Source: Octopus vulgaris
Lineage: Eukaryota
Assembly: GCA_951406725.2 (NCBI GenBank)
Contig: OX597817.1
Span: forward strand, 83,328,001 to 83,392,000
Direction of reading: 5' to 3'
Length of the DNA: 64,000 nucleotides
The notes beneath the pieces are model-generated. The model saw only the letters and a program-made list of their open reading frames with translations, made no database searches and was not told the DNA's origin. Positions 1 through 64,000 of this stretch are shown here, piece after piece (positions within the stretch are counted from its first letter, which is position 1; each line of letters starts with the position of its first letter). Position numbers and translations under genes: made by a program.

Positions 1-1301
1 ATACTCGAGTATAGGTGTATCACAAGGCTCATCAGTTCAATGCCAAAAAGAGTTCCTGAATTAAAATCTGCAATAGGAATGTCAACTAAATACTAAAGTA
101 TGTAGTCCTACCTATCGATTACATTTCAATTATTCGCTTTGCGTATTAAATAAAAGATTTTGAAAATTAAAGGTGTCTATTTACTTCCTGTTTGTCTGTG
201 TATATATATCTATATATGATTGATTGATTGAATCCTGGAGTAAGTTTCATACACAAGTAAATTTCATCTTCGTATAATGCAGTAGTTGGAAAAACTTGTA
301 TAGAATCCCAAGCACGATCCTGCAATCGTTTTAGTAAGCCAGAGACCATCTGGAAAATGTGACTATAAGGCGAAAAGATAGGAAATCGATGAAACACATA
401 AGTGATCATTGTGGTTAATCTCATAGTGCGCTCGGAGGACAGACTTCAAATTTCTCATCTACTAGAAAGCAAAATACGAACAATTTGTCGGAGACGTTCT
501 TGCTTAATGATAGCATTTTACCTCATTCTCTATTGGAGGTAACTACCGCAGTTTCCACGCAAGATCAGTGTCCTATTTCCTTGCAGAAGATTGGTTTGGA
601 CCTAAACAAAGTGAACAGAAAACATCAACGAGATAGCCATGGTGGCGGCTGAGACCAGTTCAAAATGGTTGTAGTCGACAAAAGATCAGTGACTGACCCC
701 TTCTCTAAGCATTTAATTTCTTCTTTAACAGATTCATCTCTTTTCTCAAGTAAACATGTGAAACGTGTATTAGCATAAGATACCTACTAAATATACCAAA
801 GGATTCAGAACAATACGACAGCTTTAGTCACTATCAGAAGAGAAGCATTCAACATCATCAAGGAACTTCTGCATTTGCTTGGGGCAAAGCTTCTCTGATG
901 TTTAATTAAACTGTGTATTACCAGCATTAATTATTTCCCACACGCAAGAAGTACGCCTGGAAATATGTACGCAGATAAATAGGATCACAAACAAATACAC
1001 ACATACATATATAATTATGAATACGTACACATATGTATATAATAAATATATACATGCATACATACATACATACATGTATGCATGCATACAAATGTACATA
1101 CACACATACATGCATGCATACAGACAGACATATATCAACAGGGAGAGATAATACAGAAAAAGAAAGTAAGGGAAAGAGAAAAGGGGAAAGAGATAGAGAG
1201 AGACTTTGAATCTTCAGGAAAATATTTTGAAATTAGATTTTAAAAAATACTGGAACTATTTTCTCTCTCACTTTCTCTCTCCATCCCTCTCTCTCCCTCC
1301 C

Positions 1302-1340
<39 letters not shown>

Positions 1341-2076
1341 ATCTATAGTTATATATGCTTGTGTTTGTACGCACATATACACACTCAAATTTAAAATGAT
1401 TAGAAAACAAATAATCGCCCATGGTCGCAAGAGATTTTTTCTTCCTAAATCAAGTAGTTGCATCGAAAATCGAATGACTTATTATATCTTGAAATGACGC
1501 TAAGTTAATGAAAAGCTGCTAGGATACATTGTGACCTGTCTAACAGAAGGGAAGCACTTGATTGAAAAACTGATTTTTTGGCAGGAATGATTCTTATGAA
1601 TGCTTACAATAAAATATATGCACAGCACAAGAAAGCACACGCCTATACCCGATCGCAGTTGACAGCCAGTGTTTGGTGAAGAGGGGAGTGTGCGCACAAA
1701 AGAAGAAAGACACAAAACAAAGATATTGACAGTATGATAGGGACGACTGTTGGCTATTTTAGAATATCGAAAAAAGTGTGAGATAATTCTTTGCTGTTAA
1801 CAATAAAGATGGACAGGTGAAGATAGCGAGCAGATTCTTGACTCTTGTTTTGCTTTCCATTTATCTTCCTTCGTACTACTCATGTTCGCCTTTGGCAGTT
1901 GATATAATGAATCATTAACGCCGACTTAATTTTCAACCACTAACCAGTGCCCAATATTGTCTTTTTTTTTCTCTCTCTAATAAAGAACAAATAATTTTCT
2001 GTTACAATAAAAATAAGATGACCGTCAACAATCACAATTATAAGCATCTATATATTTATTATTATTACCTTGTTAC

Positions 2077-2190
2077 GTATGTATGTATATATGTATGTAT
2101 GTATGTGTATGTATGTATGTATGTATGTATGTATGTATGTATGTATGTATGTATGTATGTATGTATGTATGTATGTATGTGTATGTATGT
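2077..2190. repeat. (TATG)n microsatellite
   Basis: Direct tetranucleotide run; source of the YVCM-type ORFs. Confidence 0.95.
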
Positions 2191-2484
2191 GCGGTTTAAA
2201 CAACGCAGATCAACAGTTATTTGTGTGGAACACCGAAGTGCTCAATATAAAATAGAGAATATCCAAAAAAACGTAATACATTCAGATATAGCCACACACT
2301 CATACAACCACAATCCTTCACGAAACACCCATACAAACACACGCGCGCGCGTGCATATACATATGCACACAAACATGCACATACATACACATCCGTATAC
2401 TATAAATCCGTTGAATATAATTTAGCTGTGTGCTCTGGGAAATGAGCTTTCATGTTTTAAGCACGGATTTTTTCCTTTGCATTT

Positions 2485-2486
<2 letters not shown>

Positions 2487-2525
<39 letters not shown>

Positions 2526-2547
2526 AGAGAGAGAGAAATAGACAGAC

Positions 2548-2599
<52 letters not shown>

Positions 2600-2610
2600 T
2601 GATAGATAGC
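2487..2610. repeat. compound (TA)n/(GA)n/(TAGA)n microsatellite
   Basis: Visible in sequence. Confidence 0.95.
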
Positions 2611-2643
2611 TAGATATACACAGAAATATAAGCGCATACATAT

Positions 2644-2676
<33 letters not shown>

Positions 2677-2774
2677 CGTACGTACGTACGTACGTATGTA
2701 TGTATGTATGTATACAGAATGCAGTGAATATATTGTCGTCTAAATTACGCAAAAATGAAAATAACATTGACAAC

Positions 2775-3423
2775 TCATTTTAACGTTTAGTTCATCTTTG
2801 GCATTACAAGGAGTTTTCTTGGTCTCACGCTTAACTGTGCCCCACACATCATAATGAAGGAGGATGCAGTCTGGGGAATTAGGTGGCCAGATGTTAGGGA
2901 TGATGTGGTGGAAGAAATTTTCTGACAGCTATGACTGGATTATCCTGCTTGTGTGGCAAGGTGCAGAGTCTTGTTGCCAAACATAGGGTCCTCCAGCAGC
3001 CAGCATCTTGACCTAGAGCAGCACTACCTCCCCCAGGCACTTGACGTAAGTCTTCGTGTTGAGTCTGAGGCCGTGTGGGAAGATGAACAGAGGCATAACG
3101 TCGCTATCTCTAGTGATCACTCCAAACACCCTTGCAATTACCATTAGACTCATCCAACTCTTTCTGAATCCTCTGCACTGCCCTCAGATTGACACCCAAA
3201 CACTCTGAAATGTTCGTATTGGAACTTCCAGCACGAATGCCAAGCAGTATAACAGGTCGTTTCCAAATTCCTAGCAGACTGAATTGCATCATGGTGCTGT
3301 TTTTCTCACAGGGAGTGCTTAACTGACCCTACTATATTGTGTAGTCGACAAAATCAAAAACAAATTATGCGCATGCGTGAAATTAAAAATATAGAATGGC
3401 AACAATTTATCCATCGCACCGTG
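2775..3423 (-). mobile_element. Internally deleted Tc1/mariner relic, maT (DD37D)-like
   Basis: Minus-strand translation gives VFGVIT..DVMPLFIFPHGLRLNT..WQQDSAPCHTS..NIWPPNSPDCILLHY, with 37 residues between the second D and the last catalytic position (now H). An N-terminal HTH-like piece (ORF 3110-3292) is joined directly to it. A terminus-like sequence at about 3400-3423 abuts (TA)n. Confidence 0.8.
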
Positions 3424-3429
3424 TATATA

Positions 3430-3481
<52 letters not shown>

Positions 3482-4054
3482 TTTATATGATCATGTCTAG
3501 ATATGCAACTATATGCATGGGAATACATACATCAACTAAAACATACAAATCTGTACATATACATACATACATACAAAAATAGCCTGTTGTTAATGTTGAA
3601 ATTCGAATGAAGAAACCTTGAATTTAGGTAAGAAACTGGCTTTTTATTGGCAAGAAATCTTGAAATAAAACTGCACAATAACATACACGCGTGTTTATGT
3701 GTGTTTCTGTGCGCCTGTGCGTAATTATGTATGTGTGTATGTATGGTCTCTTCTGTTTTTTTTATTATTTAAATTATTCCTCCGAGCAAGGAACTAGTTT
3801 CTAACACAGATGCAAAACTCCATCGTTGGAATATTGATAGCAAATACAATACAACTTCACATTTTAAACTTGAGAAGAGTCTGACTTATTTTTGCTGTTC
3901 CACAAATAGATTTTGTATGTAATGTGAGAGTTAGTTGGTAGATTTCTTTTTCTGAAAACAGTAACTTGTACAGACTGCCACTGAGGCATTTATTGATGTA
4001 TGTATGTATGTATGTATGTATGTATGTATATCTCTCTCTCTTTCCTCTCTCTCC

Positions 4055-4086
<32 letters not shown>

Positions 4087-5676
4087 ATACATATATATAT
4101 ATATATATGAGTGCATGTGTGTGTATTTATATTGAGGTTACACTGACCATAACGTCAATACTCCATCATTTGGACACATTTTAAACGATAATTATAACTT
4201 ACGTTATGCCTTCGTAACTGGTTTCAATGTTGTCAGTTCAATAATCTTCGTCGAGATGACTAGATTGATACAAGTAAGACTGATACAATAATACTCTCGG
4301 AAAGCTTGTTCTAGAACTCCCATAAATCAAAACCTTCCGAATAACTTACTTGGAAATATATTACTTAACGCACTTGTGAACTTCATACAAAATTAGTTGT
4401 TTTCCCATTTGAGCAGTATAGAATTTCTGATGAGTTAGAGTTTGAAATATGCAATGGTTCTTCTTTAAACGTATTGAAGTTTCAAAATACACTTTCTATG
4501 GTTATAAATGCTTTTGCTAAAAGGAAAAGCTACGTACTTGGAAAGCAATGCAAATTTTATAACAATAATCACTTTTCGTCAGTTGAGTAACAACAGGCAC
4601 TATTAATCAGTCAGCAACTCTAAAAGTAAATATTGGGCCGTGTGGAATTAATTGATAATGGAAGGCCTGACACTGAAATGTATATATTTACGCTACGAGC
4701 CATGTATTGCATCCCATTGCATGAAGCTAAATTGATTAACATCAATCTCAGTATGCAGGTGGTTATCAGTAGCGAAATTATTTTATTTCCAAGGGAGTTT
4801 TGAACATTCTATGTTTAATTAAGACTTCTCAAAAGCTGTCTAAAACTTTGAAAGTTTGATTATCAACAGTCAAAACCTTAGGCATCTTTGACGGCACTTC
4901 CGATAATTCTCATAATAGAAAATTGGAATTGTTATACTAAATATGTATAGGATCAACCAACTCTGTTACGTCTAAAATTCAAGATACAGGCGTGTATAAA
5001 TTCTATAAAATCAGTATCAAATTGCAAGAAAATGTACTCCATTAATTAACACTTTGAATCCCGTAATACTCTGAACCTCCTAAACTGGTGCCGGACTATT
5101 TGACAGACAGCATATTTCACATAATGGAAACTAGTATGTATCTCTTATTGTAATTGTAGGAAAAGACTGGAGACGTATGTATCTCTGCTGATGACAAAGT
5201 AGGTATTAATCCCAACATTTTTCTGACCCCTAATATTGAATCTTTCTTGCTCTAATCAGATAGAATGAAAGAATGAAGTGTTTTTACAGAACCACGGAGT
5301 TGAATACCATCAATATTAGATACATTTTACTATTAATATTATTATTGCTCGGTTGAAATGAAAGCGTGTGCCTTACGGCATTAAACCGAAGGCGCCACTT
5401 GTCAAAATGTAATAGAAAAGATTTTGGCGGAATATATACAAAATACTCTCTCGTTATGAAGTATGTTTGCGTGCAGCACCAAGGAAGATTTGAACCTACT
5501 TACACAAACATGGTTATTAATACAAACAACAATATCTTTAATAGAAACAATATATTGTTTGATGGGTTTTCTGTTTCAAAAAAAAAAAATTACGGTTTTT
5601 CAGCCCGCTAATAAGAAAGCCGGTTTACCTTTTGACTTACATATTTTAAAAATAATATATTGTAACTAAACACTTT

Positions 5677-6398
5677 CAAATATTTACCATAAACCTTTGC
5701 CAATTCTAAAATGAACTCTTTCTTAAACGACGTCTTTCTGGATCTTTACCTTTTGAGCTACAGATTTAAAATATAATTTTTGTTACTAAACAATTTCAAA
5801 CTTCGGACACTGGTAGAATGTGTCATATAAAACATGTTTTACTCTTAGCATTTTTGAGAAAAACTTATATTTCCTTAGTTATTTCACCTTAAAGTTCTCG
5901 TATTTCGGTAATTTCAACCAATCAATGACGTGTATTCAGCTGAATAAAATTACTGCCGTTGTTTGTCAACTATCGGCGGTGTATTTTTCATTTGTCACTG
6001 TTATTTATGGCATCGTTCGTGCGTTTGTACTGGTTTTAAGGTTTTAGGGTCAGGGTTGTCATAAACAACAGTAACAAACGAAATATACACCGCCGTAAGT
6101 TCTTGTTGAAAAACAACAGTAATAATTTTATTCAGCTGAATACACGTCATTGAATGGTTGAAATTACCGAAATACGAGAACTTTAAGGTGAAATAACTAA
6201 GTGAATATAAGTTTTTTGCAAAAATGCTAAGAGTAAAACATGTTTTATATGACACATTCTACCAGTGTCCGAAGTTTGAAATTGTTTAGTAACAAAAATT
6301 ATATTTTAAATCTGTAGCTCAAAAGGTAAAGATCCAGAAAGACGTCGTTTAAGAAAGAGTTCATTTTAGAATTGGCAAAGGTTTATGGTAAATATTTG
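5677..6398. mobile_element. Long foldback/MITE-like element (arms about 330 bp, short TTAGGG-like centre)
   Basis: 5677-~6010 is the reverse complement of ~6060-6398, which explains the twin ORFs 5820+ and 6255-. An older partial copy of the same terminus lies at about 5620-5680. Confidence 0.85.
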
Positions 6399-6699
6399 CC
6401 AAAATACCTCAAAATGATCGCATCGTTTTGATTTGCAAGAAAAATTATCGATTTACTCAGCAAAAGGATTTTAAGAATTTAAATTTTTGTTGCTGAGAAT
6501 CCAGTTGTCAGCATATTTCATGCTAAAACATAACGATGGTAAACAATGCTGTGTGTTTATGTGTGCGCGTGTATGTGGGTGCGCGCGCGCAAGTGTGTGT
6601 GTGTGCGTGCGCATGCGTGTGTGTGTGTGTATGTGTGTGTTTTACTATTTTAATATGAAGTTCTCTATTTTGTTGGTCCATATTAATATTCTTAATCCT

Positions 6700-7620
6700 T
6701 TCATTGGGCCTTATTAATACACATCGATGTTAGTAATTTAACATATCTCCTCCACCTTAGATTATCCTTATATTATTCTCAATTTCCATTTGTAGAATTT
6801 TCTATAATAGATATTTTCACATATTCCTTTATATTTGAGTTGTTGTTGGTCAGTCTTTTGTAGTTATACTAGGGCTTGATTTTGTTGCGATTTTATTATA
6901 TTTTGCTTTTTTATAAGTTTTTCGACTATATTTTTGGTTTACTTTATAAGGTTTATAATATAAGTTTTTTCATTGTTTGCATTTTTGTTTGTATTTTCCT
7001 TCTGTATTTTTTCTTTAAACGGGTCTATTTCTATGTCTAATATCATTTTGCTGTTGGGAATGTGGCTTCTCAAAATAGTTAGTCGGTGTGGATCCCAAAT
7101 TACTTTTTGATCAGATTTATTTTCTTTCCAAATATTCAACATGCTTGTGATGGCTTCCTTGAACAGAGAAAGCAGCTTTATTTCTTTTTACTTTTTCGCT
7201 ATAAATTTTAGATTTTTGCATTAGTTTTCCATTAACCCTGACTAGAATAGGTCCTAGAATAGGTGTTTCATTATATTTAGCTGCAGTCTTAAACTATTTT
7301 TTGCATCCGCGATATTATAATTGTTTTACGGGGTGTTTTGAGTGGGGAATTGTAAATTCAATTTTTACTTTGTTGTCTATACCAGCTTTGCCAATTTAAT
7401 TCCCCTCACGTTCAAAATATTACAATTCTAACAAATTACTGAGATGTCTGGAGTATTGGTTTCAATTCTTTTATCAGCTTTATCTCTTATCTCGGATTAT
7501 TTCTCATTTATTATCATCTCGTGAAGGTTACCGTTGCACGATTTATTAACAGGATTTGTTTGTTTGTTTTTTATCATTTCATCACGTAAATCCGTATACT
7601 ACATATAGCAATGTTTCTCA
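6700..7620 (-). mobile_element. Highly decayed Penelope-like (GIY-YIG end) fragment
   Basis: Broken minus-strand pieces resemble the PLE C-terminus (PLNGK..IY..KV, KVI.GST). Many stops and frameshifts. Confidence 0.4.
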
Positions 7621-7909
7621 TTGTTTACCGTCGGTATCGTACAACTTGTAGTCACCCACATAAAAAAAATTGGTCGGATGTCCTTTCAGGGTATTTGAAT
7701 CCGGATCCAATCGTGTTTAGCCTAATAGCTAAATGATTTAAACACTGTCAAGAGAGAGGGTGAACTCTCGGAAAGTTTACTCTTCCTATAGAGATGGACA
7801 TCGATATTATAATCCATTCTTTTGTCTCTATGCGTTATTAATGTCAGAGGCCTTGATACGTGCGAACAAATAACATATGTAACAAGAAGTTATAGCACTT
7901 ACGTAATAT

Positions 7910-8206
7910 GTTTGTTGTTTGTTTCTTCTCGAGCCATGCATGGCTCATAAGGGCCGGTTTCCCGGTTTCCTTGGCGTATAGATTCTCCACCTGGTCCGTC
8001 GCAGGTGAGCTGCAACATGCAGGGGGAAAGGGTGAGAGAAAGTTCTGGCAAAAGAGTCAGCAGAAGTTCGCCATTATCTTCTGCCGGAGCCACATGGAGC
8101 TTAGGTATTTCGCTCATAAACACACACATCACCCGGTCTGAGATTCGAACCCATGATCCCTCGACCGCGAGTCCGCTGCTCTAACAACTAGGCCATGTGC
8201 TTCCAC
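7910..8206 (-). mobile_element. tRNA-derived SINE (family C) with target-site duplication
   Basis: Minus-strand head has A-box TGGCCTAGTTG and B-box GGTTCGAATC, with an (AAC/AAAC) tail. TSD is cttacgtaatat (7898-7909) / cttatgtaatat (8207-8218). Confidence 0.85.
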
Positions 8207-8589
8207 CTTATGTAATATACAAGGCACATTATCTTTCATTAGTGAGATGGTATCAGACGCATCAAAACGTTGTTTCCTACATGTACATGAAGACATGCAT
8301 GCGATTATTCAATTAAAAAAAAATTCTTATGATAAAGTTTCACAAATATTTATAAGCTTTAGGGAAGCTTTTTATCATTAAAAAATCTTCTTTCTGAAAA
8401 CTACTGTGCGTCGTTCCATTAGTACCAAATACTATCCTATGATTGCATATCTCTGATCACACACTAAAGTAGTTGTATGTAGAATTAATATATAAGAGTC
8501 TATAACAATGTAAACGATCATACTGTTAAGATTAAGAACGATCGTTTTTCTTGCAGTATCTAAGTTGCTGTTGTTGTTGTTGTTGTTTC

Positions 8590-9746
8590 TTTTTATCACA
8601 AGTTTTATTGGAACTTCTGGAGTCTTGCATGCGTGGCGGGATTGCTACCTGCAGCATACGGCACCATGCTGTCCGCTCTTTTCAGCTATCTCATACTTTC
8701 CTGATTAATCTGACCGTGCCTAGCCGGCAAAACTTTTCTAACAGTTCTACTGGGCACTGTATTCCAATTTACTTGATATGCCCCTTGATACCCTCTGATA
8801 CTGTCCCCAACGACCCAACAATAATTGGCACTATCTTCACCTTCATTTACCATAGCCTGGCTATTTCGTACTTAAGTGGGTTGTATATATCTACTTTCTC
8901 GCCTTCCTTCTTGACTATTCGTGGGTCAAAGGGGCACACAACATCAACTATATAGCACATGTGGTGCATCTTGTCGACCAACACTAGGTTCGGTTTGTTA
9001 TGCTCTAGCACCTGATCTGTTTGGATTGGAAAATCCCAGAGGATTTTGCTAGTCTCCGATTCCGCCACTCTCTGCGGTGTGTTCTCTCTCTAGCACCCAC
9101 GTTTTGCACAGTTTCCAATGTAGCGCTTTCGCTACCTGATCATGTCGTCACAGCTTTTAGTGGTTTAGGGCAAGTTTAGGTCATTCGTTTGTGATTTAGG
9201 CAATGGTTTCATCCAAATGGTTTCGTCTGCGGAGACACTTGCTCATTCCAAAGTTTGACCCTCCAGTTCGTGGCCAAAGCTTGGTCTTGCACTGTCAGTA
9301 TAGTGCTCTCGGTCACTTCAGGATTCCAGCGCCATATCGAACTACTGCGAGGGCGTATGAGTTTATTGCCGAAATTATGTTTCTGGCATTCAGCTTTGAA
9401 GCCAGTATTTTTCTCACTTGCCACAGGTAATCTCTTTTTGTCTTTGTCTTGATGTCGTTGTGTTTAATTCCATACTTCAAGTATTCTCAGGTATTTATAG
9501 TTGGACTGAGGTTGAATTAACTTCATCATCTCAAATTATGCATTCTGTCATGACAAGCTTTCCTCGTCTCATCATCATCGTAGCACGTGTTGAGAACTCA
9601 AACACCATCTCAGTATCATTGGGAAAATCCGCAGAAACTGAACTAGGCTGTCCACTTCTGCCTCAGGTTTTGTGAATAACTTCAAAGCCGTCCATGAATA
9701 GTAAGTAGTTCAGTTTTCCTTACCTCTTCCCTAGTTATACCCCAAC

Positions 9747-9750
<4 letters not shown>
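8590..9750 (-). mobile_element. R4/Dong-type RLE LINE, 3' fragment
   Basis: ILWDFPIQTDQVLEHNKPNLVLVD..IVDVVCPFD..EKVDIYNPLKYEIARLW (PD-(D/E)xK restriction-like endonuclease); TESTILTVQDQALATNW upstream. Confidence 0.85.
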
Positions 9751-9789
<39 letters not shown>

Positions 9790-9792
<3 letters not shown>

Positions 9793-10300
9793 GGTAGTCT
9801 TATTTTTGTCGCGTGTTTTCAATGCACTACCTGGCGCAGCTCTGTGTGCCTTGGATAGTGCTGTGGTTTGCTATGGTACTCTTACTTTCACTGTATTGAA
9901 AGTGTTTTACGTTGGATGTGTACGGTGCCTAGTTGTGCTATTTTCTGCATTTTACATATACTTGTTAATCCTGTTATATATTTGTCTGAATGTTTGTTTA
10001 TCATACCTAATGCGCCTACTATTATAGGAATTGTTTCTGTTTTTAAGCTCTCCATTCGAATTACTTCTATTTCCAGATATTTGTATTTTGAAATTTTCTC
10101 CATTTCTTTTAGAGAAGCCTTGTTATCTGTCGGTATTTGATACATCGATTAGAAAGCATTTTTTCTTGGTGATCTCTGACAACTATATTCAGCCTATTGG
10201 CCTTAATTTCTCTATCTGTGTATATTGGCATATCCCAGAGTATGGTTGCTTTCTCGTTTTCTGTGACCTTTTCTGGCGTGTGCCAATACCATCTTTTTTT
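9790..10300 (-). mobile_element. R4/Dong-type LINE, 3' end fragment with (TAA)n tail
   Basis: KEMEKISKYKYLEIEVIRM..TIPIIVGALG..QKIAQLGTVHI; followed on the minus strand by (TAA)n at 9751-9791. Confidence 0.85.
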
Positions 10301-10689
10301 GTCAGTATGACCAGGCTAAATGATATTTAAGGTTGTCCCAAAAGTTCGTAGAAAGTCTTGGAAAATAATGGTCTTTATTTTGAGGAATAATTTTTGTTGT
10401 TTTTGTTAGTACTTGGCGAATAAAAATTCTATTTTCGCAAGTGTTTACGAACTTTTGGGACAACCTAATAATATATGCAGCCGCTTCTGTGGCCAAAGAA
10501 GAAGCTGCATACTCTAAACAGGAGTATTACAACCAAAACAATCCTTTGGATGAATAACATCCAGACAAAATAGAAAATAAGAGAAAAGATTTGTCAATCC
10601 TTAATGAAACTAGTAGAAAATCAACACCACTAAACGACACGTAAAGTTCCAGAGGAGAGAGATGTGATCATTTTCAAGCACTGGAGGTG

Positions 10690-11425
10690 GTTTGTGTTCC
10701 CATCAGTTTTTATTATGGAGCAGGTTCAAGTTTTGCAAATTACCCAGTACTGCACTGCTCTATCATGCCTGTTGAGATACTCTGTAAGCGGAAGACGACT
10801 GTACATGGAGACAGCTTGAGCAATGGTTTCATTTTGTTGTTTACATACACGACATGTTGGGCTATTTTCGTTATTTAATATGTTGGGATGGAAGTTCCTT
10901 GTAGATGGGCATTGATCTTGGGCTGCTATGATAAACCGTTCTGTTTCTGATTTTAAGCCAGAAGATATTAACCATTGATGGGTAAGGGCTTTGTCAACAT
11001 CGGCATTATTAGCTCTCTTTGGGTATTTGCCTTTGGGAGGTTGTTCTTGCTATTCGTCAGTAAGAATATATAAAGCAGCAGTTTTAGCACGGGTTTTCAT
11101 GTGCTTAGCTTTTTCTGCTTGTTTCTACTACGTCTAATTTCAGAATTTGTTGTTTATATCACTTAGATATACCTTTGCCTGTTTTGTTACTGAGTAGATG
11201 CTTTCTTGCTTTCGTGCTTTGAGACAAGTTTTAGCATCCAGTCATCAGAGTTTATCAGGTAGGTGTCTTGGCCAATTGTGGCAATCTTCATTGTTAATTC
11301 AAGTTGTAAGAATCTAAGGCCACCTTCTTATCTAGGTAAAGTAGTTCTATAACAGCTTTAGGATGGTGCATTCTATGCATTGTCAACAATTTTCGTATTT
11401 TTCTGTCAAGATTACATTCTTCAGC
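10690..11425 (-). mobile_element. R4/Dong-type LINE, post-RT/CCHC fragment
   Basis: LDRKIRKLLTMHRMHHPKA..LYL; downstream LKSETERFIIAAQDQ motif on the minus strand. Confidence 0.75.
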
Positions 11426-11483
<58 letters not shown>

Positions 11484-13200
11484 GCCATGACTAAGTTACT
11501 TTTCCTCCTCTTGCAGTCAATAGGTACAGTTTTGTCTACGAGAAGTTGATGCTTGGTACCTCTACACTTACGCTTGCGACCTTTCTGTTCCTGTGGCAGG
11601 ACTCCATTTTTTCCATATGTCCGTACATTGACTCTGCGACCATTCCAGTCAGTAATTTCCACATAAGTGGCAAGCAGGATATCGGCCTGTAATTGTCTAC
11701 CGTATTGCCTTTTTTTAATGTTTTTCAAGCACAGCATTATCCTAACCATCGTCAACCACTCTGGTGCTACGTGGTCGGCTTGTAATTGTGCAGCTATTCA
11801 TGCATGACATTCACCAAATCTTTTGATTCAGTAGCCTTGAACTCCATCTGGTCCCGGGGCCTTCCAGTTGCTCAGATTTTAGCTGATTTCTTTCACTTCC
11901 CTAACTGAAATGACTAGTTCTACTTATTTTAGACATACTACTGCTTGTTTCAGTTCTTGCAACCATCCTCCTTGTGCTCCTTGTCTTTGCTCAGATGTCA
12001 CCTCAAACCTTCGACTTTCATAGTTATCTGGTATCAACTTTTCATCTGTACACTCTCCATTTATTCTTTGCAGAATCTCTCCTGATCTACTGTGAATGAC
12101 CTATTCTGCTGGTATCCTTTCATTCTTTGTTCATATTTTAACATTTTTGCTTTCTTTACAACGAGGCGCTGTTTGAGTTCCTCTATTACCACTTTCATGC
12201 CCTTTCTTTCAATATCATACTTTCTGTTCAGTGCACTGTATTTTTGCTCGCATTTAAGTACCCCTTCTCTTTTCGGTCTAACACATAAATGTCCATTAAG
12301 AGCATATCTAACCCCGCCTGTATTTCTCTTTTCCACCATGTATCTTTTCTTTTGTCACTCACATTATAACTCCTTACCTTGACATCAATACTCACATTTT
12401 CTTCTAAAGCAATACTTGCTGCGTTGATCAAATTGTTTCTGTGATGTTTTTTGTTCTGATGTATTTCAGAATTTCATTGACACTTTTCGTTTCTTGGTTC
12501 AATTCCCGCCGATCAACCTTTTAAAGATTGTAAATAATGTCACTATAGTCCTTTTGTAGCTTTACTTTTTTCTGTCGTAGATTACCTTTTGCCCATCTGT
12601 CATGTCACCATTAGTTTTATTGTCTTCTTCCAAACCATCTATATGTCTCTCATCGAGCAAGCTATCACTGTTCCTTTCCTGTGGTGTATCATAGATTTCC
12701 CCTCTGTTTTCTGCTATGAGACTACTTTTATCAGTAGGAACTGTATTTTCATTGTTTCCTCTGCTGCTGTTTTCCAATACCCGTCTTTTGATAGCTTCGA
12801 GAGCTTTACTTCTGTGAACAAACGAGTTTTTCTAATTGCTCTAGCTTGATCACATAATCCCTATTCCACGAGATGAAACAATAATCTCCGTTGATCATAC
12901 ATACCCTGTCGGTATCCCCTAAGATGAACACCATTTTCGTCTACGGGGTTGCTCAGGTAGTAACACTCCATGACCACAGCATTGACTTGTTTGTTCCATC
13001 TCTGCCGTATGTGCTGGTCTCTTGCTGGATAACGACAGGCTGGAGTCGGACCAGTATCTCTGAGCCGGCTGGGTACAAACACTGTTACCATCAAAGGCTT
13101 CGGTTTCATTACCACCGTTATTCACAATGGTTAGTTTTTTCATTGTCACTCATTTGAGGTAGCGATTATCAGGTTGCGCAATTACCAGTGTTTTTATTGT
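11484..13200 (-). mobile_element. R4/Dong-type LINE, 5' half (N-terminus to start of RT)
   Basis: RQRWNKQVNAVVMECYYLSNP..RGYRQGM; IEELKQRL..KYEQR..YQQNRSF; [25 protein letters not shown], then cut by (TAA)n. Confidence 0.85.
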
Positions 13201-13364
13201 GACACTATCACTAGATGTATCATCAATCAGAGCATTGGGAGATTCCAATCGCTTCCTTTTATTATTATTATCATCATCATCATCATCCCTGATATTATTA
13301 TATTCATTTTTTTTTACTATTTGTCATTGTTAATATTTTCTCTGAGCCAACATGAGGTATTATT

Positions 13365-13432
<68 letters not shown>

Positions 13433-13449
13433 CATCATCATTTTTGATT

Positions 13450-13790
13450 TGACTCAACTTCGGTCTTATTCCTGGTATGATTTATGTCAGTTGCCAGTTA
13501 CTACCTGTAACCTTAGGTATCCACTAGCTTTCATTAGTCTTTCATGTGCCTAGAACCCTCCTGATAATCTTTCCTGCTCTAAGGAGCTCTACGGACATAT
13601 TATTTCAATCTCCTTCAACCATTTGTCTTTATCTTTACTTACAACTCTCAATACACCAATTATTATAGACACGACCTTTACAGTTTTCATATTCCAATTT
13701 CTTGCAATTTCAAATTTTAAAAGTTAGTAATTTTTGTTTTTTGTCTTCTTTATTTACGATTCTGAAATCAAATAGACATGATGGATTATT
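13450..13790 (-). mobile_element. R4/Dong-type LINE, extreme 3' fragment
   Basis: Minus strand reads PCLFDFRIVNKEDKK..ARNWNMKTVKVVSIIIGVL..LLRAGKIIRRVL; flanked on both sides by (TAA)n. Confidence 0.7.
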
Positions 13791-13795
13791 ATTAC

Positions 13796-13889
<94 letters not shown>

Positions 13890-13923
13890 ACTACTACTAC
13901 TACTACTTTTATTATTATTATTA
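13785..13923. repeat. (TTA)n/(TTG)n/(CTA)n microsatellite
   Basis: Visible; source of the poly-L/poly-N ORFs. Confidence 0.95.
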
Positions 13924-14319
13924 AAATCCCAACCACAAGCACAGATAAAATCGGAAGCAGCCACGAGTCCAAGAACAGGAAACGCAAATACGAAAGAAAA
14001 TTCCATTCATTTCAATGTTGTTTTGATAGAAAATATAATAATCAACAAAAGCATTTCCATCAATAGGGAAAGCTTTGAAAAGCTCCTCTTCAAAATTCCC
14101 AAAGCTAAACTTTTAATACAAACAGATTTACAGAGACATGGAGAATTAAAAGGAATTGAGCTTTTCAGAAAATCGTACAACAGAAATGCGTTGTAAACCC
14201 TTTCAACACTTCCATCTTTATCAACCGATCTCCAAAAGAGTAAAGAAGTGTGCCTCTTTCCACTTTTGTTTTCTATCCGACAGATCTAACTGTCTTTAGA
14301 GTTGGGCGTATAAATATGT

Positions 14320-14720
14320 GCGGCCTGGGATCAACTTAGAAGCAATTCACTTGATGAGCGATCTCAGGTCGCTTGACACAGATACGGTTGTCCTTGGCAA
14401 GACTAGGATTACTAGAGCACACACACACTGTGCCTATTTTCGATAAATGTAAGATATTCTCATCTCGTGGTCCGCTAAAATTGGGTGACGGAGCAGTGTC
14501 ATTTTGCAAGTCCTTATATCTTATGGTGCAAGCAGTTTCCTGGATTCAGACCGCAAATTGCTTGTTCTGGGTTTCAACGCTCACGAAGGTGGTGCTTTAA
14601 TACTAGTACCCACAACAGGGCAGAACGGACTGATATTTCAGGTCTCTTCAAACTTTCGTGGAGATATCCCGATCACTACCAGTGGAGAGAGATTGAAATT
14701 GTGTTTTAGTTGCATAGGGT
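14320..14720 (+). mobile_element. Decayed L1/Tx1-type APE endonuclease fragment
   Basis: Frameshifted VQAV-FLDSDRKLLVLGFNAHEGGALILV..FRSLQTFVEISRSL resembles the Tx1 endonuclease segment G.LVVLD..FRL.AVYAP..FF..LE.FL; judged by eye. Confidence 0.45.
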
Positions 14721-17374
14721 AGTTGTATGGATTAGCACATTAAGAAAGAGGGTGTAAAAGCTTCAGAAACCTACTCACAAGCTTCCAACTTTCTAACACG
14801 TGCTGACTGGATTTTCCAAAATGTGCCAGAGTTGACAGGGAGCAATAACAGCAAGTCATCTAGATTGTTTATGGATAGGGTATATTTAAGCTCCATACTA
14901 AACGTTTAATTGTATTTTCTGTACCTGTTTGTGCCCTGCAGGCTGATAAATGAAATGTGCTCTTTTAAGATATTTCTTCTGCATGTCTGTTTTGTCCATC
15001 AGAGTCTACATCTTTGTTTTCAAATTAAGAAAAAAACTTATTTAAAAAGATATGTTTTTAACATGCTGTCTTTTCTTGTTTTCAGAAACAGGCAAGTGAG
15101 ACAAGCAAAAGTGAAAAATGACTGAAAGATAGAGGAAGAAAAATTAGCATCCACTTTGCAGGGATGCCACAGAGAGCAGAAAAGTATATTATTTTCTTAC
15201 TTCTAACCTTAACAGTCACTGACAGAGGTGGTAACGTTACGACTGGCAACCATTTAAAGATGGCTATGTTGATGATAGTGAACAACTAGCTAAATGCCAA
15301 CGAGAAGCAACAAAAGTTTCTACCACCGCCACTAATAGCACTAACAGCACGAATAACAACGAAAATAGTTCCTTCTCTCTAATAAATAAATCGTTTAGTT
15401 CAATAATTTGGCCTTGGAAGACACTACGCGCTCAACGTACGAGCACCGAGAAAAGTAAGGTAGGAAACTTTGAGATTTGATCTAATATCCTTGTCTTTTA
15501 AAACAGAAAATATTGGAGGAAACAAGAACTATTTACAAGTTCACCATGAAGTGGCTCCGAAAGTATTGATTTTCAAAATTTCTTCAAATTACCTAAGGAC
15601 ATAATGTAATTGCCCACACCACAGCGCATAGATACATTTATGTCATAATAAACAGGAGGCACGACAATATTTACAATCACGTGTGTCAGGTGAATTCCTC
15701 TTTTACAACAGATATAGGAAGGGCCTCTTGCACGATCAGACTATCGAAAGTACTCCACTCTTGTAGTCAGAGCACCTGTTAAAAGGCGGTAGAGGAGTAT
15801 AGTAAACTGGTCAGTAGCAGTTCTGCTTTCAAAGTGAACTAAGTGGGAATAACTCTTAGCGTGATGATAGCATCACTTGCTGGCCTGATAATGAACCCTA
15901 AACTAGTTTTCTACAAGACTTATATGCTCGTTCTCTTTATGAAGAAGGATGTAGAGACAAAATACAAAAAGTGTAGCAGTATGATCCACTTGAGAGTCTT
16001 CTGCTCAGTGGGGAATCAGGTAGTACCCGTATTACAAAAATAATAACATTAGTTGTAACTTAATCAGCGCTATTATGACGTGTTGCGACTACAATAACAA
16101 CTCTGCAAGAAAACTTAAAGATATAGGGTAATCTGCATCAATTTAAACCAAAAAAGTATACATCACAAAATAAAAGGAATGCACACAAAAAACACAAAGG
16201 ATATTAATGATGGTACATATATATGGGAGAATATGTTGCTCTCGTTTCACACTTATGATTTTTCTCCTTCTGACCCTATGTTGAACGATGAGGACATCAA
16301 GAGAAAGGAAAGGGAGATGAAACATTGGGGTTAGGGTCACTCAACGCTGCAGCTATCCAGCTACGGCGATCACTTCTCAAAACAAAGTGGAATAAATTTA
16401 CAGCTTCAACACAAGACCAACGCAAACAACTAGAAACATAACAGTCATGGAAAGCACAACTAAAAAGACAAGAACGCAAACAATGTCGGCAAATTTCGCT
16501 AAAATACGAGCAATAAAGGAAACAACAAATAAACAAAAACAAAACAATCACAGACATGAAATCTGGAGAAAGAAATTAATAAATAAAACACAAAAGCAAT
16601 GATAGCATCACCAATAGCCAAAGACACAAACCTTCTGGCTTAATTTCACTGTTGTAAATAGGAACGGTATTCAGTAGAAGTATATAACACAAAACAACAG
16701 TGAGGAGGGGAAGTGCATACCTCAAAACGCCTTAAAAGAACAGAATGAAACGAAAGCGTGGAGCTAAAGGAACTCATCCTCAAAACACCAGTAAATTTAG
16801 ACAGTGACTTGAACTTTACAAATAATATACATGACCTATGAAGGAATCCTTGAGTAGCGTTCGAAATGGCCTAATTATTTTAAATGTGCTTTTCAATGAA
16901 ACTCTTCTCATCAAGACAAATGTTTCAGCCATTCTTTGAGACAACGGCAAGTGAATTTTCTCACGCTCTGTTTTCCTCTGCTCAACAACTCCGTATTAAA
17001 AGGTGGTTCTTTTAAAGCATGTGAGGTGATTTCGATTAGGAAGGAAGATACTTGTATTATAAACATGATGGCTATCAACGAGAGAAAAAGTGCTCATATA
17101 CATCGCATCAGCTTCTCGAAGTTTACATACCTGTCAATTAGCCAGATCTAATTGGCTAGTGGTATTGTTTCGGAGAGATCTTCCAGCAACTGGATTGTAA
17201 GTCGATGGTTGTCGTTGTGAACAGCCGTGAAGGCGGTGCCTTTTGATTAATGGTCATTTCTACCCCGACTGGTGCACAATGGCAGACTTTTTCATGTAAC
17301 TAGTCATACTTACGAAATTCATTTCCATGTCTGCTACAGGACAACTGACAGCACATTTTTGACGCGTTCTTAAA

Positions 17375-17750
17375 CTCAACTGGACGTCCGGAATGAGGTG
17401 CGTGTTTGAGGTCAAAATTTCCAATTTTGAACTTGGTATAACAATCGCAAGCGGTTCTTTCAGCTATGGCCTCTTCTCAATGCACAGCACAAATGTCGCG
17501 AGCAGTTTTTGTGGCCTTAGAACCTTGATTAAATGCAAAAAGAAGAAGGTATCGAAAATACTCGTTTTTCTTAACATGACATTACATTTTAATGATTTGA
17601 AAATAAACAAAAATTAACTAAAATTAACTAGAAAAAAAAGATCCCACAATGATTCAAAAATAGAATTCTCGGGAAAACTAGGTTCCAAAATTTAAAAACG
17701 TAATAAATTCCAAAGTTAAAAAAACGGCGGGAATTTAGTTGCCAACCCAA
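17375..17750 (-). mobile_element. mariner (DD34D) 5' segment, inverted relative to the rest of the element
   Basis: TIR ttgggttggcaactaaattcccgccg reads from 17750 on the minus strand, with TA at 17751-52. Translation FRYLLLFAFNQGSKATKTARDICAVH..NFDLKHAPHSGRPVEF is the mariner HTH N-terminus. Confidence 0.85.
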
Positions 17751-17799
17751 TACATTTTAAGAACGCGTTAAAAATGTTGTCCTGTAGCAGACATGGAAA

Positions 17800-18647
17800 C
17801 GACATGGGAACTGGCAGAGAAAAAGGAATGCTCCCACACTGCTATAGAGAAACATCTTTACTCGATGGAAAAGGTTCAGAAGTATGGAGCATGGGTTCCG
17901 CATGCTTTAAGTTACAACAACAAAAATCAACGAGCCACAATCTCCGCTGGTTTGCTTGCTCGTCACTGCTCAACTCATGGACACAAGCAACGATTTGTTT
18001 ACCGAATCGTTACTGGCGACGAAAAATGCTGACTGTACATCAATATGAAGCAGCGTACGAATGGCTAAGTCCCGGTAAACAAGCGACACCGCGCGTGAAA
18101 TAAGATCTTCATCCGCATAAAACGATGTTACGCGTATGGTAGGACTAGGAGGGGATTATCCATTACGAATTGTTTGAACGGAACCAAGCGGTCAACGCAT
18201 AACTCTATGTTCAACAGATGGAACGATTCAACACGGCTATTCAGGAGAAAAGACTTAACCGGCAGCATGGAGTTCTGCTGCACGACAACGCCCGTCCTCA
18301 TATCGCCAATTTGACAAAGGGAGCCATGGCTGGGAAGTGCTGCCGCGCCCGCCGTACTCTCCTGATTTGGAACTAACGGATTTCCACCTCTTTCGATCTC
18401 TTTCAAATGCTATCTGCGGAGTTTCGTTCAATACTGATGCAGAATTGAGGGCTTGGTTGGATCAAATTTTTGAATCGAAATCGGGTGACTTCTACCAACG
18501 AGGTATTAAAAATCTTGTTGAACGTTGGGAAGAGGTTGTTAACAACAAAAGTGAATACATTATTGATTAATTAGTTGTTATTTTTTACTAAAACTTTTTA
18601 AAAATTTAAATTAAAAAAAAACGGTGGGAACTTAGTTGCCAACCCAA
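17800..18647 (+). mobile_element. mariner (DD34D) transposase pseudogene, 3' part plus right TIR
   Basis: GAWVPHAL, RIVTGDEK, HDNARPH, PPYSPDL..DFHLF motifs; right TIR ...cttagttgccaacccaa followed by TA at 18648-49. Confidence 0.93.
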
Positions 18648-19239
18648 TACAAAGAGTACCTAGATAATTTGTTATTTAAGTAGGTAAGGATAGTATAGGT
18701 TATCTTGACGGTCTGTTTGTCGACTTCATAGACTAAAAGTGAGATCTGCAAAGTGAGCTTAAATAGTATGCATAGACAGAGACGGTTTACTGGAAACTGA
18801 ACGCGTTCTTCCAGATGTAAAATGATTACGCTAACCAAATTAATTTAGTAGTTCATTTGAGGTTGATGCAGTGAACATTTAAACTTAACTGTGAGTCATT
18901 CAGAAGAGAATCATTAGATAAGAATTGATAAAGTGTATCAAAGAAGTAGCGATAGAAAGAGATTAAAACAAATCCCAGTTATATTGACTCTATGACACAA
19001 TAAAAACAAAATGCAAAATAGCTTATTAAAGGGATGTTCTAAAGCAGTTCTTTTCTTAATATCAGGATATGTGTTTGCTAATCGGACAGCCTCGAAAAAA
19101 TGAATAATTTGTCTTTTTTTATTCATTCAAGTTTAGCCAAAGAAAGAATTTCTAATTAACAGGATTATAGCGTTGGAAGTGAAATCAAAATGAACAAAGA
19201 TTTTTTTTCTTTTTCTCTTTTTATGTGGGAAGCTGCTGA

Positions 19240-19996
19240 AAGATAATCTCCGAGAGAAAAGGCAACACATTTCAAGCAGTCAGTCCCACATATTTGATTT
19301 TTAGATCCGGATCCCTGAATATAAAAGCCAATAATTCTACAGATAAATTCAAACCAATATCATTTGGAATTTCTGTGGAAAGGTTTCTAATCCAATCGTA
19401 TTGCTCTATGCGTAATGATAGAAAATAAAAGCTGAAGTTCTCGCCAGAAGTTGTTATATGTTCAACGTTGACAGGAGTAATTTCCTTTAGAAGCTAAGGG
19501 AAACATTTCAAAATTACCATTTCAGGCTTTTCTTTTCCAGATTACTATTTTTGTTCTCAAATGCTCTCAGAATATCTGAAGATTTGAGAATATTTTCTTT
19601 TTGCATACTACTGTTGGGCTTATTAGGGTGTTGAAATATTCTTCGCAATGTTCTACACAAGAATTCTAAAATTCACGGATGTATTTTTAACTAGCTTCTT
19701 GAAAAAGAGCCAGAAGCTGTCCATGTTCAAGACAGAGTACTGCCCTGCATCCCACCACCTCGATAGTCATTTCACTATGATGTGTGAAAGTAAGTAGTAT
19801 GTACAGTTTAATTCATGTCAAAGCAGCTTTTCTCAAACAAACGATTTAATAAAATTTTCCATTTCAAGAATGATCAAAAACTTTCAATTCTGGTTTTGAT
19901 ATGAAGGCCTCTCTAATTAGAAAGTGATGTGTTCTAATACGATCAGGATAATCTTTTCTTTTTTACAAAGTCTTTCATACTGTCTGCTACAGAGAG

Positions 19997-20058
<62 letters not shown>

Positions 20059-20700
20059 CTATTAGTACAATTACCAACACATGACTTCCATTTTGTAATG
20101 TAGTTACATAAGATATGAAAAATGTCTTCAACTTTTGTAATGCCAGCTATTTCTTGGCGAGAAGAAAAAAAATCAACACATATTTACAGTTTGATCTACA
20201 CCATTAAAATGAATGAATGCCAATAGCTGCGCTCTGTTGGAAATGTCATTTGACTTGTCAACCGACAGAGAAAATTTTGAATGTTAGTGCTTACACCGAA
20301 GATAATATCAAAGTGCCCCTAAGAACTTTATCATTTGAAAGAGAGCAATATTTTACTTATTTCTTGTTCTACTTGATGTCCTAACATTGTCTCAACAACC
20401 TTTCTGGATGAAGTCAAAAATAATTGATTCCACCAATGTATGAAACTTCATTTTGAGCAATCACTTCAGATATTTAAGAACAAAACTGCAGCATTTTCAG
20501 AAAATGCGGTATTACACCTTCAAGATTATTTGCCTGTTATGTTTCTTTTGTTTCTGATAATCGTTTAAAAGGATTTGATCATCTTTATGGAGATGAAATT
20601 ATTTAATTTTGTAAAACCTATTTAACATGTTAGCAAGCATTGGTTTGTCTTATATCCATACAACCAAAACTGGTTTTATTTTCAGTAAACCAAAAAAATC
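19240..20700 (-). mobile_element. hAT (Charlie/Buster-like) transposase relic
   Basis: Minus strand at about 20215-20285 reads FSLSVDKSNDISNRAQLLAFIHF (compare FSLQLDESTD..AQLL.F.RF); THHFLIREA at about 19910-19935 (compare HC.LHRE.L); interrupted by (GA)n. Confidence 0.6.
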
Positions 20701-21797
20701 CTAATTAAATGTCATCGTATTTGCGACTAGGTTGAGTTTTTATCATTAAAAGCGCAGAAATCTGTTCTATTTGAAGTTTGCACTTCGGATTTACACTCAT
20801 CAATGCTGTATTTCTTAAGTAGAAATTTATTGATTTCATAGTTGTTTGCACGTTTCTGAATGTGAACATGCAAAGTAAAGTCATGATATACTCATATCCG
20901 TTCATAATTCCACAAAGAAAAGTTTTAAAATACCTTAATCATTTTAAATTTAGGCTATTTTATCCATGCCGTGTCATGCATAGATTTTTATTGTTTAATC
21001 ACGCCGCTGACAAATGCTGAATATGCAAATTACTCTGCCCATTATAGTTAAGTTCTTGTTTGACATGTATTGAAATAGTGTTAGTTAAACTGTCACCATT
21101 GTGAAATAGGAGGTATTTGTTATCTGATAGTAGCCAACATACCGTGAAGGTTGTTATAACTGTTTTTCATTTCACCGTGTGCGAAGAGAGAACAAGATAT
21201 TGTTTTCATTATTTTTTTCTTGTGGAATGAGCTGTACCCATAACTTTTGCTGACCCTTCGATACTAGTGACCTTGATGCCATTAATGTTAAATTTAAAAA
21301 TGCTAACGGTCAACGCCTACGGAAAAATCATAGGAGAAAATTTGCATGATCAAAAGAAAAATCTCTCGGTTCTTGTGGCCAAAAGATTAATTCAGAACAC
21401 GGATGTAGATGTAAAGTGAATTTTATTTTATTAAATAATGTGTACACTTTTAAGGGTGGGCTTTCTGTGTTAATATGGATATTGGCAATGACCGCGGAAA
21501 ATACATGATCATTTTGAGAATATTTAGATGGCTGAAAGTCTATAGAGAATCATGAAATATACGAAATCTTTTGAAGTTGTATTGGCAGGAAACTTTTGTT
21601 TCCTTAGATGGTGTAAAAGACCATATAGTTAGTATTAAATGTGCTGTCTTAAGAGACATTTTGATCTATAATTTTACATTATAATTTAAGAAGTGCACAA
21701 TCTAAACTATGGAAGGAAATCGGAAACATAATCTTTCTATTCTATTCTAATATTATTCTACGTTGGTAAATATTTAAATGAGCCTGGATGCGCTCTA

Positions 21798-22937
21798 CGT
21801 TGGGGTGCTGAAAAGTTCCTTGCTTTAAGGGTATCACGAAATGGTAGAGCTGTTATCTTTACAAGAAAGGTAGGACAATTATTTAGGAAAAGATATACAA
21901 CAAATTTTGATGGTATACCATATATCTTCCTCTTTTAGCAGATTTAACTCATGATGGCAACTCCTACATTGAACTTGGTAAAATTGAAGTACGGGTGGTC
22001 ATAAAGTTCCTCTTTTTGTAAGGCAAAGGAGCGACGCAAATCCATGGTAAGATGAAGAAAGTCTTGAAGGATGACTGCCATCTTATTTTACAGTGAAAAT
22101 CTTAGTGTCAAAGTTTCGGACAGATCATTTTGAGGTCACAGATAAACACGGTCAGGACGGCTAACTTCTGCGACAACGGAGGACAAAGCTGATGTTGTGC
22201 ACACCATTATTTTCGGGAGCCATCGATTTTCAGCTAAAGTCTAAGCTGAGAATCTGGGGATTTCCCTCGAAAGAGTTAGCCGCATCATCCACAACATTCT
22301 CGACATGAGAAAGATTTCCGCAAAATGGGTGCTGAAATTCTTGAATGCTGATCAGAAGCGCATCAGAGTAATGACTTGGCTTCATCTTTATGATTCTCAG
22401 ACCTATCAGTAATTAATGGAGTGGCGTCACAGCGTTTCACAGTGTTCCAAGAAGTTTCCGACCCAGAGGTCAGCTGGAAATATTCTGGCTTCAAAATTCT
22501 GGTACAAAGATGGAGTACTCTTCATAAAATACCTGCCAAAGGTCGCAAAATACTACATTTCTCTGTTGGACTAACTGCATGAAGCTTTGAAACAAACATT
22601 GTGGAAAGCTGAGGCGTGGTGTCCTGTTTTTGCCGGGCAATGCACCAGCACACACAGTACATGAAACTCTATGGAAAATACGCGACTTTGGTTTCGAACT
22701 TGTGGACCAGCCACCTTACCCTCCTGACTTGGCTCCCTCTAACTATCACCTCAGAAGTGATCGCTGCTTCAGAGGCCTGTTTGAAGGCTCAAACTTCCGA
22801 GTTCTTTTACAGGGCTTAGAAAAACTGTTGCAAAAACTGTGTGAATCTAAGAAGGGAATATAGAGAATTATATCATAATTAATTGCTCCTCCTGTATTTT
22901 CTTTTACACGAAGCCAGGAACTTTTCAGCGCCCTTCG
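21798..22937 (+). mobile_element. Decayed mariner element with both TIRs and TA TSD
   Basis: TA|cgttggggtgctgaaaagttccttgctt ... aagccaggaacttttcagcgcccttcg|TA; KISAKWVL, GNAPAH and PPYPPDLAPSNYHL motifs. Confidence 0.9.
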
Positions 22938-23378
22938 TATTCATCCGTATTTTCATATGAGTAAAATTCATATGATCAGACTTAAAGCGACATTCGCAGT
23001 GAGCAAAATATCTTAGCTGTCCCTCTTATCTGTGCTTTGTCAAAAACAAACGTATCTTTAATACAGGCACAGGCGTTGCTGTATGGTTACAGATTTCTCT
23101 CTTCAAACATGTGGATCTTAGTTTCGTCTCCTGCCTTGGGTAAGAGATTTTACTCTACATTCGAAGCGATAAATTCTCTGGGTTTAATTTAGTTCGCAGA
23201 AAATTAACATTTATGTTGAAGACCAGTTATGTGGTTGATGTCCCATACACAGCAGTTCGACTCTTGACTAAATCCTTGAAGGTGTTGCCCAAGCATCGCC
23301 GGCATTCAATAACTGGCAAAAGACTAAATCAATAAAAGAATATATATATAGTATACTTTACTTATATTATTATATTAT

Positions 23379-23515
23379 AGGCGTAGGAGTGGCTGTGTGG
23401 TAAGTAGCTTGCTTCGCAACCACATGGTTCCGGGCTCAGTCCCACTGCGTGGCATCTTGGGAGAGTGTTTTCTACTATAACCTCGGGACGACCAAAGCCT
23501 TGTTAGTGGATTTGA

Positions 23516-23575
<60 letters not shown>

Positions 23576-23697
23576 GTGTGTAGCATAAGCTTACAAAGAA
23601 TAAGTCCTGGGGTCGATTTGCTCGACTAAAGGCGGTGCTCCAGCATGGCCAAAGTCAAATGACTGAAACAAGTAAAAGAATAAAAGAATAAAAGAAT
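23379..23697 (+). mobile_element. tRNA-derived SINE family A (internally deleted)
   Basis: Head ggcgtaggagtggctgtgtggtaagtagcttgc, central (TG)n, tail gcatggcc..tgactgaaacaagtaaaaga; matches copies at 36296 and 39186. Confidence 0.9.
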
Positions 23698-24206
23698 ACT
23701 TTCATATTTATATATTATACCTTCAAAAAATACTTGTATATATAACTGACATTTCAGTTTCACCTTGACTCCCGCTTAGACTTTGTATATGCAATTACAT
23801 TTACATACAAATTCACTCGTACTGACGCAGTCATATATATATGCATATAGAGAAACTGATATATAAATATATATATATATATATACAGACATACAAATAT
23901 ATTCATACACACACACACACATGTATGTATGTATGTATGTATGTATGTATGTATGTATGCATGTATGATATATGCAGTCTATTAGGTTGTTGTGCGAAAT
24001 AATTTCATAGAGTAAAATACAGCTCAAATACACTTGAAACAGATAAAATAAATGTTAGAAAATAAGGTATCTAAAGATACGGGGAAGTGACACACTTTTT
24101 TATGATTTAATATTCTTCATTGCACCTCTCCGTGTTCAATCTCAACTCCGTTCTTTTTCACTCCTTACCTCTTATATGTCTCTCTCTAACTACCCATTTC
24201 CCTCTA

Positions 24207-24256
<50 letters not shown>

Positions 24257-25042
24257 TACGTCTCTCACTTCCTCTCCCTTTCAGTTCCTCTACTCCTTTG
24301 CTATTCAGGTTACTTTAACAAACAAAAAAAACACAGTAGTTAGGTAAGAAAATACTCCTACTGTATTAATATTTATATAGTTATATAGTTATGTACGTAT
24401 GCGCAAATATATAATTAGATAAGCATTTTAGGTTTAGCGAGTGTCAGTGGTGAACTGGGGATGACGTTACTTTGCATACACTTGTAATGTGTCATAAGTT
24501 ATGTTCTGCAAGTTAAATGTGTGTGTGTGTGTCTAAATTTGTAGCATAAGATATTGATTCAGAAAATTGGTGGTAATCACAGAATGTTCCTCCTACCGAT
24601 TCGACTAACAGTCCACATAGTAATCCAATACAGATAAGTGTAATGTAGAGTGACCTTGCATCTAATATCCAGAGGATCCGATCTTTCAAATTATGTCACG
24701 AGGAGTACATCTGACGTAAAATGTCCGGAGGTATGTGAGATAAATATATTTATTTAACCACTTGAAATCCACAGGATTACAGCCGTTCCGAAGCCTTCTT
24801 AATTATTATACACTGAAATTATTACTACATGAAAAGGGGTGAGAAACGGGATATAATAATAAGGATGCGAAGTGTTTAACTTAATATACTTATCTCTCAT
24901 ACCTCCTCGATATTTATGGTATATATATTTGTGTGCGTACATATACATATATATACACGTACACACATACATACCCGTGCGTATGTGTGTGAGTGTATGT
25001 GTGTGTGTCTGTGTGTGTGTGTGTGTGTTACAACAAAATTTT

Positions 25043-25111
25043 ATATAGAGTTACCCAAGGTTTCGCACCCACAAAGCTAAAGCCTTGTGGATAGCTCGTC
25101 AGACTCTATAT
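25043..25111 (-). ncRNA. Type I hammerhead ribozyme (HHR1), canonical core
   Basis: Minus strand: AUAUAGAGU-CUGACGA-[GCUAUCCACAAGGC UUUA GCUUUGUGGGUGC]-GAAA-CCUUGG-GUA^-ACUCUAUAU; perfect 9-bp stem I, long stem II, short stem III. Confidence 0.9.
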
Positions 25112-25211
25112 GAATACAAAATTTTAAAATATCTACATTGCAGACGTGAGGAAACGCTCAGAACTCGAGGAATACGAAAAAACCTTAATATGTACGGATT
25201 ATTTCCCTTTA

Positions 25212-25256
<45 letters not shown>

Positions 25257-25753
25257 CATACATGTATGTGTGTGTGTGTGTGTATGTCTCGTGATTGAGT
25301 ATGACCAGTTCCTAAACTCGAAGGCCATGCAAACGTTCCAAAAGTCTAAGAAATTCCTCTGCAGGATTTTACTTTGAATGTATAATATATTGCTCTGTAC
25401 TTGAATCTACTTTTCAGCAGTATCTGCTATTAAACTAGTGGCACAACAGAGGCGGAGGCGACCAGAAACGAACTGTACTTCAGATTTCTTCTATACGGTT
25501 TACCGTCTCAGAGAGAGGAGTTCTAACGAGAAACAGTGTTTTTTCACTGTCATTAGTTCACATGCTAGTAACCCTATAGGTGGGACCTTAACAGGTGCTT
25601 CTCCTACAGGTCAGAATAGATATTGAAACTATTCTGGCTAATAGATGTTCCATACTCCTTAACATCCTGGAAGACTTGTACCAGTAAACCACTACCGGAT
25701 GCAGTTTAAAGTCATACTGAGGTATATATATATATATATATATATACATACAC

Positions 25754-25799
<46 letters not shown>

Positions 25800-25914
25800 G
25801 CATACACATGCATATATATATATATACATGCACATATGTATACTTATATATATATTCTTACACATGCATATATATACAGATGTATACACATGCGTATATA
25901 TATATACATGTAAG

Positions 25915-26800
25915 AGACCAACGTGTATGTACGCCGCTATGTATTATATATAAAAAGTGCAAAAATGGGACAAGAACGCAAAACATCCATACATATGTGA
26001 TGGAAAAATAGTATAACAAAACGTCCAGACAGACGAGTCATTCGGAGTTCTCTATCCACATTCGAGTTCCAGATTATCTTTGCAATTATACTCGAAATTG
26101 CTCCAATCTGGCCAGCCCCAGGGAAAAACTAAGCTAAGAGCATTAGGTTCCTTGGAAGAAAGCAGCGAATGTATAAGAAAACAAGGACGAAAAAAAAAAC
26201 AGAGAAATGTTACAAATACAAATGCAATTAACAGGACATAACAACAGGTGTCTTTCGATTAAAGACAAATTAAATTAAGCTGGCGTGTGTGGTAGTAAAT
26301 CCTTACGGCAGGGACATACGATTTAACAGGCACAGGGAGGAATATAGATGTTGCGCGGATGGTAGTCTAACTAAGAAAGAAAGGTAAGGCCTGGCCGAAC
26401 ACCGGTCACAAGGGGAGAGAAGAGAGAGAGGTAGAGGCAGAGGGAGAGAAGAATTAAGTAGGGGCGAGAAAAAATGAAAGCGGCACAGTGAAGTAAAATA
26501 GGAGGTAAAGTAAGCATGAAGAGAAGGCCAGGAAATGTGAGAGAGGGGGAACGAAAGAACGAAGAGTGGAATGAACCAAGTGTGAAAGGGCTGATAGAAA
26601 GAAGGAAAGAATGAAAGAATGAATGAAATAATGAAAGAATGAAATAATGAAAGGATAATAGAGTCTTACAAAATATATATATAAATATATACTTACATAT
26701 AACAGACCAAAGTGTACGTACGCCGCTATATATTATATATAAAAATACAAAAATTGGACAAAAACGCAAAACATCCAGACAGTGAGATGATGCAAAAAAA
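25915..26800. mobile_element. ORF-less element with ~75-bp terminal direct repeat (789-bp period), probable PLE pLTR/3' tail
   Basis: agaccaacgtgtatgtacgccgct...aacgcaaaacatcca at 25915 recurs at 26704; lies between (TA)n-rich tracts. Confidence 0.55.
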
Positions 26801-26908
26801 AGGGCGTCTCATGAAAAGAATTTTCTGATCTCGGTTACTTATATGCCTTGGAAATCGAATAACAGGCCTGTGAATCCAATGGCTGAATGAAAAACTGATG
26901 TATGTATG

Positions 26909-26999
<91 letters not shown>

Positions 27000-27287
27000 T
27001 ATAATAATAATATAAGGTGAAATTAATTAATTTGGAATAATCATCAATTTCACCAAGTAGATTTCGGCATGTATAAGCCCCATTCAAGGAAGGTTTAAGT
27101 AATACTAAGTAATTAAGGGTTTAGCAACGATTTGCCTCACCACACACCGAATTTAGAAATAGCAGTCAAAAGAGTTTTGGCTATTCTTTCTACTTAAAAG
27201 GGAGATCCCAGTAAAACATAGCACTTAAAAGGCAAACAACGCAGGCAAAAGAGAAAGAAATGACGATAATCATTCTACATTAAGTCA

Positions 27288-27378
27288 CCTACGGACGTAC
27301 GTTTCGGAATTAAGCCATAGGAAAGCATAAAAATTAAATAATTATGTCTTACCTAACTATTTTCCTCCTCAGCGTAGG
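27288..27378 (-). ncRNA. Type I hammerhead ribozyme (HHR2, inverted copy)
   Basis: Reverse complement of the 27922-28012 motif; core CUGAGGA/GAAA/GUC intact. Confidence 0.85.
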
Positions 27379-27921
27379 ACTCTACAATTATGAATAATTG
27401 CGTCTCAATCATTAATAATTGTGTATTAAATTTGAAGGCACTAGAAGACATCACCTCAACTCATGGTATCAGAGTGCTATGGTTTTACTGGGATCTCCCT
27501 TCTAAGTAGAAAGAATAGCCAAAACTCTTTTGACTGCTATTTCTAAATTCGGTGTGTGGTGAGGCAAATCGTTGCTTAACCCTTAATTACTTAGTATTAC
27601 TTAAACCTTCCTTGAATGGGGCTTTTACATGCCGAAATCTACTTGGTGAAATTGATGATTATTCCAAATTAATTAATTTCACCCTATATTATTATTGATA
27701 ACTATATTTCATCCCAGTAAAAAACCTGTAGCATCTTATTTTGGCAGCACGCTGACGGAAGGGGGATGGTGACATACTTTCATTCACCCTTTGAATTTGA
27801 TGGTACTGGTAATGGCTTATGCTCGTTCTGATACCATGAGTTGAGGTGTTGTCTTCTAGTGCCTTCAAATTTAATACACAATTATTAATGATTGAGACGC
27901 AATTATTCATAATTGTAGAGT

Positions 27922-28012
27922 CCTACGCTGAGGAGGAAAATAGTTAGGTAAGACATACTTATTCAATTTTTATGCTTTCCTATGGCTTAATTCCGAAACG
28001 TACGTCCGTAGG
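27922..28012 (+). ncRNA. Type I hammerhead ribozyme (HHR2), canonical core
   Basis: CCUACG-CUGAGGA-GGAA(52-nt imperfect hairpin)UUCC-GAAA-CGUAC-GUC^-CGUAGG; palindromic stem III ACGUACGU. Confidence 0.88.
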
Positions 28013-28199
28013 TGACTTAATGTAGAATGATTATCGTCATTTCTTTCTCTTTTGCCTGCGTTGTTTGCCTTTTAAGTGCTATGGTTTTACTGGGATCTCC
28101 CTTTTAAGTAGAAAGAATAGCCAAAACTCTTTTGACTGGTATTTCTAAATTCGGTGTGTAGTGAGGCAAATCGTTGCTAAACCCTTAATTACTTAGTAT

Positions 28200-28266
<67 letters not shown>

Positions 28267-28330
28267 TTAGAGACAAAACCACTATTTTGCAAATCAAACA
28301 ATACATAAAAAATTTTAATATAAAGTAAAT

Positions 28331-28384
28331 AAATCGCCACTACAATTGTTTCCTGTCTTCAAATGACATTCAACAGGTGGATTT
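28331..28384 (-). ncRNA. Hammerhead-like motif (HHR3, inverted copy), variant core
   Basis: Mirror image of 28436-28489. Confidence 0.6.
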
Positions 28385-28435
28385 CATATCTTCTATTCAA
28401 TTTTAAAGTTACTTTAAAATTGAATAGAAGATATG

Positions 28436-28489
28436 AAATCCACCTGTTGAATGTCATTTGAAGACAGGAAACAATTGTAGTGGCGATTT
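28436..28489 (+). ncRNA. Hammerhead-like motif (HHR3), variant core CUGUUGA
   Basis: CCAC-CUGUUGA-aUGUC(auuugaa)GACAg-GAAA-CAAUU-GUA^-GUGG; palindromic stem III ACAAUUGU; A6U and an A-G mismatch at the base of stem II. Confidence 0.62.
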
Positions 28490-28656
28490 ATTTACTTTAT
28501 ATTAAAATTTTTTATGTATTGATTAAGTCTTTCCTTGTTTGATTTGCAAAATAGTGGTTTTGTCTCTAATAATATTATATAATATTTTACTATAAAATTG
28601 GATTCAATCCTAAATCTGATTTTTCCCTGTAAATTTGGATTTATTCCCTAATATTT

Positions 28657-28711
<55 letters not shown>

Positions 28712-29187
28712 ATGTATATATATATGTATAACGGCTCTGGCAGCAGGCACCACGCATAACTACATAGACACACACACACACACAAGCAAGAGTGAAATGT
28801 TACGATTTTGAGCGATGTTAAAGCTTTTGAACTTGAGAGTATTGAGCAAGCTGATGTGAAATTTAGTAAAAGCGCTACGGGAGTTTATCATTTCTGTTTT
28901 AAATGTTCTTGCACAGAAGTATGCATATCTCACGCTGATATGAAATCGCACTAGCGTTCAAGCAGACCTTGAACATTCATAATAAACAAGCGGAAAGTGG
29001 CGCCAATGCTAAAATGAAACATTGCTGCCGTACTTGAGATGATCTCAACAAACGCCTTTCAAAGCTCAGATGTCATTTTAGATCTCAAACTATGGAAGAG
29101 CAATTATAGATAAACGAAGATATCAATCTCTGTAAGGAGCAGGTAGACACCATACATACATATATTTACACGCAGGCACGTGCACAC

Positions 29188-29240
<53 letters not shown>

Positions 29241-29299
29241 TAATTATTTCTAGAAAAATAGAAATAAAACACATATTGAAATGAAATTTGGATAACATC

Positions 29300-31080
29300 A
29301 TTAATAATAGTTACATACGGAACTTGCAGCTTTTACAGTTCCATTTAGAGATTTTAGATCCGGAGCACGTTTCAACCAAATCTTTTTCTTTGCCTGAAAC
29401 TCCAAGCTTTTCCAGGCTGTCACTTCGAATTTTCCTAACACAACCAAGCGCACTAATAGTTAATATTATAATTTTGAATTTATAATCATGGTAGAACTTT
29501 AGGCATCGAATCATGTATAAAACTATTCTCCTTTGTGATTTTGGAAGGGTTGTTCATATCTGATGGATAGTTGATTTTTCTGATAATGCACATTTTTTCC
29601 CCTATCAGTCCCAAACAGCTAAATCAAGTTTGATAGGTACAGGTGTTCATGAGAATATTCCACCAATATTTATTGTGCTAATAAGAGAGGTGTTGTCTAT
29701 ATTTATCTTGGGCCCGACTTTCTAACGGATGGGTTGCTATATTATTTTAGCAACATCATATCGCAGTATGATATATTATCTAGATAATATTTGGAGCAGA
29801 TGCTAGAAAAATACTCTTCCCACTAGTAAAGAAAGACATTATCAACTTTTATTACTGGGTATTTAAGGGCTCTCTCTTTCTCTCTCTCTCTCTCTCTCTT
29901 AGTTATTAGTTATTTCGTAGTCATCACCTGCTCATGTACTGGAAAAACTTAACCTTCGAGATGTGATGTGATGCAATGGGAGATTACATTTCATGTTAAT
30001 ATCACCATCCTTTTAGGATAGCGAGCTGACAGAATCGTTAGCACGCCGGGCAAAATACTTCGCGGCATTTCAACTGTCCATACGTTCTGATTTCAAATTT
30101 CGCCGCAGTCGACTTCGCCTTTCATACTTTGGAGTTGATAAAATAAGTTACATGTGAACACTGGTGTCAATGTAATCGACTTTCTCTCTCCCCCGAAATT
30201 GCTGGCCTTGTGCCCAAATTTGAAATTAATATTACCATCCTTTTCTAGTTTACGGAAACATACTCACGCAAAAACTTTTAGTGGAGGTCCCTGTTGATAT
30301 ATCGGAGCTCTGCATTTCTGGGTTCAAATGGGAGGTCATCACAAAGTGTTTCTTGAAGAGCTCAAAACTGGCGTGCAGCATATTATTCACGTCATTTTTG
30401 GTTACTTGGATGATGTATTTATTTTAGCTGCTGTAGTTTCCTAGATGTTATCTGAGTGATACCATATAGCAATCACCTCTTTATTTTCTGGATTACCCTG
30501 TCAATATCAATGTTCTTTGGAGATTTGAAATTGATGTCTTATGGATTTTCTTGTCTATGTGGTGGATGTTCTCTTTTGACCAATGCAGTATCCCAAATAT
30601 TATTATCAGTCATGGTACTGGAAATACATTGAGAGATAATGTTTTAAAATACTAACTCCAATTTCTATGTACGTTTTGGTCTAGTACACACACACACACA
30701 CATGAATGAGTGATGAAAGAATACCCAAAGTCCTCATGCACAGCCAGCTTGATATAAGAACAAGCTGAAGAGTAACCTCTTAACAATGAAGATAGCTAAC
30801 AACACTTTTGAGCGAACAGCCTTGGAGTGAACAAAAGGGAGATGGTTGTAACAAAATTGTATTAGAAACTTTGTTGCAACCAGCATTAACAGGCTTTGGA
30901 ATGCAAGGCAAAGGACAAACGCAGCTGCAAATATACTACATGCACTGACCTGTAATCCTCATACGTGCAGGATCTGCGAGCTTATTTGCAAATCTTTGGC
31001 GGGACTTAAATGTCACATTCGACATAAGCATTATGACTGACAAACAATGAGAAGGTAGAAGGATCCTCATACGTCGAAAC
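29300..31080 (-). mobile_element. Decayed RLE-type LINE (R4/NeSL-like) 3' region, interrupted by a SINE
   Basis: Minus strand reads IKLDLAVWD..KKC (PD-like motif), YHDYKFKIIILTISALGCV..LEKLG, and a CCHC/RHD-like segment at about 29750-29815; right boundary uncertain. Confidence 0.55.
30015..30225 (+). mobile_element. SINE family B (Nin/Deu-domain-like) with 19-bp TSD
   Basis: Head gcgagctgacagaatcgttagcacg, central gcctttcat..gataaaataagt; TSD ttaatatcaccatcctttt (29996-30014) / ttaatattaccatcctttt (30226-30244). Confidence 0.85.
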
Positions 31081-31123
31081 TGACTGGAGAGTACATCGTC
31101 ATAAATACATATGTATGAGAATA

Positions 31124-31258
31124 AGCTTGCTTCCCAGCAACATGGTTTAGTCCCACTGCATGGCACCTTGGGCGAGTGTCTTCTACTATAGCCTCGGGCC
31201 TACTAAAGCCTTGTGAGTGGATTTGGTAGACGGAAATTAAAAAGAAACCCGTCGTATA
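31124..31258 (+). mobile_element. SINE family A, partial
   Basis: gtcccactgcatggcaccttgggcgagtgtcttctactatagcctcgggcc...gtagacgg matches the other copies. Confidence 0.85.
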
Positions 31259-33059
31259 CACGCACACACATGCACACACACATACACATATGTAAATATA
31301 TATGTATGTGCTAACATATTTGTGTGTATATGTGCATGCATCTATGAATATATGTCCATGTGTATCACTGTATATAGAAAGCTAATGGGAAAATACGTTG
31401 TGCATAATAATTTTTTACTGTTGTTTACACTGAGTTATTTATAAGAACTGAAATCTTTATTTATAATTTACAGTTATGAAAATCGTAGATTTGCTTAAAG
31501 TTTGCCTTATGAATATTACAATTTTAACATTTAAGTGTAAATATAAATTGGGCAGTTGAACAAAATATCACGTATGCGAAAGATAAAGTAGAAGAAAAAA
31601 ACACAATGCAGACAGAGAGAAAGCATTATTATAAAAGAAAAGGAGATAGAAAGAGAGGAAAGAGTTAGAGATGAGAGACAAGAGAAAACGTGCAATATAA
31701 AGATAAAAAATAATATATTAGAGATATGAAAGTGCAGGAGAAAAGTAGAAAAGAAAGGCGAAATGATGAAAGGGGTACATTTTGCTGCACGATACGTATC
31801 GAAATGTAACAAAATGCCTAAGCCTCAAGTTTACCATTCTTAATAACTGCATCAACAACAAACGCACGATGTGCAGTGTTCCAAACAATAACTGTAAATG
31901 TTTTACTATATCCTTCTTTTTGTTTTTATTTACCATCATGACTTGAATCGGCACACAACCTGCGTTTGCTGTTGAAACTTTTATGGAGTACGGTGAAACT
32001 GATACATTTTTGCTGCAGCCTGTACAATAAGTTTTATTGGAGAGGTGGGTATGAATGTAAAAAGGAAAAAAATGAAGCAAAGCAATGGAGAGGAGAAAAA
32101 TGAATAATAGGAAAAAGTAGAAAGAACTAGATGCGGAAATAATAGGCAGAGTTTTTATATATTTAGAAGGCAGAGTTTTTATATATTTAGAAGGGACAAT
32201 CACCGAAGAAAAAAGACGGCTTAACAACTGTAAGTTTAATTTACTACGTGTGTAAAACGCGCGAAAATTATGTGTATCGGTTTTCAAGACATTGAAGCGT
32301 AAAAATGAATTTTATATGACATTGAATTGTGGTATAATTTTAGATCTTCGGCGCAATTATCTACAGTTTACAATGCGTCCGTTGAGGGCCACTGAATTAA
32401 AGAAGAAAAAACTATTTGAAAGAACATTATGACTAAATTGTTAACGGACAAAGTGGCACTAAAACTTTTCTTCAACGCATAAGATGAAAATTATGTTCTC
32501 ATAGCTATGACATGTGTTGTTAGACATGAGAGCACAAAAACTCTTTTAAGACGCTACCTGGTAAAAAATCTACGATAAACTCATTTGATTTCCGGAAGTT
32601 ATATGATTTTTCAGTTGATGTTTGTGCAACTGTTTGAAAGTAGTTACATACGATGGAATTTAATTCCTACCTCGACAGACTGCCTCTGCTTCCGGCAGAG
32701 ATGCTGTGCAAAAAATAAAAAAACAGCAACTTTGGCACAGTCAAAAGCGATTGTATGTAAGAAAAGAACTTCGCCTGCTTTGAATGAGTTACTGTACACG
32801 CTGTATAGATACTATAAGTCTACCACAAAGTTCAACAGACTGAAAATATTTCCAGTTGAATTAGCTAGGGAATGAGATGCTGCTCTTAAAGGACGCAAAC
32901 AACGGGGAACATTCGATAAGATGCAACCTCAAAATCTCCTTGAAAGCAATAGCATGTGTAATAAATCTGGCTTTGATGCCATTCTGGTCCATTTTGATGA
33001 ATTGAAAACATTTGATAGAGTTACCCAGTCCTCAATACAGTAGGTTTCGGTCCCACTTT

Positions 33060-34110
33060 TACAATTCTAGATTATACGGTTCCGTTCATTCAGAAAATTG
33101 GTGATTGGCTAATAGAAAAAAATTCCGCGATGCATAGATCGCATTTGTTGTTGTAACCATTATACGGTTTGGCATGGGTGACTATAGGCCATTTTAAATT
33201 ATATAGAATTGAGTTTTGTTTTAGGTTATGAGTTAGCCAAGATAAAGAAGTGCTGTTTTTTCTTGCTTGAGATTTGAAGAATAGTGGTTACCAACTCTGA
33301 CATTGGAGATAGTGCTGCACGAGCTGATGTATACATAGTTGGAATTATCAGTTGATACTGTACATTTGTATATTATATTTTTGTGAGGCATCTATTATCT
33401 AAAGGGCAGGAGGTGGGATGCCTACAGATGCATAGTATTCTAGAAGGTGCTAGAGTAGATTTTACGGGGTTATGATTATCTAGGTAAACCTAGTGTTATT
33501 CATTAACCGCCGCGGCGTTAGAATTGGTATTTTTCAGGGTGGTGAGAGAATTGTCTAGCGGATGTAGCTTAAAATAGTTCTCGTAAATAACGGTATTATT
33601 TCAATCCTTGCCTATTTCAGTGATGAGTTTAGCGGGGTTGTAAAGTGGGGTAAGAGTATTGGGAGGAGTAATAAAAATAGGGTTGGTGGTGTGAGGTTCG
33701 GTATTGATAAGGAGGTTTAAGAACGTATTATGCAGATGTCAGACTGTACCGGAAATTTTAGTTGCGGTGGAGTAGGAAAATTTTATCGATTGCAGATTGA
33801 AGATTTTTCTAAGAGAAGTAGACTTAGGGAAATATTATTCAAATAGCGCAAAGAAGAGCTTGGGTACTCTGGTCTGAACATTAAGGACAAAGGTGGGGTG
33901 AAACCAGATAACGTCGTGCGTCATGGTCCGCTTATTCAGGTTTACGGGGTTACCAGGGTATAAGCTTGGGGTACAGAAATGCGTGCTGGATTTCGATGGA
34001 CAGCTGCAGATTTGGTATCCGAAATCACATGATGGGAGGAGTGCCTATTAGGTTTGCTCCTCCAGTAAAATTTTGGGGGATAGGAGGAAGTTGGGATAAG
34101 GGGGATAGTT
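33060..34110 (-). mobile_element. Penelope-like element, linker plus GIY-YIG endonuclease relic
   Basis: Minus strand: DVIWFHPTFVLNVQTRVPKLFF..YFPKSTSLRKIFNLQSIKFSYST, then IIYKCTV..YVYISSCST..RVGNHYSS..LKWPIVTHAKPYNGYNNKCDLCIAE. Confidence 0.85.
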
Positions 34111-34229
34111 CATGTTTTATTCCTTCGTTGTAGGGCGCCGTTGTAATATTCAGCGTATTGCTCGAATATTTCTTTACTGGCAGATAGGGATGAGATCCTA
34201 TAAGAGATCTCCAATATGTGTGTGTGTGT

Positions 34230-34281
<52 letters not shown>

Positions 34282-34394
34282 GCGAGCTTTAGGTCAGTTA
34301 AATATTGTTTGTGACTTATTTCAACGTATAAAGGCAAATTCAGTATCCATCCATCCATCAGGCAATCTGTCTATCTATCTATCTATCTATTTAT

Positions 34395-34456
<62 letters not shown>

Positions 34457-34963
34457 GTCACGTCATGTATACCTTTTTGGTCCCACTCGGTGGCACTCCA
34501 CACACAGGTGAACAGTTTTTCTCTTTTCTATTCATTTCTCTACCTTTCTCCTCTCCCCTCTTTTCATTTCTACTGTTTGGAAAACCTACCCTACCTATTT
34601 CCATCTGCTTCCGTTAGCTTCGCTTGGTAATATCTACGAAACTAAACATTTTAATGTACAAAAATATAATTCACATTATTACACATACTGTACATTACTC
34701 GTTTAATTCAAATCAGACATACACAAATATTTATCATACTGCTTTTAATTATTTTCAAAGTGTGATGAATTTTATAGTTGTTAAATGGAAATATATTCAC
34801 TTTTTCTGTCTGATAACGAATGATTTTGAACACGTAAGTTTAAATAATTAATCAAAAATAAATAAGACAAACTCTGCTTTTCAAATATAAATCTACTTGC
34901 ACTTTTTGACATTTTCCCCTTTAGTTTCATCTGTATACTACGTCAAATCTAAGAGAAGTAAAA

Positions 34964-35250
34964 GTGAGGAAAATTTTAAATTTTTTCAGTACTGCGTCAT
35001 GTGAAGAAAATGCAGGAACATCAGAGGTTGCAGAGGTGCAATCCATTAAAAATATTAACGATAAACCTCTTCCAACACGTCAGGATGGGCGATCGAAATT
35101 TTACATGTCACAAAAACAATTTGTGCTTGGAAAGACATTCAACTTTCTCAAAGGTGCAAATGAACGTACATGCGGCACAAACTGGTTCAAGGATGCCTCA
35201 TGATTTCATTAAGATATTCAAAATGATGCTGTTATCCACTGGTTTTGAAC
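34964..35250 (+). mobile_element. hAT 5' relic with TTF-type zinc-finger-like start
   Basis: FNFLKGANERTCGTNWFKDAS*FH*DIQNDAVIHWF resembles FPK..RSC..WF..F.WLHYD..DAVFC. Confidence 0.45.
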
Positions 35251-35540
35251 TGGTATTAAGATTGAAAATATCCACTTTGTTCATAAAACATTTTGGACCT
35301 AAGTAAATTTCGATCCCAGGGAACTGCACCTGCGTGTTATATCTAGTCCTTTGATTAATACCCTCAATGTTCTAAGTCCTTAAGTGTTTTTGTTAGGTAT
35401 TTTTCTGAACGTTTTTATCATATTATACTTATCATTATTATTATTATTATTTTATGTTTGACTTTTGCTTTACATTTGTACAAGTTCGCTCCAAGTCTCA
35501 CCCAAAGACCTCAAGATAGGTCTCTGGGTGAGACTTGCAC

Positions 35541-35595
<55 letters not shown>

Positions 35596-35604
35596 GATAC
35601 TAAA

Positions 35605-35815
35605 GCTGCGAGCTGGCAGGATGGTTTGCACACCAGGCAAAATGCTTAGCAGCATTTCGTTCGTCGTTACGTTCTAAGTTCAAATTCCGCCGATGTTGGC
35701 TCTACCGTTCATCCTTTCGGGGTCGATAAAATACGAACCAGTTGAATACTGAGGTTGATGTAATCGATTTACCCCAACCCCCTGAATTGCTGGCCTTGTA
35801 CCAGAATTTGAAACC
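35605..35815 (+). mobile_element. SINE family B
   Basis: gcgagctggcagg..aaatgcttagc..ttcatcctttcggggtcgataaa..ggccttgtacc. Confidence 0.85.
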
Positions 35816-36016
35816 ATGATTATTATTGATATTTTTGTTGTTTTCCCCACGGTTCGCTGCTTATTTTCACCAGTAGAAGAAATAGAGATGAAATCAGCGT
35901 AATGGAGATGGTGGCAGTCTTCAGGCTAAATAAATGCTGATGTTAGGTATGTTGGTAGTGGCTGTATTTTCCCGCCGTTCATAACAACAACAACAACAAC
36001 AACAATAATAATAATA

Positions 36017-36229
36017 ATCCTTTCTACTATAGGCACAAGGCCTGGAATTTGTGGGAAGGGGACAGTCGATTACATCGACCCTAGTACTTGACTGGTACTT
36101 ACTTTATAGACCCCTAAAGGATGAAAGGCAAAGTCAACTCGGTAGAATTTTAACTCAGAACATAACGGAAGACAAAATATCGTTAAACATTTCGCCTGGC
36201 GTGCTAACGATTCTACCAGCTCGCCGCTT
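36017..36229 (-). mobile_element. SINE family B
   Basis: Reverse complement of the family B consensus with a (TTA/TTG)n tail. Confidence 0.85.
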
Positions 36230-36295
36230 TCATAATAATAATAATTATGATCATCATCATCATCATCATCATTATAATTATCATTATCGTATTAT

Positions 36296-36723
36296 AGGCG
36301 TAGGAGTGGCTGTGTGGTAAGTAGCTTGCTTACGAACCACATGCTTCCCGGTTCAGTCCCACTGTGTGGCACATTGGGCAAGTGTCTTCTACTATAGCCT
36401 CGGCCCGGCCAAAGCCTTGTGAGTGGATTTGGCTGACGGAAACTGAAAAGAATCCCGTCGTATATATTTAAATATATATATATATGTATATGTATATGTA
36501 TATGTGTGTGTTTGTGTGTCCGTGTTTGTCCCCCTAGCATTGCTTGACAACCGATGCTGGTGTGTTTATGTCCCCGTTACTTAGCGGTTCGGCAAAAGAG
36601 ACCGATAGAATAAGTACTGGGCTTACAAAAGAATAAGCTCCGGGGTCGAGTTGCTCGATTAAAGGCAGTGCTCCAGCATGGCCACAGTCAAATGACTGAA
36701 ACAAATAAAAGAGTAAAAAAGTA
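36296..36723 (+). mobile_element. SINE family A, full length
   Basis: Highly similar to 39186-39636; internal (TA)n(TG)n. Confidence 0.92.
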
Positions 36724-36885
36724 ACCAACATCCGCTTCTTCATTATCAATATCATCATCACCATCGTCGTCGCCAACATCATCATCATCGTCAACATCAT
36801 CACCATCATCATCATAATTATCATTAGCATAACTATAATCAGCACCCTCATTGTCAGAATCATGATCGTCGTCGTCATCCCCATC

Positions 36886-36919
<34 letters not shown>

Positions 36920-37071
36920 ACAACTTCTCATTATAGTCACCGTCATCAACGCCCATGATGGTGGTGGTGGTTGCAGCGGCGGCAGCGGCGGCAGCAATCG
37001 CCCGTGTCACCAAAATCATCATCTTTTTTTGTCTCATCATCGTCGTCTCCGTCGATATTTTTCATGTTCAT

Positions 37072-37118
<47 letters not shown>

Positions 37119-37689
37119 TTCATTCACTCATTCATTCATTTATTTTATCTCCACTGCTGCTTCCATTGCTGCTGCTTCTGTTGCCGCCATTACTTTTGCT
37201 GCTGTTGCTGCTACTGACGTTCGCTGTGTGTCTTCGGCGCTTCCATTTCGCTTGCTTCTGCCAGAGAAGAACAGCACTACCGTTACGACAAATACACTTA
37301 TTTATATCACCAGTGAAGATTCTGAAAAGCTTGCGCAGGTTCTTATTTACTTTTACATATTATGTTTACTTTCACTTTTACAAAGCGATCAATTACCATA
37401 CGCTTTATTTGTCTATTTATTTTTATGCGAATTAATAATACCATGAGTAAGCTTAAACTTATTTTTATAATTAATACGCGTAATGAAGTATATAGAACAT
37501 GATTATTTTTACAAATGGTATAAATTATGTATTTTAAAAGTTTAATTTCTTTAACTTAATAATATTTATTCTTTTTGGGTTATGTTATTATTTTATATAT
37601 ATATATATGTATATCCATGCTTCGCTTGCAATGTTGAGATAAAACTTTATTTCAATTTCAAAATTAATATTACACTCACACACACACAT

Positions 37690-38660
<971 letters not shown>

Positions 38661-39185
38661 GTATGTATTTCAAAGGGTTTGAATAATATATTTACAGCTT
38701 AATTTTTAATTTACAATGTTTTTCACATATATTCATGTTTATCTTTGCTCTGATGCATGCTCGCCCATACATACGGACACACATATGCATAGATATACAC
38801 ACGGACACATACTCTGATCGACACACTGAAACTCGCACACACACGCCCATACACACACACACACACACACACGCACACGCGCACAAACACATACGCAAGA
38901 ACGCAGAAAACTTACTTAAATTTCAGTTCCGAGTATATTACGTTCAACCAAACAATTTCTTCGGGAGATGAAGTATAAAGTTTGTTTCTCATTCCATATT
39001 TAGTTATTCACTTATTTTATCTTGACAGGGTCTCCTAACTCTCCTCAATTATAAGTACCCTACCGATATTTCAAATGAAATTTATCATTAGATTTGGAAA
39101 ATTATTTTACAGTTAAAATATAAAAATATATGCTTGCGCTTGCGCTTGTGTTTGTGTTTGTATGGATCACAAAATATGTATATAT

Positions 39186-39351
39186 AGGCGCAGGAGTGGC
39201 TGTGTGGTAAGTAGCTTGCTAACCAACCACATGGTTCCGCGTTCAGTCCCACTGCGTGGCATCTTGGGCAAGTGTCTTCTACTATAGCCCCGGGCCGACC
39301 AATGCCTTGTGAGTGGATTTGGTAGACGGAAACTGAAAGAAGCCCGTCGTA

Positions 39352-39401
<50 letters not shown>

Positions 39402-39636
39402 TGTGTGTGTTGTGTGTCTGTGTTTATCCCCCTAGCATTGCTTGACAACCGATGCTGGTGTGTTTACGTCCCCGTTACTTAGCGGTTCGGCAAAAGAGAC
39501 CGATAGAATAAGTACTGGGCTTACAAAAAGAATAAGTCCCGGGGTCGAGTTGCTCGATTAAAGGCGGTGCTCCAGCATGGCCGCAGTCAAATGACTGAAA
39601 CAAGTAAAAGAGTAAAAGAGTAAAAGAGTAAAAGAG
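39186..39636 (+). mobile_element. SINE family A, full length
   Basis: tRNA-like head (B-box-like gttcagtccc), CORE-like cttgggcaagt, tail (gtaaaaga)n. Confidence 0.93.
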
Positions 39637-39885
39637 TATATGTATGACATACGGATCTGCGTTGTGCATAACGTTACATGTTTTAGAATTACAAAAGTTC
39701 ATAAAATTCTGAAGAGAAGTTATGAAAAATATGCAGATTTTTTTAATCATATACGAATGTACACGATTATCTTAATCAGATAGATATAACCTGAACATAT
39801 GTATGTAAGTAAGCATTTTACAAGCATACGGATGCCTGTAATTATGGATATAGTTGAGTGTATACTTAATACAAAGTTACATATT

Positions 39886-39955
<70 letters not shown>

Positions 39956-40856
39956 CATGTTTTTATGCAGGATCTATGTAGGTATGCTTATGTGTATTTT
40001 TCGATATATATATACATGTACTTAAATATATGCATATGTGTGTGCGTGCGTGCGTGCGTGTTGTGTAAATACGTACAGCTTCATTACTACTGCATTCCTA
40101 TGTATAAGTGTGAGTATTTACGATTTAAACTATGTGTGAATCAATGATTTTATATGCGATTATATTTGTTATAGCTTTCCATACGCGTGTACGCGTGTGT
40201 ACGTGCATGCGTGTTTGCATGTGCCTGTGTGATGCGTTTTGCGTGTGTGTTTCTGCGTGAATATCTATGCATACTCTTGTGGATGCGTACAGGGGTGTTT
40301 AACAACAAAGTTATCTTTTTATGGCCTGCGTTGAATAAAGTGTTGTGAGAACTACTGAACAGTCGATATCTGTTTTATTTAGATAAAATCGTAATTGAGA
40401 ACAGTGGTTGAGATAAGGCTGAGGAGGAATGGGGTGATGTTTGACGAATGAACAACTCCATAGGGAAGATTAAAGTTGTAATAGTACAGATCCAACGGCC
40501 AAACAGGATAACTGGAGACATGTAGTTTCGTATCACAGCGACCCTATATATGCATTAAACTTCAGATTTATACCGAATATTTCTCATCGTTTAAATCATC
40601 GTGTAAATACACGGGTTATACATGCTTACATTGTATACATTTATATGCTTCTGAGCGAACATATGTATGCGTGTGCTAGTGAGTGTGCGTGCGTGCGTGT
40701 ATAATAGGTGTGCGCCTATGGTGTGTGTGTGTGCGTGTATGTGTGTGAATAACCAGTCGAAACTTCGAAATTACTATCAACCGTAACCTTCTCAAAGTTA
40801 ATAAACATCTACTCTAATAAAAATGCAATGAGGAATCTTTCATTTTAACGTACAGA

Positions 40857-40892
<36 letters not shown>

Positions 40893-40928
40893 CGAGCGCG
40901 CACACAAACACACATATACTTTTATTAA

Positions 40929-41067
40929 TTTACTTGTTTCAGTCATTTGACAGCGGCCATGCTGGAGCACCGCTTTTTAGTTCAAGAAATCGACCCCAGG
41001 ACTTATTCTTCGTAAGCCTTGTACTTATTCTATCAGTATCTTTTGCTGAGCCGCTACGTTATGGGGA
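40929..41067 (-). mobile_element. SINE family A, 3' fragment
   Basis: ttacttgtttcagtcatttgacagcggccatgctggagcaccgc is the reverse complement of the family A tail. Confidence 0.85.
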
Positions 41068-41559
41068 CATATTCATATACATATATTTTTATAAATATTT
41101 ATAAGATCATGAACACACACACACACACACGCACACTCACACACACACACACTCACACACACATACACACACACACACATATACTTGCACATCCGCGCAC
41201 ACACACGCATACATATATGTATATAAACTCACGTGAGTGTGTGTGTACGTATATAAATATGCATATGTATGCGCGCGCGTATGGACATGTGTGTGGTACC
41301 CGGCGTTGATGAGGATGGCAACGCTGATCATAAGCCAAGGAAAGACAGCACTGAAAAACCTACAGATCACTACTACTATCACGACAGCCAGCACTCCCAC
41401 AGCCCCCACCACCAGCACCAGCATCTGCATCACTTTTTCCAACACCACCTTTACCAACAACACTCCCGCTCCATTTAGTATCCTTACTATAAGTACCGAA
41501 CCCTTTGTACATCTCTCTATCTATCTATCTTTCTATCTATCTATCTATCTATCAATCAT

Positions 41560-41596
<37 letters not shown>

Positions 41597-41646
41597 ATAT
41601 ATATATATATCTACCTATCTATCTATCTACCTATCTATCTATCTCC

Positions 41647-41670
<24 letters not shown>

Positions 41671-41677
<7 letters not shown>

Positions 41678-41862
41678 TGATTAGGGTTCAGCTAATTGCT
41701 TCACCACATTAGCTGAAACCTAATCATAATTATGTGGATAATTTTACCTATAAAGGTTATTTTACCGTCCCGATCTACTTGGTAAAATTATTAATAAATT
41801 GATTAATTAATTAATTCATTCAATTAATAAAGTTTACCCTTCTATTATTAGTTTTAGAATTA
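41671..41862. mobile_element. Short PLE-end-like island with a 26-bp foldback, between (TA)n
   Basis: Arms 41671-41696 and 41708-41733 (1 mismatch); contains tctacttggtaaaatt, similar to tctacttggtgaaatt in the HHR2 element. Confidence 0.55.
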
Positions 41863-42337
41863 TATATATATGTGTATGTGGGTGTGTGTATGTATGTATG
41901 TATGTGTGTATGTATGCGTATATACACATATATATATACATACATTCATACATACACACATACACACACACATATATATTTATAAATATATATATACACA
42001 CACACTTATATACAATGGCCTTCTTTCAGTTTCCGTCTATCAAATCCATTCACAAGGCTTTGGTGGGGCTTGGGGCTATAGTAGATGACATTTACCCAAG
42101 GTTCAACGCAGTGGGGCTGAATCCATATGTATATATATTAATGTTTGAGTTTATGTTCAGTTATATTAAAAGCAATTTTACATTAATCTGCGTTAATCTG
42201 TACTTCTGCAGAGTACAAATTTATAATTCTTAAAGATGTTGTTGATAGTGACTTCTAAGTTTCAGCTGTCATAGTCCGTCGATGGGTTATTTGACCGAAA
42301 CTTCTGGTGTAAGGGCTCTCTATGTGTTAGTGTATTC

Positions 42338-42387
<50 letters not shown>

Positions 42388-42550
42388 CCGTATGTGTGAG
42401 TGCATGTTAATAAAAAGGCATGCTTAAGTATTAAAAGATAAAGCATTTTCTTTCATTCATATTGAAATTGCATATAATCTTCATACGTCACACACTCACA
42501 TAGCAGCACACTCGCACACACGCACACACACAATCACATACGCATTCACA

Positions 42551-42587
<37 letters not shown>

Positions 42588-42934
42588 TGCAGACAAATAC
42601 ACGTATCAGATACACACACTCACACGATGATATACACACGGATTCACGCACGCGCAGACACTGACATACATAGTCAAATATTCACACACGCTCACATACT
42701 CACACACAGACATTTATATACATGCACACGTTTATATACATGCGCCAATCAAGGAGAGTCGAACCGGTCGGTTGCATTGCTAAAAATAGCAACTACACCT
42801 CGTCTATCACCACCAGAAATATATGTACACGCAAACACGCAAACACACACACACTCACAGCTATATGAATATAGAGAAAGAGAGAGCAAAAGAGACACAT
42901 TTATATCTATACATATACTCAAGTTTGTGTATAT

Positions 42935-43284
42935 CTTTTATCTTTTACTTGTTTCAGTCATTTGACTGCGGCCATGCTGGGGCACCACTTTGAAAGATTT
43001 TAGTCGAACAAATCGATCCCAGGATTTATTTTCTCTTTCAAGCCTGGTATTTATCCCATCTGTCTTACGGGGACGTTAACACACCAACACCGGTTGTCAA
43101 GCCGTGGAGGGGGACAAACACAGACACAAAGACACACGCGCACATAGATATATACATATACGACGGGCTTCCTTCAGTTTCTAACAAATCTGAAGTTATA
43201 GAAGATACTTGCCCAGTGTCATGCAGTGGGTTTGAACCCGGAACTTAGTGACTGGGAAGCAAGCATCTTGCCACATTGCCACGC
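42935..43284 (-). mobile_element. SINE family A, diverged
   Basis: Reverse-complement tail and head both recognisable. Confidence 0.85.
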
Positions 43285-43601
43285 ATGCGAACAACTTTGA
43301 TTCAATCAATTATACGTCTACATGAAGGTTTAATTTCGCCTGTCACACAAGCACTCACATACGCACACACACTCACTCAAGGACGCACGCACATCCACTT
43401 GACAACGCATTGCACGCACACTCACGTAGTTACATCAACACACATGCACGCGCGCAAAGATCTACCCATACACATGCCCATCAATGTATGGCTTTATATG
43501 CACACATATACACATATACATGCATTGAAATGCATACATACACGCACATCCACACATACACACATATATATACACACATATATATGTATATATATCTATT
43601 T

Positions 43602-43829
43602 CTTTATTACCTACATGGGGCTAAACATAGAGGGGACAAACAAAGACAGATATAAGTATTTAGTCGATTACATCGACCCCAGTGCGTAACTGGTACTTAT
43701 TTAATCGACCCCGAAGGGATGAAAGGCAAAGTCGACCTCGGCGGAATTTGAACTCAGAACGTAACGGCAGCCGAAATACCGCTAGGCATTCCGACCGGCG
43801 TACTAACGATTCTGCCAGCTCGCCGCCTT
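43602..43829 (-). mobile_element. SINE family B, monomer
   Basis: Reverse complement of ggcggcgagctggcagaatcgttag...cctttcatcccttcggggtcgat. Confidence 0.9.
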
Positions 43830-44253
43830 ATGTGTATATATATATATGTATATGTATATGTACTTAAATATGTATGTATAATCATATACATATATAATAT
43901 ACATCTATATATGTGTGTGTACCAATAAACGTTATACATTCAAGTTGAAGTTTCTTTATTAAGCGAGTCAAAGAGAAAGCTGTAGTTTTGCATCTCTTTC
44001 GAATGCAAGTAAACCTGTTTACTTGGTTCCTATTGTTATATCAACATACGTACATACGCATACAATTATCTCTCTCTATATATACATATACAGACACGCG
44101 TATATGTATATATACTTAAATATACATCCGTATGTATGTATGTATGCACGAAAGTAAATGTAGGTGTGTCTATATGTATTGTGTCCTTTAAATAAATATT
44201 TATCTCTCACTAGATGGACTACTTTTTTGCTGAATTTTCAATCACGGAACAGT

Positions 44254-44383
<130 letters not shown>

Positions 44384-44713
44384 TTGTACATTGTACTCAT
44401 GTGTATTGTGTAAATAATGATTTTATCATTATTAATATTGTTTACGCTGGTATTATATGATTTCGATTTGCGCTGCAATCAATTATCGAGTCGATGTTGT
44501 ATGATTTAATAGCACTGAATTATGAGGTTGAATTATGTTTTTACATCATTCTGATTACCTTTACATTAAATAGACAGTATTTGCGCATATTATTACGGAA
44601 AAAGTTTTACGTAGCTTCATAAGTTAACTGAATTTACTTAATACTTAAAATCCCGACAAGCATTTCAAAGAAATTCTAGATATTAAACAACACAGACAGA
44701 TATATGTTGAGCT

Positions 44714-44950
44714 GAAGGCGCATGACCTATTGGTTAAGGTGCTGCACACATGATCATAGTTCGCTTCCCAGACCGGATGTTGCGTGGTACCTTTTTGAGC
44801 AAAAACATTTTTACACATGTTCGAAAACTCACTTTTATGGAACGTGTGGTCTTATGTGCAACACAAACATTTGGTCCCTATAAACAAATTATTTGTGTGT
44901 TTGTTCAGCAAGAAATTGTGAAACTCTTATCTCGTCGGTTAACGACGTGA
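44714..44950 (+). mobile_element. Diverged tRNA-derived SINE (family C-like head)
   Basis: gaaggcgcatgacctattggttaagg..gttcgcttcccagaccgg..ttgagcaaaaaca resembles the heads at 8206 and 61253. Confidence 0.6.
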
Positions 44951-44962
44951 GTCGATATATGT

Positions 44963-45038
<76 letters not shown>

Positions 45039-45069
45039 CTTTAAAGTATACAACACATGTCCTTAAAAT

Positions 45070-45118
45070 GCTATTACTAGTTTCATATGTTGAGAAATAT
45101 CTCAAACATTCATCAGGC
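45070..45118 (-). ncRNA. Degenerate hammerhead motif (HHR4)
   Basis: CUGAUGA-[AUGUUUGAGA UAUU UCUCAACAUAU]-GAAA-CUAGUA; strong stem II, poor stem I; next to (TA)n. Confidence 0.5.
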
Positions 45119-45216
45119 TCAAACAACATATATCGAACTAAAAAGAAAATTGAATAAGAGAAGAAACGCCTAAAAACTGAGAAGATAGCATGTATAAAAT
45201 TAGTGACAGAAATAGT

Positions 45217-45609
45217 ATTCTGTTCTACTCTAGGCACAACGCCCGAAATTTTTGGGGAGCGGGCCAATCGATTAGATCAACCCCAGTACGCAACTAGTAC
45301 TTAATTTATCTACCCCGAAAGGATGACAGACAAAATCGACTTCGACGGAATTTGCACTCAGAACGTAAAGACAGACGAAATACCTATTTCTTTACTGCCC
45401 ACAAGGGGCTACACACAGAAGGGACAAACAAGGACAGACAAACGGATTAAGTCGATTATATCGACCCCAGTGCATAACTGGTACTCATTTAATCGACCCC
45501 GAAAGGCAAAGTCGACCTCGGCGGAATTTGAACTCAGAACTTAGCGGCAGACGAATTAGTGCTAAGCATTTCGCCCGGCATGCTAACGTTTCTGCCAGCT
45601 CGCCGCCTT
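45217..45609 (-). mobile_element. SINE family B, dimeric form
   Basis: Body repeated twice, same layout as 52129-52515. Confidence 0.85.
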
Positions 45610-45704
45610 GTGAGAGAAAGAGTATTCATACCATACGGCAATCTTTATGTCCTGCTCAACATGGACGTTCTGGCAATACGTCCATATCGAGTAGGATATA
45701 TATA

Positions 45705-46101
45705 TCTTCTATCTTTTACTTGTTTCAGTCATTTGAGAGCGGACATACTGGTACAACGCCTTGAAATATTTTAATCGAACCAGTCGAACCCAGTACTTAC
45801 TTTTTTAAACCTAGAACTTATTTTCTATCGGTATCTTCTTTTGCCGAACTGCTAGGTTACGGTGACGTGAACAAACCAGCACCAGTTGTTAAGCGGTGGT
45901 GGAGGGCAAACCCCACAGACACAAAGAGACATGATAAATATATACGACGAGCTTCTTTTAGTTTCCGTCTACCAAATTCACTTGGAAGGCTTTGGTTGGG
46001 CTGAGGTTAAAGCAGAAGACATTTGCCCAAGGTGCCACGCAGTGGTACTGAACCCGAAACCATGTGTTTGGGAAGCAAGCTTCCTACTACACAGCCACGC
46101 A
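45705..46101 (-). mobile_element. SINE family A, diverged full length
   Basis: Reverse-complement head (cacagccacgc) and tail (ttttacttgtttcagtcatt). Confidence 0.85.
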
Positions 46102-46239
46102 TGTAGCGGACACACATGTATGTACCTACATGCAAACATATACACAAATATAAACTCATATTTATCTGTGTATTATATAGATTTACATATATATGTGTGT
46201 GTGTGTCCTAATACATATACATATAGATAGATAGATAGA

Positions 46240-46378
46240 TACATACATACATACATACATACATACATACATACATACATACATACATACATACATACAT
46301 ACATGCATGCATACATACATACATACATACATACATACATACATACATACATACATACATACATACATACATACATAC
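46240..46378. repeat. (TACA)n microsatellite
   Basis: Visible. Confidence 0.95.
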
Positions 46379-46745
46379 AATATTAATGATATATTATTTA
46401 GATATAATTTTTGTAAATTAAACTAGCTCTTAAATACTTTTGCAAATAAAATTGTTTCAACAACAGGTGACTTTTCCTTTGACAGCAAAATACCTTTTAT
46501 GACAAGTCATGCATTACAACAATTTCACATTAAAACTGAAGGTTAACTCTATTGAGCTAACCTTCAATGGTGGACTACATTAAACCTTTACATGGAAAAT
46601 CTCGCTAGTGACTTTGAAGTATTGGCATGCATGCCTTCGTCAACATATAGTTGGAATTTACAAATAAAAAAAATATACAAAAGACGAAGACGGGCGTATA
46701 ATCAACAAACAGTTATATTAGTTTAACGCTGGGATAGTGAGACAG

Positions 46746-46784
46746 TCTTTTACGTTTCGAGCTTACGCTCTTCAACAGAAAAGA
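46746..46784 (-). ncRNA. Minimal hammerhead-like motif (HHR5), variant core, in a probable PLE 3' end
   Basis: UCUUUU-CUGUUGA-A-GAGC GUAA GCUC-GAAA-C-GUA^-AAAGA; A6U, an extra A before stem II, and stem III possible only as a dimer. Confidence 0.4.
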
Positions 46785-47383
46785 ACACAGAAATAAGCAG
46801 AGAGAAAATATAAAAAAAGGTTTGGTGGCTACCGATCAATCATGGCGAATGCCAGACAGGGGTGGTCAGACAGGAGAGCTAGGAAGAAGGGAAGATAAAA
46901 AAGTAGTAGTGATCAAAACGAAGGTGCGCGCGCGTGTATATGTGCGAGCGTGTGCGGAGTGGTGTGATGTAGTGTGGTGTGGTATGGTGGTATGTGGTGT
47001 GGAGGTGTGTGGTGTGGTGTGTTGGTGTGTGGTATGGTGGTGTAGTGGTGTGGTGTGTTGGTGTGTGGTATGGTGGTGTATTGGTGTGGTGGTGTGTAGT
47101 GTGGTGGTATGTGGTGGTGTGTGGTATTGCAAGATGTGGTGCCGGAGTGTGGGGAACGCGAGAGTGGACACAGATTTGCGCGGATGTGAGTATGTGTGTG
47201 TGCGCGCTCGTGTGTCTGCAAGTGTGTGCGTGTGTGTGCAATGTCAACACTGTATATTTACACCATGTAATTTTTATAAAGTGCAATTACCGTGGCATAG
47301 AACATCTTTCTCACTCTTTAAGTTAACATAATAAAACGTCCATTAAGCTTACGTAACCATTTTAATGATAATATTTAATATGT

Positions 47384-47595
47384 CCAGCTGGCAAAATGCT
47401 TAGGGGCATTTCGTCTGTCTTTGCGTTCTGAGTTCAAATTCTGCCGAGGTTGACTTTGCCTTTCATTCTTTCGGGTTCGACTTTGCCTTTCAGTCTTTTA
47501 GAGGCGACAAAATACATATGAACTAATCATTAGGTTTGATGTAAACGACTTATTCCGTCCCACGAATTGCTGACCTTCTCCCAAAATTTTAAGTC
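47384..47595 (+). mobile_element. SINE family B, diverged
   Basis: aaatgcttagg..gttctgagttcaaattctgccgaggttgactttgcctttcatt, with a small internal duplication. Confidence 0.75.
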
Positions 47596-49142
47596 AATAT
47601 TTCAACTGTTTACTGTGTTAAGATTTGACTATTAAAGATGATACCTTGACCAGCAAGTAATTTTCTATGTGGATGATCATTTGCAAGTAATAACAGCCAA
47701 ATTTCCCTTGAATTGCAATCTATTGTTCTAAATATAAGTAAAAGGTGTGACTACATTGGGGCAGTCATCAATGAAGCGTTTTATGATAAATAAAACTACA
47801 GCTACATTAACAATATATTATTTACCTTATTGAAATTTCGAAAAAGTTGTTACTTCTCTCTTTGCCTCTATTAAGTCAGATTGAGCAAAATTATGATGAA
47901 AGTGATCTAGTCATGACTATCCTGGCTTTTTAGGGCTGTCAAGGAAATTGGAGTTCAGTGTATGACTTTTTTGCTGGTCAATGTTTCAATAGAGTTGGAT
48001 GCGGCTTCGTATATTTTAGTAACTACAGCGATCGCCATGTCTTGACAATGAAATTGTACATGATTGATTTTCCACCTCATCTCAACTCTTAAGCCTAGCT
48101 ACGTACAAACGTATTCCACTCAATAGCTTTCAGCCTTTATTTTTCTTACCCTGTTTAAGAGGATGAGATTTGATTTGAAAGAGAGATTTAGCAGCTATCT
48201 TCTTGAAGTCGAAGGATTTCGTAATTCTCCCTTGTTCGCACGTGAAATTTTATTTTCTTGTCCATGGACAGTGAACAACAGATGGAGAATAATAGTCTTA
48301 GATGCAATTAACTGGTTCAGATTCGTCATCCGATGATATATATATTCAAATATGCAGTCACGTGTATCAGTGCTTTCTGGCAATTTTATATGTTAATTTG
48401 AGAACGTATGTTTATAAGGCAAGTTAGATGAACGATAAATATATGGGAAATCTATAAGGTTTTTATAGGTTACGCTTTTAGGAAATCTGCATTAATTAAA
48501 TTAGTATATTCTTTATTTTTCTATATATCATAAGAAATACTTGTGAACAAAAACAATGCATATATCACTACAACTTGCACCTATTTTAAAGTAAATATAA
48601 TTGAATTATCTTAAATCAGACGTTTTCGAATTTTATTTTTAATACTATTATTACTAAATACGAAATGTTTAACAAACTGTACACTTGTATTACTTTTCAT
48701 TTTCCATTTTTTTTCTTTTTCTCTCTCTGTCTTTTTTTTTTTTTTGCTTACTTTTCGGCGATAATTTGTCTGTTCATTTCATGTGTGAATTACTCGATGT
48801 TATTGCTTATCACAAATATCGCAAATTGAGAACATTTCTACATACTTTTGGAGCATGATGCACAACGGATCAATTCTCTGGGTGTAAAGTGCGCCATTAC
48901 ATATAATTATACTACTACACTGCTATAGTCTACATATGTAGCGCTTCAATTACGAAAAAAAAGAAACTAAAGTTATAGCATATTATACATGCATTATTAA
49001 TTTTATTCTTTGGACGATTGACTTGGAAACTATCGAACGAAATTGACAATAAGATCTTATAGACACAAACATTTATATTATTTGTATTATTTTAATAATA
49101 ATATTCAAATATAAAAAAAAATCATATATATCTGAATGTATG

Positions 49143-49215
<73 letters not shown>

Positions 49216-50487
49216 GTGTATATTATATATATATATATACATACATATATATACATATATATATAGATACACATAAACACACATACATGCAAATACAACG
49301 CACACACATACACACACTACGATAATAGCAAAAATAATGAGTTAACGACACTTATATCTGGTGGAGAAATATTTTTTTATTCGTGGATTAACAGTGCCAC
49401 CAATAGTTTCAGGTGGAAAAACAGGAAATTCCTCCGGAATGAAACCAACCAGAGATGTGTGTCCATATATTAAATTCATATGTATATGTATATGTATCTG
49501 TGTGTGTGTGTGTGTGTGTGTGTTGTGTGTGTATATATATATATATATATGTATGTATTTAGCTATGTATGTATGTATGCGCATGTTCTTAAAGTGGACG
49601 ACCATTATGTGTGTATATATACGAGTGAGAGGACAAACGAATGAATAGTGCACTCAACACATTTATGAAATACTATTGGTGGTTGTGGTGAGGAGGCTAT
49701 CGTTATTGTCACAGACCATGAAATACACGCTAACCATGAAATAAATGAACTTTTAACCATTCACATTTACCACAGAATCCGTAACTACACAGACAAGGAC
49801 ACATGCATGTACGCTCATCCTCTTTTATTCGCTCTCTCTCTTTCTCTTCCTCTCTCTTTCGTTCTACCTATCTATCACCATCTAGCTATCTCTTTATCTC
49901 TCTCTCTCTTTCTCACTCTCTCTCTCTTTCATATCCCCAAAATATGAATATGAAATCTATAAAACTAGGAGACAGACGACAGACCTGAAATAAAGAGGGC
50001 ATGTCATTAATGCGTACCTGAAGGGCGATGGAAGAACTCTGATGAAGGTAGCTGATTGACTAATTGATCGAACGAGCCCTCAAACACTTGATTAACTTGT
50101 TGATTAACAGGTTAATTGCTTCCCTGAAGTATTATAATATTAAATTACGTGAAATAGTACCAGTGCGTGTATTATTATTCACATACCTACCAAGATTCAG
50201 TTATATGTATATATAAATATATATACATACATATCTATACACACACACAAACGCGCGCGCACGCACACCCACATCATAGTTGTAATGGAGGTTAATTGGC
50301 AGAATCATTACAAAAAAGAGAAAGGTTTTGCAGTTTTCCGTTTCACTCTTTATGTTCTGAATTTAAATCCAGCTAACATCAACTTTCGACGTCGATTAAA
50401 TAAAGTACCACTGAAGTATGAGAATCAATGGTATCGAACAACAAAAATTCTTTGTGACCTTTTGCCTAGCTTCGAATTGTATCTGTA

Positions 50488-50559
<72 letters not shown>

Positions 50560-51180
50560 GTGGCTTCACAGCTTAGAATGTCTTCTACTGCACTTCATTC
50601 ACAAGGTCCAGTTCTAACCATATACACTTTTGTCTAGTATGAAAATTATTGTATAGTATAATGTATTATAATTTGTTCAAGTTTTATCAATGTAATCCCG
50701 TATTAGAACAATATTAGAGATTGATTATACTTCGATGTCGTTCTATTTGATGTACATAATAGATTGAAGAGATGATAAGTGCAAGCAATATTAACGTTTT
50801 CTTTTGAGACTGTATCTTCAGTACTACTTACGTGTCTTACGCTATCTTAGGCATCAAACGCTTTTAAATCTAATGATTTCAAAGAAATTATATATTTTAT
50901 GGTCCTGCATAAACTTCTGACAATTTTATAGTTTTTAAAATTACCGTTGAATTGCTACAGAAACTTTTAGCTACAACAATTATAATTGATTTTTAAGATA
51001 TGATCCACTTACTTCAATGCCATATATTTGAAGTTGATATAACTTATTCAATTACATAACTCACAGTGGTTAACTGTTTCCTATTATAAGAATCCCAGAA
51101 TTTGACTGCTGAGTAATATGACCCTGTGCCTATCCCAGGTATTTTCATGTTTGTACTAAACGTCCACGCTTGTTTTCATA

Positions 51181-51689
51181 CTGTAAATCTTCGTGTATAA
51201 TCCGCATTTTCCCCCCAAAATTTAAAGGTCAAAATCCCTAGTGCGTACTATATACGAGGTTAAAAATGAAAAATATTTTCTAAGCAATGTCCGAGTCTCT
51301 ATTTGCTGTCCGGCAATGTTTATTCAGACGCATTTTGTGATGTCGGGCGCGAAAATACCTTAAGCTAAGCCTGAAGTCATAAAAGAATCATCCATAACTT
51401 GCAGTAAGCAACATTTATTAAAATAAAAGTATTGAGAACACAGAATAACATGCAACAAAAGCAATTTGCAAACATATTTACATTCCCATATAACAGTTAA
51501 GAACACCACCATTATTGTATTACGCATGCGTGGAAGTGTTCGACTACGTGCTGCTGGCTTAATTACGCACGACTCAAGTTACAGAAGGAGTGTGTATTAT
51601 ACACAAGGTTTAGGTTTTTCAGAGGTACATCCCCCTAAAAATCCCCTGCGTATTATACTCAAGGGCGGATTATACTCGAAGATTTACGG
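51181..51689. mobile_element. Non-autonomous pogo/Tc2-type MITE
   Basis: TA|ctgtaaatcttcgtgtataatccgc ... gcggattatactcgaagatttacgg|TA (25-bp TIR with 2 mismatches, TA TSD). Confidence 0.88.
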
Positions 51690-52045
51690 TACTTTTCATA
51701 CTTGTCTGTTGGTTTTTTTTTTTTTAACCAGTCTGAGATCCTCTCATATCATAGATCCCACATTACGGAACATTTATTTTAAATCCTTGATATGAAGAAT
51801 CACTTTTTATTTATTCATTTATTTACTTATTCATTTGTTTATTTATTATAATTATTTTCATCTATTTCTCGGAAAAAACATACTACCCAGTCTTATAACT
51901 AATTCATCGTTTAAGCGGTATTTCTTTTCGTCTACTGCTAGACTACAATATCTGGTCGAATCTTTATTTCCCTGTTAGTGTGGGCGAAATAATCGACTAG
52001 TTCACTCCCCCAAAATTTCAGGGGCTTGTGCCTTTAGTAGAAAGG

Positions 52046-52120
<75 letters not shown>

Positions 52121-52128
52121 ATTTATCA

Positions 52129-52513
52129 AGGCGGCGAACTGGCAGAATCGCAAGCATGTCGGGCGAAATGCTTAGCGGTATTTCGTCTGCCGTTACGTTG
52201 TGAGTTCAAATTCTGCCGAGGTCGACTTTGCCTTTCATCCCTTCGGGGTCGATAAATTAAGCACCAGTTACGCACTGGAGTCGATGTAATCGACTTAATA
52301 CCCATGTCTGTCCTTGTTTGTCCTTTCTATGTTTAGCCCCCTGTGGGTAATAAAGAAATAGGTATTTCGTCTATCTTCACCTTCTGAGTTCAAATGCCGC
52401 CGGTGTTGACTTTTCTCTTCATCTTTCGGGGTCGGTAAAATAAGTACCATTTGAACACTGGGGTCAATGTAATCGTCTTACTCCTTCTCTCAAAATTTCA
52501 GGCCTCGTTCCTA

Positions 52514-52515
<2 letters not shown>
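52129..52515 (+). mobile_element. SINE family B, dimeric form with (TAG)n tail
   Basis: gtatttcgtct..gagttcaaat..ttcggggtcg..cactgg.gtc.atgtaatcg occurs twice (from about 52178 and 52362). Confidence 0.88.
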
Positions 52516-52561
<46 letters not shown>

Positions 52562-53559
52562 GAGTAGTAGTAGTAGTAGAGGAGTGGGAGGAAGAGGAGG
52601 TGGATACTTGAATGTTCGTGGAAAGGAATGCCTGAGTCAGAACTCCAGAGTGAAAAGTACTTTTTAACGGATGATCTATTCAAAAATGGGTTGTTGGCTT
52701 GCTTACCGACAAACGGTTTCGAATTATTTTGATATCCCACTGCAGTGCACTTGTTCGGGATAAATAATTCTCAAAACCCATTTTTAGATTGTTTTTTTCT
52801 TTCAGCAGCCATTTGCACGATAGGAGGAGCTCGCCACAAGAGTGGTAACATTAGTTTTAATAACACAAATTTACACACCCCATATTCATTCATTTTCTAC
52901 CAGGAAAATATATTTCAAGAAAGTGACTTCGTGAAAATTAAAGACAGCTTATCTTTGAACATTGGAAAATACCAACAAAAAAAATAAAAATAAAAATGAT
53001 AATAATAAATACTGAAAACTCTAACTGAAATATAAAAACAAAAATAGCATATCAACAGAGAATACTATAACGATAGCCTTCTCACCACAACCATCTACAG
53101 CATTTCATATTTACTAATGTGATTCATAAGGCGGTCCTCGATGTGAGCTAGTGCGCGGAAACCATGGAGCTATGGACGAGGTGTGTCGGAAAGGCAGTAC
53201 CTACTCGTGTAAGGAATTTATCCAAGAACCGACAAGGAAGTAGGTGATATATCTCTCTATTTCGTTGTAATCAAAGTATTTTCTCAAATAGCATTGCTTT
53301 TACTCATATCATTTATTTCTGTTGATTTTTCATTATGCTAGCATTACTTTCAGTGTTTGTAAACCTTACTTCTCTCATACAAGTGGATGAATTATTCTTT
53401 TTGGATAAGATACGTCACTCCCAAACATTTTGGTTAATTATTGTTTTTTTCCATATTTCCATATACTCTATCATCATCATCATTGTTCGACCGTGGTCGA
53501 GACAATGGAATTTACTGTGTTACGCCAGACTTCACAGTCCATCATAGCTTATACTCTAT

Positions 53560-55050
53560 AGTCAATCACCGCACTCTGCTTCCTGGCATGCTCCTTTGCA
53601 ATATCTTGTAGGATTTGATTCTGTACCGCAACCAAGAACCCTTCAATCCCAAAGTCAAATCCTCTCCTTTTAGATAGTTTGCGATTTTTCCTTGTCTACT
53701 TGTAACCTATTGTGTTTTTCGCCTTTTAGAGGTTTTTTCACCTTCGCTTTATCAAGGCATTTTATAGACATATTTAAGCTAAAAAAAATCTTAGATTTTA
53801 TCATTTTTACAATGTCTAATATTAAATGTCCTTTTTGTCCTTCATCTTCCTTTAATTTTTCATTCAGCCTCTGTTTCATAATTTTTGTCTTTGTTGAAGA
53901 TAATTTTATATCCTGTCATGTTTGTGAGTACATTCTTTCTTGACCAAGACTAGATAGCCAGAGACAATGTGATTTATTGTTTCTTCCCCTGGATTGGTTT
54001 CTATTGTGCAGTTACTTATTGTATTCTGTTTCATAGCATGTCTTTTTGTGATTCCTGATGGAGAGGATATGATCTAGTGCCGCAATAACAAAGCTTTTTA
54101 TCTCTGCTTCTAGACCCACGCTTTTCAGCCAATGTTGGGATTTTACTTTATTTAGATCTTTTCTGTTTGGTTTATTTCAATGTCTGCGCCATGTAAGGGA
54201 TTTTGGGGTAATGTTTTATCATAGCATTCTGTAATTGTAGTTTTAGCTTAGATTTTAGCTGCTTTACAGCTTTTATTGTTACATTTCTTCTTCATAACTA
54301 TTATTATTATTCTCTCTGCTTTCCTTGAAGAGAGAAAACGAATTCTTTTGTGGTTTCCTCATGCTTTATGGCTATTTGTATCAGTTTTCCTTGATTCTGA
54401 ATTAGAGATTTTTGAAGTTCTGTGGTGGATGTTATATTTAATGATAGTTCTCGTCGTATAGGGCCTCTGCTTCCGTCAGTTTGTTTTATATGTATAACCT
54501 TTCTCTGTCAGATTTTGAGAGGCGTATTGTAAATACAGTCAATTTATTTCTTGTTTTCCTCTCTAACTTTCTTAGTTGATTTAGAGTCCAGTCAAGAATA
54601 TAACAACTAACTTCTGACTAGACAGCTAGAGTAGTGATTTTTAATGTTTTATGTTTTCCTTTGTATAAAACTTTTTAAAGTATTAATCTAATTCGTCTAT
54701 AATATTCCTCCTTTATCTTTTCTTTCATTTTGCGTTTTGTACTGTTCATTGATTCCTATGTAGCTGTATGTCTGCGTTTAGTTTAGTTCTCTTATTTCAG
54801 TTTCTTTATCTAGTACGATATCACTTTTCTTAAATAGCTTTCTCTTTTATAGTTTCCTCTTCTCTAAAGTCGAATAAAATACTGATCTCTATGATAAATC
54901 CGTGTACTATCCGTAGTAGTGTTTCCTTTTGATTGTCATTTGCAGCATACAATTTAATATCCATATACAAGAGACACTGGATTGTATTACCATAGTAGCT
55001 GTCTTCACATAAGGTTCTGTTCAGCATGTCGGTTACAGCCGTCAATGCTA
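53560..55050 (-). mobile_element. R4/Dong-type LINE fragment (late RT to CCHC region), decayed
   Basis: LLYMDIKLYAANDNQKETLLRIVHGF (YMDDIKLYA motif); WLKSVGLEAEIKSFVIAALD; probably contains an insert at about 53560-53940. Confidence 0.7.
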
Positions 55051-55519
55051 GGCAGAGGGTGTGTGAAAAGAAGGAGCGTCTTTGAAATGTTTGTATTCTG
55101 ATGGAGATGGGCATAGGTTTTTTAGGGAAAGCAGTGTTTATTTTTGTCTGGTGGCTTTAGTGAACGAAAGAGGTTGAGTGGTAGACCATATTGAAAGGGG
55201 TGAAGATATGCTTTCCTCTTGAAAAGAAAATTGAGGCTAGGGAGAGAAGTACTAACTCTCAGTAATTTTCTGGAAAGGTGAGTGAATGTGGCAAGATACG
55301 TTCGGGTGACCGTAATTCTGTGGGGTTTCCAGGAGCAACGTTGCTTAGTCTCCATTTTGGGGGAGTTTTTCATGGTTAAAATATATATTGTTACTGCCTT
55401 TTTTTTACAGTTTACACACTTTTTATGAAACCCACATTGTATTGCCCTGTACTGTGCCCAACCAACGTCTTTTGTCAATCCTTAGTGATGAATAAAGAAA
55501 TTATCATTATCATCATCAT

Positions 55520-56172
55520 TATTATTAATTGATGCAAACTCACAGTCTACTTTGCTGGGTATGATAGAAAGTGTTAGCTGTCCACAGTCAGCAGACTAAG
55601 GTGACACTTGTTTACTGGTTATGCTTCAAAAACTTTGCGAAGAATTCTTGCAGTTCCAAGTAGTGCTGATTTTTGTAAGTTTTCTACCTTTGCATTTGTA
55701 CCAATCTTTTTGAACTATGTTGGAATTTGAGTGCTGATACTTCCAAATGTGCCAATTACTATTGGTACCAATTTTATTCTCCTCATTGACCACGATCTTC
55801 CTATTTCTCAGTTCATATGCTCATAATTGTCCAGTTTTTTCTTCTTTGATTCTCTGGTTTTCGGAACATACTATGTTGATTATCATGCAACTTCTTTCTT
55901 TTTTTTCCACCACAACAATGTCTGGTTTCCGATGTTTGGTCAGGTGATGGTACTGAATCATTGTACCCCACATTATTTTGCAATATTTTCAATCTCGATG
56001 ACTGGTCCTGCGGTTTGCTCTTTATAGGCCGTGATTTTCACAGAGCTCCCAATCAATCATTCTTGGCACATTGTCATGTCGTCTTTTCTATTCACATTGT
56101 GCCAATTTCGGGAACTCGTTAATAATGTGCCATACCGTTTCACCCCTCTCAACACACATTCTGCATTTATTT
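55520..56172 (-). mobile_element. R4/Dong-type LINE, 3' fragment
   Basis: CRMCVERGETVWHIINEFPKLAQCE..RHDNV; HLTKHRKPDIVVVEK; QKSALLGTARILRKV. Confidence 0.85.
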
Positions 56173-56175
56173 ATT

Positions 56176-56697
56176 AATACTTCCGCCTTAGCGAAGGCAG
56201 ATGTGTTGTTTTCAGTCGTGTTTATTTGTCTGTTTGTTTGTGGACAAGATATCTCAAGAACCGCCGGATGGATTCGGATGAAACTTTCAGGGATATTTGG
56301 CCTGGTGACTGGCACAACATGAATAGATTTGGGGATTGATCCGGTATCAGACAAGGATTCTGGTTTATTTTTTATATTTTTTCTTTACTTTACATATTAT
56401 GTAAAATTTCACATAGTTCTCTTGTACACGCACACACAAACACACACATACTCACACATTTTCAGCGTGAGCATTACCATTGCGCATTCCATGACTCCCA
56501 TTGAGATCGATCAGGTACTGGACAAGGTATATGGATTATTTTTCTGTTTAAAAAGCAATAGGGTTCATTTTTAGTATTCTCGTTTATGAGAGCAGTCGAT
56601 TTTCTTTCAGATATTCTCATTTTAAAAATCATCTCCGGTTAATCGTTGAGAGGACGTAGGTGTTGCCCCGATGGAGGTTTGCGGTCTCTGAGTGCTC

Positions 56698-56702
<5 letters not shown>
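56176..56702 (+). mobile_element. Helentron-associated (DINE-1/HINE-like) non-autonomous element
   Basis: Subterminal IR-like acttccgcc ... gatggaggt, a (GTTT/GTCT) core repeat after the 5' end, a degenerate 3' hairpin gcggtctctgagtgc, and T-rich flanks. Confidence 0.6.
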
Positions 56703-56732
<30 letters not shown>

Positions 56733-56744
56733 TTTCATATACAC

Positions 56745-57160
56745 ACAACATCGGGCTACAACACGTAACCTTACATGCCAAGAACCCGCCTAAGTATCCT
56801 ATCTGTCCCTAATAGCACTGCTTTATGCAGCTGTCCTAAACTGGGGTCTGTGCCTATTCCATCTGTACAAATCTTTAGGGATAGTTCCAAATGCACCTAT
56901 AATTACTGGGATAGTTTTTACCTGCACTTTCCATAGTCTCTGTAGTTCAATGGCAAAGTTCTGATACTTTTTTCTACTTTTTCTATACCTCTCATACTAA
57001 TTTTCTCATCATTTGGGACTGTAAAGTCAATTATCTGGCATTTCTATTCTCTTTGAATCAGGCCTTCTGGCTTCTCTTATTCTGTCAGTATGAATGTTGA
57101 AGTTCCTAAACATCTTATATTTCTTACTTTCTAGTACTTTACGAGGTTCATGTTCATGCC
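56745..57160 (-). mobile_element. R4/Dong-type LINE, 3' end (continuation of 58540-61105)
   Basis: HEHEPRKVLESKKYK..HTDRIREARRPD..CQIIDFTVPND..ELQRLWKVQVKTIPVIIGAFG. Confidence 0.85.
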
Positions 57161-58538
57161 TTATTTACATTATTTATATTTGACGAAATCGAAATCTTGA
57201 GGTTAGTAGCTCGTGCTCTTAACCACTACGCCATATGCCTGTGGGCAATTATGGAGTGAATTTTAGGGCTCATAAATCTACTATTTTCCTATCCTTCCTT
57301 AATTCCGGTTCCCATATGCTACTCATATCTGCACTTGGTCTATTTAGGCGGTTATTGTCCCCTAACATATGTGCTGCTTCTTTTAGTTTTTCGTCTTTTC
57401 CAGTGGTGTTCTTTACCTATTATTTTAACTTCATCCCACTGGGGGAGGTGGTCTCCATTTCCCATACATGGTCAGCTATAAACGATTCATCAATATCTCC
57501 TCCTGTCGCTGCTTTGCGATGTTCGTCTACCCTTATTTTGAGGGGGCGGCATGTTTCGCCTTTGTATAACCTACCACAGATACATCGAATGGAGTACACG
57601 CAGTCTTTGGTCATATTCTCTTCTATTGGTGGTTTTACTCGAAGGAGATATTTGCGTTGTGTTACTCTTCAATACTGTCCTTATGTCATATCGGCCGCAT
57701 ATCTTTTGTATCTTTTCGGAGAGGCCTTTCACAAAAGGTAGACAGACTGTGGACGGTTTATTGTTTTCATCCTCTCTTTTCTTCATAATTGGAGTGAATA
57801 GCATGTTCTCGGGGTAGATATAACTTATTAGATTGTAACTTAGCTTGCTCACTTCTTCGTGGTGGGTATCTTATATTCATTGCTCGATGTTTTAGCCACT
57901 GAGCAATCCCTCTCTTTACACTGCATGGATGGTGGGAGTTGAAGTTGAGGTATCGTCCAGTGAAGGTTGACTTGCGGTATACGGATGTTCTGAATCCATA
58001 CCTGGTATGTATTTTAATGCGTCCAGGTATGCTAGCTGATTGCCATTTTCCTTTTCCCTTGTGAACTGTATGGATGGCTTTATTGAGTTCACATGATCTA
58101 ACAGCACTTGGACATCTTCCTGGTGAGGCCAGAGTATAAAGATGTCATCAACATATCGCAGTCATAGGGTTGGTTTTAGTGGTGTTGATTCTAAAGTCAA
58201 ATTCTCAAAGTATTCCATGTATATATTGGCTATTATCGGCAGTAATGGCGAACCCATAGCTAAACCCTCTTCTTGTCCATATATATCAGTGTCCATACTG
58301 AAGTAGGTATTTTCTACACAGAAGGTCAACATTTCCATCAAATGTCTTATTGATATACTAGTGCGTTCTTTTAGATGCGTGTCTGTCACTAGTTTTTCAT
58401 GAATCACCGATAGTGCTTCATCAGTTGGGACTTTGGTGAACAGACTTATCACATCTAGACTCACCATTTAGTTGGATTCAATGGGGGTATCCTTGATCAA
58501 TTCTGTGAAGTGGGTGGAAGTCTACACGTACGATGCTA
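57161..58538 (-). mobile_element. Penelope-like element (Poseidon-like RT plus GIY-YIG), 5'-truncated pseudogene
   Basis: MVSLDVISLFTKVP..EGLAMGSPL..IANIYME..RYVDDIF..IQFTREKE; CVYSIRCICGRLYKGETCRPLKIRVDEH; flanked by atgttcatg at 57150 and 58539. Confidence 0.92.
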
Positions 58539-58539
58539 A

Positions 58540-61105
58540 TGTTCATGACATTTATCGATATGGTCAAATCCTATCTTTCTACATAGCTCCCAGTGGATTT
58601 CTATCCCTAGGCTGTTATGTCTTCACTTGTATTCTTTTTGTGTCAGCGTGCTACATTCAATTACTATATGAGTAACACTTTCCTCTTTTGATTTGCATAA
58701 TCTGCATTGCGAATCTACTTGATTTTTGTCTATCTTGGCTTTTATCCAATTAGTCCTCAATGCTTGATCTTGTGCTGCAGCTAACAAACTTACTGTCTCC
58801 TTTTCAGCCACCCTTTCTGCAAATATAATCATGTCTCGCTACAACTATTTTCTGCAACTATCTTTGGGAATCTACCATGCAAAGCCTTCTCCTGGCAGTC
58901 AGATCACCATTGTTCTTTTTTCTGATTTTTAACTTGGTTTTTGTTTTTTTGGTTTTCCTAAATTTTGCTGTGACTCTAGCAGCTCTTAATAAACTTTCTT
59001 CACTATTACCTACATAGGATCCTATATCTACTCTAGCTAACTCCACGCAGTCTTCTACGGATATTAGCCCTCTTCCTTTCTAAGTAAGTATAATCTTGAT
59101 ACTCTCCCCTTGTATGGAGTTCTCCATTCATATTGAATTCCTTCCTAGTTCTGTCTAGCTTTGCTAAGTTAGTTTTTGTTCAATCAACAAAGTAAAGTTA
59201 TTGCCCAAGTATTTACAGCCTTCACAAGATTTGGCGCATTTAGCATTACATTTCATTAGCTTCCTCACCCTACCGATATACTCCTCAATTTTCGTTTTCA
59301 GTTCTATAGTTGGTACTCTTGTCAGATTCTAATACTCCTAGATACTTATAACTCTCTTCTTCCGTTAATGATTTTAATGTCTGACTATCTGGTAATTGGC
59401 TGTCTTCACTGTTCCCTTCTCATGACTAACATTACACACTTATCTATATGAAATTCCATGCCTATCTCTTTTTCATTCTTACTAAAAAGCTTCAGATCAT
59501 TCATGTAGAGCAAATGGTTACTTTTCAGTAACTATTTCCAAACTGATACCAGGCATTTGCCTTCCTTGATACTAAACCGTGCGAGATTAAACATAGGACA
59601 AATATGAAAGGAGATAACAAGTCTCAAATTCCTCTTGATGTTATCCACCCCTAAGACTGTGTCACCTGAGTAGAGATCTACTTTCCATTTCTTCATGCTA
59701 AAGCTAATTAATCATCTTATGTTGTCTAATATACTGAGTATACTCAAACATTCACTTAGCCATGAGTGTGGGATCATATAGCTTTTTTGTAATCTATCCA
59801 TGCTATTTAAAACGTTTTTCTTTTACTTCATTTAAAACTGCTTTGTACTTTCCTCTAGGCTTCTTTTTGCAACCTTTCTGTTCTGGTAGTAAATTCAGGC
59901 TGTCAAGATACCCGTAAATGCTTTCTCGGAGCATTCCTATTAACAGCTTCTACACTAATGGTAAGCAAGTGATCGGTCTATAATCGCTAGCTGTATTGCC
60001 CTTGCTATTATCTTTCATAAGGAATATTGTTTTCTCTCTCATCATCCAGTCTGGTATTATTCCTCCATTCAGGCAATCCTGAAGTTGTTGCCTCAGTCTC
60101 CCATGTAAACGACTAACTTTCTTTATCCAGTACCCTTGAAATAAATCTGGTCCTGGGCCCTTCCAATTCCGCATTTTATCTAACACTTTACTCACTAATG
60201 CGAGTGACTCTTAGCCCTGGATGCTTCTCACTCACTAATTCTTCCCTCACTTTGTTTAACTATACTGCATCTCCATTATGTTTGACTGACTTATCCCAAA
60301 TATTACTCCAGAACTTCCTAGCTTCTTCTGCATTAGGCATCTAATCTTCCCTATTTCTTATTTATTTGGTTATAAAATCTCCTGTGGTCTATCTCTGATA
60401 ATCTATTTTGTTGATACTGATATATTCTTTTCTGATATCTGGAGCGCTTGCCTGCTGCTTTTATGGTACGCTGTTTCAACTCTTCTATGATTCTCCCAAA
60501 GCATTTCTCTTTGACTAAGTATCTTTTCTCAATAGAAGATTTAAACCTTGTGTTACCTAACGTATTCAGTTTCCAGGCTACTATTCTACTTAGATCTTGA
60601 CTTACAGTTTTCCCTTTATTTTGTGGTCTCCTTTTCCACATTTGCTCTTTTCTAATCTTTTCTTGTGGAATATCTAATCTTCTAGTAGCTACTACCCTTC
60701 CTGTATAGATTAATAAGTTAGTGTCTCCTTTATTTTTAGTATCTATCCTACTGATAACAGAATCTACTTTCCTAGTCATATCTAGCAGCTTCTTTCTGTT
60801 GGTGCCTTTTAATGCTGGCAATGTTGTTTTTTACTTTACTCATTACCTACCGCAACTCATCAAAACTTTCCTGACTTAAATCACTTAACACGTTGGTGCC
60901 AGTTGTCCCTTCCCTATTGGTATTACTATTATTAGTTTCCCAGTTCTCTTTTAATCTCTTCCACCTCCAGTTCTGTCATCTACTTTCTTCTCTTAATAGC
61001 ATTAGCTTGATCTACTTGTCTCTGCTCAGCCACTTTAAAGATACCTTTCTCTACCCAAAGTATGAACATCCGTTTTCTATAGCCCCTTATTTTAGGATCA
61101 CTTTG
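58540..61105 (-). mobile_element. R4/Dong-type LINE, near-full-length decayed ORF
   Basis: IRGYRKRMFILW, IIEELKQR..YQQNRL, NWKGPGPDLFQGYWIK..YRPITCL, HLLYMNDLKL, AAQDQALRTNW..CRLCK..ESVTHIVIEC. Confidence 0.92.
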
Positions 61106-61253
61106 TAAGTAGCACTGCATCACTGAGTGAACTGGAGCAACGTGAAATGAAGTGTTTTGCTCAAGAACACAACGCGTCACTCGGTCTGGGAATCGAAACC
61201 ACAATATTACGATCATGGTACTGACATCCTAACCACTAAGCCACGCGCCTCCA
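61106..61253 (-). mobile_element. tRNA-derived SINE head (family C-like), 3'-truncated
   Basis: Minus strand: gtggaggcgcgtggcttagtggttagg..ggtttcgattcccagaccg..gttcttgagcaaaacact. Confidence 0.8.
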
Positions 61254-61585
61254 CCTTCATTTTCCATAGCCGGGCTATTTCGTACTTAAGTGGGTTGTAT
61301 TTAATTATATTTTCGCTTTCCTTCTCAACTATTCCTCAGTCAAAGGAGTAAGCAACATCAACTATATAGCAAATATGGTGCATCTTATCTACCACCACTA
61401 GGTCCAGTCTGTTATGCTCAAGCACCTGATCTGTTTGGATTGGGAAATCCCAGTGGACTTTGCTAGTCTCCGACTCCGCCATTCTCTGCGGTTTGTGCTC
61501 ATACTATGTCTTGCCTCTCTCTGGCCCCCACTTTTCGCACATTTTCCAATGTAGCACTTTCTCTACCTGCTCGTGTCGCATGTTT
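61254..61585 (-). mobile_element. R4/Dong-type endonuclease fragment, same family as 8840-9150
   Basis: ccatagccgggctatttcgtacttaagtgggttgtat..acatcaactatatagca..cacctgatctgtttggattgg shared with the 8.8-9.1 kb copy. Confidence 0.85.
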
Positions 61586-61957
61586 TTAATACGGAAGAAA
61601 CATCGACGTATCTACATGGGCCGTGTTCTGTCAACAGGTAAACGCTGTAACGATGAACCCATAACAAAAGCAACCCCAAAAAAATGAACGTAGGACAGAT
61701 AACCACGAATACTATGGAATGGTTGATTTATGATTTACACACGCTACTCCTCGAAAAACATACAGAAATTAACCCATACAGTAAACAGAATACCGCAGCG
61801 AATAGCAAATAGCATGGATGTGTGACAGCAAGCTGCCAGGAAGAGAGACCATCTGAAACCATCAAGAAATAGGATTTAAGAATCCGCAAAAGCTATGAAA
61901 GAAAACTATATTTTAATGTAAACCATCTGAGTAAACCGAAAGAGTTTTCTTATATGG

Positions 61958-62038
<81 letters not shown>

Positions 62039-62064
62039 GCGTGTGTGTAATTACTGTCCCTGGG

Positions 62065-62335
62065 TTGCCATGTCTTTTCTTGTATACTTTTTGTGTCAAC
62101 GTGCTACATTCACTTATTATATGAGTAACATTTTCCTCTTTTGATTTGCATAATCTACATTGGAAATCTACTTGATATTTCTCTATCTAGGCTTTTATCT
62201 AATTAGTCCTTAATGCTTCATCTTGTGCAACTTCTGCATCAATAACCATGTCTCACTACAAATATTTGTTGCAACTATATTTGGGGGTCTAACATGCAAC
62301 GCTTTCTCCTGCCAGTCAGATCATTTTTGTTTTTT
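62065..62335 (-). mobile_element. R4/Dong-type fragment, same family as 58620-58920
   Basis: ttgtgtcaacgtgctacattca..tttcctcttttgatttgcataatct shared with about 58640-58705. Confidence 0.85.
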
Positions 62336-62430
62336 TTCTGTTTTTTTTTATTTCATTTAGGTTTTTGTTTTTACTATCATCATCATCCTCATCCTCCTCA
62401 TCATCATCATCCTCATCATCATCATCATCA

Positions 62431-62482
<52 letters not shown>

Positions 62483-62624
62483 CATTATTATTATTATTGT
62501 TGAATGAACAATATTACGACACTTCGTATGTCTTCCACAAGTTCAAAATAATCATCTCAATCTACTTCATTGTTCATTCGATAACAGTCGCACTCTTCTT
62601 CTTCTTCTTCTTCTTCTTCTTCTT

Positions 62625-63530
62625 CTTCTGACCATATATTTCCAGTGGTTATAACTGCTCACTTTCCCGTGTCTGCATATATATATATTCAGACTTGGCA
62701 AGGACTGAATATGATTAATTGTTTAACTGTGCTGGTTGCACATTCTGCATTTGGTGTTGGGGCCTGTTTTCAATATTCTTTTTTATAATTGTTTGTAATC
62801 AGGCATTGGTCTTGTGCAGAGAGAATCAGTCCTTTCGTTTCAGCCTTTAGTCCAGAGCTTTTCAGCCACCGTTGGCTTTTACTTAGGCTCATTCTCTCTC
62901 TGTCAAACCTTGCAAGGTATTAGACATGGAGTGATTTTTCTCTCCATATCTTCTTGAGTATGTTTTGTAATGCTGTTTTCGCATTGTTTTTAGTCTCTGA
63001 CCATTTCTGCTATGTTGTTATCTGAAGTCAGTGTTTCAGTGTAGTTTGTTTCTGTTTTGTATTTTATCGCCTCCCAGTGTATAGAGAAAAGCGTTTTCTT
63101 TTCTTCGTGTTGCTTTACTACATGCAGTAGGCTTCCACTCTTTGTTTCTAATTACTTTCCTAGTCCAACTATTGTTATGTAATAGTAGTTCTCTATCTGT
63201 ATCAGTCCACGGCTTCCTTCTGAGTGGGGTAAATATGTTCTTTCTGTGTCTGCTTAGGGGTGGTGACTTCAGTAGGCTGTAAATAGTTTTGTGGTTTTCT
63301 ATCTAGAGTTCCCAATTCCCTTTATCTTCCAAGCTGTAATTTACGACTTGTATGGCTAGCGTGTTTATCTTTATTATCCTATTTTTAGTATTAAGTTCAG
63401 TGTTTAATTGTAGTTTAACTCTTCTGTAATACTCTCTCTTAATTTTCTGTGTGTTGCGTTTTAGCTGTTTCGTCTATTTTTAGATATTTACACGGGCGGA
63501 TGTGGTTTAACTCTCTAATTGTTGTATCTA
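62625..63530 (-). mobile_element. R4/Dong-type LINE fragment (post-RT)
   Basis: Minus strand reads YLPHSEGSRGLIQIENYY, WLKSSGLKAETKGL and KYLKIDE; bounded by (TAA)n and (GAA)n. Confidence 0.75.
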
Positions 63531-63536
63531 TGTTGA

Positions 63537-63633
<97 letters not shown>

Positions 63634-64000
63634 GAGTGAGAGAGCAGTGCATACCATCAAAGTGACATCTTGAATACATCTGATAAGGGTACGCCAAGCA
63701 CATGCATCATAACCAAATGTGCGCATCATGGTGATCTCATATCAAGATAAACAGCACATGACGTTGCTGGTGGGGCCCATTTAGAATTTTCTTCTGACGG
63801 AGTAGCCCATCCCGCTCAACAGGTCCCTGAATAAGGGTTGTTTAAGGATGTTGAACGAATCACCCATGTTTCTAAAGGTGAATTATCCAAACCTCCAAGA
63901 ATTTCTTTCAACGCACAGCTATGATGCACCCCAACTATTTCTGCTTGTGGTCAGAGATGCACATATCGTCAGCCACTAAGGGACATGGTCAACTGGTTAA
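63634..64000. mobile_element. Unclassified interspersed repeat with a (TAA)n end, running off the window
   Basis: GC-richer, ORF-less block starting immediately after a 95-bp (TTA)n; retroposon-like, family not determined. Confidence 0.4.

Follow-up and report, generated by a model that had tools for sequence, protein, structure and literature searches.

The window analysed here, the whole 64,000-nt stretch of Octopus vulgaris DNA, was scanned with a structure descriptor built on the type I hammerhead core CUGANGA...GAAA...UH together with stems I-III. Exactly five motifs were found in the 64 kb, all within 25043-28483 and none elsewhere, and 40 dinucleotide shuffles returned 0 motifs at each of 4 stringencies. 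Self-comparison showed that the five motifs correspond to three insertions, of which element A is single while elements B and C are each an inverted pair (98.4% identity over 377 bp in B and 90% over 353 bp in C). The features, with two relics of Penelope-like element (PLE) proteins, are as follows.

25028..25214, minus strand: element A, judged by its sequence a 5'-truncated older Hydra-type PLE of which the 3' end is present, with 3' UTR, hammerhead and the first of the 3' ends
25043-25111, minus strand: hammerhead A, from the descriptor
26901..27014: (TA)n tract, where the inverted arm of B has its 3' end
26992..27473, minus strand: element B, inverted arm, 5'-truncated, ending at the second (tail) 3' end
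27288-27378, minus strand: hammerhead B of the inverted arm, from the descriptor; canonical core, palindromic stem III
27473..28203, plus strand: element B, direct arm, 1.2 units of a 602-bp ORF-less tandem unit, ending at the first 3' end
27922-28012, plus strand: hammerhead B of the direct arm, from the descriptor; predicted cut between 28006 and 28007
28203..28264: (TA)n tract common to B and C
28250..28405, minus strand: element C, inverted arm, holding the next hammerhead
28337-28380, minus strand: hammerhead C of the inverted arm, from the descriptor; A6U at 28373
28415..28660, plus strand: element C, direct arm, holding the next hammerhead and the tail to the second 3' end
28440-28483, plus strand: hammerhead C of the direct arm, from the descriptor; A6U at 28447
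33111..34217, minus strand: broken ORF relic of a Hydra-type PLE, reaching from the RT thumb as far as GIY-YIG and interrupted by stops and frameshifts; it matches family D by tblastn (31-40%, E 5e-7)
57767..58467, minus strand: remains of a broken RT from a different lineage; the Pfam RVT_1 match (E 0.002) does not reach the cut-off

The five motifs are real type I hammerheads by sequence and predicted fold. A sequence-only reading of the window had announced five type I hammerheads of the PLE type within 3.5 kb, which the descriptor and its shuffle control bear out; its positions agree with ours for the first three motifs, whereas the last two (28331-28384 and 28436-28489) take in a bulged extension of stem I. 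Rfam gave no hammerhead among 88 local matches up to E=10 over 24900-28700, nor among the 150 listed of 177 matches, so that the descriptor and not Rfam carries the identification; this is a point against the explanation that we prefer below. Rfam did return miRNA matches in the region, which were set aside as microsatellites and the palindrome of C.

The core is canonical in hammerhead A and in both B motifs, and departs from canonical in the two C motifs of the window. Hammerhead A has a 9-bp stem I, a long stem II and a near-palindromic stem III, with a predicted cut between 25052 and 25051; its fold of -25.4 kcal/mol lies within 1.2 kcal/mol of the MFE (-26.6), and its folding z is -4.0. 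Stem III of B is a perfect palindrome that is predicted to form an 8-bp self-duplex in the dimer form, and the stem-loop II is unusually long (60 nt). Stem III of C is likewise a perfect palindrome, predicted to be able to pair with a second copy; the C hammerhead fold lies 4.7 kcal/mol above the MFE, which counts against the explanation that we prefer below. The young families vary little and A is decaying, and the stem covariation seen amounts to one event in stem II of B, where G-C is changed to A-U in 8 of the 38 distinct copies, a single subfamily.

Parent families of A and C and candidate enzymes

The window copy of A is the last 187 bp of its parent element and is flanked by (TA)n and (TG)n. 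A genome search (2.80 Gb in 227 contigs) gave 43 matches to A from 418 candidates, and the best 40, which were scored, are 82-93% identical. Because the core is intact in just 6 of 30 family copies, the window's copy included, the family is old. In 21 of 30 loci the sequence of A runs on, upstream and without a change of strand, into a GIY-YIG C-terminus carrying CxxC..E and CxH, and long RT matches are also present at one of the A-family loci. On this sequence evidence, A is the 5'-truncated end of an old ORF-bearing Hydra-type PLE family.

The exact 33-nt pattern of C has 127 matches in the genome, and 98 of the 100 listed have the canonical A at core position 6; among those 100, A6U occurs only in the two arms in the window. 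That both arms have it suggests that the change was present in the template or was copied from one arm to the other. A6 of the hammerhead core matters for the rate of the reaction; a literature search for the effect of A6 on rate returned nothing. Of 79 distinct copies of C, 57 are short forms, whose start lies some 20-45 nt ahead of the hammerhead, and 20 are long forms; two of the long forms contain PLE ORF fragments. A search with one such fragment led to family E, whose longest open frames reach 862 aa. In 7 of the 11 family-E loci that were fetched, the 237 bp directly upstream of the 838-852-aa ORF are ~90% identical to C, and the similarity takes in both the hammerhead and the tail. Thus C is a short derivative of the family-E terminal repeat, since it is ~90% identical to the repeat that stands before intact ORFs. 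When the 5' extension of one C locus served as query, that locus was the only match.

Hence, of the earlier statement that three unrelated non-coding elements, each ORF-less and bounded by a dinucleotide repeat, lie at this locus, the local description is correct, as all three lack an ORF here and touch (TA)n or (TG)n, but A and C are pieces or short derivatives of ORF-bearing Hydra-type PLEs. For these two of the three, this is the outcome that the sequence-only reading had itself named as one that would refute novelty.

Several PLE families in this genome have intact ORFs. Family D, a very young one, has 717-aa ORFs in an element of about 2.5 kb, and the 150 scored matches to its endonuclease are all 100% identical. 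Family E has ORFs of 838-852 aa in an element of about 6 kb, in which about 3.2 kb separate the end of the ORF from the next hammerhead. Hydra-clade PLEs are generally shorter than 3 kb according to PMC8557442, a size that D fits and E exceeds, the latter being a point against our preferred explanation. Both D and E encode RT together with a GIY-YIG at the C-terminus in a single ORF, whereas A is known by ORF fragments alone. The motifs RWK, DKT, CxCX5C, CxxC..E and CxH are all present in D, and E has the same set except for KWK in place of RWK. By these motifs alone, the parents of A and C would belong to the Hydra clade; family F is without CxCX5C, which counts against our preferred explanation, and Pfam and NCBIfam assigned no family to the intact ORFs. 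The sequence-only reading had taken PLE RT/GIY-YIG proteins, with relics at 33.1 and 57.2 kb, as the mobiliser. This kind of enzyme is indeed likely, but both relics are broken and therefore neither can be the mobiliser, and the intact young ORFs lie elsewhere. Moreover, the relic at 57767..58467 gave no tblastn match with the Hydra-type proteins D, E and F.

The B unit, its sister families and the insertion signature

Element B spans 26992-28203 as an inverted pair plus a partial direct tandem. Its 602-bp unit runs from the hammerhead through the first 3' end, a tail of ~105 bp, the second 3' end and a short inner part to the hammerhead again, so that the unit closes on itself and the tail runs straight into the next unit. 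The 22-mer of the B hammerhead has 88 exact matches genome-wide, and the first genome search scored the best 40 of 1866 candidates. Of 38 distinct copies, 33 retain an intact core. Among 69 distinct loci and one diverged locus, five have a second complete core in direct tandem with the first, at a distance of 588-602 bp; the window's own locus has the inverted pair only. Two sister families are closed units with hammerheads of their own, G at 589 bp and H at 555 bp, and G is ~62% identical to B over the unit. A short-loop version of the B hammerhead gave 4 matches, none with an ORF, and two of these are family H. The reading of B as retrozyme-like was right in that B is an ORF-less tandem unit with a hammerhead, and by its sequence features it looks like a non-LTR retrozyme.

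The B unit has 36% GC and a folding z of -4.7 to -6.0; for the units of B, G and H together z is -4.7 to -6.6, far below shuffles, compared with -2.3 to +0.9 for seven controls (5 random, 2 ORF), -2.7 for the E repeat and -1.5 for the D junction. A long-range helix bracketing the tail of B is also predicted, with thin covariation (5 of 81 pairs, 9 sequences). In assembled contigs from 4 of 24 runs, three of them guessed to be RNA, 25-30 of 30 bins of the B unit were covered and no piece spans the unit; this coverage carries no weight in what follows. Two loci were considered as a possible parent of B: the tandem at C4:31.2 Mb, which has a GIY-YIG fragment next to it, and L167, which neighbours a family-F ORF. 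Both were rejected because a (TA)n tract lies in between.

Copies of A, B, C and D end at two preferred 3' positions, each followed by a TA-rich microsatellite. This holds for 48 of 49 ends at the first position and 33 of 43 at the second in B (129 ends in all), for 38 of 39 and 43 of 44 in C (of 94), for 17 of 17 and 16 of 17 in D (of 37) and, more weakly in the old family A, for 7 of 16 and 6 of 10 (of 35). The targeting of (TA)n proposed earlier is thereby confirmed, with TA-rich junctions at both 3' ends in all families. When copies of B were picked by their sequence downstream of the cut and by nothing else, 29 of 30 (27 loci) were seen to go on beyond the predicted cut site in the upstream direction, which suggests that the template was uncut or re-ligated. 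Divergence between B arms within a locus is 1.9% for inverted (33 pairs) and 3.1% for direct arms (22 pairs), compared with 5.3% between loci, and rare variants are shared 15-20 times more often within one locus than between loci; together these point to one template lineage for the arms of a locus.

We consider it highly probable that A, B and C are three insertions into TA-type microsatellite, likely all made by RT/GIY-YIG enzymes of Hydra-clade PLEs, with the hammerheads as parts of the terminal repeats. In such a mechanism the PLE endonuclease would nick (TA)n, and reverse transcription would begin at either of two internal positions of the RNA, whose spacing of 60-110 nt makes up the tail. 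The RT would then read through the hammerhead site of an uncut or re-ligated template, and premature stops or fold-back would yield the truncated, partial-tandem and inverted copies. The hammerheads likely cut precursor RNA as dimers that form through the palindromic stem III, and such cutting is probably not needed for each insertion. As an ORF-less unit, B would likely be copied in trans. Work in vitro traces the tail to two internal positions where the RT starts on AT-rich targets, and reports that hammerhead mutants still insert (PMC11167929), a result that the A6U in both inserted C arms fits. Two further points count against this explanation. The DNA of B resembles neither the terminal regions of D and E nor the F loci that were fetched, so a Hydra-clade protein is a candidate for the mobiliser of B, and octopus also has Naiad, other PLEs that target TA.

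Alternative explanations and comparison with known systems

The window's three hammerhead insertions all lie within 3.5 kb, and the locus had been called a hotspot, which raises the question of a special, selected ribozyme cluster with a regulatory or co-opted role. For a given insertion, two more within 3.5 kb are expected by chance with P of about 0.4%. Forty arbitrary 10-kb stretches (400 kb), however, held 13 hammerhead motifs in 11 insertions, one of them doubtful, with 0 motifs in three shuffles of these stretches. This gives 2.75 insertions per 100 kb (95% interval 1.4-4.9), or by extrapolation about 77,000 in the genome (38,000-138,000), at which density at least three insertions in a 64-kb window have P=0.26 and about 330 clusters like this one (43-1800) are expected by chance genome-wide. 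The flanks of 217 PLE loci hold 22 non-self hammerheads in 743 kb (29 before 7 of family G's own motifs are left out), and 3.0 per 100 kb compared with 2.75 in arbitrary DNA indicates no general clustering near PLE loci. Moreover, C carries a core mutation, and B and C are young dispersed repeats on one common (TA)n target. A selected cluster is thus very improbable in our judgement; the cluster is tight, yet no special cause is required beyond common (TA)n targets, and what had been called a hotspot is an ordinary tail event of a very high genome-wide density.

For B itself, two other accounts have to be weighed. It could be the 5'-truncated end of an autonomous PLE that was not sampled, as A is of its parent; A and C proved to be of this sort, and only the best-scoring or exact-match copies of B were examined. 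We think this unlikely, because the unit closes on itself, the sisters G and H are closed units of the same kind, and a same-strand Hydra ORF match within 1.2 kb upstream was found in 0 of 82 distinct B copies and an upstream Hydra ORF match in 0 of 30 G copies. The other account, which is compatible with our preferred explanation, takes B, G and H as circular-RNA retrozymes: a transcript with two hammerheads would give a 600-nt monomer that becomes a circle, around which a PLE RT would read, which is the cycle proposed in PMC7229834. The five loci with two complete cores agree with it, as do copies that cross the unit junction and the cut site unbroken and reach about 1.8 units, the variants shared by tandem halves, and the strong self-pairing of the units relative to the controls. 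On the other hand, partial tandems of this kind also arise in the autonomous family D, and those of B can therefore be explained in the absence of a circle; no long arrays occur among the 88 B matches; and self-pairing is equally strong in the linear fold. In 6 of 7 pairs the upstream half differs from the downstream one at three columns, which on inspection look like artefacts of gap placement and end junctions. On balance this account could well be true, and we stop somewhat short of favouring it.

To return to insertion by Hydra-clade enzymes, it may be, and we put this forward tentatively, that B, G and H are old, diversified circular-RNA retrozymes of 555-602 nt which young intact Hydra-clade RT/endonucleases still insert. 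If so, the two-ended tail of B, its (TA)n junctions and the read-through of the ribozyme would be the direct trace that a PLE enzyme leaves in the genome when it copies an RNA circle, and the proposed cycle could be reconstituted in vitro from an intact enzyme and a matching 600-nt template. Earlier arguments for the mobilisation of animal retrozymes by PLEs come from co-occurrence and from homology of terminal repeats (PMC7229834; 10.64898/2026.07.22.740005), and here ORF-less units display the PLE insertion signature directly. The locus itself is ordinary for this genome. What is useful is the estimate that the octopus genome has tens of thousands of PLE ends with hammerheads, and the very young intact Hydra-type ORFs, which are candidate enzymes for comparing linear with circular templates and for the role of the ribozyme. 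By their motifs, A and C would be of an already known kind, the Hydra-clade PLE, and it is B and its sisters, with the young PLE enzymes, that make a usable test system.

Among the closest published systems are the Hydra-clade PLEs as described in PMC8557442, whose features include a C-terminal GIY-YIG with RWK, DKT, CxCX5C, CxxC and CxH. The GIY-YIG position and motifs are the same as in D and E here, as are the canonical type I hammerhead, which has a palindromic stem III and lies close to the 3' end, the (TA)n targets, the partial tandems, the inverted 5'-truncated copy and the tail. Hydra-1_Obim of Octopus bimaculoides is recorded in that source as having a hammerhead and preferring (TA)n (Hydra sheet of File S1; File S2), although the hammerhead in File S2 differs by eye in sequence from those of A, B, C, D and E. 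The earlier reading had left open whether these families were already described; for octopus the system is thus in print, and by motifs A and C would belong to it. The present case differs in that several families (D, E, F) are young and intact, that the window holds only truncated or ORF-less pieces, and in the length of E. The main text of the O. vulgaris repeat annotation, which gives 31 recently active PLE families, makes no mention of hammerheads or ribozymes (PMC13282606). We found no paper on octopus ORF-less hammerhead units; Repbase, Dfam and the library of PMC13282606 may hold them under other names.

Compared with the PLE minimal hammerheads of PMC4209133, which, as in this genome, occur as thousands of dispersed motifs, the motifs here are essentially alike in their opposite-strand pairs 100-700 bp apart, the palindromic helix III, the extra base after A9 and the predicted action as dimers, and the long stem-loop II of B is the unusual feature. 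Poseidon of Anolis (PAc) shares the AT-rich target, the two RT starts that give the tail and the dispensable hammerhead (PMC11167929), but it is of a different clade, and its internal starts were seen in vitro whereas ours are deduced from end positions.

Animal retrozymes have been proposed to be PLE-derived and PLE-mobilised (PMC7229834; Li et al., preprint, 10.64898/2026.07.22.740005), and the preprint derives them from PLE terminal repeats. B resembles the non-LTR retrozymes in that its tandem unit lacks an ORF and carries a single type I hammerhead (PMC7229834), and in a GC content below 45% and strong self-pairing (PMC7229834; 10.64898/2026.07.22.740005); the two units that the preprint looks for occur in B at the five loci elsewhere and not at the window locus. 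At 602 nt, B is longer than the 170-400 nt of invertebrate retrozymes and within the preprint's range of 51-972 (PMC7229834; 10.64898/2026.07.22.740005). It also differs in that it is dispersed as 0.3-1.8 units and not as arrays, that the two-end tail and inverted arms of PLEs are visible directly, and that it is known from DNA. In the preprint, 8 of 9 predicted retrozymes were without cleavage in vitro, which counts against our preferred explanation (10.64898/2026.07.22.740005). Judged by their sequences, A and C would work like Hydra-clade PLEs, and B like a non-LTR retrozyme.

ORF-bearing Penelope-like families

Three families in the same genome carry Hydra-type or Hydra-like ORFs of Penelope-like elements (PLEs), at loci (L-numbers) for which positions are those within each fetched stretch.
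L223:2239-4389, also L217 and L095-L124: family D, Hydra-type PLE, 717-aa ORFs
L244:2206-4719 and other family E loci: family E, intact Hydra-type ORFs, 838-852 aa
L255:2147-4843: family F, Hydra-like ORF, 899 aa, without the CxCX5C linker motif
L197:2927-4948, also L201: long copies of family C, with a 2.2-kb GT-rich 3' region

Family D is an autonomous PLE, very young and, by its motifs, of Hydra type; all 150 scored matches to its endonuclease were 100% identical. In the family D hammerhead, core position 4 is C, and core position 7 is variable among copies. The ORFs of family E are very AT-rich and contain an asparagine-rich insert; the next hammerhead lies ∼3.2 kb past the ORF end, and the unit is ∼6 kb long. 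We also observed that the long C copies at L197 and L201 contain pieces of the family E ORF, which are scrambled and lie in both orientations, with frames still open.

ORF-less hammerhead units and element ends

Two ORF-less sister units of B, the 602-bp tandem unit of the window, were found, together with a predicted helix and a junction between copies of C.
L264-L293: family G, hammerhead unit, 589 bp (2586 candidates at first look)
L260, L263, L249: family H, hammerhead unit, 555 bp
Window 27473-27760 (B) and L284:1916-2219 (G): predicted long-range helix bracketing the tail, the stretch between the two preferred 3' ends
L032/L033 junction (contig C25, 38.9 Mb): inverted pair of C whose midpoint contains several short pieces copied again from the 5' end of the element

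In B and G, RNA after the hammerhead is predicted to pair with RNA past the second 3' end, and modelling suggests a comparable tail bracket in family E. The re-copied pieces at the C junction look as if RT had restarted there repeatedly. At least 12 additional hammerhead families, with differing palindromic stem III sequences, were found in arbitrary DNA and in locus flanks (L324-L363 and others).

Other repeats in the window

Window 8835-13000, 18259-18570 and 60351-61578: other mobile-element fragments
Window 25895-26880, minus strand: fourth TA-bounded repeat, within 25043-28489, with an internal 113-bp direct repeat

The fragments include what we take to be RT-like pieces near 10.7-11.8 kb and 60.4 kb, and, at 18.3 kb, presumably the end of a mariner-like transposase. 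The fourth repeat gave 1552 candidates, and neither a hammerhead nor an ORF was found for it at 14 loci. Its copies are ∼80% identical and possess inverted arms and two 3' ends, as in PLE ends.
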